NCBI GenBank assembly: GCA_002726235.1
Contig: PBSN01000008.1
Span: forward strand, 510,635 to 561,780
Reading direction: 5' to 3'
Source of the DNA: Nitrospiraceae bacterium
GTDB taxonomy: Bacteria; Nitrospirota; Nitrospiria; Nitrospirales; UBA2166
Length of the DNA: 51,146 nucleotides
Shown: positions 1 to 51,146 of the stretch, in pieces
How the letters are laid out: the number at the start of each line of letters is the position of its first letter
Numbering within the stretch: position 1 is the stretch's first letter
Translations under genes and position numbers: made by a program
Notes under the pieces: generated by a model
What the model was told of the DNA's origin: nothing
Seen by the model: the letters and a program-made list of their open reading frames with translations, nothing else
Database searches by the model: none

Positions 1-328
1 CGACGCATAAACAGGTACTCACGATTAGAGGCGAGCGAAAAACCAAAGACCACGACCCCAATACCTATACGATACATCTCCAAAATATCGTTCCTGGAAC
101 CTTCTCTCGCTCTCTACGGCTTCCTGAGTACATCAATACAGATTCAGGATCCGCACAGTACGAACAGGGGATCCTCAGGCTGGCATTTCAAAAAAAAGAA
201 GACGTCAGGCCAAAACCGATTGCCATTACATCCAATCGCAACCCGGCCTAAGTCTCACGGAGCGTGATCTGAGCCTTCCCTTTGTCAGACCACGCTCCGT
301 GAATAACAAGCGTACCTCACTCTACGGC

Positions 329-3300
329 TCAACGTTGCCCGCTTCCAGCATCATCCTCGTTAACTCCGGGTAAAGTGAGTCCCAACACATTTGCTAATAT
401 GCCCTTCACATCTTCAAGCACCAAATACAAGGAGGGAACAAGTACCAGAGAAATAATAGTTGAGAAGATCACTCCGAATCCCAAGGTTGCGGCCATGGGA
501 ATAAGAAACTGTGCTTGCACGCTCTTTTCCAGCAGCATCGGTAGCAATCCAACAAAGGTGGTCAGCGAAGTCAACAAGATGGGTCGAAATCTAGCAACCC
601 CAGCTTGATGGACAGCATCAAATATCGACCGCCCAGCCGCTCGAGTTCGATTGACAAAGTCGACTAAAACTAAGTTATCATTCACAACAACACCCGCCAG
701 TGCCACCATGCCTACCATTGACAAGATACTTAATGCCATGCCAATGACAAGGTGGCCCATTACGGCACCCACAATTCCAAACGGAACAGCAGAAATGATA
801 ATTAGCGGTTGCACATACGATCGTAGTGGGATTGCCATCAATGCGAAGATCCCAATTACTGCAAAGATAAAGCCGCGGCCCAAGGCCTCGAGCGACTCTT
901 CTTGCTCACGTTGCTGGCCCTCGAAGGAATACCGCAATCCACGGTGCTCAGCCAGAAGCTCGGGTAACCAGCTATCCACTAATTCGGATACAATGGCACC
1001 GGTATCGGTTGTGGCAGTATCAACATCAGCGGTAACGTTAACCACTCGCAAACGATCGACACGATTTATGGTTGCTGGACCTCGACCAATATCAGCACTT
1101 GCAACCAAATGAAATGGCACTTCATCCCCCTCAGGCGTTCGAATCTTCATCTTCTCCAAATCACCCAATGACCGACGGTGACCTGCAGGATATCTCACCA
1201 TGACCCGAACATCATCACGACCCCGCTGAATCCTCTGCGCTTCTTCTCCATAGAATCCTTGTCGAACCTGCCGCCCAAGATCAGAAAGGGTAAGTCCAAG
1301 CGTTTCTGCGGCCGGAGTAATCGCGAGTTTGATTTCCTGTGCCCCTTCACGAAACGAGTCTGTCACTTCATACACACCCTCATAGGTTTTTAGCCTGGCT
1401 TTGAGCGTATTCGCTGCACGTCGAAGCTCTTCAGTATTTGGCCCCGCAAGTTGAACATTGATATCTTCACCAGGATCAAATAATGACGAGGTAAAGGTCA
1501 AATCCACTGCATCAGGAATGGGTCCAGTCAACGCTCTCCACCGATTGACAATTTCTTGACTACTCATGGTGCGTTCTTCCGATGGCACCAGCTCAATAGT
1601 AACCTCACCCAAATTCGAGCCGGAAAACACTTCTGCTCGTCCCATATTCATCCGTTGCGTTGTCCGATACGGTTGCTCACCAATCGCTCCCATAATGTGA
1701 CGAAAGACCTCACGTTGATCATCATCGCGCCCCCCCTCAACTACTTCGCGTAAAGCGAGAGCACTCCGCTCTAACTGCGCAACGGCCTTTGCCGTCACAT
1801 CCGCCGGCGTTCCTTGCGGCATAGTCAACATGGCAACGGCATAATCTGCCTCCACGTTCGGCATGAACACAAACTTGACCCATCCACCAAACACTAACCC
1901 AAGGATGAGAAAGAACACTGCAACAAATGTCGATACAGTGACATACCGCCAATGCAAAGCCCAAACCAATCCAGGACGATAGATATGCTCAATGACCCAA
2001 TCCAAGCCTTCCTCAAATGCACGCTGAAACCGGATCAGGCCTATCAACCTTATGCGCTGATTCTCTTTGGTAACACGAGCTACCATCCAACGACGAGAAA
2101 GATGTGCCGGCAGCACCAGTTGGGACTCGATCAGCGAAAATATGAGCGTTGGAATCACGACGAGCGGAATAATCTTCCAGATTTTCCCTGTAGCCCCTGC
2201 AACCATGAGCAAAGGGATAAACGCAACAATAGTGGTCAGGACAGCGAAGACGACCGGAACGGCGACTTCGTGCGTTCCGTCGATGGCCGCCTGGAGCCAT
2301 GGCTTACCACGTTGCTGGTGAGTATAAATATTTTCACCCACGATAATGGCATCGTCAACGACAATCCCAAGCACCAAAATAAATGAAAATAACGAAATCA
2401 TATTGATGGATGAACCTAGGATAGGCATCAGCCAGAGAGCACCAAGAAATGATGCAGGAATCCCCAGACTGACCCAAAAGGCTAGCCGCAATCTGAGAAA
2501 CAACACCAGCACCAAAAAGACGAGCGCAAGTCCCATCGCGCCATTCCGAAGCAGCAGGTTCAATCGACTTTCAAAATAGGTTGAGAAGTCCCCCCACGTT
2601 GTTAGCGTGATACCATCAGGCATGTGAGGCTGTACCCTCTCGACATAATCACGCACCGTTTGAGCCACATCGAGAACATTCTGATCCCCTACACGAAACA
2701 CTTGAATTAGTACAGCAGGTATTCCATCAAAACGAGCGGATTGATCTGTTTCGGCAAACTTATCTACCACATGTGCGACATCTCCAAGAAAAAGCCGTGT
2801 CCCATCGGGTTTTGTCCGCAACACCACTTGCTCAAACTCTTCTCCACGATACGCCTGTCCTTTGGTACGAAGAAGAATCTCTCCTCCTTCTGTTTTGATT
2901 GATCCTCCGGGAAGATCAATCGACGATAGACGCACTGCCCGAACTACCTCATCAAAAACAATCTCATATCTTCGCAAGGTGTCTTCGGATACCTCGATAG
3001 AAATTTCATCCGGGCGAACGCTAACCAAGTCCACTTGCGTCAACTCTGGCAATGCGCTCAGTTCATCACGTACCTGCTCACCCAGCCGTTTCAGCACAGC
3101 TTCATCAGCATCGCCGGCAATGGCAACGTTAATCACTTGCTGTCGCATGAGAAGCTGTTGGATGACCGGCTTTTCAGTTTCTTCTGGGAAGGTGTCAATG
3201 GCATCAACACGCGTTTTAATATCGTCAAGGAGTTTACGATCGTCAGTTCCAGGGACAAGTTGTACAGTGACCACACCTACGCCTTCATTGGCTGCACATA

Positions 3301-3544
3301 CAAGCCGCTTAATGCCATCCAGATCATAGATCTCCTCCTCAATCCGAATGCAGATCGATTCCTCAACCTCCTCCGGAGCAGCCCCCAAGTACTCAACACT
3401 CACCGTGATCATGTCGGTGGCAAAATCAGGAAAGATTTCCTTTTTGAGAATGGGTATAGATAGAAGGCCCCCTGCCATAATCACAACCAGCAGGATATTT
3501 GCGGCTACTCGATTCTGTGCCCACCAAGCTATGAGGGTTTTCAT
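329..3544 (-). CDS. RND efflux transporter permease (AcrB/AcrD/AcrF family)
   Basis: 1071 aa; two repeats of a large periplasmic loop plus TM bundle; TM4 GIVVDDAIIVGEN and C-terminal RFRPILLTSLTT motifs. Confidence 0.95.
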   Translation of the reverse strand: MKTLIAWWAQNRVAANILLVVIMAGGLLSIPILKKEIFPDFATDMITVSVEYLGAAPEEVEESICIRIEEEIYDLDGIKRLVCAANEGVGVVTVQLVPGTDDRKLLDDIKTRVDAIDTFPEETEKPVIQQLLMRQQVINVAIAGDADEAVLKRLGEQVRDELSALPELTQVDLVSVRPDEISIEVSEDTLRRYEIVFDEVVRAVRLSSIDLPGGSIKTEGGEILLRTKGQAYRGEEFEQVVLRTKPDGTRLFLGDVAHVVDKFAETDQSARFDGIPAVLIQVFRVGDQNVLDVAQTVRDYVERVQPHMPDGITLTTWGDFSTYFESRLNLLLRNGAMGLALVFLVLVLFLRLRLAFWVSLGIPASFLGALWLMPILGSSINMISLFSFILVLGIVVDDAIIVGENIYTHQQRGKPWLQAAIDGTHEVAVPVVFAVLTTIVAFIPLLMVAGATGKIWKIIPLVVIPTLIFSLIESQLVLPAHLSRRWMVARVTKENQRIRLIGLIRFQRAFEEGLDWVIEHIYRPGLVWALHWRYVTVSTFVAVFFLILGLVFGGWVKFVFMPNVEADYAVAMLTMPQGTPADVTAKAVAQLERSALALREVVEGGRDDDQREVFRHIMGAIGEQPYRTTQRMNMGRAEVFSGSNLGEVTIELVPSEERTMSSQEIVNRWRALTGPIPDAVDLTFTSSLFDPGEDINVQLAGPNTEELRRAANTLKARLKTYEGVYEVTDSFREGAQEIKLAITPAAETLGLTLSDLGRQVRQGFYGEEAQRIQRGRDDVRVMVRYPAGHRRSLGDLEKMKIRTPEGDEVPFHLVASADIGRGPATINRVDRLRVVNVTADVDTATTDTGAIVSELVDSWLPELLAEHRGLRYSFEGQQREQEESLEALGRGFIFAVIGIFALMAIPLRSYVQPLIIISAVPFGIVGAVMGHLVIGMALSILSMVGMVALAGVVVNDNLVLVDFVNRTRAAGRSIFDAVHQAGVARFRPILLTSLTTFVGLLPMLLEKSVQAQFLIPMAATLGFGVIFSTIISLVLVPSLYLVLEDVKGILANVLGLTLPGVNEDDAGSGQR

Positions 3545-3595
3545 TGAGGGTAATCAGGACTTGATATTCGGTGGGTAGCGTGCAGGAGTTGCATT

Positions 3596-4816
3596 CTAGG
3601 TTTTCTCACCCAGTTGCGTGGGAAGGCTTGGGGCAGGGATTTCCGGTTCCTCTCTTTTCATCATCCGAACTTTCATGCCATCCACAACCACGTCAAGTGC
3701 AGATACGTTGACCCGCTCACCTGCACTCAGACCGTTCTGGACAACGATCTGTTCACGATCGGCACGAAGAATCTCCACAGTGCGAAACCGCAGACGTTGC
3801 TCGTCATCAGCAATTAAAACCTGATTGTGCCCTCTCATTGCCGCACGCGGGAGTACCACAACATTCTCAACAACTTTGCCCAGAATCTCGGCTTCGACAA
3901 ACATTCCAACAGCAAGCGGCGGACGATCCTGATCTGCTCCACGCCTGTATGGATCGTCGACTCGAAGAACCGCATAGACAACGCGTGTTTTACGATCAAT
4001 CTCACCTTCGGTGCGAACGATGCGTCCACTCCATTCATGACCTTTGCCGGCAAAGGTCGTCCGCAAACGAACGATTGGAAGAGACTGAGATTTAACATTT
4101 CCCCCTTGATAACGTAGCGGCAAATCCAGATACGCAAGTTCATTGTCCGGAATAGGCAAGCGAATTTCCACAGCATCAACAGCGTAGATGGTCGCAATGG
4201 AAACTCCAGGCATAACATACTGACCAAGATCAACCTGTTTATCACGAACACGTCCTGCAAAAGGGGCACGAATTTTTGTTCGAGTAAGATTGTAGGCCGC
4301 TTGTTCAATCATTGCTTTCGCCGAAGCAAGCCCGGCCTTCGCCTCCGCAACTTGCAGAGAGCGACTCGTGAGTGGCGATGGCTCTCCTCTGCCCAAAGCT
4401 CTCCATTCACGACGCGCAACGCGTGCCTCTGCAAATTCTCGCGCGAGTTTATGTTCGGCTTGTGCAAACTCAGCGCGCGTCCGTGCAAGCGCGAGCTCAT
4501 AATCGCGAGGATCAATACGGAGCAATATATCTCCAGTATCGAAAAACCCTCCATTCACCAACGATGGCGAGATTGCAACCACCCGACCTGCCACTTCTGG
4601 AACCAATGCCGTCTCCGTCCTCGGCATCACCGTACCCTGACTTGAAACCCGTAATTGAATGGTCTGCGGCCTCACTTCCACAACCCGTACGAGCGGCAAG
4701 CGAATCTCAGGTGGGCGAGTTTCAACTTCCTGACGTGCGGCAATCAACACCCACGCACCAATCACCCCCCCCGCAAGCACCACGAAGGGAAGAACGATCG
4801 GAAACCATCGCTTCAC
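3596..4816 (-). CDS. RND efflux periplasmic adaptor (membrane fusion protein)
   Basis: N-terminal TM anchor, lipoyl half-motifs (PEVAGRV...; IRAPFAGRV), helical hairpin; lies between the OMF and RND genes. Confidence 0.93.
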   Translation of the reverse strand: MKRWFPIVLPFVVLAGGVIGAWVLIAARQEVETRPPEIRLPLVRVVEVRPQTIQLRVSSQGTVMPRTETALVPEVAGRVVAISPSLVNGGFFDTGDILLRIDPRDYELALARTRAEFAQAEHKLAREFAEARVARREWRALGRGEPSPLTSRSLQVAEAKAGLASAKAMIEQAAYNLTRTKIRAPFAGRVRDKQVDLGQYVMPGVSIATIYAVDAVEIRLPIPDNELAYLDLPLRYQGGNVKSQSLPIVRLRTTFAGKGHEWSGRIVRTEGEIDRKTRVVYAVLRVDDPYRRGADQDRPPLAVGMFVEAEILGKVVENVVVLPRAAMRGHNQVLIADDEQRLRFRTVEILRADREQIVVQNGLSAGERVNVSALDVVVDGMKVRMMKREEPEIPAPSLPTQLGEKT

Positions 4817-6330
4817 GAAGATGTCGCTGCCTCTTCATGCTCATAGACAATATCTCCGCCCAACGCCAAATGAAGGTTGACGCGGACATCGAGCCTCAAA
4901 CGTCGCACCACAATACGCTGACTTTCCGCATTCAATTCTCGTTGCTGTGCATCGAGAACAGTGGCGAATGTTTCTAATCCCGATCGATACCGATCCTGTG
5001 CAAGCATGTGTGCCGCAATGGCCTGGTCTGCTGCCATGCGAAGTGCCTTCTCCCTTTTGGCCAGCAATGTTTCAGCCATTAAGGCAGATTCCACCTCACC
5101 AAATGCCTGAAGCGCAACGCTAGTGTAATTTTCCAATGCTTCACGTGCTACCGCCTCTGTCCGAGCAACTTCGGCGCGAAGTCTCCCCCCTTCAAAGACT
5201 GGTTGGAGTAAATTGCCTGCAAAGCTCCACACAAGAAAGTCGCCATCTACTAAATCATTTAACTGATCACCAAGGGTTCCAGTACCTGTTGTAAGGCTGA
5301 TCCGCGGGTACAACGCTGCACGTGCCTGCGTGATGCGCGCGTCAGCTGCTGCAAGTTGTCGCTCTGCAGCGGCGAGATCAGGACGTCGCGAGATCACATC
5401 GGCTGGAACACCAGCAGGCGTGATTGGCGCAATATCCGGCAATCTGTCCGCACCTGCAATGATCCCATCAGGATAGCGGCCTAGCAGGATTTCGAGTTGC
5501 CGAACAACACGTTCATACTGTTCTTGCCGTTCCTGATACAACGCCTCGGCAGTCCCCACATTAGACAGAGCGAGACGAAGATCCAGAGATGGTCGAAGAC
5601 CACGATCAAAACGACTTCGCACTTGATCCGCTGTGAGTTGATAATTTTCCAAGCTTTTTTGAGCCAATGTTGTCTGTTGTTTTGCCTCCGCCGCCGCAAA
5701 CCACGCTTTCGCTGTCTGCCCCGCAAGCGAAAGACGTGCAGCTGCAAAATCAGCTTGCGCTACCTCCATATCCGCATACGCCGCAGACGTCTGTGCACGA
5801 ACACGACCCCACACATCCAACTCCCAGGTTGTATCCAGCGATACACCAAACATGTTGTACTTTGTACTGAGCACATTGTCCTCGAAGCCTGGAATTGGCA
5901 GACCAACAAAATTTTGCCGTTGTCGCGATCCATCGAACCCTGCACTGACACGAGGTAAAAGATCGGCACCAACAATACGTGCTGAAGAGGCGGCAGCACT
6001 GAGTCGAGCCTCTGCCGCTTTTAGATCATGGTTGTGCTCGATGGCTTCCATGACAATCGCCTCGAGTTCCGGATCGTTGAAACTTCTAACCCAACCGCCC
6101 TCTACTTCAATCGCAGTGGTAAAAGCACTTGTCCACTGCTCTGGAACAGTGAGTTCGAGGCCGGGATGAGAGACGAGTGGTGCACTCGAGCAGCCGAGCA
6201 AAGAAGCAATGATGCTCACAACACATGCCCCAACCACACGTAGCACAACAGATGCTTGACCACTGATCATAATAGGTCCTGCGGAAGAGCCGATGGAATC
6301 CCCACGCACTACACCTCCCTGCGCATCCAA
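4813..6330 (-). CDS. Outer membrane efflux factor lipoprotein (TolC/NodT family); true start probably downstream of 6330
   Basis: Lipobox LLGC; WELDVWGR, RRPDLAAAE, YPRISL and LHLALGG motifs; 4-bp overlap with the MFP gene. Confidence 0.93.
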   Translation of the reverse strand: MDAQGGVVRGDSIGSSAGPIMISGQASVVLRVVGACVVSIIASLLGCSSAPLVSHPGLELTVPEQWTSAFTTAIEVEGGWVRSFNDPELEAIVMEAIEHNHDLKAAEARLSAAASSARIVGADLLPRVSAGFDGSRQRQNFVGLPIPGFEDNVLSTKYNMFGVSLDTTWELDVWGRVRAQTSAAYADMEVAQADFAAARLSLAGQTAKAWFAAAEAKQQTTLAQKSLENYQLTADQVRSRFDRGLRPSLDLRLALSNVGTAEALYQERQEQYERVVRQLEILLGRYPDGIIAGADRLPDIAPITPAGVPADVISRRPDLAAAERQLAAADARITQARAALYPRISLTTGTGTLGDQLNDLVDGDFLVWSFAGNLLQPVFEGGRLRAEVARTEAVAREALENYTSVALQAFGEVESALMAETLLAKREKALRMAADQAIAAHMLAQDRYRSGLETFATVLDAQQRELNAESQRIVVRRLRLDVRVNLHLALGGDIVYEHEEAATSS

Positions 6331-6601
6331 ATCTCAACGTAGAACGCCTTTTCGATTATACGTAGCTTCCACGGCAAATACCAAATTACGTGAGCAATGT
6401 GTGGACGCCTCGCAAGCAACGCATTCCATTACTTTACAGATATCTCTGATTATCTTTATCATCGATGTTATCATTCGCCATGCATAGCCGTTTGATATTT
6501 CACAGGTCGCGAAGCTGTTAGTGACCCACATTCAGCAGTTGCAGTAAATTGGTGACGATTCCCAAGCGAATATATAGATCAATGCAACACACGACGTACA
6601 T

Positions 6602-6955
6602 ATGAGTCACTCGGGTATCGACATGAGCAAATTCAAAGCAAAATTACTCGCCCTTCGTGATGAACTGGCTTCAATCGAACAGTCTGAAAGTGAAGCAAGC
6701 CATCCAGTAGAGCTTGATCAATCGCGGGTGGGTCGATTATCACGCATGGACGCGTTACAAGTACAAGCCATGTCAGTTGAAGCCTCCCGCCGAAAGAAAA
6801 TCAAGCGTCAGCGTGTCGAAGCTGCGCTCACACGTATTACGAACAATGAATTTGGCCTATGCCTTGAATGTGGAGAGGAAATCCAGCCGCAACGCCTTGA
6901 CTTTGATCCAACATTTTTTTTGTGTATTGACTGTGCTAAGGCGAGGGAAAAATAA
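6602..6955 (+). CDS. TraR/DksA C4-type zinc finger protein
   Basis: Coiled coil with GRLSRMDA tip; FGLCLECGEEI...RL...CIDCA zinc finger. Confidence 0.9.
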   Translation: MSHSGIDMSKFKAKLLALRDELASIEQSESEASHPVELDQSRVGRLSRMDALQVQAMSVEASRRKKIKRQRVEAALTRITNNEFGLCLECGEEIQPQRLDFDPTFFLCIDCAKAREK

Positions 6956-7211
6956 CCGAACAGACTGTTGAACCAAATATGACCAATCAAACACAGGAGC
7001 ACTAGACACATTCCCACGTAGCGGTTGCACCTAAAGCAAAGGTAATCCCCAGCCTGACGGCATACAGAGAGTACTTGATAAACCCAACCATTACTCGTAG
7101 TATTTTTGTAAAAAGGTGTCAGCAAATAGAAGATTACACACCAACATCAGTTTCTGCTCATCACAACTCAAACTAACCCATTCATGAAGTGTCTTCTAAG
7201 GAGGAAATTCC

Positions 7212-7316
7212 ATGGGCAAAAGCATGGATACAAAGAAGGAAAACAAGAAGAAACCCGCTAAGAGCGTAAAGGAAAAGCGGGAAGCAAAAAAGGCAAAGAA
7301 AGAGGGGAAACGCTAG
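7212..7316 (+). CDS. 34-aa lysine-rich small protein MGKSMDTKKENKKKPAKSVKEKREAKKAKKEGKR (below ORF-track cutoff)
   Basis: Strong SD TAAGGAGG just upstream of ATG 7212; open frame to TAG 7314-7316. Confidence 0.7.
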   Translation: MGKSMDTKKENKKKPAKSVKEKREAKKAKKEGKR

Positions 7317-7375
7317 CACGTTCCCAACACCGTACAAGCAATAAAAGCATTTGTGTCGTCCACAAATAAATACCA

Positions 7376-7819
7376 ATGGACTTGCTTCGAGAATATGACC
7401 GACGAAGGGTCATTGAGTATGACCTTCCACATAAGTGGCGCGTCGTTGTCGGAAAAACTGCCGGAGACAATGACTGGCTGAGCATCAAGGTCGCTCAACC
7501 ACGAGATTGGTGGTTTCATGTGCGAAGTCTACCCGGCAGCCACACTCTTCTTCTTGCTCGTGATAATGTTGACCCAGATCGCGATACTCTTCATCTTGCC
7601 GCAAGACTCGCGGCATATCACAGCAAAGCACGGTCAGCAGGTGTTGTCCCCGTCTCGTATACGCGAGCAGCATACGTAACGAAACCAAAAGGAGCAAAAG
7701 CTGGAACTGTCCGGATTCGAAAAGAAAACGTACTCAAGGTTCGCCCAACGACACCAGATGAGGCCAAAACGATGAATACACACTACACGGGGACACTCAA
7801 GGCGACGGAAACAACTTAG
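7376..7819 (+). CDS. Stand-alone NFACT RNA-binding domain (DUF814) protein
   Basis: VGKTAGDNDWLS, DWWFHVRSLPGSH, AARLAAYHSKAR, VSYT...VTKPKGAKAGTV motifs. Confidence 0.9.
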   Translation: MDLLREYDRRRVIEYDLPHKWRVVVGKTAGDNDWLSIKVAQPRDWWFHVRSLPGSHTLLLARDNVDPDRDTLHLAARLAAYHSKARSAGVVPVSYTRAAYVTKPKGAKAGTVRIRKENVLKVRPTTPDEAKTMNTHYTGTLKATETT

Positions 7820-7848
7820 CAAAATGCCCCCACTAGGAACCACTCAAG

Positions 7849-9303
7849 GTGCAATCAAGGCTTGGACTATCAGTAATGCTTAACATTGACGACCATACCC
7901 TACTGAAAGCATGCAATAAAATATGCCGCCTTGTTCACCAGGCTACTGGGCGAGCCCTTCTTGTAGGTGGATGTGTTCGCGATGGTTTCCTCGGACGTCC
8001 AACTAAAGAAATTGATATTGAAGTGTATAGGATCGATGCCACAACATTAGAAACTATCCTGTCACGTCATTTCACCATCAAGCTAGTTGGCCAAGCATTC
8101 GGCGTGATGAAGATTCTGGACCTTCCCATCGATGTAACTCTCCCTCGTAGAGAGTCAAAGAGTGGTCGTGGTCATCGTGGTTTCACCATTGACTCAGACC
8201 CACAGATGACCCCAGAGACCGCTGCATCGCGTCGAGATTTTACAGTCAACGCCATCGCCCTTGACCCTATTACCGGTGACGTCATTGACCCCTACAACGG
8301 CCGAAACGATCTTGACCGTAAGATTCTCAGACATGTTTCCGCAGAACACTTTGGTGAGGACCCACTTCGAGTCCTTCGTGGGATGCAGTTCGCAGCTCGA
8401 TTCGATTTCGAGGTTGCACCAGAGACGGTAGAGATCTGTCGCACCTTAGAACTTGAAGGCTTGTCCGCCGAACGGATTTTCGATGAGTGGAAAAAGATGA
8501 TCCTTCATGGTGTTCGCCCTTCACGGGGACTCACCTTTCTTCGGGATAGCCAGTGGATACGTTATTTCCCTGAACTTTTCGCGCTCATTGACTGTCCACA
8601 GGATCCGAATTGGCATCCCGAGGGCGATGTATGGACCCATACCCTACACTGCCTGGACGCCTTTGCAGAGCGGCGTGTAAATGACGCGCGTGAGGATTTG
8701 GTCGTGGGCTTAGCTGTGCTCTGTCACGACCTTGGGAAACCCGAAACCACAACGGTAGAGAATGGCAGAATTACGTCGAAAGAACACTCAGCCGTTGGAG
8801 AGAAGCTCACACGAACCTTCCTTTCCCGCATGACAAATGAAACCGCATTAATCGACGACGTTCTTCCCCTCGTCGGCACCCATCTTGCGCCCATGCAGCT
8901 TTTTAAGGCTGAAGCAAGCGACGCAGCAATACGACGCCTCGCACGTCGAGTCGGTCGTATTGACAGATTGGTGAGAGTCGCGCATGCCGATATGCTTGGC
9001 CGTCCGCCATTGCAAGTCGACACATTTGATGCCGGAGACTGGCTCACCGAACGAGCCCGCAGGCTTGAAATCGAAGCCGCTGCTCCAAAGCCCATTATTA
9101 TGGGACGACACTTGATTCAGCTCGGACTTGAACCTGGAACCCACTTTGGCCCCATCATTGAAGCCTGCTTCAACGCGCAAATCGAAGGCGAGTTCAAAAC
9201 CTTACAAGATGGAATTGAGTATGCAGGTCGCGAAATTCTGCATTCCCAATCTCTCCATAAGCTCGCAAAAGCATCTCCTCCATACACCGATTGCTCGTCA
9301 TAA
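7849..9303 (+). CDS. cca: CCA-adding tRNA nucleotidyltransferase with HD domain (start may be 7876)
   Basis: VGGCVRD, RRDFTVNA, EDPLRVLR motifs; loop RRESKSGRGHRGF; HPEGDVWTH...HDLGK HD domain. Confidence 0.85.
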   Translation: MQSRLGLSVMLNIDDHTLLKACNKICRLVHQATGRALLVGGCVRDGFLGRPTKEIDIEVYRIDATTLETILSRHFTIKLVGQAFGVMKILDLPIDVTLPRRESKSGRGHRGFTIDSDPQMTPETAASRRDFTVNAIALDPITGDVIDPYNGRNDLDRKILRHVSAEHFGEDPLRVLRGMQFAARFDFEVAPETVEICRTLELEGLSAERIFDEWKKMILHGVRPSRGLTFLRDSQWIRYFPELFALIDCPQDPNWHPEGDVWTHTLHCLDAFAERRVNDAREDLVVGLAVLCHDLGKPETTTVENGRITSKEHSAVGEKLTRTFLSRMTNETALIDDVLPLVGTHLAPMQLFKAEASDAAIRRLARRVGRIDRLVRVAHADMLGRPPLQVDTFDAGDWLTERARRLEIEAAAPKPIIMGRHLIQLGLEPGTHFGPIIEACFNAQIEGEFKTLQDGIEYAGREILHSQSLHKLAKASPPYTDCSS

Positions 9304-9539
9304 AAGTTTGTCGCAACAATTTTTGTAGCTCACATTACCTCGCTACACCGCGACAGGGTGATCTGTGAGCATGAAGGCTTCTGATCTAATGACTCTTATG
9401 GACAGACAATAAAACGCAACGATAACAATACTCACGCTAACTCCAATTGTACACATTATCGGCGAACATACGGTCATCATCCAGAACAGTCACTATGCAC
9501 ATAAATCTTCGATATGCCTTCACCACAATCCTTCCAGCC

Positions 9540-10379
9540 CTATTCCCGTATACGCATCTGGTATTTCGAGGTGGTTTCGAAGTTTGGAACACGTATCGTC
9601 ACCAGTGCTCTGGCAACTAACTCATTATTTTCAACATACATACCTGCCACGTTATCGGGAAGAAAAAATAAAATGCGTTGCAACAATCCGATAATCCCCT
9701 GCTGGCGAGCCGCAAGGCCTTCGATATTCTCAAAGCCGATACGGCTATCTGACACATAGAAATCCATAGAGGTTAGATACCCATTGCGTTCGACTCCATT
9801 GTCAATGGACCGAACAATTTCGCCATATCCAATTTTGAGATCGACAGGGAGAATCTCCTTGCGAAAATGGTGAATGTATTGCTTGCGATAAATAAGATTT
9901 AGTCGCATGAACTTCGTCGGATCTGCTGGATCATACCGGGGAAGCCAAGCAAACGATCCGAGCTCACGTAAGGGAAGAGCCAAACCTAGATCAATGTTTA
10001 ATAACTCAATTGCAGCGTTAAGTGGATCTCCAGACGAGCACATCGCAAGGCCTTCAGCATGCAACACCTTCGACATCAGCGCGAGCCATCGCATAGCAGT
10101 TAACTCATCGCTTACAGCAGCATAAAGAAACGCCTCAATGACTCCCTGCGGTGGCGCAATATATGCTTCTGCGGGACACCACCAACGATCGGCTTCGAGA
10201 ACCGCCCCTCCCGTAAACGCACCAAGATCAATTGACGAGAAAAACTGATGCACATTGGGATAACGATTCGCATCGATCTGCTCAGCAGGTTGTCCTGCCT
10301 TTACTATTCCCATATGAGCCAACAAGATATGAGATACAACCACACATACAATCAGAAGTCTGAAATGGCATTTTCGCAT
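9540..10379 (-). CDS. Hypothetical secreted protein
   Basis: 279-aa ORF with signal-peptide-like N-terminus; no motif recognised. Confidence 0.7.
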   Translation of the reverse strand: MRKCHFRLLIVCVVVSHILLAHMGIVKAGQPAEQIDANRYPNVHQFFSSIDLGAFTGGAVLEADRWWCPAEAYIAPPQGVIEAFLYAAVSDELTAMRWLALMSKVLHAEGLAMCSSGDPLNAAIELLNIDLGLALPLRELGSFAWLPRYDPADPTKFMRLNLIYRKQYIHHFRKEILPVDLKIGYGEIVRSIDNGVERNGYLTSMDFYVSDSRIGFENIEGLAARQQGIIGLLQRILFFLPDNVAGMYVENNELVARALVTIRVPNFETTSKYQMRIRE

Positions 10380-10546
10380 TGGATTCCTCGTTCACTAACC
10401 CAATACATAAGCTACACGCCTAAACAAAAAACGTGCCCATATGACCGCCGCCAGCACACATCAATCAAAGGTAGGTGGCCGCATTTGACAGTAAGTGCAA
10501 AGAGATTTCTTGTTTGATGCCGGCACTGACTCTCGCTATTCCAAAA

Positions 10547-11323
10547 TCACCGATCATCAAGTACACACCAGACTGGCGTGTGATCGGACGGATTTTCTTT
10601 TCCGCGTGGGCCTTTGTCAATGCCGGATTCTTGAAGTCGGTCTGCGGCTTCCGGTGAAAGTAAAAGATGATCGATTCGGAGACCATTATTCTTGTTCCAA
10701 CTCCCTGCCTGGTAATCCCAGTAACTATATACTCCTTGCTTAGGATGCAATGTATAGAACGCGTCGGTCAATCCAAGGTGGCACAGAGTGCGATATCGAT
10801 CACGCGATTCTTGATGACACACTGCATCTTCTGCAAATCCTTTAGGATCGTACACATCATCATCGGTTGGGCAAATATTAAAATCTCCCCCCAAAATAAG
10901 TACTTCCTCAGTTTCTAAGAGTTCCTTAGTGTGGGATAGAAGTCGCTCCATCCACTTGAGTTTGTACCTGAACTTTTCCGTCCCAATGGGGTTACCGTTT
11001 GGAAGATAGAGGGATGCAATACGCATTGTCCCAATTAACACTTCTAGATACCGTGCGTGAGTATCAGACGGATCACCAGGCAACACACGCTGTGTTACCT
11101 CTATCATCGGCATTGATAGAATTGCTACCCCGTTGTAAGCTTTTTGGCCAGCGACCGCTAAATTATATCCCAAGTCTTCGATTTCCTCGCGAGGAAACTG
11201 GTCGTCTGTAACCTTCGTTTCCTGAAGCAAAACAATGTCAGGCCTTGATTCTTTCAACCAAGCAAGAAGATTCGGAAGTCTCCTCCTAACTGAATTGACA
11301 TTCCAAGTAGCAATCTTGGTCAT
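10547..11323 (-). CDS. xth: Exodeoxyribonuclease III / AP endonuclease
   Basis: ATWNVNS, LQETK, YLPNG, GDFN, GLRIDH, SDHTPV catalytic motifs. Confidence 0.96.
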   Translation of the reverse strand: MTKIATWNVNSVRRRLPNLLAWLKESRPDIVLLQETKVTDDQFPREEIEDLGYNLAVAGQKAYNGVAILSMPMIEVTQRVLPGDPSDTHARYLEVLIGTMRIASLYLPNGNPIGTEKFRYKLKWMERLLSHTKELLETEEVLILGGDFNICPTDDDVYDPKGFAEDAVCHQESRDRYRTLCHLGLTDAFYTLHPKQGVYSYWDYQAGSWNKNNGLRIDHLLLSPEAADRLQESGIDKGPRGKENPSDHTPVWCVLDDR

Positions 11324-11404
11324 TAAAAATCCTTCATCAAACTTCAGACAGCCTCACAACGCGAAAAATGTCTATCCTACGAAGTAGCCCTTTTCAGCAT
11401 TGTG

Positions 11405-14173
11405 TCAATGTGCCTTATCCCAGGTATCGCCTACTCCAGAATCAACGACCAACGGAACATCCAATGCGACTGCTGGTAAAGCGGCAGATACCATCACTTC
11501 AGTCACGACTTCAGTGGTTTGTGTAATAGCATCCATATCAACTTCAAACAATAGCTCGTCATGAACTGTGAGAAGCATGTGGGCTTTATCAATCAACTCA
11601 TGATGCGCTAATGCAGACGGAACTCGAATCATCGCACGTTTAAGGATGTCAGCAGCAGCACCTTGAATAGGAGCGTTAATCGATGCACGCTCGGCAAAAC
11701 TTCGCTTTGCCGGATTTTTATCGAGAATGCCAGGCACATGACAACGACGACCAAATAATGTTTTCACATACCCATGTTCACGGCAAAACTGTTTGGTGCG
11801 ATCCATATATTCCAAAATTTCAGGGTAGCGTTCAAAATAAGCCTTGATATAGGAAGCGGCTTCACTCTGTTCAATCCCAAGTTGCCGCGCGAGTCCAAAG
11901 GCACTAATTCCATACACAATCCCAAAATTAATGGCTTTAGCTTTCCGGCGAACCATAGGATCCATATTTTCCACCTGAACACCGAACATTTCGCTGGCAG
12001 TCATGGCATGAATATCAACGTTGTCCTGAAATGATTGCGCTAACGCCTTGACGTTCGCGATATGAGCCAATAGTCGTAATTCAATTTGTGAATAGTCGAG
12101 CGAGAGGAGTTGACGATCTCGCCCAGCCAGAAACGTAGCTCGTATCTTCCGTCCTTCTTCCGTACGGACCGGGATGTTTTGGAGATTTGGATCGGTTGAA
12201 GATAGGCGTCCAGTAAATGCGCCAGCCATAGAATATGAAGTGTGAATACGACCTGTACGAGGGTTGATCTGTCCAATCAATGCGTCGGCATAGGTACTCC
12301 TGAGCTTCGAGATTTGACGCCATTCCATCACGCACGCTGGCAGTATATGCCCCTGTGTCGAAAGCCCTTCAAGCACATCTACACCCGTCGCGTACGCGCC
12401 AGTTTCAGTTTTCTTCCCTCCCTCAAAGCCCATCTCTCCAAAAAGAACCTCGCCTAACTGTTTCGGTGATGCAATATTAAACGGATGTCCGGCAAGTTCA
12501 TAAATTTTTGTTTCCAGAACAGCCATCCGTGTCGTGAAGTCTTCACTCAACCGTTTAAGTTCGTCTTCATTGACTTGTATTCCATTAGATTCCATGCTCG
12601 CCAGAACCGGAATCAAGGGACGTTCTAGCCGTTCATACACTGCAGTCATATGCTCTCTGACAAGTCGTGGCTTGAGAAGCCTATGCAAACGCAATGTGAC
12701 ATCAGCATCTTCAGCAGCATAGGCTAGAGCCTTGTCAAGTGGTACGTGATCAAATGTTATTTGCGATTGTCCAATTCCTACGACCTCCTTGTACTTAATC
12801 GTGGTGTGCCCAAGATGAAACTCTGCAAGCGCATCCATCCCATGACCATGGCTACCTCCATCAAGAACATAGGAGAGAAGCATCGTATCATCCACAGGAT
12901 GAATACCAACATCATAATGCGCCAATACTCGCATATCATATTTGATGTTTTGCCCAATTTTAATAACAGCAGGATCAGCAAACAGTGGCCGAATGATTGC
13001 CATTGCCTGATCCATCTGAATTTGCATTGGTGATTCTAGTTCCACACCCTTTGCTGAAGTGGAAGGGATGGGACGATGACCCAAAGGGATATAACATGCG
13101 TAGCCTGGTTCAATACTCATCGACACGCCAACAAGCTCAGCTCTCGATTCGTCCAGAGATGTTGTTTCAGTATCGATCGCGACATAACCCGCATGTCGAG
13201 CTTGACTCACCCAGTTTTCAAGTGAAGTAATCGTTTGAACCAACTCATATTTGGTTTCCTTCAAAATCACATCTTCTGGCAAAACCTCTTTATCATCAGG
13301 CACTAACTCCCCATTCGTACGCAATTGATGTTGCACCTTTGTAATGATCGACTTGAACCCTTGTTCGGCAAGAAACTGTAGCAGAACGGCTGAATCTGGA
13401 CGTCGCATAGCGAGAGCTTTTAGCGGGACGAGAATAGGAACATCATCTTTAAGCCTTACCAGCCGCTTGGAAAGACGTGCGTTTTCCACATTCTCTAGGA
13501 TACTTTCCCGGCGTTTGGGTTGTTTAATCTCTTTTGCCCGTGCAATGAGCGATTCCACATCACCATATTCGTGAATCAATTGCGCAGCTGTTTTCGGACC
13601 TATACCTGGCACTCCAGGCACATTGTCAGTTGCATCCCCTGCTAATGCCTGCACCTCAACAACCTTCTCCGGACCGACCCCAAACTTTTCAACCACCTGG
13701 GCAGGACCAATTGAACGGTTTTTGATGACATCAAAGAGACTAACCTTATCCGACACAAGCTGCATCATATCTTTGTCCGATGAGATGATCGTCACGAATG
13801 CTCCTGCTTCAACGGCCAGACGCGTATAAGTCGCAATCAGATCGTCCGCCTCAAAACCTGCCATCTCGATGCAAGCAAGGTTGAATGCCCGCGTCGCATT
13901 ACGAACCAGATTAAATTGGGGAATTAGATCCTCGGGCGGGTCAGACCGATTGGCCTTGTATGCCGCGTAGATATCGTTACGAAATGTTTTTCGGGCCACG
14001 TCAAAGATAATCGCAACATGATCGGGCTTTAAATCATCTAAGAACTTCATCAGCAGATTGGTAAAGCCAAATACCGCGTTGACCGGTGTGCCATCTGCCC
14101 TCGTGAGCGGAGGAATCGCGTAATACGACCGAAAAATAAACCATGAGGCATCAACGATATAAAGATGTTTCAC
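11405..14173 (-). CDS. polA: DNA polymerase I (probable GTG start 14173; ORF open to 14281)
   Basis: 5'-3' exonuclease (FEADD, GDATDNVPGVPGIG), 3'-5' exonuclease (DTETT, NIKYD, YAAED), polymerase motifs DYSQIELR, KAINFGIVYG, VHDEL. Confidence 0.98.
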   Translation of the reverse strand: MKHLYIVDASWFIFRSYYAIPPLTRADGTPVNAVFGFTNLLMKFLDDLKPDHVAIIFDVARKTFRNDIYAAYKANRSDPPEDLIPQFNLVRNATRAFNLACIEMAGFEADDLIATYTRLAVEAGAFVTIISSDKDMMQLVSDKVSLFDVIKNRSIGPAQVVEKFGVGPEKVVEVQALAGDATDNVPGVPGIGPKTAAQLIHEYGDVESLIARAKEIKQPKRRESILENVENARLSKRLVRLKDDVPILVPLKALAMRRPDSAVLLQFLAEQGFKSIITKVQHQLRTNGELVPDDKEVLPEDVILKETKYELVQTITSLENWVSQARHAGYVAIDTETTSLDESRAELVGVSMSIEPGYACYIPLGHRPIPSTSAKGVELESPMQIQMDQAMAIIRPLFADPAVIKIGQNIKYDMRVLAHYDVGIHPVDDTMLLSYVLDGGSHGHGMDALAEFHLGHTTIKYKEVVGIGQSQITFDHVPLDKALAYAAEDADVTLRLHRLLKPRLVREHMTAVYERLERPLIPVLASMESNGIQVNEDELKRLSEDFTTRMAVLETKIYELAGHPFNIASPKQLGEVLFGEMGFEGGKKTETGAYATGVDVLEGLSTQGHILPACVMEWRQISKLRSTYADALIGQINPRTGRIHTSYSMAGAFTGRLSSTDPNLQNIPVRTEEGRKIRATFLAGRDRQLLSLDYSQIELRLLAHIANVKALAQSFQDNVDIHAMTASEMFGVQVENMDPMVRRKAKAINFGIVYGISAFGLARQLGIEQSEAASYIKAYFERYPEILEYMDRTKQFCREHGYVKTLFGRRCHVPGILDKNPAKRSFAERASINAPIQGAAADILKRAMIRVPSALAHHELIDKAHMLLTVHDELLFEVDMDAITQTTEVVTEVMVSAALPAVALDVPLVVDSGVGDTWDKAH

Positions 14174-14825
14174 GCGATGAGAGGTTCCATGAACTATGCC
14201 CCAGGTTGCTATTATGGTCCAGCGCATACCATGCCAGAACTGCGCCAAAGTGTCGAGATTTGACAACCGTTTCAACATCACTCCCGCGATAAATACGAGA
14301 CTTTGTTAATTATCACACGGAGCAAATTATTACTTGGGCGCATTCTCCTGGCTGGTGGGAACCTAAGAAGAATCATACCCTTAATATCGAATAACTGAAC
14401 GGCAAATACGATGTGCCCTGTCCTCAACCTTCCCTGCTAAATATCGTGGTCAGATACGATGGTGTTTGGCAACAAGCACTTGGCACTGGAAGACGCGGGG
14501 GTGGAGGCGGAGACAGCGCGTTGGCGAATTGTCATTCACCCTGTCTCCATCTCCCCTTCGGATCTCGTTATTGTAGCCGATACCACGAATGAGATTCGCA
14601 CTGGACGTGAACACCAGCTTTTTTGAACCACCTGACGGCAACCGATAGGCCATCCCCACGTTGAAAACGCGCCTGAAATATCGTTATGATGCAACAGATC
14701 ATGACGGCTGTTTCAGACCAGACTAAGAATAAAACACCATCGCTGCCAAACTCATTTTCACGTTCTAGTCTCAAGCTTCAGGCAATAGTGTCCATACGCT
14801 GTCACCTGAATTCTAAGATCCCCCT

Positions 14826-15370
14826 ATGACCCACGACATCATTATCATTGAGGGTGGATCTGCCAGATGCGCTACGGTACGTACCGCCAGAGATGCTGGC
14901 GCAGACGTGGAGATCGTCGACCACGGCCCGCTCGGAAACCTCTGCATCCTTCGAGGATGCATGCCAACCAAAACCATTCTCCGCTCATCCGACATTATGT
15001 CACTAATGAGGCGTGCCGAGAAGTTTGGACTGCATTCCGTATCCGCAAAAGTAATATCTCTGCAATCATCGATCGCAAATCTCGCTTGATCAAAGAATTC
15101 GCAGATGATCGAATTGAGGCGCTCAATGACACGCAGTTTACGCTATATGAAGAACGCGCCTCATTTCAAACCGTTGTGTGAACCAAAAACCGGCGTGATT
15201 ATTGGCAAACACATTGTCGGACCCAAAGCCTCTGAACTCATCCATGAGTTGATCACTACTATGTATTACGAAGGCACCGTCCGAGACATTCTCCGCATGC
15301 CCCACTACCACCAACCCTTGCTAAGATCATGCCCTACCCTGCTGAAGAGCTTGTCCAACAACTTTCATAG
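14826..15370 (+). pseudogene. Degraded pyridine nucleotide-disulfide oxidoreductase (dihydrolipoamide dehydrogenase/MerA-like)
   Basis: Redox motif LCILRGCMPTK with a damaged GxGxxG (EGGSAR); frameshift near 15048; jump near 15165 to the C-terminal dimerisation domain (IVGPKASELIHE...PHYH, then PTLA after a second frameshift); central NAD-binding domain absent. Confidence 0.85.
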
Positions 15371-15470
15371 GTCAAACACCAAACTGAGATTTAGCTGAGA
15401 ATGTCACTGCGATGGATGATGGGACGCGCCCTACGGTAAACTACAAAATGATGATCACTGGTATTCACTC

Positions 15471-16718
15471 ATGAAAGCTGCAATCATCGCACTTGGTTCT
15501 GAACTTCTCGGCACCACCAAACTCGACAAGAATTCTCTCCTCATTACTGCAATGCTTGAACGCTTTGGCATTGAGCTTATCGGAAAATCAACCATCGGCG
15601 ACAACGAAAAAACCATCGGCGACACCCTCAAACAGCTGATCCCGCATACAAACGTGATCGTCATGACCGGAGGTCTTGGGCCGACTGCCGACGACGTGAC
15701 GCGATCCGCCGTCGCAGACGCACTTGGAAAAACACTTTCGCTCGACCCAAACATCGAGGAGAAGTTACGTTGCCGCTTCGCCAGTATGGGTCGACAAATG
15801 ACAGCAGTAAACCGCAAACAGGCCTTGATGATCGAAGGCGGGACGACGCTCGAGAATGCGTATGGAACGGCACCTGGCATTCGCATTAAGCATGCAGGAA
15901 CAACAATATTTCTCTTTCCAGGAGTCCCTCAGGAAGTTGATTCCATGATTGAAAACCATCTCAGACCGTGGCTCCAAGAACATGCGTCCTCAGGTGGAAG
16001 CCAGAAAAGCATTGAGCGCGCGGTGCTAAAGATCGCGTGCCTTCCAGAATCCGAAGTTGAGCAGTGCATCCTTCCTGTCTACGAAGAATTTGGAAGAGAA
16101 TGGTTCACCATTCTCGGGTCACCGGGTGAGGTCACCCTTCACCTTAAAGCGCAGGGCCAAGAAACTCATTGCAAAACGAAACTCTACGCCATGCAAAAAC
16201 GGTTGCGCGAGTTGCTTGGAGATGCCATCTTCACCAACCGAGCAAACTGGAGTCTCGAAAAGGTGGTCGGGTACTTGCTCGCAAGTCAGAAGCGCACCTT
16301 GGCGACAGCTGAATCCTGCACCGGAGGGCTCTTAGCCGAACGGCTAACGCGCGTACCTGGATCAAGCGCCTATTTCCTCGGAGGCCTCGTCACCTATTCC
16401 CATGACTCGAAAAAAGATCTGCTTGGAATTTCAAAAGCAACAATCCAGGAACATGGGGCAGTAAGCAAAACTGTCGCAATAGCGATGGCAGAAAATGTAC
16501 TAAGACAACACGGAAGCGATTACGGAATTGGACTTACCGGAGTCGCCGGACCAGACGGCGGGAGTGAAACAAAACCGGTTGGAACCGTGCATATTGCCTT
16601 AGCCGGACCAAGAGACAAGGAGATCAACCATCAACAAAAATGTTTTCTAGGCGATCGTGATCGCGTCCGTTTTCAATCCACCCAATGGGCACTGAATATG
16701 CTAAGGCAGGTGCTTTGA
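15471..16718 (+). CDS. cinA: Competence/damage-inducible protein CinA (MoCF-like domain plus PncC NMN deamidase)
   Basis: GSELL, TGGLGPTADDVT, PGVP, AESCTGG, GSSAYF, TGVAGPDGG motifs. Confidence 0.95.
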   Translation: MKAAIIALGSELLGTTKLDKNSLLITAMLERFGIELIGKSTIGDNEKTIGDTLKQLIPHTNVIVMTGGLGPTADDVTRSAVADALGKTLSLDPNIEEKLRCRFASMGRQMTAVNRKQALMIEGGTTLENAYGTAPGIRIKHAGTTIFLFPGVPQEVDSMIENHLRPWLQEHASSGGSQKSIERAVLKIACLPESEVEQCILPVYEEFGREWFTILGSPGEVTLHLKAQGQETHCKTKLYAMQKRLRELLGDAIFTNRANWSLEKVVGYLLASQKRTLATAESCTGGLLAERLTRVPGSSAYFLGGLVTYSHDSKKDLLGISKATIQEHGAVSKTVAIAMAENVLRQHGSDYGIGLTGVAGPDGGSETKPVGTVHIALAGPRDKEINHQQKCFLGDRDRVRFQSTQWALNMLRQVL

Positions 16719-16919
16719 ATACACGGCGACGTCTCCGACAGAAGCGAAGTTTCCCCATGATGTACTGGTCGAATGAGCACTAAACATGGCTTACTGCAAA
16801 AATATTTTCAAAGGCATCCTATGAGGACTGCTTCGATGCTGTAGTTTCATCCACTATTATACTTCACAGTCAATCCCAAGCCCATCATCTTTGCGGTCGC
16901 GGAACAACAACAAACACCG

Positions 16920-19364
16920 CTACTTCAAACCTACGATGGTGACGCCATCTCCTCCTTCATGCCGATCCCCAGGACGAAAACTCTCCACATAGGGAGATCC
17001 TTGCAGGTACTCCCGTAATACTTGTTTGAGCTTTCCGGTTCCATGTCCATGGATCACGCGAACGAAGTGCGCATTAGTCAACGATACCTGATCAAGAAAG
17101 TTTACCATTTCACATAACGCATCATCAGCAAACTTCCCTCGGACATCGAGATTTTCTGAACTAGGATCTATTGCACCACGCAGGAAGGGTTCGTGTATCA
17201 CTGCACGTAGCCTCAAATCGTGTTCGCCGGATGCTGTCTTAACGCGTCCACCGAGATGATTAACATCAACTGATAGCTCACGTTCCCCAATACGAACGCG
17301 CACTCGACAATTTGGCTGTGGAGGTTCACATAATGTTCCCACCACGCCCAATGGCTTGATTTCTACCTGATCTCCTGCTCGAAGTTGATCAAGTGGAACA
17401 CGGGAAAGCGGATCAGAAAAGTGATCGATCGTCTCACTCTCGATTGTAGCAAGCTGTTTTTTTGCTCTTCTAATTTCTGCTGGAGCCTTTTCTTTTTTCG
17501 TTTTCTCGAGAAGCTGATGCATCCTCCGCTTTGCCACCGCGAACTCTTCAAGAACTTTTCTACGCACATCTTTTTTTAACTCTCGTTCCGCCTCTTGAAT
17601 CTTGGTAGCCGCCTCCTGCTGCACATGCGCCAAACGCTCACTCTCTTCTCGTGCAGCCTGCGCACGCGTCAGTTCCTCCTCTAGCCAACGTTGTCGCTGC
17701 TGGAGTTCGTCCACAATTCGTGTCATCGCCTGTTCGTCTTCACTTGTCGTACCTTGCTTTGCTCGATTCAATGCATCTTCCAACAGAGTTTCATCCATCC
17801 CCAACCGCCCAGCAATATCAATCGCCGAACTTCCACCCGGAATACCAAACAGAACACGGTACGTCGGCGAAAGCGTAGGCACATCAAATTCAGCGCTGGC
17901 ATTGAGAAACCCTGCTCGTGACTGCGCAAGCACCTTGAGCCTCGGATAATGTGTTGTGACAACGACTTTCATCCCCTCTTCCGTTAGACGAAGCAGCAAG
18001 GCCTCGGCCAAGGCTGCCCCTTCTGTCGGATCTGTGGATGTGACAGGTTCATCGAGTAAGACGAGTGCGCCAGGATCGGCATGACGAAGTAATCCAATCA
18101 TCTGTGTGATGTGGGCTGAAAAACTCGATAGATCACGACTGAGATCTTGTGCGTCACCTATATCTGCATACACCTCGGGGAAAAACGCCATTTCGGATCC
18201 CGCTTCACATGGGAGAGGCAAACCCGCACGCACCATTAAGGCAAACAAACCCAATAGTTTTAAGGTCACGGTTTTTCCACCCGCATTGGGTCCGGAAATC
18301 ACAAGACCGTTGACCGCATCGTCAAGGTAGAGATCATTTGGAATGACATCGCCCTGTACCTCTTCTCCATTCCCGTTTGCAGTTAACCCCCCTTCTGCCC
18401 GTACACGCAAACGCACGAGAACCAAAAGTGGATGGCGTGCCCGATCGAGGCGAAGACGCCCGTCGGTGTTGAGACCAACAGGTTTTGCATCAAGAAGACG
18501 ACTTAACGCTGCCTTTGCGGCAATACAGTCAAATTCAGCCAAGCACACAAGATCATCGGCAATGCTCCCTGTATGAGGTGCAAGGTATTGGGAAAGATCA
18601 TTCAGAATTCTCCTAACTTCCCGCTCTACCTCTATTTCTGCGACCTTCATCTGGTTATTTCGCTCAACTAGTTCGCGCGGTTCAATAAACACCGTCGCAC
18701 CACTTGCCGACACATCATGGACAATTCCAGGCACTTGCGACCGACATTCCGCACGAACTGGCAACACATACCGACTCGCACGAAGATCAAAATACTGTTC
18801 TTGAAGAAGTTCAGAGAGCTTGGGTTTATTGAGCATCGTATCCATTCGCTTTCGAATCCGTTCTTTACAACCCCGAAGTGTCTCTATGCGCTTACTCAAA
18901 TCTGAAGTTGCGCTTGGGCGAATGTTCCCTTCCTCATCAATGCAGTGATTGAGAACGTTTTTGAGCTGCGTATGCTCACCCAAAGCACCTGCTTTTCGAC
19001 AAAGCAGCGGAAGCAACGCATGTGCAGCTGTCAACTTAACCTTGACCCCAGCCACCTGCCCAAGCACCATAGAAATCTGATGGAATTCACTCATCTCCAG
19101 CGTTCCACCTTTCTCGAGGCGTCGCAACATGGGACGAAGATCGGGAAAGGGCATCAGAGAAAACCCTTCTTTCCGATCTTGTAACACCAACATCTCACTC
19201 GTTTCACCAAGCATCTGCTCCGCGTCGGCCTTATGATCCGCGAGCCGAAGCATTCGACATAAATCCGCACCCATGGTTGAACTCGTGTGTTTGGCAAGCG
19301 AATCCAACAGTACATCCCATTCAAGAACGGTTTCGGCCTTGCGAAGAAGTGCTGATTTTGTCAC
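16920..19364 (-). CDS. mutS2: MutS2 endonuclease / ribosome-collision ATPase
   Basis: SGPNAGGKT Walker A, LSSFSAH, LLDE, TTHY; coiled coil; KOW-like region; C-terminal Smr domain (LDVRG...IHGHGTG...GGDGVT). Confidence 0.96.
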   Translation of the reverse strand: MTKSALLRKAETVLEWDVLLDSLAKHTSSTMGADLCRMLRLADHKADAEQMLGETSEMLVLQDRKEGFSLMPFPDLRPMLRRLEKGGTLEMSEFHQISMVLGQVAGVKVKLTAAHALLPLLCRKAGALGEHTQLKNVLNHCIDEEGNIRPSATSDLSKRIETLRGCKERIRKRMDTMLNKPKLSELLQEQYFDLRASRYVLPVRAECRSQVPGIVHDVSASGATVFIEPRELVERNNQMKVAEIEVEREVRRILNDLSQYLAPHTGSIADDLVCLAEFDCIAAKAALSRLLDAKPVGLNTDGRLRLDRARHPLLVLVRLRVRAEGGLTANGNGEEVQGDVIPNDLYLDDAVNGLVISGPNAGGKTVTLKLLGLFALMVRAGLPLPCEAGSEMAFFPEVYADIGDAQDLSRDLSSFSAHITQMIGLLRHADPGALVLLDEPVTSTDPTEGAALAEALLLRLTEEGMKVVVTTHYPRLKVLAQSRAGFLNASAEFDVPTLSPTYRVLFGIPGGSSAIDIAGRLGMDETLLEDALNRAKQGTTSEDEQAMTRIVDELQQRQRWLEEELTRAQAAREESERLAHVQQEAATKIQEAERELKKDVRRKVLEEFAVAKRRMHQLLEKTKKEKAPAEIRRAKKQLATIESETIDHFSDPLSRVPLDQLRAGDQVEIKPLGVVGTLCEPPQPNCRVRVRIGERELSVDVNHLGGRVKTASGEHDLRLRAVIHEPFLRGAIDPSSENLDVRGKFADDALCEMVNFLDQVSLTNAHFVRVIHGHGTGKLKQVLREYLQGSPYVESFRPGDRHEGGDGVTIVGLK

Positions 19365-19435
19365 GGCATACGGCAGTTGCAGGTTGTAAGAGTGTTACTC
19401 TTTACAAGATTCAGAGACTTACTTACACTCTTATT

Positions 19436-20080
19436 ATGATTCCTGTTGACCTTATCATTTTCGATCTTGACGGCACCCTGATCGACTCGAAAAAAGATAT
19501 CGCCACTGCGGTCAATCTAACCCTTACTGACATGGGCATGGCAACACTCAACGAACAGGTGATCTACGGATATGTTGGCGAGGGCGTACGGCGACTCCTC
19601 AAACAATCGGTTGGTATAGAAAACCACTCACGGTGCACTGAGGCTCTGAAGATATTTCGTCAACACTATTTGGAGCATCTACTCGACACCACTCGATTCC
19701 ACCCTGGCATTGATGGCGTTCTCGCACATTTTTCCCACAAACCAAAGGCTATTGTCACCAACAAGCCAACTGACTATACCATGGCAATCCTCGAAGGGTT
19801 GGCCGTCGTCGATCAGTTTGAAATGGTAATCGGAAGCGAAGGGACTCAGGAGTTGAAACCACACCCGGCCATGATACTAAAGGCGGTAGAGGGATTCAAG
19901 GTTGATCGGTCGAAAGCTGTTATGGTCGGAGATAGCGTCCTTGACGTGCAAGCTGCACAAGCCGCAGGCACCAAGTCATGTGCAGTTGGTTATGGCATGG
20001 GTGTCCGCAGCCAGTTGGAAGCATCCCGACCTAATTTTTTTTGCGAATACGCTAAAGAGCTGACAACCCTATTTCAATAA
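19436..20080 (+). CDS. HAD-IA hydrolase, phosphoglycolate phosphatase-like
   Basis: FDLDGTLIDS motif I, TNK, KPHP, MVGDS..D; ATG 19436 avoids overlap with mutS2. Confidence 0.9.
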   Translation: MIPVDLIIFDLDGTLIDSKKDIATAVNLTLTDMGMATLNEQVIYGYVGEGVRRLLKQSVGIENHSRCTEALKIFRQHYLEHLLDTTRFHPGIDGVLAHFSHKPKAIVTNKPTDYTMAILEGLAVVDQFEMVIGSEGTQELKPHPAMILKAVEGFKVDRSKAVMVGDSVLDVQAAQAAGTKSCAVGYGMGVRSQLEASRPNFFCEYAKELTTLFQ

Positions 20081-20134
20081 TGATCTAAAATCCTCTTAGC
20101 CCCTTTCCAAAGGGAGAACCTCAAAGGAGGCTTA

Positions 20135-21751
20135 ATGCACTCAGAACCGAGCAACACTCCTATCACACACGATCGTTCAATGCTTTGCACCCTTATCGTG
20201 GAAAAATCACAAAATCCCCCTATCCCCCATTTCGCAAAGAAGGGACTGCGAACATACTGCGCCATTGCTTTTAGCGTCTTTGTTGGACTCTGGGGACCCA
20301 ATACCTTCGCACAATCTGAAACCCTTGCCGATCGAGTAATCGAACATCGACTCGACAATGGACTCACATTGTTGATGGTCGAACGACATCAAGCTCCTAT
20401 CGTATCTATCAATCTCACCTTTAGGGTTGGGAGTGTTAACGAGCATGTTGGAATCACCGGTGTCGCTCATCTTTATGAACACATGGCCTTTAAGGGAAGC
20501 AAAACACTGGGAACATCAGATTACGAGACCGAACGAGTGTTACTGGATAAACTCGATCAACTCGATCAGGAGATCCTCCGAGAACGCAAAAATGCGACTC
20601 CCGACAACGAAAAGCTCAAAACCATGCAACAGCAATTTACAGAACTGGAGACCAAGGCCAACGCCCTCGCAGTTCAAAACGAGTTCGGGCTGTTATATGA
20701 CTCGCACGGTGCTATCGGACTGAATGCCAGCACCTCCAGTGAACTCACGCGATACATCGTCAGCCTGCCGGCAAACCGACTTCCCATGTGGGCTGCGGTT
20801 GAGTCAGATCGAATGCGCAATCCCGTCCTGCGTGAATTCTACAAGGAAAAAGGTGTTGTCCTTGAAGAACGCCGGTTGCGAACAGACAATAGCCCATCGG
20901 GACGAATGTTTGAAGCATTCACATCGACAGCGTTTTGGGCACATCCGTACCACAACCCTGTAATTGGGTGGCCTACTGATATTGCAAATCTCACCGTGTC
21001 CGAAACCCAAGCATTTTTTAAAGATCATTACGGCCCAAATAACGCAGTCCTCGCAATTGTTGGAGATATTCATCCACCGGATGTCATCGCGTTGATTGAG
21101 GCAACCTTTGGCCCAATACCCAGCCAGCCTCCACCGCCTCCCCTCGTAACTGTGGAGCCACCACAAAACGGAGAACGCCGAGTTAACGTTCAGTACAACG
21201 CTGAACCGTTTGTGCTAATCGGATTTCACAAACCTGGAGTTGGGCATTCTGATGATGACGTGTTCGACGTTATTGATTCGATATTGTCCTCAGGGCGAAC
21301 ATCACGAATGCACAAACAGATCGTACAGAAGAAACAACTCGCCATACGCGTTGGATCTTTCACGGGTTTTCCTGGCAATCGCTTTCCCAATCTTTTCGTG
21401 ATCAGTGCGGTGCCACGGGCCCCCCACACAACAGCCGAACTTGAAGAAGCAGTATATGAAGAACTTGATAAACTGAAGACAGATCCAATTGAGTCTCGGG
21501 AGCTAGAAAAGGTGATCAATAATCTCGATGCCTATCTTGTTCGCTCGCTTCAATCCAATAGTGGACTCGCTTCTCAACTCACCTATTTTGAGGCGATTGC
21601 TGGTGATTGGAACTATCTCATTGAGATACGAGATCGAATGGCCAAAATCACCCAAGAGGACATACAACGCGCAGCAAACAAATATCTGGTGAAGAAAAAT
21701 CGCGTCGTTGCAACTTTGATCAAAAAAACAAAAAAAGGATCTGCGCAATGA
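20135..21751 (+). CDS. M16B zinc peptidase, catalytic subunit (secreted)
   Basis: HLYEH (HxxEH) motif, NASTS, VVLEERR, HPY. Confidence 0.93.
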   Translation: MHSEPSNTPITHDRSMLCTLIVEKSQNPPIPHFAKKGLRTYCAIAFSVFVGLWGPNTFAQSETLADRVIEHRLDNGLTLLMVERHQAPIVSINLTFRVGSVNEHVGITGVAHLYEHMAFKGSKTLGTSDYETERVLLDKLDQLDQEILRERKNATPDNEKLKTMQQQFTELETKANALAVQNEFGLLYDSHGAIGLNASTSSELTRYIVSLPANRLPMWAAVESDRMRNPVLREFYKEKGVVLEERRLRTDNSPSGRMFEAFTSTAFWAHPYHNPVIGWPTDIANLTVSETQAFFKDHYGPNNAVLAIVGDIHPPDVIALIEATFGPIPSQPPPPPLVTVEPPQNGERRVNVQYNAEPFVLIGFHKPGVGHSDDDVFDVIDSILSSGRTSRMHKQIVQKKQLAIRVGSFTGFPGNRFPNLFVISAVPRAPHTTAELEEAVYEELDKLKTDPIESRELEKVINNLDAYLVRSLQSNSGLASQLTYFEAIAGDWNYLIEIRDRMAKITQEDIQRAANKYLVKKNRVVATLIKKTKKGSAQ

Positions 21752-23214
21752 AAGTCAGACACATATGCTTCCTGCTTCGATTCACGATACTCCTCGTATC
21801 GATTGCGCTTTGCGCTGTAGCCCCGACATTTGCCAACGCTCAAAACCTCTCCGAGCTACTTTCCATCGATCCACGTGAGATGAAATTCGAACCGGTGGAA
21901 TTCACCCCCCCTACACCGGAACGCATTACTCTTGAGAACGGCATGATTGTGTATCTCCTGCCAGATCATGAATTGCCATTGATCAGTATCGATGCTGTGG
22001 TCAAAACTGGAGCCATTTACGAACCAGCCAACAAAGTTGGCCTCGCGGGAATGACCGGCTCCATCATGCGAACTGGAGGTGCAGGAAATCGTACCGGAAA
22101 TGAAATCGACGAAGCACTTGAATTTATCGCTGCCAACATCGGAGTCCATGTTGGATCCGATTCCGGGAGCGCCTCACTAGATGTGTTAAAAAAAGATTTT
22201 GATTTTGCACTCAAGATTTTTGTTGACGTGTTGCGTACCCCGCAATTTGCGCAAGACAAACTCGACCTGGCAAAAAAACGCGCACTCGAGAACATACGCC
22301 GTCGAAATGATCGACCGTCGGGAATTGCCAGTCGGGAGTTCTACAAAGTTCTATATGGAGAAAATCACCCCTACGGTCGTGTCAGCACTGCAAAAGGCAT
22401 CTCAAGCATTACGCGGGAGGACCTCCAAGCATTTCACAAAACATATTTCCATCCCAACAGCATGATGCTCGGTGTGACCGGCGACTTTGAGCGAGAGGAG
22501 ATGCTTGCCACGTTACGCAATACGTTCGGCAATTGGTCAAAATCTGACGTAGACTTCCCCTCCGTTCCCCCGGTAAATCCGGATATCAAAAGATCTGTCA
22601 ACCACGTTGAGAAAGATGTGACCCAAACACATCTTCGCATCGGACATCTATCAATTCGGCAAAATCACTCAGATTACTTTGCATTAGCCCTGCTTGATGA
22701 TATTTTGGGAGCGGGAGGATTCAGTAGCCGCCTATTTCAGGACGTGCGCACACGCCAAGGGCTCGCCTACTCCGTCGGAAGCACTCTGCGAGCGGGAAAT
22801 TTCGATCTCGGTAGTATCCTCCTCTACGCCCAAACCAAAAGTGAAACGACCCATCAAGCGATTGCAAGTATGACAGCACATCTCAAACGCATGCGCGAAA
22901 TGCCTGTGACCTCGGAAGAACTAACGCGGGCAAAAGATGCGTTTTTGAATTCCTTTGTCTTCTCCTTCGCAAATGCAGGAGCGATTGTAAGCCGCCTGAT
23001 GTCATTAGAGTATTACGGCCTTCCCTCTGATTTTCTCGAGCGCTACCGCGCTAACGTCGTGAAACTGACCGAAGATGACCTCCTCAAAGCTGCACAAACA
23101 CACTACCATCCGGATAATCTCACCATCATGGCTGTTGGACAGGCCAGAGCCTTTGAGAAACCGTTGTCTACATTTGGTCCTATTCGAACCATCTCCCTCA
23201 ACAACGAAGAGTGA
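21748..23214 (+). CDS. M16B peptidase partner subunit lacking HxxEH
   Basis: TLENGM, HPYG, FSSRLFQDVRTRQGLAYSV; signal peptide; ATGA overlap with the preceding gene. Confidence 0.92.
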   Translation: MKVRHICFLLRFTILLVSIALCAVAPTFANAQNLSELLSIDPREMKFEPVEFTPPTPERITLENGMIVYLLPDHELPLISIDAVVKTGAIYEPANKVGLAGMTGSIMRTGGAGNRTGNEIDEALEFIAANIGVHVGSDSGSASLDVLKKDFDFALKIFVDVLRTPQFAQDKLDLAKKRALENIRRRNDRPSGIASREFYKVLYGENHPYGRVSTAKGISSITREDLQAFHKTYFHPNSMMLGVTGDFEREEMLATLRNTFGNWSKSDVDFPSVPPVNPDIKRSVNHVEKDVTQTHLRIGHLSIRQNHSDYFALALLDDILGAGGFSSRLFQDVRTRQGLAYSVGSTLRAGNFDLGSILLYAQTKSETTHQAIASMTAHLKRMREMPVTSEELTRAKDAFLNSFVFSFANAGAIVSRLMSLEYYGLPSDFLERYRANVVKLTEDDLLKAAQTHYHPDNLTIMAVGQARAFEKPLSTFGPIRTISLNNEE

Positions 23215-23357
23215 AGAGATGTCGGAAATTGCTCATCCAACAAGGACGCAGCTACTTTGACATACAGGCATCCTGCACAGGAGGTAAACACGACACGGAA
23301 GAGAAAATGCTTCTGGAAGCTTGTTTCAACACCCCTCCATAGAAACGACTTGCGAAT

Positions 23358-23972
23358 TTGAAACTCTTCACCATCGCCGGAGGAAGCTGTTCTGGAAAGT
23401 CCACCCTTGCCAATCAATTATATTCGCTATTCCCCTCACAACACGTCTTTGTCCTCCCCCTTGATCATTATTACGACGACACAGCACACTTCAGTCAGCA
23501 AGAAGCCGCTATAACGAATCTCGATGTGCCGGACGCTATTGACATTGGAATGGTGCTTCGCGATGTCGAAGAAATTTACACCAGGACCATTCAGTTTCTT
23601 CCTCAGTACGATTTCATTACGCGCAAACGAACCTTTCGTCCCTTTCCAGGACAACACCCAGATATCCTCATTCTCGAGGGGTTATTTGCCCTGTACTATG
23701 CGAGCTTAAACACGATGGCAGATTTGCAGATATTCGTCGAAACCTCCCGAGAGGTGATGCTATCCAGAAGAATTGGTCGGGATACTGAGGCAAGAGGGAC
23801 GAGCAAGCAGGAAACGATCGATCGATACGAAAAGTTTGTACGCAATAGCTATGACAACATTATTCTGCCAACTCGTGAACACGCGCAGATAGTCGTCGAT
23901 GGAGAATCTTCAATCACCACTCAACTTGCAGAAATATCGACATTTCTTAGTCGCAAGTCTATAACGACGTGA
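23358..23972 (+). CDS. udk: Uridine kinase family protein
   Basis: IAGGSCSGKST P-loop, LDHYY, NLDVPDAID, ILEGL, RRIGRD..RG; TTG start. Confidence 0.82.
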   Translation: MKLFTIAGGSCSGKSTLANQLYSLFPSQHVFVLPLDHYYDDTAHFSQQEAAITNLDVPDAIDIGMVLRDVEEIYTRTIQFLPQYDFITRKRTFRPFPGQHPDILILEGLFALYYASLNTMADLQIFVETSREVMLSRRIGRDTEARGTSKQETIDRYEKFVRNSYDNIILPTREHAQIVVDGESSITTQLAEISTFLSRKSITT

Positions 23973-23979
23973 GATCGTC

Positions 23980-24231
23980 GTGAAGACGAACTTTCGCACG
24001 ATCGAAATCTATTGCGCAAAATGTCGAATCATTCTTTACAAGTATCACAAGGGAGGAGACGGAGGTTTAGTAAAATGCTTTGTGGAACGCATCGTTGATG
24101 ATCGGACTGCAGGAAATTTAAAATGCCAACAATGCCAAGGCGAGTTTGCACGATTCAAGATGATAGAGAACCGACCAGCTCACAAAATCATTCAAGGGAA
24201 GGTGTTTGTAAAAGGAATGCGCCGCAAGTAA
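23980..24231 (+). CDS. Small putative zinc-ribbon protein
   Basis: CAKC...LYKYHKGGDGGLVKC...CQQC; 7-nt gaps to both neighbours suggest co-transcription. Confidence 0.75.
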   Translation: MKTNFRTIEIYCAKCRIILYKYHKGGDGGLVKCFVERIVDDRTAGNLKCQQCQGEFARFKMIENRPAHKIIQGKVFVKGMRRK

Positions 24232-24238
24232 TGATCAT

Positions 24239-24850
24239 ATGAAAACACATAATGCGAATCTCAAACGCTGTCCATGGGTAGACCTCACGAAGCCAGATTA
24301 CATTGCGTATCACGACAATGAATGGGGGGTTCCTGTCCACAATGATCGGTTGTTGTTTGAATTTCTCACCTTAGAATCGTCTCAAGCAGGGCTTAGTTGG
24401 TATATCGTACTCCACAAACGAGAGAACTACCGCAAAGCATTCGATCAGTTTGACCCGAAAAAAGTCTCCAGATATACCGAACGACGAGTAACGAAACTTC
24501 TCAGCAATCCAGGAATCATCCGCAACCGCCTCAAAGTACTCGCCGCGATTAGCAACGCCAGAAAGTTCCTTGAGACGCAAAAGGAATTTGGATCGTTTAA
24601 TGCCTATGTTTGGAAGTTCGTGAATGGTCAGCCGATCGTGAATCGGCGAAAAACTATGAAGGACTATCCCGTCACAACTCCAGAATCCGATGCTTTGAGC
24701 AAAGATCTTCGCCAACGTGGATTTACATTCGTAGGTTCAACCATCTGTTATGCACATATGCAAGCGACTGGCATGGTCAACGACCATACCATGGACTGTT
24801 TCAGAAGAAAGGAAATCATCGCAGGGTACCAGAAGATCATAAAACACTGA
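24239..24850 (+). CDS. tag: DNA-3-methyladenine glycosylase I
   Basis: RCPW, YHDNEWG, LFEFLTLE..QAGLSW, IIRNRLK, FVGSTICYA.MQATGMVNDH..C. Confidence 0.96.
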   Translation: MKTHNANLKRCPWVDLTKPDYIAYHDNEWGVPVHNDRLLFEFLTLESSQAGLSWYIVLHKRENYRKAFDQFDPKKVSRYTERRVTKLLSNPGIIRNRLKVLAAISNARKFLETQKEFGSFNAYVWKFVNGQPIVNRRKTMKDYPVTTPESDALSKDLRQRGFTFVGSTICYAHMQATGMVNDHTMDCFRRKEIIAGYQKIIKH

Positions 24851-24980
24851 CCCTATCACTCCTGTGCATGTCATTCCGAACACCTCATCCGTTATTAGAG
24901 ATATTTTGCCTCAACTATCCCCTATCGATCAATGTGGAACAGCCTCATTGCTAGCTAGTAAACAGCGAGACTGATGAAAC

Positions 24981-25676
24981 TCACTCCTCCTGTTGAATGG
25001 AGAAACGGACAACCGGGTTCCGCCAGTCACGCTCTTCGGGTTTGAGATCCCCAATGCCATGAATCCCTGTGTGGAGATGGACAAATCCTTCACCTTTCTC
25101 CCTCGATCGGCCTTCCCCATCACAGATCGTCCCTGGGATCGACGTACATCGCTCATCATTGATCTCGCTTCCCGCATCATACGCAGGAACGTCCACGACG
25201 ATCCTTTTATTACTCTTGGGAATCTTTACTCCTTGCACAGCAACAAACCCATCATTAGTTGGATTTATCATTGAGATGAACGAGATCCGATTAAATACTC
25301 CTCCTGATTGCAGCGTCAGGGTGACCGAATCGCCAGGATTTAACAATCCCTCTGCTGACTTGACAACATCCTCCACATCAGATGACCGTATGAATACATC
25401 TGAAAGCAAAGCTGTATTGCCCGCTTCCGCACTGGATTGGAGAGCCTGACTCGCTGGCATTCCCAACTCAAAAAATGTCACCTGTTTGTTATGACTCCAT
25501 ACCAATGGTGCTGAAATGCGTTGTCCCTTGGTAAGATTGGTAATGGTAACAGCATATTTTTGAAGGCCTACCTCTGTTTGAACATACCTAGGTGCCAACA
25601 CTGCTAAAACAATAACGACAAAAACTATTTGGCGAAACAACACAGAACCACGGCTATGCACAATATTTTCTCCCAT
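24981..25676 (-). CDS. Secreted spondin-domain (Spondin_N-like) protein
   Basis: Signal peptide; VTITNLT, AEAGN, SMINPTNDGFV, YDAGSEIN, FVHLHTGIHG. Confidence 0.8.
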   Translation of the reverse strand: MGENIVHSRGSVLFRQIVFVVIVLAVLAPRYVQTEVGLQKYAVTITNLTKGQRISAPLVWSHNKQVTFFELGMPASQALQSSAEAGNTALLSDVFIRSSDVEDVVKSAEGLLNPGDSVTLTLQSGGVFNRISFISMINPTNDGFVAVQGVKIPKSNKRIVVDVPAYDAGSEINDERCTSIPGTICDGEGRSREKGEGFVHLHTGIHGIGDLKPEERDWRNPVVRFSIQQEE

Positions 25677-26022
25677 GAGAGTGCACCTCTCTTATTCCCC
25701 TAGAATATAACGAAGTTACGCTACAAAACTAGTGTAATATTTCACTCTGTGCTTGCTTCTCAAGCCCTTGCAGGATTCGAAAGCCTTTTGCCAGAATTAT
25801 TTCACTAGTGGCCCTCCACACGAATAATTGCTGGATGCATTATGATAGTCAATCAAGTCTCAATGGCTTCCGTCAACCCTAAACGCTACGAAACACACCC
25901 ATATGATGTCGTACTCACAACAACACTCCACGCTTCTTCTCTTTACTCAGGATGACACAAATAATTCGAGGCTCCATAAGTCGTTGTAAACTTACACACA
26001 AAGCAAGCTAGAATAGCTATCA

Positions 26023-28941
26023 TTGAGGTCACGTACTCAATACAGGATGAGAGATCCTATTGCTCCAAAATTAACCCTCTGCCCTGGGTGGAAAGGTGTT
26101 CAGGAATATCTGCTAAACTTCCTCACCAGAACACTCACACGGAGTCCGCTTGCCATCCGCAATATCCTTGTCCTTGTTCCAACCTCTGCGTCAAAACACG
26201 TACTTGAACTTACCTTAGAACACGATCTACTGAAGAACCGTGCCGCGACAATTCTTCCATCCATCTCCACGACCCATGTGTTTCTCGAGGATATGGCAAA
26301 GCGTTCTTTAGGAAAGATCACGATCATTGACCCACTGTTACGCCAGGCTATTTTATTAAAAGCCACTGAGGACGCTACGGAGGCAGGGTTTCCACCTCCG
26401 TTTCTCATTCGCGGCGGATTATTACACCGAATTCTCGCGCTATACGACCATATGTACCTAACAGGTCACAATCTCCAGGTATTTGCTCAACGAGCCTTTG
26501 ATGAATTCAATGTTCAAGATGATATCGGTGCTGAACAAATGGCCCAACAAACACGTTTCCTCGTTGAGAGTTTTACACGGTATCGCACACACCTGACATC
26601 ACTCCACCTAGATGATACCTCCACGTTACATCAATCACTTCTCGAACACGGCGTGAGCAGCCCTTGCTCCCATATTTTCGTTCTAGGCCCAGAGACAGTG
26701 TGTCCAAGCGACCTTGCCTATCTTACGGCAGCACCTGCAGTTGAAACTGTCGAAATTATTGTCCCGACAACCATGGGGGAAATTTCTTCACTGCGCAACT
26801 TGATCAGCAAGAACACGTTGACCATGACTTATCCGAAAATCTCCACTCCACCTCCGATACTTTTTACACCTGAAGAAAATCACGAGAGGGTATTTACTGC
26901 CCGGGACCGCGAAGAAGTTTTGATCTCAATCACTAAACTGCTTAAATTATTCGCGCAAAAAGGGACGTTGCCGGAGATCCACCGTATTGCAGTGGTCGTA
27001 CCAAGCCCACTCCCATATCTCTACCTTGCAAAACAAGTGTTTGAGCAAGCCGGCATTCCCTATCAAATGCAAGATGATTTTCCATTGGCCACTGAGCCAT
27101 ACCTCGCCGCAATTGATCTTGTTTTCGATTTCATTGAACGTACAACGGAGCACTCACCCAGTTTCCAGCTCCTTCGCAACCCGTTTTTTTACTTTCATGG
27201 AATTGACGACACTGCACTTCTTGCCCTGGAATCAGAACTCCAAACACGCAAAAATATTCACGGCACTGAGGCATGGATGCGGATACGCAAAAGCTCAAGA
27301 CGGCAACCCATTCAGCTTTCAATTCCAGCTGTTGGAGCTAAAAACCATTCCTCTTTGCTACTAAGCGTACTAGAGACACTGCACACCATGGAAGAAATGC
27401 TCACGCCATTGGCCAATCCAATCACGTCAATGACAAAAAAGATCAACTGCATTCGAAACTTTCTCAACCGATATGAACGGACACTAGGCTCTCACGACGA
27501 TGGCACCCGTCATAATCGTGCGAAGGGCGCATTGCTGGCCATACTGCAACAACTCGAGAATGTTGAAAGTGTTCTTGGCGAATCACCGGTTGAGTTCCAT
27601 ACCTTCAAAAAAACACTGCACCTTGCTGTCCAATCACATACATTTTCCCGACGCACTGGAGACAACGGCATTCACATTATCGATGCACGATCAGCGACCG
27701 TTGGAGCGTTCGACCTCGTCATTATGGTTGGTTTGAATGAAGGAGAATGGCCTGCTAGAAAAGATCATAATATTTTCTATCCAGAATGGCTTCTTCAAGA
27801 CTTCGGATGGCCATCTGATGCTGAAGCTCTCTACGCAGAACGAGTCGCATTTAAAGAATTGTCACAACTCTCTCGACGTCATGTCGCGGTCTTTCGTCAC
27901 CAGCTTGAGGAAGATGTTCCAACTGTAGCCTCTCTCTTCCTCGATGAAATTGCTGAGATAAGTGCCACCATGCAATACATTTCAGAACAAGACATGACCG
28001 CATATGTTACATCCCGCAATCACGCCTTACGGTTTGGCCTTCTTCAATCTGACCGAATCGTCCCAAAACGACCAACCCCAGGAATACTCGAACACACGGT
28101 TTCAAACCTTGAACCGATTTCTGCCACTGCCTTTGAACGCTATCTCCGTTGCCCCTTCATCTACTATGCCAACGACATCCTCCACGTCAACGAGGAGGAG
28201 GAGATACGCACGGGTCTCAGCCCGCGCCGACAAGGACAAATTGTACATGAGGTTTTAAAAGATGGATTTCAGCAATGGGACACAACAACCACTTTGCCGC
28301 AACCAATTACGGAAGAGAATTATGCCGCAGCTATTTCTATCTTTACGCGAATTGCAAAAGAGAAACTTCCGCGCAGATACCAGAAAATTGAACTGGCCCG
28401 TCTCTTCGGTGGCCCTGGCCACGTTGGTACCATTGAATGGATTCTTCGCCAGGAGATAGCAAGAGAACCGATAGCCAAGCGCTTAGTTGAACATTCTTTT
28501 CGAACAAATCTTCGTCTTGAGCATGGTCCGAATGGCGAATCTCCATGGCATATCGACATCAAAGGCCGTGCAGATCGTGTTGACATCGACCTAGAGAGGG
28601 GAATCCACGTGTTTGACTATAAAACTGGGAAGACTCCAGAATCGAAAATAACATTGCAGGTCTCCCTATATGCCATGTGCCTCGCCCAAGATTTTTCTGC
28701 TGAAACGACCAAAGCTACCTATCTCAGCCTTCGCGATCGCAAAGCCGCCAGTCGAGAGGACTACGAAAAAACAGCGACGCAATTACGCGAGATCTACCTC
28801 CGCATCTCTGAAGGCCATTTTCCTCCACGACCATATCAGAATCATATCTGCACGAGTTGTGGATATATAGGACTCTGCCGCAAAGAAATTACTGAGGCCG
28901 CACTGACGATGGAAATGCAAGACGCCAACACAATGTCATGA
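26023..28941 (+). CDS. AddB-like PD-(D/E)XK nuclease subunit (start may be 26047)
   Basis: Degenerate helicase-like N-terminus, GLNEGEWP, C-terminal GRADRVD...DYKTG...LQVSLY; four Cys (YLRCPF and CTSCGYIGLC) matching the AddB Fe-S staple. Confidence 0.85.
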   Translation: MRSRTQYRMRDPIAPKLTLCPGWKGVQEYLLNFLTRTLTRSPLAIRNILVLVPTSASKHVLELTLEHDLLKNRAATILPSISTTHVFLEDMAKRSLGKITIIDPLLRQAILLKATEDATEAGFPPPFLIRGGLLHRILALYDHMYLTGHNLQVFAQRAFDEFNVQDDIGAEQMAQQTRFLVESFTRYRTHLTSLHLDDTSTLHQSLLEHGVSSPCSHIFVLGPETVCPSDLAYLTAAPAVETVEIIVPTTMGEISSLRNLISKNTLTMTYPKISTPPPILFTPEENHERVFTARDREEVLISITKLLKLFAQKGTLPEIHRIAVVVPSPLPYLYLAKQVFEQAGIPYQMQDDFPLATEPYLAAIDLVFDFIERTTEHSPSFQLLRNPFFYFHGIDDTALLALESELQTRKNIHGTEAWMRIRKSSRRQPIQLSIPAVGAKNHSSLLLSVLETLHTMEEMLTPLANPITSMTKKINCIRNFLNRYERTLGSHDDGTRHNRAKGALLAILQQLENVESVLGESPVEFHTFKKTLHLAVQSHTFSRRTGDNGIHIIDARSATVGAFDLVIMVGLNEGEWPARKDHNIFYPEWLLQDFGWPSDAEALYAERVAFKELSQLSRRHVAVFRHQLEEDVPTVASLFLDEIAEISATMQYISEQDMTAYVTSRNHALRFGLLQSDRIVPKRPTPGILEHTVSNLEPISATAFERYLRCPFIYYANDILHVNEEEEIRTGLSPRRQGQIVHEVLKDGFQQWDTTTTLPQPITEENYAAAISIFTRIAKEKLPRRYQKIELARLFGGPGHVGTIEWILRQEIAREPIAKRLVEHSFRTNLRLEHGPNGESPWHIDIKGRADRVDIDLERGIHVFDYKTGKTPESKITLQVSLYAMCLAQDFSAETTKATYLSLRDRKAASREDYEKTATQLREIYLRISEGHFPPRPYQNHICTSCGYIGLCRKEITEAALTMEMQDANTMS

Positions 28942-31900
28942 TGACCGTGACTCTCCCACAAGACCATCAAGCCAGAGAAAACGCCAGTGACCCTCGGTTT
29001 AATGTCACCTTGGAAGCCTCAGCTGGGACAGGAAAAACACGTGTTCTCGTCGATCGTTATATCCGACTCATTGAGGCGGGAGCAGCACCTCGAAACATCC
29101 TAGCTATTACCTTTACGCGCAAAGCAGCCAGCGAGATGAAGCATCGCATTATCCAAGAATTGCACCGACGAAGCATGTTATGGCAAGAGATTAGGGATCG
29201 ACTGTTCGAGGTACATATCGTCACCATGGATGCCTTTTGCCTTAGCCTGCTCAAAGAGTTTCCACTGGAGGCCAACCTCGAGCCAGACATGGACCTCTTA
29301 AGTGATGTCGAACTTCATCGTCTTCTGGAAGAATCTGTAGAACAGGGTCTAAGCGATCATGGAAACTACCCGACCTCAGATCTCAAGTTTCTTGCTTCCC
29401 GTTTTGGAGAGACGACTCTCCGCCGTGGCATGCGCAACTTTATCCGAAGTCGCCTAGTCATGAGTCCATTGCTTAATCGTTTCGTAAATCAACGAGTACC
29501 CCACACACTTCAACTCAGCCACGTATTGAGAAAGGCGTCAACGGGTCTGCGGAAAGCCATGAGAAACTATCAGTGGGGAACCATGCCAACATCAATACGG
29601 CGTATCATGGGCTCCAATCCAGTCACACCGTTCGATCTCGAACAAGTTGCATCATACTTTCTAACCCAAGATGGAAAGTCTCGGAAGAGACTCTCTAGCG
29701 CATGTCGCCAAGCAGATTTCACTACCCGCGCCGAATATGACCAGCACCGCTCGCAGGTTATCGATATTGCACCAGTTGTTGCGGAACACATTCAGCGATG
29801 GCGTCATGATATCAATCTTTATGCGATCCAAGAGATATGGACGCTTTATCAATCGGCCACACGACATTTCATCTCACTTAAGGAGGAACGCGGCGGTCTT
29901 GATTTTTCTGACATCGTTCAGCATGCCGTCACTCTGCTAAAGAAACGAGGAATCTTTTCGCAAAGCCGCTTTCGATTGGAGGCACGCTATCATCATCTCC
30001 TCATCGACGAATTCCAGGATACCAACGAGATGCAATGGTCGCTAATTCAAAGTCTTATCGATTCATGGGGAGAGGGGGAAGGGTTGGTACAAGATACCAT
30101 TGCTAGAGCACAGGCCTCCGGTCGAGGGAAAGGGCTACTTCAAGAACCGAGCATATTCCTCGTTGGAGACCGGAAACAATCCGTCTATGGATGGCGAGAT
30201 GCGCGTGTCGAAGTGATGAATACTGCGACAAAATATCTCATGAACATTCGCCCAAACGGCGGTCGGCAATTACACATCAGGCAGAGTTTTCGAGCTCATG
30301 CTCCCCTGCTTGGATTTCTCAATGACGTGTTTTCTGGAGTCCCAAAAGAAAGCGAAGACGTGAGCTGGGCCTTCCGATACCGCAAGAGTGACCATTTTCC
30401 AATTCTTAAGTCTGACAACCATGATCATGCAGTTGGACTCGCCATCGCCCCAACGCGAACTCATGCCGCAGCGGCTGTCGGCGACGAAATTGTTCGTTTA
30501 CTACAGGAGAACAACTACCAATTGAAAGACATTGCCATCTGTTTTCGAAGTCGTACCCACTATCGCATCTACGAAGACGCGTTAGTCCAACGCGGAGTCC
30601 CGACCTATGTCTATCGCGGACTTGGGTTTTACGATTCACCAGAGGTCCGTGATATTCAGGCTATCATACGCTATCTTGCTAATCCAATTTCCGAACTTTG
30701 CGCGGCCGAAGTCCTGCGTTCACGTTTTATTGGATTCTCGGATACGGGTCTGTCACTCATCACAAAGGACCACCGAAAACGTGTCACGGCAACCCCATTG
30801 ATCCAGCTTCTGAAACACGCCATCCCACAAGAACAGCTACCACGTACAATCTCTCCCGAAGATCAAGCTATCATAACTAACATCCTTCCCAAAGTTCCAA
30901 AGTGGCTCGACATTGCCGACCGAATTCCACCATCAGACCTCTTGCAACGCATCATTGAAGAGACCGACTACGCCGCATGTTTTAGCGGCCGTAACGGCAT
31001 TCAAGGATGGGAAAATCTTAAAAAAGTGCTAGAGCGCATACGGCGTGCTCAAAACCGCGGCTATATGACCTTTGCTCGTCTCACGGAATATGTTGACCAC
31101 GCCTCCGCAGGCGAAGAGTCCCTCGCAACACTTGAAGCCATAGATGCGGTCAGTCTCATGACTATCCATGCTTCAAAAGGCTTGGAGTTCAAAGCCGTAT
31201 TCGTCGTAAATATGGATCAAACACTCCACGCAGATACTTCGCTCCCACGCATCAAAGAGCATGCCGATGGGAGTATTGATATATATGCAACGGAGAAAGC
31301 CAAGACCAGAAGCCCTGATCGTACACTAGAGGAAGAGAAACGCCTTTTGTATGTCGCGTTCACGCGTGCTAAAAACTATCTCGTTCTCTCCTCACTCGAT
31401 CCAAAACACAACGAACGCCATGCAACATTCAACAATCTCCTTCCGAAAAGCCTTCGAGAACTCCTTCCTGCCGCTACAACGACCGATGCTCCGGAACTGA
31501 CTTGGACACCCGCAGATAACAAGCATCGGTTGCGTGTTGTCCGTGCGATGTCTTCCCCCAGACATTATTACAATACAAAAACGACCCCGGCATATACACT
31601 TGCCATTGAGCCACTACCGCATCAAACTACCTCAAGAGTGACGACAAACCATCAAGTCACAGAGTCGTCTAACGACAACAGGAACAATCAGAACTCGCAA
31701 TCACTTAGTAGAAAAATAGGAAGAACCGTACATCAACTATTTGAATACGCAGTCTCGATAAACGAAAAGTTAGAGCAAATCGCTGACGCACTGCTTTCGA
31801 AGTGCCCTGAACAGACACCAGTTGATCGTAAAAAAACAATCAGGAAGGTTACAAGTTTCTATCGACAGCTTCACTCTCACCAGGAGCTTACTCGACTTCT

Positions 31901-32156
31901 CCAAAATGGGAAGGTCGAACGAGAAGTCCCCTTTGTACTCATTCGAGAAAATCAGAGAATCCGAGGAATCATTGATAGCCTAATTCTTCTGCAAGACCGT
32001 GCCATCGTTATCGACTACAAAACAGGACAACCGTCTGAGAACCATCAACTGCAGATGGGAATCTATCTTGAAGCCACTCGAACACTATTTCCAAAACACG
32101 AGATCGAAGGACTCATCTTTTATCCCGATGGAACACCTCACAGATATTCGTTGTAA
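28938..32156 (+). CDS. AddA-like UvrD/SF1 helicase-nuclease
   Basis: ASAGTGKT, TFTRKAA.EM, DEFQDT, VGDRKQSVY, MTIHASKGLEF, EEKRLLYVAFTRA; C-terminal GIID...DYKTG...Q..IY. Confidence 0.92.
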   Translation: MMTVTLPQDHQARENASDPRFNVTLEASAGTGKTRVLVDRYIRLIEAGAAPRNILAITFTRKAASEMKHRIIQELHRRSMLWQEIRDRLFEVHIVTMDAFCLSLLKEFPLEANLEPDMDLLSDVELHRLLEESVEQGLSDHGNYPTSDLKFLASRFGETTLRRGMRNFIRSRLVMSPLLNRFVNQRVPHTLQLSHVLRKASTGLRKAMRNYQWGTMPTSIRRIMGSNPVTPFDLEQVASYFLTQDGKSRKRLSSACRQADFTTRAEYDQHRSQVIDIAPVVAEHIQRWRHDINLYAIQEIWTLYQSATRHFISLKEERGGLDFSDIVQHAVTLLKKRGIFSQSRFRLEARYHHLLIDEFQDTNEMQWSLIQSLIDSWGEGEGLVQDTIARAQASGRGKGLLQEPSIFLVGDRKQSVYGWRDARVEVMNTATKYLMNIRPNGGRQLHIRQSFRAHAPLLGFLNDVFSGVPKESEDVSWAFRYRKSDHFPILKSDNHDHAVGLAIAPTRTHAAAAVGDEIVRLLQENNYQLKDIAICFRSRTHYRIYEDALVQRGVPTYVYRGLGFYDSPEVRDIQAIIRYLANPISELCAAEVLRSRFIGFSDTGLSLITKDHRKRVTATPLIQLLKHAIPQEQLPRTISPEDQAIITNILPKVPKWLDIADRIPPSDLLQRIIEETDYAACFSGRNGIQGWENLKKVLERIRRAQNRGYMTFARLTEYVDHASAGEESLATLEAIDAVSLMTIHASKGLEFKAVFVVNMDQTLHADTSLPRIKEHADGSIDIYATEKAKTRSPDRTLEEEKRLLYVAFTRAKNYLVLSSLDPKHNERHATFNNLLPKSLRELLPAATTTDAPELTWTPADNKHRLRVVRAMSSPRHYYNTKTTPAYTLAIEPLPHQTTSRVTTNHQVTESSNDNRNNQNSQSLSRKIGRTVHQLFEYAVSINEKLEQIADALLSKCPEQTPVDRKKTIRKVTSFYRQLHSHQELTRLLQNGKVEREVPFVLIRENQRIRGIIDSLILLQDRAIVIDYKTGQPSENHQLQMGIYLEATRTLFPKHEIEGLIFYPDGTPHRYSL

Positions 32157-32173
32157 GACACGTGGAGACACTA

Positions 32174-32656
32174 TCATGGTCTATGCTCAAGCTGTGATAT
32201 GACAAGAACCCCGATATTAAACTGATCGTCGTATCTCAGAATCATGTGAGTATGCGTCCCAACCCACAACACATCGTGAGAAAACCGGCTCTCATCGCGC
32301 CCTGATCCAAAACGAGACGTCAACGCACTCAGCAAGCCATCGTAGTTTTCTCCATCACGATATTTGATTGTTACACGTTTAAACTTGTCCCCTTCAAATG
32401 AATATAGAATTTTCTCAACATTAATATCGCCAAAAGTTAAAGGTTCGTTTGGAAAATAATAAGTTTTTGATCCTGATGGATCATCAGACTCGCCCCACAG
32501 CACAAGACCATCAAATTCTACGACATTCGCATCCCAGGAATATCCTTTAAAGCCATTAGGGTCATTCTCAAATACCCCATCAGCTGCAGGCACTTCTGAT
32601 GGCAGAAGGAACACCGCAAACCCAATGAGAATGTACAGAGTATAAAATCGATTCAT
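32174..32656 (-). CDS. Hypothetical secreted protein
   Basis: Signal peptide from ATG 32656 (MNRFYTLYILIGFAVFLLPSEVPA); NDPNGFKGYSW N-terminal motif. Confidence 0.7.
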   Translation of the reverse strand: MNRFYTLYILIGFAVFLLPSEVPAADGVFENDPNGFKGYSWDANVVEFDGLVLWGESDDPSGSKTYYFPNEPLTFGDINVEKILYSFEGDKFKRVTIKYRDGENYDGLLSALTSRFGSGRDESRFSHDVLWVGTHTHMILRYDDQFNIGVLVISQLEHRP

Positions 32657-32974
32657 AGTTGGTGATCCAAAGTTGACTTCGCGTATTGCTCCACATCCGA
32701 ATCCAAATCCACTCAATACACAAACCTCCACCATGGCAAAGGTTGAACGAAGCAAAGTAAGAATTTAAAAAAAACTGTTTTGGTACGGAGTGCTCCTATT
32801 TCTCAGTACATATCACCTTACATTTTTGGATTATACAAACTTTTGATCAGACGCTCAGCAAGTCATCCGTGAAAGATTAAACATTTACAACTTTAGATTT
32901 GCCGGAGGACAGATGTTATCAGGCTGGACAGAATTGCTGAATTTTAAAATCCCACGACTCCATCCAGTGTCCCA

Positions 32975-32985
32975 TGTGCTACAAT
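32975..32985 (+). promoter_or_regulatory. Extended -10 sigma70-type promoter element TGTG-C-TACAAT
   Basis: TGn plus 5/6 match to TATAAT, directly upstream of the structured GC-rich element. Confidence 0.55.
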
Positions 32986-33134
32986 CGTCGAAATTTAGGG
33001 GATCACTCATCTCCGAGTCTTCCGATAGGAGGGAGGCGTCCCATGCGCTAACCGACGGCGGGTTGGCCCGTGGGTTCACGCAAGGTCTGGGCCGGCGTGA
33101 CGCAATGCATCGCCGATTGGAAGGAGGTGATCCG

Positions 33135-33185
33135 ATGGGAAGTGATAGTAGTAACCCTGCGGCGAGTGAGGTGGCAACGTTCTAG
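33135..33185 (+). CDS. 16-aa small ORF MGSDSSNPAASEVATF
   Basis: Preceded by AAGGAGGTGATCC (33121-33133), with GGAGG 7 nt before the ATG. Confidence 0.5.
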   Translation: MGSDSSNPAASEVATF

Positions 33186-33235
33186 CCGCACACCTTTTTC
33201 TTCGGTGATCCCTGGGACGTATTCCCAGCGCCACC

Positions 33236-33299
33236 GGCCCGGAAGCGCGGGTGCCGGAGCCGCATTTGGATTTTCGGATCTGCTTCCGGGCTCTTTTTT
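33236..33299 (+). terminator. Intrinsic terminator-like structure
   Basis: GGCCCGGAAGC (33236-33246) pairs with GCTTCCGGGCT (33282-33292) around a structured loop, followed by CTTTTTT. Confidence 0.6.
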
Positions 33300-33359
33300 G
33301 CCTAATTCCAGTCTGCAAGGCACGCAAGCAAGGCAGTTAACACCGCCATAGCGTAAAGC

Positions 33360-35405
33360 CTAATCTTCCTCAGCTTTTGGCTTATACTGATCGATAATCT
33401 CTTGCTGAATGTTTGGTGGCACAACATCGTAGTGGCTAAGTTGCATAGTGTACGACCCTTGCCCCGCTGTCACTGCTTTCAGTTGAGATTGATATTGCCC
33501 CAATTCCGCCAAAGGCGCTTGTGCACTAATGTGGAGCATCCCACCAGGTAATGTATCGGAGCCCTGAAGACGCCCTCGCTTACTCGACAAATCCCCAGCG
33601 ATATCCCCCATATTTCCTTCTGGCACAATAATATCCATCTGGACAACCGGCTCGAGAATAACTGGCTTCGCTTTATGAATCGCATCAATCAACGCTTTCT
33701 TCGACGCAGCAACAAACGCAACCTCTTTGCTATCGACAGGATGATGTTTCCCGTCATATACACTCACTTTAATATCCTGTAACGGATATCCAGCAATGGC
33801 ACCTTGCTCCATCACTAGTCGAACACCTTTCTCAACTGCCGGAATAAACTGCCGCGGAATTGACCCTCCAAAAGTATTATTAGCAAACTCGAATCCACCA
33901 CCACGCTCCTGTGGAGCAATCCGCAAAAAAACTTCTCCAAACTGACCAGCACCCCCGGTTTGCTTTCTATGCCGATGATGTCCCTCTGCATTTCCAGTGA
34001 TGGTTTCCTTGTAAGCAATCTTCGGCGGATGAGTATCAACCTCTACGTTGTACCGGTTCTTCATTTTTTTGAGAATCACTCGCAAATGCATATCACCAAG
34101 CCCGTAGATGACAGTTTCACTCGTCGTTACATTGCGTTCAATGGTAAAGCAAGGGTCTTCGGCTTCCATACTGACCAATGCTTTCCCAATCTTTTGTTCA
34201 TCACCACGACTTTTTGCCTCAATGGCAAAACCGTTCATTGGCTGGGGAAAGTCCATCGGCTTTAATCTCACATCACCATCATCAATTTTGTCTCGCAACA
34301 CAGCATCAAATCGAATTTCATCGATCTTCGCCACGGCACAAATATCTCCAGGAATGCCCGTATCGACTTCAGCATGTTCTTTCCCCTGTAAACGCAGCAA
34401 ATGCCCTACCTTAAACGTCTTTCTCTCATCCCCAAGATGAAGCTGACTGTCCTTTTTGACCGTCCCTTGAAAAATTCGGAATACTCCAAGTTTTCCGATA
34501 AAAGGATCTGCGGTAACTTTGAATACATACGCCACAATCGACTTCGAGGGATCTGGCGTAATTTCCACTTCCTCACTATCTTCACCCTGGCCCTTGCGAA
34601 ACTCTTGCGCATTCCCTTCAGTTGGATTTGGCATCATATGTGAAAATATCTCCAATAACTCCCGCACCCCAACACCTTGCCGCGCCGATACGAAGCAAAT
34701 AGGAACTAGATGCCCGTCCTTTAACGCATTTGTAAACGGCGTATGGAGCTGTTCAGGACTCACCTCCCCTTTATCAAGGTAAGTCGTCATGAGATCCTCA
34801 TCCATTTCCACAACTTGCTCGACAATGGCTGTGTGCGCGTCAGTGGAAGATCCAAAGTCAACGTCCCCTTCCGCCTTATTAAAGACATCGACAACTGCAG
34901 ACCCTCCTCCACTGGGGAGGTTGATGGGAAGACACTCCTTGCCGAATAACTCCTGAATTTGGTCCACAACCTGCTCAAGATTAACCTCTTCTGCATCGAT
35001 TTTGTTCACAATAATTATGCGACACAGTTTCCTGTCAACAGCGCGTTCCATAACACGCCGCGCAACCATATCGACCCCATGTTGAGCCGTTATGACCACC
35101 GCGACAGTCTCGACTGCAGTAAGTGCTGAAAGCGCGTGGCCAGAAAACTCAATCATTCCTGGAGTATCGATGAGGTTAATATGGTGCCCAGCGTGATCAC
35201 AATTCACGATCGCGGAATTTAAGGAATGTTGATGCTCCTTCTCTTCCGGATCAAAATCACAAACGGTATTTTTCTTCTCAATTGATCCCAGGCTCTGGAT
35301 CATGCCTGTCTGATGCAGCAACGCCTCAACGAGAGTCGTCTTTCCAGCTGCACCCTGACCAACAAGTGCAATATTTCGAATATCTTGAGTCGTATAGCTC
35401 GGCAT
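33360..35405 (-). CDS. Elongation factor G paralogue (EF-G2/FusA2-like)
   Basis: IRNIALVG...GKTT, DTPG, NKID, GLGDMHL, KQTGGAGQFG, DGKHHPVDS; SD GGAGG before ATG 35405. Confidence 0.93.
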   Translation of the reverse strand: MPSYTTQDIRNIALVGQGAAGKTTLVEALLHQTGMIQSLGSIEKKNTVCDFDPEEKEHQHSLNSAIVNCDHAGHHINLIDTPGMIEFSGHALSALTAVETVAVVITAQHGVDMVARRVMERAVDRKLCRIIIVNKIDAEEVNLEQVVDQIQELFGKECLPINLPSGGGSAVVDVFNKAEGDVDFGSSTDAHTAIVEQVVEMDEDLMTTYLDKGEVSPEQLHTPFTNALKDGHLVPICFVSARQGVGVRELLEIFSHMMPNPTEGNAQEFRKGQGEDSEEVEITPDPSKSIVAYVFKVTADPFIGKLGVFRIFQGTVKKDSQLHLGDERKTFKVGHLLRLQGKEHAEVDTGIPGDICAVAKIDEIRFDAVLRDKIDDGDVRLKPMDFPQPMNGFAIEAKSRGDEQKIGKALVSMEAEDPCFTIERNVTTSETVIYGLGDMHLRVILKKMKNRYNVEVDTHPPKIAYKETITGNAEGHHRHRKQTGGAGQFGEVFLRIAPQERGGGFEFANNTFGGSIPRQFIPAVEKGVRLVMEQGAIAGYPLQDIKVSVYDGKHHPVDSKEVAFVAASKKALIDAIHKAKPVILEPVVQMDIIVPEGNMGDIAGDLSSKRGRLQGSDTLPGGMLHISAQAPLAELGQYQSQLKAVTAGQGSYTMQLSHYDVVPPNIQQEIIDQYKPKAEED

Positions 35406-35450
35406 GCTCAAACCTCCAGTTTTGTTCAATCTGCCATGACTACGCGAATG

Positions 35451-35894
35451 TTACCTCTGAATCTTTACCTTCACCGTCTGCTTACCCCATTGCAGTGCCT
35501 TTTTTCTTGTCGAAAAATAGAGATCAAGCCGGTTCGGCCCTTTAATAGCACCTCCAATATCTTCAACAACGCCTTTCCCATACCCCGGAATGATCATGAT
35601 GGTTCCATACGGATAGTATTTGATATCGGCGGCAATTGTCCCCTTCCTTGCTTTTACCCCGCTTGAGGTGATGCCGACCTTCTTTGGCTTTCCCTTACGT
35701 GGCCCACTCGCAATCACTGTTTTCCAGAAGAAAATAGGGTGCCGCTCCCAATTAGTACTGTATTGATCAGATGAATATGCAGTGACAAGCATTTCGCGTG
35801 TTTCATAGGTTGCACAACTCGAAAGCACGAGGAATGAGAGAGCTATAGTGAGAAGGGCAAAGACGAAATGTATCGGGGCGTTCTGTGTATTCAT
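35451..35894 (-). CDS. 3D (Asp-Asp-Asp) domain lipoprotein
   Basis: Lipobox LSSC; VTAYS, IAAD...YPYGT, IPGYG, EDIGGAIKG.NRLDLYF. Confidence 0.9.
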   Translation of the reverse strand: MNTQNAPIHFVFALLTIALSFLVLSSCATYETREMLVTAYSSDQYSTNWERHPIFFWKTVIASGPRKGKPKKVGITSSGVKARKGTIAADIKYYPYGTIMIIPGYGKGVVEDIGGAIKGPNRLDLYFSTRKKALQWGKQTVKVKIQR

Positions 35895-35988
35895 TGCCTA
35901 ACTGCTTCTCAAAGGAAACTGAACGGATATCGGTACAATCCCCCGACTGGACCAAGCGGGTATTCTAGCAAATCTTATGCATAGATAT

Positions 35989-38532
35989 TCACAATCCAAT
36001 GACAAATCGTTGAATATATTGGCTTTCAGGAACCAATATCCTCACACGATCAAGCAGGTCCGTTCGTTTATCGTAGTCTTTCTGCCGCTTCGCCCATTTT
36101 GCTGCAAGAAGCAGATTGCCTGCTGTCGAAGGCATTTGGTGCGACTCTGAAGTCCACCCCGGCCCTTGAAGCATATCATCAAAAAACTGAATTAATACCT
36201 CGCCCAACAATTGATGGCTCGAAAGGTGACTCAGCGGAGCAAGATATTCAACAAGGGGACGATCATCAGAATTCAATGGCATACCCTGAAGCAGTGGACG
36301 AAGCGCTTCCTCGTTTCCAGCGTATAAGAGGAAAAGACTCGGAAGATCCACGAGATAGGGATCCTTTGGATATACCTCACCATTAGATGTCGTTCCAGCA
36401 AGGAAGTCCCGTTCAAGGTCGATTTCGTGATTAGAGCCGACCAACCCCAACATTGGATATCGAGGATTAAGAGACCCACGCCATAATTGCACATATGGAA
36501 ATACAGATTGGAATGTCCTCGCGATAATCTTAAACTCCCGAGATCCAAGTTGATAGAGCGGAAGCCACTGACAAAATAATCCCCCTTCAGCCAGTCGATC
36601 ACTAATCTCAGCATAAAACTCAACGCTATACAGTGAGCCCGCATTCGCATGCCATGGGGTAATAAGATCAAGTGTGATGACATCAAAATGTTCATCGCTG
36701 CTATGTAAGACATGCCTCCCATCACCAATACGAACCTCAACTCGAGGATCAGAGAGCACATCACCTGTATAGTCGCGAAACATCTCGGCCGCTTCAACGA
36801 CGTGAGGGAGCAGCTCAACCGCAAGTGCTCGTTCTATCTGCTCCCCACGAGGCGTCAAATTCAGTGCGCTCATAGTAATCCCAGTTGCCACTCCAATGAA
36901 CGCAATGCGTCTTGGGTTTTCGTGCAATAGCAGTGGCAAATGCCCCATTCTTCTCTCCTGAATTTCTCCAGAAGTACCGCCAAGTCCATATGTATTGTTA
37001 ACCTTTAACTTTAAGTGTCCATCTTTACGCTTAAGCACTGCCACAGCAGCACTACTTCCCTCTTTATGAAAGAGGAGACTTTCTCCATCTTTGAGTCTCT
37101 GCAAGGCTCCAAGGGATGAGGGCACGACAAAGTTTCCGCCAACGATGATCGCAATAACGATCCATACGGTACATTGTTGGGAAATAGCAAACTGCCTTGT
37201 CATGGCTCCTCTCGACACACGGGCACGTCGTTCACACATGAGCATCACCACAAGGGCACATACCACATATGCCAACGCAATGAGAAAAAGACCTTGCCAC
37301 AACCCAAACAGCGGAATAACAACAAATCCCGCAGTGAGTGCCCCAAAAATCGCCCCAAGAAGGTTTGCCGCCATCACCCCCCCCAAACGAGCTCCGACGT
37401 TTGATGAGGAACCTACGATCAAACTCTGCGGGTGATATACATGCCAAAGAAGCGGAAGAATCATTCCCGCCGTAATAATCGGTGGCACCGTGATAAGAGT
37501 TGTAAGGCTCGCAGCCCAGAGCAACGGCCAGACGCTCACGTCAGCGTGAGGTTCACGCTCAAGGCCAGTGAGTACCATGAACAATGGTGGTGACAGACTA
37601 ATAAGCACCGCAGTAATGATTAGAACCCAGACCATCAGTTGCCAAGGGTGCTTGTAAACCCACTGGACTTCGCTGATCAGCCTGGCAACGATAAAGGCAC
37701 CCACCGCGAGACCTACTAAAAACGTCACCACAATGATGGCAAAACTAAACACAGAGTTGTGAAAAACCAAGGCAAACATGCGTGTCCACATCACCTGGAG
37801 GCAAAGAGTGAACAGCCCGGACAATAGCGCGAGGCTAAGAATTAGCGGCACTGATCCACCACCGCCTTGGATGGGAACCTCGATTGGTTTCGGATCATTC
37901 AAAACAACATGAACTTCGTCTGTCGCTATATACTCCTGTTTTGCATACAGCAACGCTACAACAGCAACGAGAAAATTAATCCCAACCGCAAAAATATAGG
38001 TATCCCAGACACCGATATAAAAGGGGAGAAAACAGCCCGTCGCAAGTGCTCCACATGCTGCTCCAAACGTATTGATCGCATACAAGCGCCCCCCAGATTC
38101 TGCAACATCATGCTTTGACATGCGAACGACTGCACGCCCCAAAACAGGAAGGGTTCCCCCCATAAACGTCGCAGCCGGAAGCACAGCAAGCACGGCAAGC
38201 GTCGCTGTCATGGTGAGGCCACCCGGTGTCACACGTGAAACCGGTAGCGATTCAAGCACTTCAAGTAAGACAGGAATCGGAAGCGCAGTGATAGCAACAC
38301 CAAGTTCTAAAACACCGTACAGACGAAGAGGAGATGTCACACGATCGGCACAACGTCCAATCCAGTGGTTACCCAAAGCCAAGCCGGCAAAGAAGGCAAC
38401 AAGCACCAGTGCGGTAGCATGCACGACATTGCCAAAGAGAAGCCCGAAATGCCGAAACCAGAGAATCTCGTAGATCAGCCCAGCAACGCCCGAAGCGAAA
38501 AATAGGGTCGCAAGAAAGCTACGAGGCATCAC
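35989..38532 (-). CDS. Fused membrane domain / spermidine-synthase-like SAM-dependent protein
   Basis: Multi-TM N-terminus with duplicated motifs (SGVAGLIYEILW..., LYAINTFGA); C-terminal IGVATGIT, VELLP, GDGR, FDVITLD, LYSVEFY, QWLPLYQ. Confidence 0.88.
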   Translation of the reverse strand: MMPRSFLATLFFASGVAGLIYEILWFRHFGLLFGNVVHATALVLVAFFAGLALGNHWIGRCADRVTSPLRLYGVLELGVAITALPIPVLLEVLESLPVSRVTPGGLTMTATLAVLAVLPAATFMGGTLPVLGRAVVRMSKHDVAESGGRLYAINTFGAACGALATGCFLPFYIGVWDTYIFAVGINFLVAVVALLYAKQEYIATDEVHVVLNDPKPIEVPIQGGGGSVPLILSLALLSGLFTLCLQVMWTRMFALVFHNSVFSFAIIVVTFLVGLAVGAFIVARLISEVQWVYKHPWQLMVWVLIITAVLISLSPPLFMVLTGLEREPHADVSVWPLLWAASLTTLITVPPIITAGMILPLLWHVYHPQSLIVGSSSNVGARLGGVMAANLLGAIFGALTAGFVVIPLFGLWQGLFLIALAYVVCALVVMLMCERRARVSRGAMTRQFAISQQCTVWIVIAIIVGGNFVVPSSLGALQRLKDGESLLFHKEGSSAAVAVLKRKDGHLKLKVNNTYGLGGTSGEIQERRMGHLPLLLHENPRRIAFIGVATGITMSALNLTPRGEQIERALAVELLPHVVEAAEMFRDYTGDVLSDPRVEVRIGDGRHVLHSSDEHFDVITLDLITPWHANAGSLYSVEFYAEISDRLAEGGLFCQWLPLYQLGSREFKIIARTFQSVFPYVQLWRGSLNPRYPMLGLVGSNHEIDLERDFLAGTTSNGEVYPKDPYLVDLPSLFLLYAGNEEALRPLLQGMPLNSDDRPLVEYLAPLSHLSSHQLLGEVLIQFFDDMLQGPGWTSESHQMPSTAGNLLLAAKWAKRQKDYDKRTDLLDRVRILVPESQYIQRFVIGL

Positions 38533-38633
38533 GCTAGAAAAAAGTTACAAACTTGGGAGGTTGCCAAAAGAGTGCAGCAAAAAAACAAACAAGGCGCGAT
38601 CGATCAATGCACGTCACGTATTGAGGTGGGTCC

Positions 38634-40016
38634 TCAACCGTGGTCGTGGTCTTGATCTGAACCGGCATCGCCATCAGGTGCTTCAAGATCACCAGCCTCA
38701 ATTGACACGATCGCACGCGGATTCTCCCCATCGGTTGGAATAGTGGCAAGAACCAGATGAGTTTCAACATCAATCACAGACACACTCCCAGATACTTCAC
38801 CAACATTCGGAACATAGATTCGTGTCCGATCTACACTGATCGCGAGATTTCGATCCCTCCCTGCCACTCCAACACCAATTCGAGTAACTTCCCGAAGCGC
38901 CGTCGGAAGAGAAGCGTCAACAACCAGAATTGTGTCTGTCCCCTCCCCACCTGACACGAACAATTTTGCATCATCGGCCTCAACCAACCTATTGGGCGTA
39001 AAAGAGAGATCAAGACGTGAAACAAGCGTATCGGTAGCAGTATCAATAACCCCAATACCCCCACTACTTGAAGCCTGGACTGAAAAGGAAACCCATATGA
39101 AATTGCCATTTCTGCTAGCTTGCAAGAATGTGGCCTGAGGAAGTTGATCAGCCGCGTTCCCTCTCGGAATACCAGAAAGAAGATCAGGTGTTCCAAGACT
39201 ATCCGCGTCAATGATTGCAATGCTATCACTCGCAGTCGGAAAACGAAGAATGACATAGACATGGCCGCTGTCGTGTGAATAAGCCATCACTCCGGGAGAA
39301 GGCCCAACTGGAATCGATACCGTTGTTGAAAGAAATGACGACACATTGGCTGGATCCATGTCGATAACCGAAATGGTGCCAGACAACCGGTTGCTCACAA
39401 ATGCGCGATCTCGCCTGGTACTGAAGGTGATGTCACTGGCACTATCCTCAACCTGGATCCGCCCAATTTCCTGGAGAAACGTAGTCGTTGTCGGCACTGC
39501 ATCAATGACGGATACCGAATCCGCCCTCGCATCACCCACTGCACCCTGATTCGCTACAAAGACAAATTGATGTGAGGGATCCAGAGCCACCTTTCCAGGT
39601 CGAATCCCAACGCGCACAACCCCTTCAACCGTATCTGTTGCCGCAAATATAGCAGTCACAGATCCAGTTTCAGGATTGCTGATATACGCATGGCCTCCTG
39701 CGGCTATCGCAGTATCACCAAGCAATGCGGTTTCGATGGGACCGTTGGCCTCGAGATCATCCCGACCGCCATGAGAAATGACCGTAATCTTCCCAACAAT
39801 CTGATCAAGATCTGATGAAGAGGGACCAGACCCGGCAACAAATACTTTTTCCTGCACCGCTTCATCTGAGGAGAGCTCAAACGGATTGGGAACATGCTCG
39901 GCAATATCCCCGCACCCGGCAAGCTGCAGCGTAATGACCAGCATGCATCCACACCGAGTGATAATACCAACTGCGCCTGAGTTCATACCTACGCTTCTTC
40001 CACTCTGCAGTTGCAA
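38634..40016 (-). CDS. YncE/YVTN-like beta-propeller lipoprotein with His-rich tail
   Basis: Lipobox LAGC; repeated YISN/FVAN...SVSVID...I.VG..P blades; C-terminus DQDHDHG. Confidence 0.85.
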   Translation of the reverse strand: MQLQSGRSVGMNSGAVGIITRCGCMLVITLQLAGCGDIAEHVPNPFELSSDEAVQEKVFVAGSGPSSSDLDQIVGKITVISHGGRDDLEANGPIETALLGDTAIAAGGHAYISNPETGSVTAIFAATDTVEGVVRVGIRPGKVALDPSHQFVFVANQGAVGDARADSVSVIDAVPTTTTFLQEIGRIQVEDSASDITFSTRRDRAFVSNRLSGTISVIDMDPANVSSFLSTTVSIPVGPSPGVMAYSHDSGHVYVILRFPTASDSIAIIDADSLGTPDLLSGIPRGNAADQLPQATFLQASRNGNFIWVSFSVQASSSGGIGVIDTATDTLVSRLDLSFTPNRLVEADDAKLFVSGGEGTDTILVVDASLPTALREVTRIGVGVAGRDRNLAISVDRTRIYVPNVGEVSGSVSVIDVETHLVLATIPTDGENPRAIVSIEAGDLEAPDGDAGSDQDHDHG

Positions 40017-40547
40017 TTATCCGTTGACTCCACCCAGGTACTGCTGCACACGCTTATCAAGGTCTTCTTTGCTCATGACGCGGCCAAAAATACGCTCACG
40101 CACAACCCCTTTGCCGTCAACAAAAAAACTCAGCGGTAAACCAAGAACACGATAATCTGCGGCGACATTCCCTCGTCGATCCATTAAGACAGGGAACGTC
40201 AACCCAAAACGATCAACAATTGTCTGCGCAGTGGCGTTGCTTTCGCCAAAGTTCACCGCCAATACCTGAAACCCTTGATGCTTATACTGTGCAAATGTTG
40301 CTTGCACTTCAGGGATTTCCTTCATGCAAGGGTGACACCAAGAAGCCCAAAACATCACTAAACTCACTTTGCCAAGTGCTTGATCGAGATTCACCTGAGT
40401 CCCCACAAGATCCGGCAATGTAAAGGTTGGGGCAATTTGCCCTGCCTCGATTGGGGCCGGCCGACCAGCAAGTCCGGACAACACAATTGCGCAGAAACAA
40501 ATCCCAATAAAAATCAGTGATACTCGCAGGTATATTTTCTGCATCAC
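40017..40547 (-). CDS. TlpA/ResA-family thiol-disulfide oxidoreductase
   Basis: N-terminal TM; APTFTLPDL, FWASWCHPC..EIP, YRVLGLP. Confidence 0.92.
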   Translation of the reverse strand: MMQKIYLRVSLIFIGICFCAIVLSGLAGRPAPIEAGQIAPTFTLPDLVGTQVNLDQALGKVSLVMFWASWCHPCMKEIPEVQATFAQYKHQGFQVLAVNFGESNATAQTIVDRFGLTFPVLMDRRGNVAADYRVLGLPLSFFVDGKGVVRERIFGRVMSKEDLDKRVQQYLGGVNG

Positions 40548-41614
40548 CTTCCCCCTGAAGTTAATCCAAAGGTCTTAGAAATACCAAAGATAATTCCCCA
40601 GCTCGGAACAAGATTGCTTTCATTGACGCGTTGATAAACAGGAATTTGCCCAAAGGCATACAATTGAGTTGTCGGATTGGGCTGCAACCGAACCCCAGGA
40701 GTGAGATTGACCCACTCCCCTCCGGTCCCATCGACGGCTTGCCCAAGAAATTTATCATGAGGTTGGTAGCGAGCATTCACCTGGCCACTGAGATTGAGAT
40801 ACGGCAAAACCTGATATCCTAATCCGGCATTGAGTAACGTAATATTCCCAAACAAATAGTCACGGCTATTTTCAGTATTAACCTGCTGCGAGCCAGAGAA
40901 AAACGCATCAAGCTGATGTGGGAAAATCTGATACGAATAAAACATACTTGCCAAACCATCGAACGACCCGGTTCCCGGCATAAGCGTAGGCTCATTAATC
41001 GAACCAAAAGAATCTCTGAGGTTATATTCTCCGGTGGGAAACTTTATCCCAAGTCCTCCCACCAAAAGATGCTTAGTGGTCGTCAGCAAATTATATTTTC
41101 CAATCACCCGCACATCCCCAAACCCATCCGTCCCGTCAGATCGGAAAAAGGTCCCTTCCGGATCCGATGCGTTAATCCCATCGTAGTGTTCATGAATCCG
41201 TTGATTAAAGAACGGAACAGCGAGTTGTACGGTAAAGTCAGTCGTTACCCCATAACTAAGATCAAACTGAGCTAGGTTATTGAGCGTCGTAACTTCGCGA
41301 TGATGATCAGGCTCAATAAAGTTTTCTTCGAAATTGACTTTAGGCGTGAAGACTTGATCAATGTGTTGGGTTCCCCGCTGCCCACGATCCATATCCACGT
41401 GCCGAAAAGAGAGATCAGCAACAAACTGTCCTTGTGGAGATAATCCCTCTTGCGTTCCAGTGACCAAGAAGCAATTCGATCCACCACAACTGGCGAAACC
41501 TGTCGCTACCCAGAGCAAAAAGATCCCTGGAACCACGACGAGCAAAGAGGCGAGAGGGATGATCAACCCTCTCGCCCAAACTCGACTTCTACTTTTCTCT
41601 ATCAACAGTTCCAA
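40544..41614 (-). CDS. Putative outer-membrane beta-barrel transporter with N-terminal CxxxxC (probable TTG start 41614)
   Basis: Signal peptide then SCGGSNC; GFGDVRV, GLGIKFPTG, PGTGSFD, LTPGVR, QIPVYQRVN; amphipathic strands; GGAGGGG 6 nt before the TTG. Confidence 0.75.
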   Translation of the reverse strand: MELLIEKSRSRVWARGLIIPLASLLVVVPGIFLLWVATGFASCGGSNCFLVTGTQEGLSPQGQFVADLSFRHVDMDRGQRGTQHIDQVFTPKVNFEENFIEPDHHREVTTLNNLAQFDLSYGVTTDFTVQLAVPFFNQRIHEHYDGINASDPEGTFFRSDGTDGFGDVRVIGKYNLLTTTKHLLVGGLGIKFPTGEYNLRDSFGSINEPTLMPGTGSFDGLASMFYSYQIFPHQLDAFFSGSQQVNTENSRDYLFGNITLLNAGLGYQVLPYLNLSGQVNARYQPHDKFLGQAVDGTGGEWVNLTPGVRLQPNPTTQLYAFGQIPVYQRVNESNLVPSWGIIFGISKTFGLTSGGR

Positions 41615-42290
41615 AGAGCACCCCTCCAAAGTGGACGCGTGCGTTCTTCGGTGTTGGCGTTCCCTGAATAAACTGAGTGTTGGTGATTGCTTCGGGATTA
41701 GTATCAAACCAAATCGCGATATGCGCAGGATTCAGCCCACCTCCACCGCTGAGAATAATTTCCACTGACTCTGGAGCCCCCAAACCAAACTGCTCGTTTC
41801 CATTGGACGAGATAATCGCGTCTCCGAGCACATGAAGTGTTTCTCCATCCACATTTATGACTTCTCCACTCTCCATTGAGATCTGCATCGCATGCCAGTT
41901 GCGCAGCGTTCCGCCTCCAAGTAGCCCTGCAGTTGGTTCCGACGACCTCACCATGGAAAGATTCGCCTCAAAACTTTTGAGCGCTTCAGCGGCTTGGTCA
42001 ACTTTTAACTTCCAGGCTCCTTGCAAAACCCATGGTCCAGGTGGTGCGGTATGCGTCTCTTGAAGACGCGCACTTCCAGTGGGAAGACCTGGTTGCGTGA
42101 TGTGAAAGATTGAACCCTTAAACATCGTCGACGACTCAGAGATATGGTCATGGTCGCTATCAGCATCATGGTCAGCTTCCTGGGCAAACGTGGATGAAAC
42201 TCCCATCATCGATACCGAGTGCATATACAGTCCGTAGAACGCAATGACCGCGAAAAACGCAATCAAACCTACTTTCGTCACGAATTTCAT
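41589..42290 (-). CDS. Uncharacterised secreted His-containing protein (paralogue of 45803-46453)
   Basis: SD AGGAGG; signal/TM segment; DHDADSDHDH; FHITQPG, RNWH, NARVHFG. Confidence 0.85.
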   Translation of the reverse strand: MKFVTKVGLIAFFAVIAFYGLYMHSVSMMGVSSTFAQEADHDADSDHDHISESSTMFKGSIFHITQPGLPTGSARLQETHTAPPGPWVLQGAWKLKVDQAAEALKSFEANLSMVRSSEPTAGLLGGGTLRNWHAMQISMESGEVINVDGETLHVLGDAIISSNGNEQFGLGAPESVEIILSGGGGLNPAHIAIWFDTNPEAITNTQFIQGTPTPKNARVHFGGVLFGTVDREK

Positions 42291-42338
42291 TGCAAAATCC
42301 TCCTATCAACAACCAGCGTTCGACACAAATATCAGGAC

Positions 42339-42380
42339 AAAAAAGGTGCAGTCTCAGCCGTACACACCCACTGAGCACCC
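42339..42380 (-). terminator. Intrinsic terminator-like attenuator hairpin between leader ORF and operon
   Basis: Minus strand GGTG-CTCAG...CTGAG-ACTG-CACC followed by TTTTTT. Confidence 0.6.
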
Positions 42381-42424
42381 CACATGCAAAGACGCACGGA
42401 CAGTCTTCAACTGTGGACGCTCAG
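42371..42424 (-). promoter_or_regulatory. Putative antiterminator helix
   Basis: Minus strand CTGAGCGTCCACA (42424-42412) pairs with TGTGGGGTGCTCAG (42384-42371): 13 bp including 2 GU and a 1-nt bulge; it consumes the 5' arm of the terminator. Confidence 0.55.
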
Positions 42425-42431
42425 ACCAAGA

Positions 42432-42749
42432 CTACATGGCAACGTAGAGGAAAAGCGGCGGAGCGCGGGGTTGAAAATGCTGAGGAAGATCACCAGGAAG
42501 GAGGGGGGCTGGTTCAGAGGCAACAACCTCCCCTGCTGTGAAGGAAACGGTGAGCACATTTTTCTCTGGGCCCACAAACGACGAGGCAGCACACATCCAA
42601 ACACACCCAAGCGTGGAATGAACCGCCGCATGGTCTGTGTCACCTTGATGCGCATGGCCCACAACACCGACGGGGCCGGCCGACGCAAGAGCAAATAGCA
42701 ATACGACAACCGACTGTGCAATGGGTTTTAGAAATCGAGGCTGCATCAT
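42432..42749 (-). CDS. DUF2946/CruR/CutF-like leader protein with RAPP arrest motif
   Basis: 105 aa: hydrophobic N-terminus, HAH...H...H, CVWMC (C49, C53), Pro-rich linker, RAPP at 95-98; first gene of the operon. Confidence 0.8.
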   Translation of the reverse strand: MMQPRFLKPIAQSVVVLLFALASAGPVGVVGHAHQGDTDHAAVHSTLGCVWMCAASSFVGPEKNVLTVSFTAGEVVASEPAPLLPGDLPQHFQPRAPPLFLYVAM

Positions 42750-42768
42750 ATCTTCACCCTAGCTCACG

Positions 42769-42797
42769 ATAGTATAGTCAAAAATCTGTGAAATCAA
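42769..42797 (-). promoter_or_regulatory. Putative sigma70 promoter TTGATT-N17-TACTAT
   Basis: -35 at 42797-42792 and -10 at 42774-42769 with 17-nt spacer, upstream of the leader ORF. Confidence 0.5.
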
Positions 42798-42890
42798 GTA
42801 TCATGCCTCACAAAACCTTGTGCCGCGTATTATGTGGAAAGGTGGAGAACGTGTGTATCGGCAGAAACATGGCATCCGGGAAAGGAAATA

Positions 42891-43949
42891 ATGTCCTACC
42901 AGACTGACGACGTTCGCATCTGCGAAATTAAAGAGCTGTTACCACCGATAGCGTTGCTCGAGAGGTTTCCGCTCACGGAGAACGCATCAAAAACCGCCTT
43001 TGAAACCCGCCAGGCGATCCACCGATTACTCCGAGGAGAGGATGATCGCGTCTTGGTCATTGCTGGCCCCTGTTCAATTCACGACCACAAGGCTGCGAGG
43101 GAATACGGAGCAAAACTGGCGACCATACGCGACAAGCTTCGCGATTCCATTGAGATCATTATGCGAGTCTATTTTGAGAAACCACGCACAACAGTTGGAT
43201 GGAAAGGCCTGATCAACGATCCATATCTCGATAACAGTTTTCATATCAACGATGGTCTAAGAATTGCTCGTAGCCTCCTTCTCGATCTCAACGAAATGGG
43301 GATGCCAACGGCCGGTGAGTTTCTCGACACGATTACACCACAGTATGTTGGCGATGTAATGAGCTGGGGCGCTATCGGAGCCCGCACGACTGAATCACAA
43401 GTCCATCGCGAGATGGCATCTGGCCTCTCATGCCCTGTTGGGTTCAAAAATGGGACGGACGGAACGGTAAAGGTAGCTATTGATGCGATTGGAGCGGCCA
43501 ATGCTCCTCACCACTTTTTGTCGGTCACGAAATACGGGCACTCTGCCATTGTGTCTACTGCTGGCAATCCAGATTGCCACATCATCCTGCGGGGAGGCAA
43601 AGAGCCAAACTATGATGCGACCCATATCAAAGAAGTCACGGAGATGCTAACCAAAGCAGGTCTCCCCCACAAAGTCATGATTGATTTCAGTCACGCCAAC
43701 AGCAGCAAGCAGTTCAACAAGCAACGTGAAGTGTGTGATGACGTCTGTGGCCAAATCCGTAATGGTGAGCTTGCAATCTTTGGCGTAATGATTGAAAGCC
43801 ACCTCATCGAAGGCCGACAGGACCTGGTGAATGAAAAACTCCCAGTATACGGTCAGAGTATCACTGATGCATGTATGGGTTGGGAAAGCACCGAGACACT
43901 CCTGCATCAACTCGCGGAGGCCGTCACGGCACGTCGACAGAACGCCTGA
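42891..43949 (+). CDS. aroG: DAHP synthase, class I-alpha (AroG-like)
   Basis: MSYQTDDVRI, GPCSIHD, RVYFEKPRTTVGWKGLINDP, IGARTTESQVHRE, DFSHANS, YGQSITDAC; AAAGGA SD before ATG 42891. Confidence 0.95.
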   Translation: MSYQTDDVRICEIKELLPPIALLERFPLTENASKTAFETRQAIHRLLRGEDDRVLVIAGPCSIHDHKAAREYGAKLATIRDKLRDSIEIIMRVYFEKPRTTVGWKGLINDPYLDNSFHINDGLRIARSLLLDLNEMGMPTAGEFLDTITPQYVGDVMSWGAIGARTTESQVHREMASGLSCPVGFKNGTDGTVKVAIDAIGAANAPHHFLSVTKYGHSAIVSTAGNPDCHIILRGGKEPNYDATHIKEVTEMLTKAGLPHKVMIDFSHANSSKQFNKQREVCDDVCGQIRNGELAIFGVMIESHLIEGRQDLVNEKLPVYGQSITDACMGWESTETLLHQLAEAVTARRQNA

Positions 43950-44157
43950 TACGAAATAAGCGGGTGTAACAGAAATGAGGCCGGGGAGGTACAAGGGGAC
44001 ACTCGGATTTTTCCACATGCCTTCCTTGAAGAGGACTACTCTGGGTAACCTTGTAATACTCCTCGCAATCTCACACACCTACAGTTGCATGCTCACGCAT
44101 GTGTCATATCGCATCCTTACACGCCACTGCAGATAGATTATTTATTCAGTGGCCGTA

Positions 44158-44514
44158 TCAATGGCCGGCATCATGGCCGCGTTGAGCTTCGTGGGAATCA
44201 TGCTCCCCCAGGGGAACTACATGAATTTTGCTCGCGATCATACCACTGCCTCGCTTGGACTTGATGAGATCAATGGTAACCACTTGGCCAGCTTTGAGAT
44301 CCCCGTACCCCGTCACATCCAACCCCACAACCTTCGTCGACAGCGACACTTTTAGATCCATCAAGACTCCATCGTGTTGTTCTAGCGTCAACTTTGGACC
44401 ATTAACCTCTGTAATCGTCCCACTCACCTGATTCTCGGTTCCAAAAACATGCACGGCAGTTATTGCAAAGATGAATAGAATGAAGAAACTGGTTAAAGAA
44501 ATACGCCGTAGCAT
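44158..44514 (-). CDS. Small secreted OB-fold-like protein with His-rich tail
   Basis: Signal peptide; GTITEV...DLKAGQVVTI pattern; C-terminus EHDSHEAQRGHDAGH; SD GGAGG. Confidence 0.75.
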   Translation of the reverse strand: MLRRISLTSFFILFIFAITAVHVFGTENQVSGTITEVNGPKLTLEQHDGVLMDLKVSLSTKVVGLDVTGYGDLKAGQVVTIDLIKSKRGSGMIASKIHVVPLGEHDSHEAQRGHDAGH

Positions 44515-44601
44515 TCACGCCTCCCTTTCACTCGATTCATATGAGCATTTAAAGCAATCCACCCCAGTACGTGCCTCAGTTCGGATAACCAACAATTCAA
44601 T

Positions 44602-45525
44602 TCACTGATCCAAGCCAACCGCACGCATAGCACCTGCAGAATTCTCAGCATTCGTATTGACTTCAAGAACGCTGGCATCATTGTGTGCATGAATAGCAAT
44701 CGTGTAGGGACCACTTCCACTCGTCGGCAGTACGACAAGATCAATTGCCACAGGGGCGTCAACATCCGCAACCTCGATCGAGCATCGCTCTATCGATTCA
44801 AATCCATCACAGACTTGCAGAATCTCTGCTTCCTCAACAGCAACAAACATAAGATCAAAGTCAAGATCTTTTCCGTGAGTGAGGGTACTGTCGAAAACAA
44901 GACTTTCCTTCACGAAAAACCGGTAGCGATCGATATCAGCACGAACTTCCTCTGTACCCGTCGCCTCAATCTCACCCAGTAGCGACGCACAGTAATGCTG
45001 TTTGAGCTTCCCGGCTCGTACCGCAACTCCTTCCTCATCATTTGGCTCATCCTCACGAAGAAAAAGATCCGACACACATTCAGGGCGTCCGATCTTTTGA
45101 ACAAGCACCAGTGATTGATCACCAGTTTGAAATACCTCGCGTGCAGTCCCAATGGTAATAATCGCGAACTTTCCTTCCAATTCTTTTAATTGCTTTACCT
45201 TCAACTTTGTAAGAACCGGCATTCCAATCATGTCCGGTCCTCGCTCATAGTCACTAATGGTATCCTCTGCGAGAAAGCGATCTCCATGCTCCAAAGTCTG
45301 GTCATCCGACAACCAGAGCGCTACCGGCCGGGGATCATCAGACCCAATATCATTCGCGAGAACATGGACAACCAGGACATCTCCTTTCTTCGCAACTTTG
45401 TGTTTCATCTTTATGACCACCCCCGGCACCATTTCTTCCTCGGCAATCGTAGGAGTCGAAAACGCAACGCACACGCTGAAGGCAATGCAAAAACAAAGGA
45501 ATCTATTACGCATCACAATGCTCAT
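44602..45525 (-). CDS. Hypothetical secreted acidic protein (possible Ig-like plus PPC-like domains)
   Basis: Signal peptide; LWLSDD...GDRFL; EDEPND...DIDRYRF...DFDL...GPYTI. Confidence 0.7.
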   Translation of the reverse strand: MSIVMRNRFLCFCIAFSVCVAFSTPTIAEEEMVPGVVIKMKHKVAKKGDVLVVHVLANDIGSDDPRPVALWLSDDQTLEHGDRFLAEDTISDYERGPDMIGMPVLTKLKVKQLKELEGKFAIITIGTAREVFQTGDQSLVLVQKIGRPECVSDLFLREDEPNDEEGVAVRAGKLKQHYCASLLGEIEATGTEEVRADIDRYRFFVKESLVFDSTLTHGKDLDFDLMFVAVEEAEILQVCDGFESIERCSIEVADVDAPVAIDLVVLPTSGSGPYTIAIHAHNDASVLEVNTNAENSAGAMRAVGLDQ

Positions 45526-45802
45526 GACAGCGCAACACGATTTTCAAGCATTGGAGATATACTGGTTCTCCCATCTTCATCCACAATACCCGCCCGAAAA
45601 ATCCGATTGAGAACTTGACGGCTTCACTCTAGTGAGGTTCCTTGCTTCGCCTCCAAATTCTGATCCCGTAACAAGTCTAAGCCCCTTTCCTACCCCAGTA
45701 TAAATGATCCCAGTAGCCATAGCCGACAAGACAATGGCGGGTGAGAACAACAATATCCCATTCACCGCCGTCTAGATTGTGACACTCCGCGCCAAGTGGG
45801 GA

Positions 45803-46453
45803 TCATTCAGCAACTGTAATCTTCTGAACCATCCCAAGAATGAGTTCTCCAAAGTGCTCTCGGGCGTTCTGTGCTTCACTTGCAGTGTCTTCACTCGTTG
45901 AGAAGTTCGTGACGGTATCCTGTTCGGTCACAAACCGAATTTCGAGATTGGTCATTCCCTTGAACCCCCTCCCGCCGGTCAATAGTATTTCAACATCATC
46001 ACCCAAAAATTGCTGTTTGCCATTCTTCATGGTGTCCATTGTTCCAGTAATTCGGCCAAACCCGGTCTGAAAGTTCAAGCTGCGGACTTTGCCGTCTCGA
46101 AACAGCAGCTGTACCGTGTGAGTATTCCGCGTAGCATTACCATGCATATCCTTCGGCAACGGATTATCCCCTTCCACAGTGCGAAGCATAATCATATTGT
46201 GCTTCCACTGCGTAACTGCGAGGAAATCCGGATCGATTTCCATGCGCCATGAGCCCGATAACATCCACTGTCCAGGGGGGACCGTATCATCAGCAAACTC
46301 CTCATCGAGCGAACGTCCCGGTTGCGTGATGTGAAAGATTTTTCCTGTAAATGTAATACGGCCATTGGCTTGCGCATCAGCGATGAACCCTTCGTGCAGT
46401 GCACCAATCACAATACACAGACACACAAAAACACGAACTAACCGGTTACACAT
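45803..46453 (-). CDS. Uncharacterised secreted protein (paralogue of 41589-42290)
   Basis: GGAGGT SD before ATG 46453; signal peptide; FHITQPG, RNTH, NAREHFG. Confidence 0.85.
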   Translation of the reverse strand: MCNRLVRVFVCLCIVIGALHEGFIADAQANGRITFTGKIFHITQPGRSLDEEFADDTVPPGQWMLSGSWRMEIDPDFLAVTQWKHNMIMLRTVEGDNPLPKDMHGNATRNTHTVQLLFRDGKVRSLNFQTGFGRITGTMDTMKNGKQQFLGDDVEILLTGGRGFKGMTNLEIRFVTEQDTVTNFSTSEDTASEAQNAREHFGELILGMVQKITVAE

Positions 46454-46728
46454 CGAAAAAACACCTCCAAACGCCACATCCACAATCCGCAGTCAATTTA
46501 ACCACCCTCCCTAAGCGAAATGTCAACCGGAATTATACAAAAAATCTGCCGTGAGCGTGAGAGCGGCTAGAATGCCATTTCATGATATGACATCAATCAT
46601 AGTCAAGCCTCGCACGCATAGGACTCATTTGATTTGAAATGCCCCATTGATACATCTACGAAACCTCAGATCATCATATCGCGTTGAGGCTACATTACAC
46701 TCAATAGAACCAGTGATGTAAACTACTA

Positions 46729-48075
46729 TTACACCTTACGACGAGCAGAAAGTTGCCGCATGAGGACAACCCACAATACGATATTTGGAGGCAGCACAAG
46801 CGCGATGATCTCAGCATTCACTTGATCAAATATCGGGAGAACTTGAACACCAAAACCAATGAGTGTCAAACCCGCAACAAGTCGGCACACGATCAGTGCA
46901 GGACGAACGGCGCCATCTGGACCGTAAACCGCCAACGGAATAAGAATTGCCAACGGCAACGCCAGCGGGGTCACGAAGAAGAGATTTTCGTTATAGGCGG
47001 AATCGAAGTGGTCAGTCAAAAGCCACAAGCCCGCAAGAATTGTTCCCCCAAGCCCAATCACGAAAGTCCATAATCCCGTCGCTCCAACAAACGCAAAACG
47101 TGCAAAGCGACTTCCTCTCGCGAGGATCTCTAAGATAAAAAACAGCATTGCTACCGCCATCCCACACAGCAAATACCAGATAACCCACAACGGCGGTTTG
47201 TCATCAGGAAGCGTGGCTGTGCCCTCAAAAACGATGTGTTCACGTGCCACAAGTGGAACGAGTTCACCAGCTTCGTCAGGAATCATCACCGTTCGAATAT
47301 GATCCCGCAATGTCATGGGAATAAACATGTCCTCCCAGACGGTAATGAGACGATCGACAGGATTGCCGAGCACAAGCAGAAGACTCGTATAGAGCCATGG
47401 AGAGTTTGTCGTCAGCCTCCGAGTATGAAATCGGAACGTCGCACCAGTTGAAGTCGTATGCGTTTGCCGCTTGAGCTCACCATTCACGACACCATCGATT
47501 GCATCGCGCAATCGTGTCGAGCAGTTATCGGTATAGTAATCATAGTCATAAAACGCATTCTCTGGTTTGAGATTCCACTCTAAAAAATCCCGCAATGCGA
47601 TACGTTGATTGAAAGTCAGCGCAAGCTCCTGCACATAGATCGATCGATTCATGAATTGGTAAAATGGAAACGTCAATGCAGGGTTTTGTGCCTCAACCCA
47701 ATATCGCATGTGCCCCTGGATGAATCGAAAAATGAAATTCTCTTCTTCAAAACTAAATCGCCCGTAATTGTAGAGCGTGTTGATCCCATGAACGGGGTCA
47801 CGGACCCAGATTGCATTGTGACCAAAACGTTGCCAGGCTTCTTCACCAGGACCAAAGGTCACGAGGGAGATAGTGATCGAAGACCCCTCATCTGGCTGAG
47901 TGAGGCCTTGCCCGTTCACATCATTAACCGTGACGAGTAGTCCAACACAGACGCTTACCGCAATTAGATACAGCAACGCCTGTTTTGGCAGATAGAATAC
48001 GGGATGCAATTTCAAGGCACCTTCGCCCAACAACTGATTTCTCTTACGCCTTCCAGGCATACGATACAGCAGCAT
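46729..48075 (-). CDS. DUF4105 / Lnb-like membrane protein
   Basis: TFGPGEE...FGHNAI, YNYGRF, YDYYTDNCSTR, MFIP; C-terminal multi-TM region. Confidence 0.85.
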   Translation of the reverse strand: MLLYRMPGRRKRNQLLGEGALKLHPVFYLPKQALLYLIAVSVCVGLLVTVNDVNGQGLTQPDEGSSITISLVTFGPGEEAWQRFGHNAIWVRDPVHGINTLYNYGRFSFEEENFIFRFIQGHMRYWVEAQNPALTFPFYQFMNRSIYVQELALTFNQRIALRDFLEWNLKPENAFYDYDYYTDNCSTRLRDAIDGVVNGELKRQTHTTSTGATFRFHTRRLTTNSPWLYTSLLLVLGNPVDRLITVWEDMFIPMTLRDHIRTVMIPDEAGELVPLVAREHIVFEGTATLPDDKPPLWVIWYLLCGMAVAMLFFILEILARGSRFARFAFVGATGLWTFVIGLGGTILAGLWLLTDHFDSAYNENLFFVTPLALPLAILIPLAVYGPDGAVRPALIVCRLVAGLTLIGFGVQVLPIFDQVNAEIIALVLPPNIVLWVVLMRQLSARRKV

Positions 48076-48145
48076 TATCGATCAGTAATAACACACTCAT
48101 GGTGCAATCAGTATGCTCCACAACTGACAGAAATAACCTCAGTCC

Positions 48146-48175
48146 TTGACAACTAAACAGAAGCACACATATAAC
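48146..48175 (+). promoter_or_regulatory. Putative sigma70 promoter TTGACA-N18-TATAAC
   Basis: Perfect -35 and 5/6 -10, ending 11 nt before the leader ATG, which has no SD. Confidence 0.55.
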
Positions 48176-48186
48176 GTTCATCAAGC

Positions 48187-48492
48187 ATGCCTCAGTCACG
48201 ACTCGTCATAGTTGCATCGTTGTGCTTCGTCTACCTTGTTCTCGCAGGCTTTGTCCCGGCCATCGGGATCCACCACACGTTTGACACTGAAACTGATGGG
48301 ACCCATCATCACGCAATTGACACCTGCACCTGGCTTGAACATTCAATCGGATCAACGCTTTTATCCGGTGCAGATATCGACCTTAACATTCTCACACCTC
48401 AGCCACGTAAGCCTCACAACCCCAATACGCTTTACCTCTCCATCCAGCTTGATTCAATCAAGGCTCGTGCGCCACCAGCCCTGCTCTCCTAA
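48187..48492 (+). CDS. DUF2946/CruR/CutF-like leader protein with RAPP arrest motif
   Basis: 101 aa: hydrophobic N-terminus, HH...HHH, CTWLEH (C47), RAPP at 94-97; directly upstream of metal ABC operon. Confidence 0.78.
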   Translation: MPQSRLVIVASLCFVYLVLAGFVPAIGIHHTFDTETDGTHHHAIDTCTWLEHSIGSTLLSGADIDLNILTPQPRKPHNPNTLYLSIQLDSIKARAPPALLS

Positions 48493-48688
48493 TTACTGAT
48501 CAGCTCATACAGGGCATGCTTCGACTGCAAGGTCAGGGAAACGTCTTTCCCTGCTCTCGTCGTTCTCTCAATATCAACACGCAAGCACGCCTCTCTGAGT
48601 TGACAGGATACGGCATCGACCATGCCGGTGCGATCAAACGACGATTGTCGATGAAATTTTCGAGTAGGAGCCACAGGTGATATAAAAA

Positions 48689-50011
48689 ATGCACTACAGA
48701 TGGATTATTAGCCTCACCTTCGCATTCATATGGATCGACACACCTAATCTCGTCGATGCAAAGGATACAATCGTACATCCTTTGAGCACTGAAAGCACCC
48801 AACAAAAACTTGACGACCTAGAACATAAGTATGAAGAGCAAAACCGTGAAATCAAAGAACTGAAACGAGAGATCAAACAGCAACGTAGAGGCGCCTTTAG
48901 TTCTGCAATTGCCAGATTCAACCCAAAAATCGCACTGAACGGTCTTTTCACGGCTGCCGGGTTTTCAGATGATGAACCGCTGAACTTTGGCGCTCATGAC
49001 CCAAAAGAAAATGGGTTCAATGTGCAAGCACTGGAATTGAATTTTAGGGGCGCCATCGATCCCTACTTTTCGGCTCAATTCAATCTCAATACGCTTATCG
49101 AAGAGGGAGAAACGATCGTCGAGCTGGAAGAGGGATTCCTGACAACTCAAGCCCTTCCGTACAATGTACAACTCATGGGTGGCCAATTTTTTACTCGATT
49201 TGGCAATATGAACCACATCCATGCCCATGACTGGGACTTTGTCGATCAGCCAATCATCCTCAACCGCCTCCTAGGACCTGACGGACTTCGCGGGCCAGGT
49301 CTTCAAGCCTCATGGCTCGCCCCAACACCATTTTACCTTGAGTTCATTGGCAGTGCACAGCAAGCTCGCGGAGAAATCGCTAGCAGTTTTCTTGGAAAAG
49401 AAGGGGAAACTGTCGGCGGACACATTCTTGACAAACGAGCAATCAATGATCCCAATGACCTGCTTTACATGCCACGCGTTGTAAGCGCATTTGATTTCAC
49501 AGACGCGATGACACTGAAAGTTGGAGGTTCCGCCCTTCTCGGACCAAACTCCTCATCCCCGGATGCGAGAACGCATATTTATGGGGCGGACATGAAGCTC
49601 AAATGGCAACCGCGTCGAACCATGATGGGCTACCCTTTCGTGTCGTGGGAATCGGAGATCATCTATCGTGACCACGAAGCCGGTGCGAATAAAGAAAATG
49701 CAATCCTTGAAGAAACCCTGGAGGACTGGGGACTCTATAGTCAGATCATCTACGGATTCAAACCTCGCTGGGTTGCCGGACTCCGTTTTGAATACGCAGA
49801 CGGTCACGGAGGAATCGATCAGATAAACGACGATCTACGCAACGAGCGGTATCGCCTTTCACCAAACATCTCTTGGGGCACATCTGAGTTTTCCCGGCTC
49901 CGCCTCCAGTACAACCTTGATTTCGCCGAAAGCCGTGGGCATGAAGTCCTCCATGGATTCTTTCTGCAATGGAGTTTTGCTTTAGGCGAACATGGGGCAC
50001 ACCAATTTTGA
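48689..50011 (+). CDS. Outer-membrane beta-barrel protein of the type found with Zn/Mn ABC uptake systems
   Basis: Signal peptide, coiled coil, FNPKIAL, AIDPYF, HIHAHDWDFVDQP, SEFSRLRLQY, C-terminal GEHGAHQF. Confidence 0.82.
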   Translation: MHYRWIISLTFAFIWIDTPNLVDAKDTIVHPLSTESTQQKLDDLEHKYEEQNREIKELKREIKQQRRGAFSSAIARFNPKIALNGLFTAAGFSDDEPLNFGAHDPKENGFNVQALELNFRGAIDPYFSAQFNLNTLIEEGETIVELEEGFLTTQALPYNVQLMGGQFFTRFGNMNHIHAHDWDFVDQPIILNRLLGPDGLRGPGLQASWLAPTPFYLEFIGSAQQARGEIASSFLGKEGETVGGHILDKRAINDPNDLLYMPRVVSAFDFTDAMTLKVGGSALLGPNSSSPDARTHIYGADMKLKWQPRRTMMGYPFVSWESEIIYRDHEAGANKENAILEETLEDWGLYSQIIYGFKPRWVAGLRFEYADGHGGIDQINDDLRNERYRLSPNISWGTSEFSRLRLQYNLDFAESRGHEVLHGFFLQWSFALGEHGAHQF

Positions 50012-50024
50012 CACGACAACATGA

Positions 50025-51020
50025 ATGACAAATACTAGAGAGTACAGGAGAAACATGATGCGCTCGCAATTCCAATGTTGGTTGAGGATTCTCTGTCTGG
50101 CCTGCCTTGGCTTACTGCCTTCCCAGGCGACGGCCACACTCAGCATAGTCACCTCTCTTCCAGAATACGAAGCTCTTGCGAAAGAGATAGTCGGATGGTG
50201 TTCTCCTCTCTGCGCCGAAAGCGATGAGATCACAATTACCTCCTTGGGAAGAGGGACGGAGGATCTTCACTTTGTCAACCCAAAACCAAGCTACATCCGC
50301 ATACTCAATAACGCGGACGTGTTAATTCAAAACGGTGCAGGGGTGGATGAGGGATGGTTGCCTCCCCTCATCGCGGCATCTAGAAACCCAAAACTCGTAT
50401 TAAGTTTTGATTCCCCAACACGTATCATGGCAGCACAGTTTGTCGATATGCTCCAGCTCCCTTCCACACAAATAGATCGATCGATGGGAGATATTCACCT
50501 ACTCGGACACCCTCATTTCCATTTAAGTCCTACCAACGCAATTTTGATTGCGAAAGGTTTGACCGAAAAATTCTGTTTCCTCCAACCAGATTCGTGTTCG
50601 AGGTTCACACGCAACCTTAACACCTTCGAAAAACGCATTGAGAAAAAACTCCCAATATGGCAGAAACAAATGAAACCCTTGCGTAATGTCAATGTCATCG
50701 AATATCACCAAACATTTGCCTACCTCGCGAAAAGTTTTGGACTTGGACTTGTTGGAGATGAACTTGAACCCAAACCTGGCATCCCTCCTTCTGCCGCGCA
50801 CATCAGAAAACTCATTCCGCGAATGAACGCTATGGACGTTAAACTTCTCCTAATTGAGCCGTTTCATGAACGCAAAACCCCTACATTCATTGCTCAACAA
50901 ACCAAGGCGAAGGTCGTTATCATCCCATCAACGATTGGAGGCGTGCCAGGAACGGACGACTATATCAGCCTGATCGATACAATTGTGTCACGCTTAGTAT
51001 TGGCATATGCCAGCCATTAG
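50025..51020 (+). CDS. Metal ABC transporter substrate-binding protein (ZnuA/TroA family)
   Basis: DLHFVNPKPS, GDIHLLGHPHFHL, YHQTFAYL, EPKPGIPPSAAH. Confidence 0.92.
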   Translation: MTNTREYRRNMMRSQFQCWLRILCLACLGLLPSQATATLSIVTSLPEYEALAKEIVGWCSPLCAESDEITITSLGRGTEDLHFVNPKPSYIRILNNADVLIQNGAGVDEGWLPPLIAASRNPKLVLSFDSPTRIMAAQFVDMLQLPSTQIDRSMGDIHLLGHPHFHLSPTNAILIAKGLTEKFCFLQPDSCSRFTRNLNTFEKRIEKKLPIWQKQMKPLRNVNVIEYHQTFAYLAKSFGLGLVGDELEPKPGIPPSAAHIRKLIPRMNAMDVKLLLIEPFHERKTPTFIAQQTKAKVVIIPSTIGGVPGTDDYISLIDTIVSRLVLAYASH

Positions 51021-51031
51021 GACTTGTATCT

Positions 51032-51146
51032 GTGAGTCACGAATCAACAGCATTGATCACCCTAGACGGCGTCAGCGTGGGATATCACGGACAACCAATC
51101 CTCACAGACATCACCTTGTCGCTCCATTACGGCCGTTTGGCAGTTT
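51032..51146 (+). CDS. Metal ABC transporter ATP-binding protein, N-terminus only (truncated by window edge)
   Basis: GTG start 11 nt after the SBP stop; MSHESTALITLDGVSVGYHGQPILTDITLSL is a typical ABC ATPase N-terminus. Confidence 0.75.
   Translation, partial: MSHESTALITLDGVSVGYHGQPILTDITLSLHYGRLAV

Follow-up and report, generated by a model that had tools for sequence, protein, structure and literature searches.

A conserved structured RNA with a giant Shine-Dalgarno sequence and a frame-conserved short ORF in a Nitrospiraceae genome: a candidate ribosome-docking micro-mRNA

What kind of gene is a short, heavily structured transcript that carries an unusually long complement to the 3' end of 16S rRNA and only very small open reading frames? 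An earlier note on a 51,146-nt stretch of a Nitrospiraceae bacterium genome (assembly GCA_002726235.1, contig PBSN01000008.1, positions 510,635 to 561,780; hereafter the window) had pointed to such a locus and had read it as an undescribed RNA that binds or sequesters 30S subunits, or as a tightly switched small-peptide mRNA. The observation as a whole, a structured stand-alone RNA at this place, is confirmed: the locus is a real and conserved RNA gene with the features collected in Table 1. The interpretation was partly supported, and the word "undescribed" has to be given up, as RNAs of this kind were described in 2016/17 (rreB/rreR) and the element is also a remote relative of an Rfam family, RF02471. 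We propose that the locus probably encodes a ribosome-docking micro-mRNA of about 300 nt in which an internal mimic of the anti-Shine-Dalgarno (anti-SD) sequence competes with 16S rRNA, a proposal built from its sequence, from predicted folds and from analogy with rreB/rreR.

Table 1. Features of the element (window coordinates) and the basis of each assignment
Feature	Coordinates	Strand	Basis
Extended -10 promoter TGcTACAAT (putative)	32977..32985	+	Read directly off the sequence
Stand-alone transcript, ~300 nt	32992..33299	+	5' end estimated to within a few nt; 3' end = T-run
Hairpin P1, GGGGAU/AUCUCC, loop CACUC	32998..33014	+	MFE fold; stem covaries (helix 1 of alignment A6)
Hairpin P2, 3' strand = AGGAGGGAGG	33017..33037	+	Helix 3 of A6: 7 pairs, 4 compensatory, 99.5% paired
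Hairpin P3, conserved loop GACGGCG, holds ATG-CGC-TAA	33040..33074	+	Helices 4 and 5 of A6: 9/9 pairs compensatory
Hairpin P4, conserved loop UCUGG	33076..33100	+	Helix 6 of A6: 3/5 pairs compensatory; MFE fold
Extended Shine-Dalgarno GGAAGGAGGUGAUCCG	33119..33134	+	Pairing with 16S 3' end; motif uniqueness; class conservation
16-codon sORF, peptide MGSDSSNPAASEVATF, ATG 33135 to TAG 33183-33185	33135..33185	+	Stop/start conservation in class and cross-phylum loci
Internal SD-like GUGAGGUGGC	33166..33175	+	Invariant motif; RNAalifold pairs it with GCCACC
Internal anti-SD mimic CACCUUUUUCU + UCGGUGAU	33191..33209	+	MFE and centroid fold
Hairpin CUGGGA/UCCCAG	33212..33228	+	MFE fold
GCCACC, helix B 3' strand, directly 5' of terminator	33230..33235	+	Helix 10 of A6: 97.3% paired; cross-phylum covariation
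Branched intrinsic terminator with T-run	33236..33299	+	Terminator scan, MFE fold, helices 12-14 of A6, RNA contig ends

The extended -10 box, the GC-rich hairpin run of about 300 nt and the terminator were all found where the earlier note had placed them. Boxes resembling TGTGnTATAnT lie about 10 nt upstream of hairpin P1 in relatives from the same class; a simple -35/-10 consensus scan returned no full sigma-70 promoter, and we therefore infer the promoter function of TGcTACAAT. At the other end, a terminator-like hairpin (33273-33290) is followed by the T-run, the complete stem spanning 33236-33292. That the transcript stands alone is indicated by a step in GC content (0.56-0.60 over 32900-33299 vs 0.35-0.41 immediately upstream), by a conserved core with diverged flanks and by discrete RNA contigs. 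Among 13 metatranscriptome contig pieces (4 runs from 3 studies), 12 fall inside 32999-33299 and none in 32500-32998, the contigs starting at 32999-33004 and ending at 33299; such contigs carry no strand or exact-end information, DNA carry-over is a possible source of pieces, and several derive from relatives at 90-95% identity. The pieces were placed from runs X15-X18, and the query is covered to a small extent by runs X18-X20. Depth in run X15 was 62 over the element and 4 for a piece within the adjoining EF-G gene. RNA libraries from the environment include the element's RNA. The minimum free energy of the element is -134.8 kcal/mol (z = -2.52), and none of 100 shuffled sequences folded equally well. 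The DNA datasets that contain the element are labelled "marine" and "hydrothermal vent".

The element is single-copy in its genome, which rules out a repeat or mobile element, and it is 87-96% conserved in all four congeners while both flanks diverge; with the covarying helices described below for 26 class sequences, this supplies the homologues and the conserved structure that the earlier note had asked for in relatives. A covariance model found the element in 36 of the 151 genomes of its class and in none of the 53 and 25 genomes of the two large families of the genome's own order. As the earlier note had judged, the RNA is not tmRNA, 6S RNA, RNase P RNA or SRP RNA: no family model matched in the window, ARAGORN predicted no gene, and tmRNA, RNase P RNA and SRP RNA have their copies on other contigs (191, 309 and 64 bits, respectively). 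No 6S RNA was detected anywhere in the host genome, an absence that means little because the model detects only 5 of 14 control genomes.

The gene that adjoins the element encodes an EF-G family protein (33360-35429) and is convergent to it, as the earlier note had said, with the terminator between the two. A translation-related neighbour, together with a structured 5' domain that precedes an SD sequence, could suggest that the RNA acts in cis, as the leader (attenuator or riboswitch) of a nearby gene such as this EF-G paralogue. We regard this reading as highly improbable, the gene order having already largely refuted it. A Pfam search of 75 flanking ORFs at 23 loci found no shared neighbour gene, the neighbours differing by lineage (MTHFR, Maf/Dus, aminotransferase IV, ABC ATPase, L31 and TsaD); no Rfam riboswitch matched; and the model of the 5' domain found a single copy per genome in 3/3 class genomes, with none ahead of other genes.

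This 5' domain of about 125 nt, i.e. hairpins P1 to P4, is new and specific to the long form of the RNA. In an alignment of 26 class sequences with 71 pairs (A6), 95.8% of the cells are paired compared with 38.9-51.2% in controls with slid partners, and 25 pairs show compensatory changes compared with 7-13 in those controls; none of 500 shuffles matched the observed values. The sequence CGGCG in the P3 loop is invariant. Within the class, helices 7-9 of A6, in the ORF region, show no covariation because their sequence is invariant. The 5' domain model (R2) missed the 5' domains that the delta-proteobacterial and Binatia loci have of their own, and it is therefore too narrow to test those genomes. 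Two proposals of the earlier note fell at this domain. Of the two strong ribosome-binding sites that it had named, the second, AAGGAGGTGATCC, stands, and the first, AGGAGGGAGG (33028-33037), is the 3' strand of the covarying helix P2; the Met-Arg-stop micro-ORF that it was to serve (ATG-CGC-TAA, 33043-51) is present here and lost in congener G001 (ACG CGT TGG), so a Met-Arg-stop ORF with its own ribosome-binding site is ruled out. Likewise, the two conformers built on the 5' GGATCAC were not upheld, the motif being absent in congener G004 (GGGGGTGC); the repeated motif GTGATCCCT does occur at 33205. Another pair of competing folds is supported, i.e. the SD paired with the internal anti-SD mimic versus a hub of helices centred on the ORF.

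The reported 13-nt perfect complement to the 16S rRNA 3' end was borne out. The reference 3' end, CUGGAUCACCUCCUUUCU, was read in four genomes of the same class, which were used because the 16S 3' ends of the genome and its congeners are unassembled (the host 16S covers model positions 9-800 only, and the congeners' 3' ends are likewise absent from their assemblies). Against this end of the class relatives, 33119-33134 pairs at 16 positions, with 14 Watson-Crick pairs (13 of them contiguous, formed by AAGGAGGTGATCC at 33121-33133) and two G.U pairs. Nearly all of the single-stranded 3' tail of 16S rRNA is available for pairing with the SD block. The string AGGAGGTGATCC occurs once in the 1.87-Mb assembly. 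The start codon follows GGAGG by 7 nt, and all 33 of 33 class loci retain a AGGAGGTGRTCC-like block with this same 7-nt distance to the start codon. The predicted unpaired probability of the SD is 0.13, i.e. it is mostly sequestered; because the predicted equilibrium fold hides the SD, 30S docking may be rare.

Behind this SD lies the 16-codon ORF that the earlier note had reported, with start, stop and frame all conserved. In 127 of 127 cross-phylum loci a giant SD is followed by an in-frame start codon and an ORF 11-17 codons long, with the stop codon exactly 15 nt past GAG, and the stop is 15 nt after GAG in 32/33 class loci. The element starts with ATG, and 29/33 class loci start with GTG; across the 127 loci, the start codon is TTG in 84, ATG in 28 and GTG in 15, and the stop is TAG in 112, TGA in 10 and TAA in 5. 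These counts bear on a second alternative, namely a purely non-coding RNA with the ORF as a by-product, which would act as a protein or ribosome binder or as a base-pairing sRNA masking target SDs through the C-rich CCACC and CACCUUUUUCU. The extensive covarying 5' domain, conservation at the nucleotide rather than the codon level, the listing of Ms_IGR-5 as an sRNA in Rfam and the failure to find 6S RNA in the genome speak for it, the last only weakly in view of the 5/14 controls detected. It is nevertheless unlikely, since variation at the two ends of the ORF is restricted to start codons (TTG/ATG/GTG) and stop codons (TAG/TGA/TAA), the ORF length is fixed while the SD-to-start spacing ranges over 7-14 nt across the cross-phylum loci, homologues of Ms_IGR-5 have ribosome-protected reads in two mycobacteria (PMC4974804), and rreB-egfp fusions are translated (PMC5711450).

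If the frame is translated, is the product the effector? Among class members the peptide shows good conservation (MGS.NPTA[SC]EVA..), with MGSTNPTASEVAAS in many loci, so a peptide role can be entertained there. Judged from sequence comparison across phyla, conservation extends to the start, the stop and the frame but not to the amino acids. The entropy per codon position is 0.72/0.61/0.72 in 77 unique 12-codon ORFs, with no third-position excess; codons 2-4 change freely, and in codons 5 and 7 the first base varies, which switches them between W and R and among C, R and S, respectively. The C-terminal E-V-A-x-x, universal across the cross-phylum loci, coincides with the invariant RNA motif GAGGUGGC, the partner of GCCACC. 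A metagenome scan turned up numerous additional peptide families downstream of this SD (116 sORFs in 120 loci).

The variable codon positions of the ORF covary with RNA partners, its 3' half being a strand common to several helices, which involve the SD flank, the CACN element (here the P1 loop) and the pre-terminator GCCACC. In the long-range helix B, GGUGGC (33170-33175) is the 5' strand, its partner covaries across phyla, and the 7th pair in A6 is GC in 15 sequences and CG in 5. All 9 of 9 helix B pairs form in 102/147 loci compared with a chance of 0.216 for random 4-mers, and the first base of codon 7 pairs with the 5' CACN element in 91 of 112 loci compared with 74.2 expected, both being cross-phylum tests confounded by relatedness, with an alignment (A7) that was fitted to the proposed model. 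In the element itself, the P1 loop CACU (33004-33007) is able to pair with AGUG (33165-33168), an interaction that is 97.1% paired, with a variable pair (UA in 18, AU in 5) and 3 mismatches. The CUGGGA strand of the hairpin at 33212 can alternatively pair with the last ORF codons, and this pairing covaries (GC in 6, AU in 3).

A conventional gene whose product is a functional micro-peptide of 16 residues, with the peptide as the effector and the RNA structure only tuning its expression, would account for the conserved start, stop and frame in 127/127 and 32/33 loci, for a peptide nearly constant in the class and for the universal E-V-A-x-x. We consider it quite unlikely nonetheless: third positions show no excess variation, codons 2-4 are unconstrained, the first-base changes in codons 5 and 7 covary with an RNA partner, the E-V-A overlaps an RNA motif that pairs with GCCACC, ORF length varies from 11 to 17 codons, and the synthetic RreB and RreR peptides were unstructured (PMC5711450).

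The closed fold, in which the SD is paired, is predicted at -134.8 kcal/mol and the hub fold at -121.1 kcal/mol. The predicted partners of the anti-SD mimic are the SD (33119-33129) and its 5' flank (33109-33116). Pyrimidine tracts like the mimic are present in part of the class (loci L148 and L151) and absent from locus L142.

The motif pair was found in the host genome and in at least 120 loci, mostly actinobacterial, and the same design occurs in metagenome-assembled genomes (MAGs) labelled Actinomycetota, Acidobacteriota, Nitrospirae/Manganitrophaceae, Thermodesulfobacteriota/delta-proteobacteria and Binatia; this cross-phylum family is new. Its link to Rfam is RF02471 (Ms_IGR-5, an actinobacterial sRNA), of which the element is a remote relative. 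The Rfam search suggested by the earlier note gave no match at the gathering score over the whole window; below it, RF02471 was the best of five weak matches to the element and the only one with E < 1 (20.8 bits, E = 0.017, 33113-33299; gathering score 45 bits). Actinobacterial control loci scored 57-185 bits, all six over the cut-off, and in 6 of 10 non-actinobacterial relatives RF02471 was the sole Rfam match (E up to 0.1), at 24-35 bits. The model alignment places the SD block, GUGAGGUGG, the C-rich ..CACC and the terminator in the same order in both, and the order of blocks in Ms_IGR-5 is that of the element throughout: GGAAGGAGGUG(R)UCC, a short ORF, GUGAGGUGGC, a stop codon at a distance of 15 nt from GAG, the C-rich ..CACC that pairs back to GGUGG.. 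in both RNAs, and the terminator. Both are stand-alone genes with variable neighbours. They differ in that the four-hairpin domain of 125 nt precedes the SD here, whereas the RF02471 model starts about 7 nt upstream of the SD; in the CACN element, which in actinobacterial loci lies 0-2 nt before the SD, right after a promoter-like box, and here is the P1 loop; in an ORF of 16 codons vs mostly 12; and in a start codon 7 nt after GGAGG vs 10-12 nt. RNA-seq detection of the RF02471 family has been reported in Streptomyces. Rfam lists Ms_IGR-5 as an sRNA, and the portion of the entry that we consulted notes no ORF.

We picture the ribosome-docking micro-mRNA as follows. The free RNA would be mainly in the closed fold, with the pyrimidine-rich mimic (33191-33209) covering the SD; a 30S subunit would compete with the mimic, dock very tightly and open the small start-codon hairpin; and an occasional round of translation would run through the helix hub and remodel the RNA. 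If the element behaves as rreB does, it may bind 30S subunits strongly, be translated weakly and be turned over in a ribosome-dependent way; its role would be to report on ribosome availability, or to be under its control, and not to deliver a peptide. Both functions offered by the earlier note, a 30S-binding RNA and a tightly switched small-peptide mRNA, would fit the giant SD, the frame-conserved ORF, the predicted sequestration of the SD and the rreB/rreR precedent.

A wider hypothesis, which we hold to be rather unlikely, is that Ms_IGR-5, the long form and the "E-V-x-x-x-stop" sORF RNAs (in Acidobacteriota, Nitrospirota-like, delta-proteobacterial and Binatia MAGs) belong to a single ancient family of RNA switches that is spread across phyla and operated by the ribosome. 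A free 30S subunit would displace the internal mimic with its anti-SD tail, translation of a frame-conserved, sequence-free ORF would melt a three-helix hub, GAGGUGG placed 15 nt before the stop would re-capture the terminating ribosome, and the RNA would measure or buffer the initiation-competent ribosome pool, the 125-nt 5' domain being an added ligand or protein sensor module that gates docking.

Small mRNAs with a giant SD have so far been described for alpha-proteobacteria only, and Ms_IGR-5 is filed as an actinobacterial sRNA; the present data tie the two together by a common design and, for Ms_IGR-5, by common motifs across phyla. Conservation of a frame and of RNA pairing, not of a peptide, points to a widespread ribosome-coupled RNA device, which, if true, would open a way to study how free 30S subunits are sensed or shared out in bacteria. 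Its testable parts are the SD block, the start codon, helix B and the CACN:NGUG pair. For annotators there is a warning that the Ms_IGR-5 "sRNA" family carries a translated micro-ORF.

In leader-peptide attenuators and regulatory uORFs, it is the act of translating a very short ORF that matters and not its product, and the ribosome remodels competing RNA helices beside a terminator, as we propose for the element. The element differs from them in having no sense-strand gene after its terminator and unconserved neighbours; any output must therefore act in trans or concern the RNA itself.

The closest described design is that of the "ribosome-regulated expression" RNAs rreB and rreR, small mRNAs of alpha-proteobacteria (Hahn et al., RNA Biol 2017, PMC5711450). 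rreB co-sediments with 30S subunits, is weakly translated and is stabilised once its start codon is removed; neither 20-fold overproduced, ribosome-binding 17c-rreB nor strongly overproduced 14c-rreB gave a growth phenotype, and the authors term the function elusive. Our literature search on rreB/rreR returned the original paper alone, a search on extended-SD small mRNAs one 2026 S. aureus paper, and a search with the element's motif and peptide strings nothing relevant; BLAST of the SD-ORF stretch against plasmids, in search of an Azospirillum rre gene, gave two chance-level matches only. No sequence relatedness to rreB/rreR was seen in comparison with the oligonucleotide sequences of their Table S2, and with the comparison limited to these oligonucleotides we put the link forward as one of design rather than of demonstrated homology. 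The rreB oligonucleotides show an ORF with an anti-SD-like CACCUC and without GAGGUGG, unlike the element's ORF, so the internal partner would lie inside the ORF in rreB and downstream of the ORF here. rreB is 165 nt long without a 5' domain, compared with about 300 nt and a 125-nt 5' domain, and its 30S binding, weak translation and start-dependent decay were measured, whereas the element is known by its sequence, RNA contigs and predicted folds. Complementarity to 16S rRNA is 17 perfect nt in rreB; set against the length of at least 16 nt that marks the rre RNAs, the element has 13 contiguous nt, or 16 with the two G.U pairs, on the 16S end of the class relatives, and class locus L148 reaches 18 pairs with one G.U. 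Several points are common to the two designs. Each RNA stands alone between a promoter and a terminator of its own and has an SD that extends over the 16S 3' tail and is partly hidden in a hairpin, a start codon 7 nt after AGGAGG and an sORF of similar length (14-18 codons in rreB/rreR, 16 here); the gene context of rre is unconserved outside its family; and the class relatives share with rreB/rreR the AGGAGGUG.UCCAG-UG arrangement and the GTG start, the element itself differing from rreB in its ATG.

The locus at 32992-33299 (+) encodes a genuine structured micro-mRNA that looks expressed and is of the giant Shine-Dalgarno (SD), rre-like kind, and the features that the earlier note had read at 32975..33300 (extended -10 box, GC-rich block, terminator, SD and 16-codon ORF) are each present in the sequence. 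GC content is 0.56-0.60 across 32900-33299 vs 0.35-0.41 immediately upstream. No full sigma-70 promoter was found by a simple -35/-10 scan, so it is the extended -10 box that supports the promoter assignment; relatives as well have TGTGnTATAnT-like boxes ~10 nt upstream of the first hairpin. The 308-nt RNA has a minimum free energy (MFE) of -134.8 kcal/mol (z = -2.52; 0/100 shuffles as stable), and the whole 1.87-Mb source assembly has a single copy of the 12-mer AGGAGGTGATCC. The sole 16S rRNA piece in that assembly is the 5' half (C1:32-832, at a contig end; model positions 9-800), so the anti-SD of the organism itself is not readable, and the 16S 3' end is missing from congener assemblies as well. 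The 16S 3' region of four class relatives reads ...CUGGAUCACCUCCUUUCU..., and against these ends, which are not the organism's own, 33119-33134 gives 16 paired positions (14 Watson-Crick, 13 contiguous, plus two G.U).

Features of the micro-mRNA locus and its neighbours
Feature	Position	Strand	Basis or remark
Two large genes	26023-32156	+	resemble an AddB/AddA-type helicase-nuclease pair
193-codon ORF	32174-32755	-	divergent from the RNA; without Pfam match
Extended -10 box TGcTACAAT	32977-32985	+	sequence reading of 32500-33800
Hairpin P1	32998-33014	+	covariation in alignment A6
Hairpin P2	33017-33037	+	covariation in alignment A6; 3' strand = AGGAGGGAGG
Hairpin P3	33040-33074	+	covariation in alignment A6; contains ATG-CGC-TAA
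Hairpin P4	33076-33100	+	covariation in alignment A6
Giant SD AAGGAGGTGATCC	33121-33133	+	sequence reading
16-codon ORF MGSDSSNPAASEVATF	ATG 33135, TAG 33183-33185	+	sequence reading
Terminator-like hairpin + T-run	end at 33299	+	terminator prediction
EF-G family protein, 689 residues, all five EF-G domains	33360-35429	-	convergent to the RNA

The element is a gene and not a chance arrangement. It is single-copy in the source genome. DNA similarity recovered it from 4/4 congeners (87-96% identity), whose flanks are unalignable on both sides, and from 0/36 genomes in three other families of the order. With R1, a covariance model built on the core, there was one match per genome in 36/151 class genomes. 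Counted per family under stricter filters, matches were present in 7/7 (f5), 7/8 (f11), 9/9 (f12), 5/7 (f47), 3/15 (f8), 2/5 (f7), 1/1 (f10) and 1/2 (f46) genomes, and in none of those searched from three families of the organism's own order (f2, 0/53; f3, 0/25; f4, 0/1). Metatranscriptomes (four runs, three studies) mapped on 32500-33800 yielded 13 contig pieces, 12 of them inside 32999-33299 and the last, of depth 4, within the EF-G gene, with the 500 nt upstream left empty; the RNA piece of run X15 has a depth of 62. Some pieces are relatives at 90-95% identity or continue into unlike sequence, and contigs are no proof of strand, ends or transcription, so the RNA evidence is supportive and not decisive. 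Metagenomes whose DNA has the element are labelled marine and hydrothermal-vent.

Gene order rules out a cis-acting leader of a neighbouring gene: the EF-G gene is convergent, the neighbours vary among lineages, and 3/3 class genomes each have a single copy of the 5' domain. The EF-G 3' flank also accompanies the element in two congeners (G001 and G004) but neither a third congener (G003) nor other families showed it, which makes a functional adjacency unlikely. In the large gene pair upstream, the first product has PD-(D/E)XK and Cas4-like domains and the second UvrD helicase and PD-(D/E)XK domains.

In A6, an alignment of 26 full-length class sequences, a structure of 71 pairs in 14 helices was tested. 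Cells were paired in 95.8% vs 38.9-51.2% with slid partners, compensatory changes occurred in 25 pairs vs 7-13 in slid controls, and the covariation score was 0.280 vs 0.06-0.09; 0/500 shuffles reached the observed values. The bulk of the covariation lies in the four 5' hairpins P1-P4, and here two earlier proposals gave way. The supposed strong ribosome-binding site AGGAGGGAGG before a Met-Arg-stop ORF is the 3' strand of P2, and the ORF itself, inside P3, is lost in G001 (ACG CGT TGG). Two conformers proposed to form through the 5' GGATCAC are not conserved, because that sequence is absent in G004. Three CGGCG/CGGUG copies conserved in the class (33054-33060 in the P3 loop, 33160-33164 within the ORF, 33203-33207 3' of it) are each a possible partner of the one CGCCG immediately 5' of the SD (33111-33115), which hints at a multi-state switch.

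In both MFE and centroid folds of the source RNA, the SD (33119-29) and its flank (33109-16) are paired with CACCUUUUUCU-UCGGUGAU at 33191-33209, an internal mimic of the 16S tail, leaving the SD a predicted unpaired probability of 0.13. Comparable pyrimidine mimics are present in part of the class (L148, L151) and absent from L142. When the conserved hub fold was forced (CGCCG 33111-15 with CGGCG 33160-64, plus helix B, described below), most of the SD block was single-stranded and GGAAG + UCC formed a short hairpin, at a cost of 13.7 kcal/mol with the P1-loop pseudoknot not counted. The 30S subunit would dock in competition with the internal anti-SD mimic, and after docking the ribosome may remodel the RNA.

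The ORF was examined in 127 loci selected by a motif pair alone, with start, frame and stop not among the search criteria. All 127 have a start codon 7-14 nt past GGAGG (TTG 84, ATG 28, GTG 15), an ORF of 11-17 codons, and a stop exactly 15 nt past the GAG of GAGGUGG (TAG 112, TGA 10, TAA 5), behaviour that a purely non-coding RNA fits poorly. Among the 33 loci of the class, every start lies 7 nt past GGAGG (GTG 29; ATG 4, in the organism's genus) and the stop lies at the same 15 nt in 32; the sole exception, L162 of class genome G473, runs 8 codons more to 22 codons (MGSTNPTASEVAASRLTRHSTR). A gene for a functional micro-peptide is possible, the peptide being constant within the class, but it fits poorly to the codon pattern: in 77 unique 12-codon ORFs the codon-position entropy is 0.72/0.61/0.72, codons 2-4 are free, and codons 5 (W/R) and 7 (C/R/S) vary via first-base changes. 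In short forms a CACN element immediately upstream of the SD covaries with the codon 7 first base (91/112 paired vs 74.2 expected; A:U 52, G:C 28, G.U 10); in long forms CACN is the P1 loop (UA:18, AU:5, 3 mismatches). Helix B pairs ORF bases GGUGGC.. (33170-33175) with ..GCCACC (33230-33235), the latter abutting the terminator, and was recovered independently by RNAalifold. Its extension covaries in actinobacteria (CUGC/GCAG, CUAC/GUAG, CUCG/CGAG, CCGC/GCGG), and all 9/9 pairs form in 102/147 loci vs 0.216 for random 4-mers in the same downstream sequence; relatedness inflates counts of this sort. The frame is conserved, the amino acids track the RNA, and the peptide itself seems not to be selected.

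Of 401 sampled genomes of the phylum, 4 have the motif pair GGAAGGAGGTG ... GTGAGGTGG, each of them a class member, and a slightly longer pattern gave at least 120 loci in species-representative genomes. Those listed are mostly Actinomycetota (Mycobacterium, Nocardia, Saccharothrix, Cellulomonas); other listed loci come from MAGs titled Nitrospirae, Ca. Manganitrophaceae, Thermodesulfobacteriota, delta-proteobacteria, Ca. Binatia, Bryobacterales, Terriglobia and Acidobacteriota. A mycobacterium-type copy (MVDLWTCEVAAS) in a MAG titled Gammaproteobacteria (L067) is probably on a mis-binned contig. The actinobacterial loci are true members of RF02471 (Ms_IGR-5), with 6/6 tested at 57-185 bits; among ten non-actinobacterial relatives, six match RF02471 alone at 24-35 bits and four have no Rfam match. 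For the source RNA, RF02471 comes first among five weak Rfam matches, at 20.8 bits (E = 0.017), which makes this RNA a remote relative of Ms_IGR-5 that falls below the Rfam cut-off for membership. Short forms (actinobacteria, acidobacteria) begin a few nt before the SD; long forms (the organism's class, delta-proteobacterial MAGs, Binatia) have a 5' domain. Ms_IGR-5 is reported as detected by RNA-seq in Streptomyces lividans, with a matching transcription unit in S. avermitilis. For its homologues in M. abscessus and M. smegmatis, ribosome-protected reads are reported (PMC4974804).

A metagenome scan for GAAAGGAGGTGRTCCAGTG gave at least 120 loci, and among those listed 116/117 ORFs readable to a stop have 10-30 codons. 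They comprise many peptide families, including rreB-like 14-mers, 18-mers and a large 21-25-residue family; the commonest place for GAGGT, with 21/116 listed ORFs, is exactly 15 nt ahead of the stop, and exact GTGAGGTGG is present in 7/120 listed loci. These contigs (L177-L296) show many unrelated micro-ORF families behind the same giant SD and GTG, for example ~20 loci with MS.xKRCHLAGIAR-like 14-mers, 18-mers that begin MSRVILE.. and a large 21-25-residue family that begins MSHC..., and several families likewise end E-V-x-x-x-stop.

The closest described design is that of rreB and rreR (Hahn et al., PMC5711450), stand-alone small mRNAs with 30S co-sedimentation and weak translation; no other published account of the motifs, the peptides, rreB/rreR or extended-SD small mRNAs was found in the literature. 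The 165-nt rreB has 17-nt complementarity, starts with GTG and encodes 14 residues, and rreR encodes 18; start-codon removal stabilises the rre RNA, overexpression is without phenotype, and the function is unknown (PMC5711450). The RNA studied here has the same design, and its class relatives have AGGAGGUG.UCCAG-UG in common with rreB. In the rreB oligos of Table S2 the ORF differs, with an anti-SD-like CACCUC inside and without GAGGUGG, so the likeness is one of design rather than of demonstrated homology. Contrary to the earlier proposal, the RNA is not undescribed in kind, since giant-SD micro-mRNAs are known from rreB/rreR (PMC5711450); what is new is a long form that has a 5' domain, a link across phyla, the conservation of frame and not of peptide, and the ORF-centred helix hub.

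Follow-up and report, generated by a model that had tools for sequence, protein, structure and literature searches.

A candidate metal-sensing arrest-peptide leader of the CruR/CutF kind heading a Nitrospirales operon

The prototype of the DUF2946 proteins is CruR (Bp2923) of Bordetella pertussis, the product of the first gene of its operon, which carries an export signal, a Cys motif at fixed spacing and an RAPP sequence three residues before its carboxy-terminus (PMC9426467). Its spacer is 162 nt long, AhpC_TSA is among its partners and termination depends on Rho, whose rut site is part of a C>G bubble beginning inside cruR (PMC9426467). The first-pass annotation of the DNA described below named this action of Rho, correctly according to section 7 of the same paper. 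In PMC12992588, CruR is shown to arrest at RAPP with the Pro-Pro pair in the P and A sites; proteomes contain fewer RAPP sequences than expected, save in small, secreted, carboxy-terminal contexts (section 13). The other described relative, CutF of Rhodobacter capsulatus, undergoes a proline-rich, EF-P-dependent stall, and a stem-loop shields the Shine-Dalgarno sequence of cutO over a short spacer (PMC9973294; bioRxiv 10.1101/2025.02.05.636593).

The DNA analysed here, referred to as the window, is a stretch of 51,146 nt from a Nitrospiraceae bacterium (GCA_002726235.1, contig PBSN01000008.1, positions 510,635–561,780). The source is a marine Nitrospirales bacterium (Nitrospirota; Nitrospiria; Nitrospirales; UBA2166). 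The minus strand of the window contains a short leader ORF with the following features.

42771..42797, minus strand: promoter-like block, TTGATT (42797–42792), 15-nt spacer, TATACT (42776–42771)
42432..42749, minus strand: leader ORF, 105 aa (stop included), with 12 homologues at 52–75% identity
42669..42713, minus strand: hydrophobic amino-terminal segment, about residues 13–27, read from the translation and following basic residues
42618..42656, minus strand: His cluster (H32, H34, H40, H44), invariant in 13 of 13 aligned sequences
42591..42605, minus strand: CVWMC (CxxxC), candidate metal-binding motif, C49 and C53 invariant
42443..42520, minus strand: C-rich, G-poor tract (36 C and 11 G in 78 nt) over the last leader codons, candidate Rho-utilisation site
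42456..42467, minus strand: RAPP arrest codons CGC GCT CCG CCG (R95-A96-P97-P98), invariant in 13 of 13
42432..42434, minus strand: TAG stop, seven codons past RAPP (three in the homologues)

The hydrophobic segment, the His cluster, CVWMC, RAPP and the stop are all located where the first-pass annotation had placed them in its 105-residue leader. The hydrophobic segment is a probable Sec signal or membrane anchor. As judged from the alignment of the 12 homologues with their invariant His, Cys and RAPP residues, conservation of the leader peptide is far beyond chance. All 12 homologues end three residues after RAPP, while the window leader ends after seven: a TAC codon replaces the TAA stop of the closest relative, giving the window leader four extra codons. 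Upstream, a CTTGAT...TTTTT.A.TATA block is invariant in all five orthologous regions; the promoter-like block is unlisted by a consensus scan because its spacer is 15 nt long and the scan demands 16–18 nt. An Rfam search over 41800–43000 gave zero family matches at E ≤ 1. In one metatranscriptome sample (runs X1 and X2), contigs cover positions 42484–42663 of the leader at word depths of 7 and 4.7, and a contig at depth 2, in X1 only, covers 41864–42153 of the first downstream gene. None bridges the spacer in X1 or X2; these contigs say nothing about transcript ends or levels and could derive from carried-over DNA.

A profile of the leader homologues finds matches in 96 of 401 genomes from the phylum, most of them in the same order (60 of 75 in group f2 and 27 of 40 in group f3). 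A query with a single leader against the genome contigs returned zero related loci, while a separate genome search did return matches; a metagenome scan gave three usable loci, two of them identical to sequences already in the set, and L012 and L013 were dropped as too distant. Leader ORFs were recognised as ORFs of fewer than 260 residues that carry CxxC or CxxxC and have R[A/G]PP among their last 16 residues. This yielded 36 leaders at 31 of 35 loci; L016, L017, L019 and L026, with no ORF fitting the pattern, are left out of the counts. The distance from CxxxC to R[A/G]PP is 41 residues in 35 leaders and 42 in one, R[A/G]PP lies within 1–10 residues of the stop in all 36, and the Cys motif is always CxxxC, not CXXC. 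The leader is invariably upstream of, and co-stranded with, the other genes of its locus. Against Pfam DUF2946 (PF11162), the window leader scores 16.1 bits (E 0.02), under the gathering cut-off of 23.7 bits. None of the leaders exceeds this cut-off; sub-threshold matches are found for four of 13 close homologues and 11 of 23 wider Nitrospirales leaders, with alignments that run mostly through the carboxy-terminal end of the model. On sequence grounds, the His cluster, CxWMC, the 41-residue distance and R[A/G]PP are the signature of a Nitrospirales-wide subfamily that the Pfam threshold misses. Among published uORFs, the window leader belongs as a new member to the metal-sensing arrest peptides of the CruR/CutF class. 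The original proposal of an RAPP arrest-type leader akin to CruR and CutF at the head of an operon is upheld by the homologues, the family survey, PMC9426467 and PMC9973294. Table S1 of PMC9426467 and list D of File S1 of PMC9973294 may already include these Nitrospirales proteins.

The leader is the first gene of its operon and is separated by a 141-nt spacer from the genes that follow.

42288..42304, minus strand: Shine-Dalgarno sequence AGGAGG (42304–42299) and ATG (42290–42288) of gene 1, read from the sequence
41589..42290, minus strand: gene 1, 233 aa, with a signal or anchor helix, a His/Asp-rich linker and an eight-stranded beta-barrel (model pLDDT 82.2)
40544..41566, minus strand: gene 2, outer-membrane channel-like, SCGGSNCF after the signal peptide, start uncertain (TTG 41566 or GTG 41536)
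40017..40547, minus strand: gene 3, AhpC/TSA-redoxin (TlpA-like) thiol-disulfide protein (PF00578, E 4.9e-27)
38634..40016, minus strand: gene 4, YVTN-type beta-propeller protein, from domain searches
35989..38532, minus strand: gene 5, fused MFS/spermidine-synthase-like protein (NF037959, 111 bits; PF01564)

Gene 1 has zero Pfam or NCBIfam matches, and Foldseek returned nothing for its model at E ≤ 0.001. In VIA-align, the best matches of the model are eight-stranded barrels (Z 10–11), a generic fold common to membrane and soluble barrels. A paralogue of gene 1 is located at 45803–46483. Gene 2 has no direct Pfam match and an Atlas feature score of 0.98 to clusters with PF13557 (Phenol_MetA_deg); this MetA-like outer-membrane channel is the conserved partner, encoded directly behind the leader in locus L011 and in some twelve loci of the Nitrospirales. 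The genes on the leader strand, that of the redoxin among them, form a metal-homeostasis operon, presumably for copper.

The C-rich tract at 42520–42443 has the top (C−G)/78 value of the entire 51-kb window on both strands, and in 30 of the 36 leaders the equivalent tract reaches at least the 98th percentile of its locus. The Pro/Leu-rich peptide imposes part of the C-richness; the one signal free of this constraint is the depletion of G at synonymous sites. Over the final 30 codons of the 36 leaders, third-position G is observed 193 times against 293 expected (z = −7.6 at synonymous sites, a value that overstates the signal because the leaders are kin), while in the amino-terminal part 400 are observed against 395 expected; the expected codon usage rests on no more than about 3 kb of each locus. 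Selection for G-poor RNA could also act to keep it unstructured or to provide an anti-Shine-Dalgarno sequence. A rho gene is present in this genome (695 bits, above cut-off). The conserved C-rich, G-poor features point to Rho, as for CruR.

We favour, with middling confidence, the reading that the ORF acts in cis as a metal-sensing arrest-peptide leader like CruR and CutF, with CruR-like Rho-dependent attenuation; in the following scheme, that the ribosome stalls, which metal is sensed, in which direction the operon responds and what Rho does are all inferred. The nascent chain would be exported via its hydrophobic amino-terminal segment and would display the four invariant His residues and CxxxC, 41 residues from R-A-P-P. 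The ribosome would stall with the two Pro codons in its P and A sites, and whether the stall lasts would depend on the nascent chain binding metal, most likely copper. Once stalled, the ribosome would occupy the 3' end of the C-rich, G-poor tract, and during the stall transcription would proceed into the operon encoding the barrel, the MetA-like channel, the redoxin, the beta-propeller and the MFS/spermidine-synthase fusion. Once the stall was released and the ribosome gone, Rho would load on the C-rich tract and terminate transcription within the 141-nt spacer. The hairpin with T6 that this strain has in its spacer may act as a pause or stop point, or as an added intrinsic terminator. The sub-threshold DUF2946 score, the CxxxC instead of CXXC and the spacing of 41 instead of 45 residues count against this reading. 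Also against it, the hairpin with T6 acts as a stall-dependent switch in equilibrium folding, and a pure Rho mechanism needs none.

The position at which a ribosome stalls on a trp-type leader ORF selects either an antiterminator or a terminator, and antibiotic-responsive leaders such as vmlR are ribosome-mediated intrinsic attenuators. An equivalent arrangement had been proposed for the spacer of the window, with these elements.

42412..42424, minus strand: proposed antiterminator 5' strand, CTGAGCGTCCACA, starting 7 nt past the stop
42371..42384, minus strand: shared strand, TGTGGGGTGCTCAG, antiterminator 3' strand and 5' arm of the hairpin
42339..42379, minus strand: terminator-like hairpin (42379–42345) and T6 (42344–42339), from a local fold

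The overlapping helices and the hairpin with T6 are present as the first-pass annotation had placed them and form in local folds, at −24.1 kcal/mol for the antiterminator and −13.9 kcal/mol for the terminator hairpin (−15.5 with one more G:U pair). The two are mutually exclusive because one strand is common to both. In equilibrium folding, the ensemble probability of the terminator helix is 0.001 with the ribosome edge at 42446 (stalled at RAPP), 0.63–0.87 with the edge at 42423–42418 (at the stop) and 0.44 without a ribosome. The switch gains strength from a third helix, in which the stop-codon region pairs with the 3' arm of the hairpin. Folding with nucleotides past the stop masked, a check that had been suggested, shifts the RNA of this strain to the terminator. 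With the edge at 42425, however, the terminator probability is still 0.013, so the switch works only with 9 nt or more past the stop covered by the ribosome, and the fold flips only once 9–10 nt or more are masked.

On this basis, intrinsic attenuation in this strain would work as follows: a stall at RAPP leaves the spacer free, so that the terminator arms are sequestered and transcription reads through, while a ribosome at the stop covers the beginning of the sequestering structures and so lets the hairpin with T6 form and terminate. We consider this unlikely. The hairpin directly abuts T6, and the same sequence is found in an independent metagenome contig (L009). A laxer scan of about 102 kb of strand found 15 hairpin-plus-U sites (0.147 per kb, several of them inside coding regions, for example 37390–37350, 43670–43635 and 45094–45066), so a chance match is expected in about 2 of 100 spacers of 141 nt. 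The stem, however, has 10 pairs with a 4-nt bulge, and the 11-nt loop region, which holds one isolated pair, exceeds the loop limit of 3–8 of the consensus terminator scan, which therefore missed the hairpin and listed 0 sites. The fold of the whole 186-nt region is no more stable than shuffles (z = −0.07), and a −7 kcal/mol hairpin adjoins the U-run even in the antiterminated state.

The comparison with relatives weighs further against this switch. The closest relative (L002), L003 and L008 all lack the hairpin with T6, and L004 and L011 have only weaker hairpins at non-homologous positions, with broken U-runs with TTCTTTAA or TTGTTTGT tails; a terminator with a proper U-run is thus found at one of six close loci. 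Covariation of the helices, which had been suggested as a further check, did not emerge in a comparison of five orthologues that has little power: pairing is 63% against 57.5% in shuffled sequences (26/500) and 61% against 59% (202/500), equal to controls. The proposed covering of CTGAG by a ribosome at the stop holds, marginally, for the window only, since the homologues, all 12 of them, have their stop 12 nt further upstream; a ribosome terminating at that point would miss the helix, yet the leader motifs are invariant. The trp-style switch is thus thermodynamically coherent in the RNA of this strain and unsupported as a mechanism of the family. Within 150 nt past the stop, terminator-like hairpins occur behind seven of the 36 leaders against 1.6 expected from shuffles (five against 0.43 with a stricter threshold), so some family members may use intrinsic termination.

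A related proposal, which we likewise regard as improbable, is that a single lineage has rewired a DUF2946-like RAPP leader from Rho-dependent control to a three-helix intrinsic attenuator, through the four-codon extension and a new hairpin with T6. If true, the choice of antiterminator or terminator would be made directly by the metal-dependent stalling of a secreted nascent chain, and the locus would represent the first case of an intrinsic terminator in the CruR/CutF class and an evolutionary snapshot of a switch in coupling mechanism. No DUF2946, CruR or CutF leader coupled to an intrinsic terminator was found in the literature searched, which was covered in part.

Translational control as in CutF, in which the stall frees the ribosome-binding site of the next gene, has a precedent in PMC9973294 and bioRxiv 10.1101/2025.02.05.636593, and we judge it quite unlikely here. 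Either a shielding stem-loop would be melted, or the C/U-rich codons that directly follow RAPP, UUCCUCU (42452–42446), acting as a long-range anti-Shine-Dalgarno sequence, would be covered by the stalled ribosome. The leader tail does pair with the Shine-Dalgarno region in five of five orthologues (−7.9 to −11.4 kcal/mol), but 6–19% of same-length windows per locus pair better (background fractions 0.056–0.194) and none of the five duplexes is individually unusual. Pairing of the Shine-Dalgarno sequence has a probability of 0.29 against 0.275 in shuffled spacers, and its shielding at five loci is not above controls (0.45–0.75 of shuffles at or below the observed value). It also lies about 140 nt from the stall site, and in PMC9973294 (section 12) the authors limit stem-loop melting to short spacers. 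Lastly, that the ORF codes for no more than a small exported protein that binds metal, either as a chaperone or in the manner of a metallophore, with no cis-regulation and with helices arisen by chance, would agree with the whole-region fold, with the non-conserved helices and with CutF having initially been taken for a chaperone (cited in the discussion of PMC9426467), but is made very improbable by the fixed place of R[A/G]PP relative to CxxxC and near the stop in 36 of 36 leaders, by the constant upstream, co-stranded position, by synonymous-site G depletion confined to the leader tail and by the scarcity of RAPP outside small, secreted, carboxy-terminal contexts reported in PMC12992588 (section 13).

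Among the Nitrospirales are nitrite oxidisers and comammox bacteria, which need a supply of copper and iron for their metabolism. The leader described here extends the CruR/CutF-type metal-sensing arrest leaders to this order and connects the subfamily with a MetA-like outer-membrane channel that is unannotated and has a CxxxC motif of its own. The tail-confined depletion of synonymous G is a sequence signature that could help to predict Rho-coupled leaders elsewhere. As the hairpin is strain-specific, the window and locus L002 form a natural pair for studying the evolution of the coupling device behind an arrest peptide.

When the locus is compared with cruR, both have a small first gene in a metal operon with a Cys motif at a fixed distance from a carboxy-terminal RAPP, a hydrophobic amino-terminus (here a putative export signal), an AhpC_TSA partner, a host with Rho, a long spacer (162 nt for CruR, 141 nt in the window) and a C>G tract that begins in the 3' part of the ORF. 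They differ in the Cys motif (CxxxC in the window leader, CXXC in CruR), in the four invariant His residues added in the window leader and in the distance from Cys to RAPP, which is 41 residues here and 45 (within 1–2) in DUF2946, although equally rigid. The window leader is under the Pfam threshold (16.1 vs 23.7 bits), its host belongs to the Nitrospirales and not to the Proteobacteria, and instead of a TonB-dependent receptor an eight-stranded barrel and a MetA-like channel are encoded downstream. In this strain, seven residues follow RAPP instead of three, and the spacer contains the hairpin with T6. Compared with trp-type and vmlR attenuators, the RNA of this strain could support a choice between antiterminator and terminator by the stall; those leaders are conserved together with their terminators, whereas here the terminator is found at one of six close loci. 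According to PMC9973294, CutF and CutF-like proteins have fewer than 150 residues, a Sec-type amino-terminus, CxxxC and Pro-Pro at most 15 residues from the carboxy-terminus; by the description in its section 10, the window leader is similar, with 105 residues, PP 8–9 residues from the end and a 141-nt spacer. Unlike in CutF, this spacer is long, shielding of the Shine-Dalgarno sequence is not above shuffles and no multicopper oxidase is encoded downstream. In PMC12992588, ApdA, ApdP and the surveyed RAPP/RGPP uORFs also encode small secreted or membrane proteins with a carboxy-terminal RAPP or RGPP, upstream of presumed target genes. Unlike ApdA and ApdP, which monitor protein localisation, the window leader bears candidate metal ligands.

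The 105-residue leader that precedes the five-gene operon is genuine and well conserved, a putative metal-sensing arrest leader of the CruR/CutF kind. Its elements (ORF, hydrophobic stretch, histidines, CVWMC, RAPP and stop) had been placed correctly in the first-pass annotation and are as follows.

42797–42771, minus strand: promoter-like block, TTGATT, 15 nt, TATACT (read from the sequence)
42749–42432, minus strand: leader ORF, 105 amino acids; its translation opens with two basic residues and a hydrophobic stretch, and has a His cluster at residues 32, 34, 40 and 44
42605–42591, minus strand: CVWMC motif
42520–42443, minus strand: C-rich, G-poor tract of 78 nt (C 36, G 11), spanning the last 26 leader codons including RAPP
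42467–42456, minus strand: RAPP codons
42434–42432, minus strand: TAG stop of the leader, seven codons past RAPP

The promoter-like block has a short spacer, yet no non-coding stretch of the locus is better conserved than the one around it, where CTTGAT, TTTTT and TATA are unchanged across all five orthologues. A search of 5.8 billion proteins with the leader gave 13 matches among 19 candidates, one being the leader itself; the other 12 are 52–75% identical to it, and residues H32, H34, H40, H44, C49, C53 and R95-A96-P97-P98 are invariant when they are aligned with the window leader. Of 401 genomes taken from across the phylum, 96 match the profile derived from the leader alignment; nearly all of them belong to the same order, including 60 of 75 and 27 of 40 genomes in two of its families. 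Thirty-six leader ORFs were recognised in 31 of the 35 loci examined; L016, L017, L019 and L026, loci where no ORF fits the search pattern, stand outside these counts. CxxxC is present in all 36, exactly 41 residues from R[A/G]PP in 35 of them, and the stop follows R[A/G]PP after 1–10 residues. At both ends of the related locus L008 (contig C98 of the relative's genome G004) two further family leaders are found, ending in RAPPSLSYQS and RGPPIFTIT before their stops; behind the former, a gene-1-like frame appears broken across frames, by a frameshift or an assembly error.

Against Pfam DUF2946 the window leader stays below threshold (16.1 bits versus 23.7), as do the matches of 4 of 13 close homologues and 11 of 23 wider relatives, most of these alignments covering the C-terminal end of the model. 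The kinship to CruR and CutF proposed earlier is borne out by RAPP, the Cys motif, the first-in-operon position and this sub-threshold match; the leader represents a subfamily of that kind missed by Pfam.

Behind the leader, the operon contains the following genes.

Directly behind the leader, minus strand: gene 1, 233 amino acids, of no Pfam or NCBIfam family
40544–41566, minus strand: gene 2, a MetA-like outer-membrane channel (language-model features 0.98 to the PF13557 type)
Remaining operon genes, minus strand: a TlpA-like AhpC/TSA redoxin, a YVTN beta-propeller and an MFS/spermidine-synthase fusion

The structure predicted for gene 1 (pLDDT 82.2) starts with a helix, continues as a disordered linker rich in His and Asp, and ends in an up-and-down barrel of eight strands. 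The structures closest to it (Z 10–11) are 8-stranded barrels, some from membrane and some from soluble proteins. Foldseek gave no match at E ≤ 0.001, and with gene 1 as the query all matches came from the genus of the window (4 of 41 genomes). A paralogue (226 amino acids, 35% identity; 45803–46483, minus strand) is located 3.5 kb upstream, and a pattern search of its locus (L005) revealed no RAPP leader ORF; the leaderless-paralogue arrangement also occurs in G004, with L007 and L002 (the closest relative's locus) on one contig, and L006 is a further locus of this kind. Between the two barrel paralogues, 44158–44514 and 44602–45525 (minus strand) encode two secreted proteins without Pfam families, one of 118 amino acids with a His-rich C-terminal tail (HDSHEAQRGHDAGH); both genes may likewise serve metal handling as part of this island.

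Gene 2, without a Pfam match, carries SCGGSNCF immediately past its signal peptide. Since it directly follows the leader in L011 and about a dozen Nitrospirales loci, it was probably the leader's ancestral target. The pattern S-C-G-x-x-x-C-F is conserved just past the signal peptide in the MetA-like proteins, the usual neighbours behind these leaders, of the window, L020, L021, L027, L037, L039, L040 and other loci, suggesting a metal site or a disulfide at the channel mouth. Given the Cys/His ligands and operon partners such as the AhpC/TSA redoxin, we infer that the metal sensed is copper.

CruR-like Rho-dependent control, with the spacer hairpin described below at most a pause or auxiliary stop, has in our judgement about an even chance of being correct. 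The tract at 42520–42443 has the largest C-over-G excess in the 51-kb window on either strand, and for 30 of the 36 leaders the corresponding tract ranks in the 98th percentile or higher within its locus. Since Pro and Leu codons force C, synonymous sites were examined, with expected counts taken from local codon usage. Over the final 30 codons of all 36 leaders, third-position G is found 193 times against 293 expected (z = −7.6, a value overstated by the kinship of the leaders), and third-position C 376 times against 375.6; in the N-terminal metal-binding part, third-position G is at 400 against 395. Within the same genes, the two halves thus differ clearly in G-depletion. A rho gene is present in this genome (695 bits, above the cut-off).

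The spacer behind the leader holds the following elements, whose earlier description is upheld in position and local fold.

42424–42412, minus strand: CTGAGCGTCCACA, 5' strand of the proposed antiterminator, seven nt past the stop
42384–42371, minus strand: TGTGGGGTGCTCAG, the shared strand
42379–42345, minus strand: terminator-like hairpin, its 5' arm from the shared strand
42344–42339, minus strand: T6 run abutting the hairpin

The pairing of CTGAGCGTCCACA with TGTGGGGTGCTCAG, including inner hairpins between the strands, is worth −24.1 kcal/mol, and the hairpin −13.9, or −15.5 if a further G:U pair is counted. As a whole, the 186-nt region does not exceed dinucleotide shuffles in stability (z = −0.07). 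A standard terminator scan reports no site in the region, because the loop exceeds its limit; a laxer scan gives 15 hairpin-plus-U sites on both strands of the 51-kb window, so that about 2% would be expected by chance for one 141-nt spacer. The statistical weight of the spacer RNA observation is modest. Several laxer-scan sites lie inside coding regions of the ORF list (37390–37350, 43670–43635 and 45094–45066); the rarity of such sites, and the intracoding position of those compared, suggest that canonical intrinsic terminators are little used in this genome.

What had made the locus look novel was a trp-style intrinsic attenuator, in which a stall at RAPP leaves the antiterminator to form and a ribosome at the stop lets the hairpin and T6 terminate. 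We consider it unlikely to operate, even in this strain. In the equilibrium ensemble of RNA 42475–42345 the terminator helix does switch with ribosome position: its probability is 0.001 with a ribosome stalled at RAPP (leading edge about 42446), 0.63–0.87 with one at the stop covering to 42423–42418, and 0.44 with none. In the stalled state both hairpin arms are sequestered, the 3' one in a third helix with the stop-codon region, the 5' one in the antiterminator. The same sequence recurs in an independent metagenome contig (L009), and terminator-like hairpins within 150 nt past the stop occur in 7 of 36 leaders against 1.6 expected from shuffles (at −12 kcal/mol, 5 of 36 against 0.43). However, the U-runs of all these family hairpins but the window's are poor, and two are the same sequence. 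For the switch to work, the terminating ribosome has to cover 9 nt or more beyond the stop; with its edge at 42425 the terminator probability is only 0.013. Even in the antiterminated state, a hairpin of −7 kcal/mol remains next to the U-run.

The relatives also argue against the attenuator. In every one of the 12 homologues the stop comes three codons after RAPP, and at the site of the closest relative's TAA stop the window reads TAC, which adds four codons; in the relatives, with their earlier stop, a terminating ribosome would end about 10 nt short of the helix. Within these extra codons, CGUUGC (42439–42444, in UAC GUU GCC) pairs with GCAAUG (42288–42293, minus strand), which contains the gene 1 start codon; this pairing, only 6 bp, is in both the MFE and the centroid fold. 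In L002, whose gene 1 shows 85% identity, the spacer is retained in its 5' part, but CCCCCAGATTCTTTC stands in place of the window's TGCACCTTTTTT. The hairpin plus U-run is absent from L002, L003 and L008, and the hairpins of L004 and L011 are weaker, end in TTCTTTAA and TTGTTTGT tails and lie in non-homologous places. Pairing of the two helices, counted on a five-sequence alignment, did not stand out from shuffles: paired cells make up 63% for the antiterminator (shuffles 57.5%, with 26 of 500 as high) and 61% for the terminator (shuffles 59%, with 202 of 500 as high). The stall-dependent switch stands as a coherent folding property of this strain's sequence alone.

A CutF-like translational control of gene 1 is quite improbable: none of five loci shows more SD shielding than its shuffles, and the C/U-rich codons past RAPP pair with the SD no better than 6–19% of random windows, so such a device is not indicated.

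A survey of 52,895 genomes has covered small uORFs with RAPP or RGPP that lie upstream of metal genes, and CruR has been shown to arrest at Pro-Pro (PMC12992588). CutF of Rhodobacter (PMC9973294; bioRxiv 10.1101/2025.02.05.636593) has a signal peptide and a CxxxC motif, which the window leader shares; its proline-rich stall opens the stem-loop that covers the SD of the next gene. The Bordetella uORF CruR, of DUF2946, carries an export signal and ends three residues after RAPP, and AhpC_TSA genes are among the recorded partners of its homologues (PMC9426467). Its CXXC and 45-residue spacing contrast with CxxxC and 41 residues in the window leader, and the 162-nt spacer behind cruR with one of 141 nt. 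The cruR operon is controlled via Rho-dependent termination, from a rut site mapped to a C-rich, G-poor, unstructured tract starting in the uORF (PMC9426467), and the C-rich, G-poor tract of the window leader is placed as that site is.
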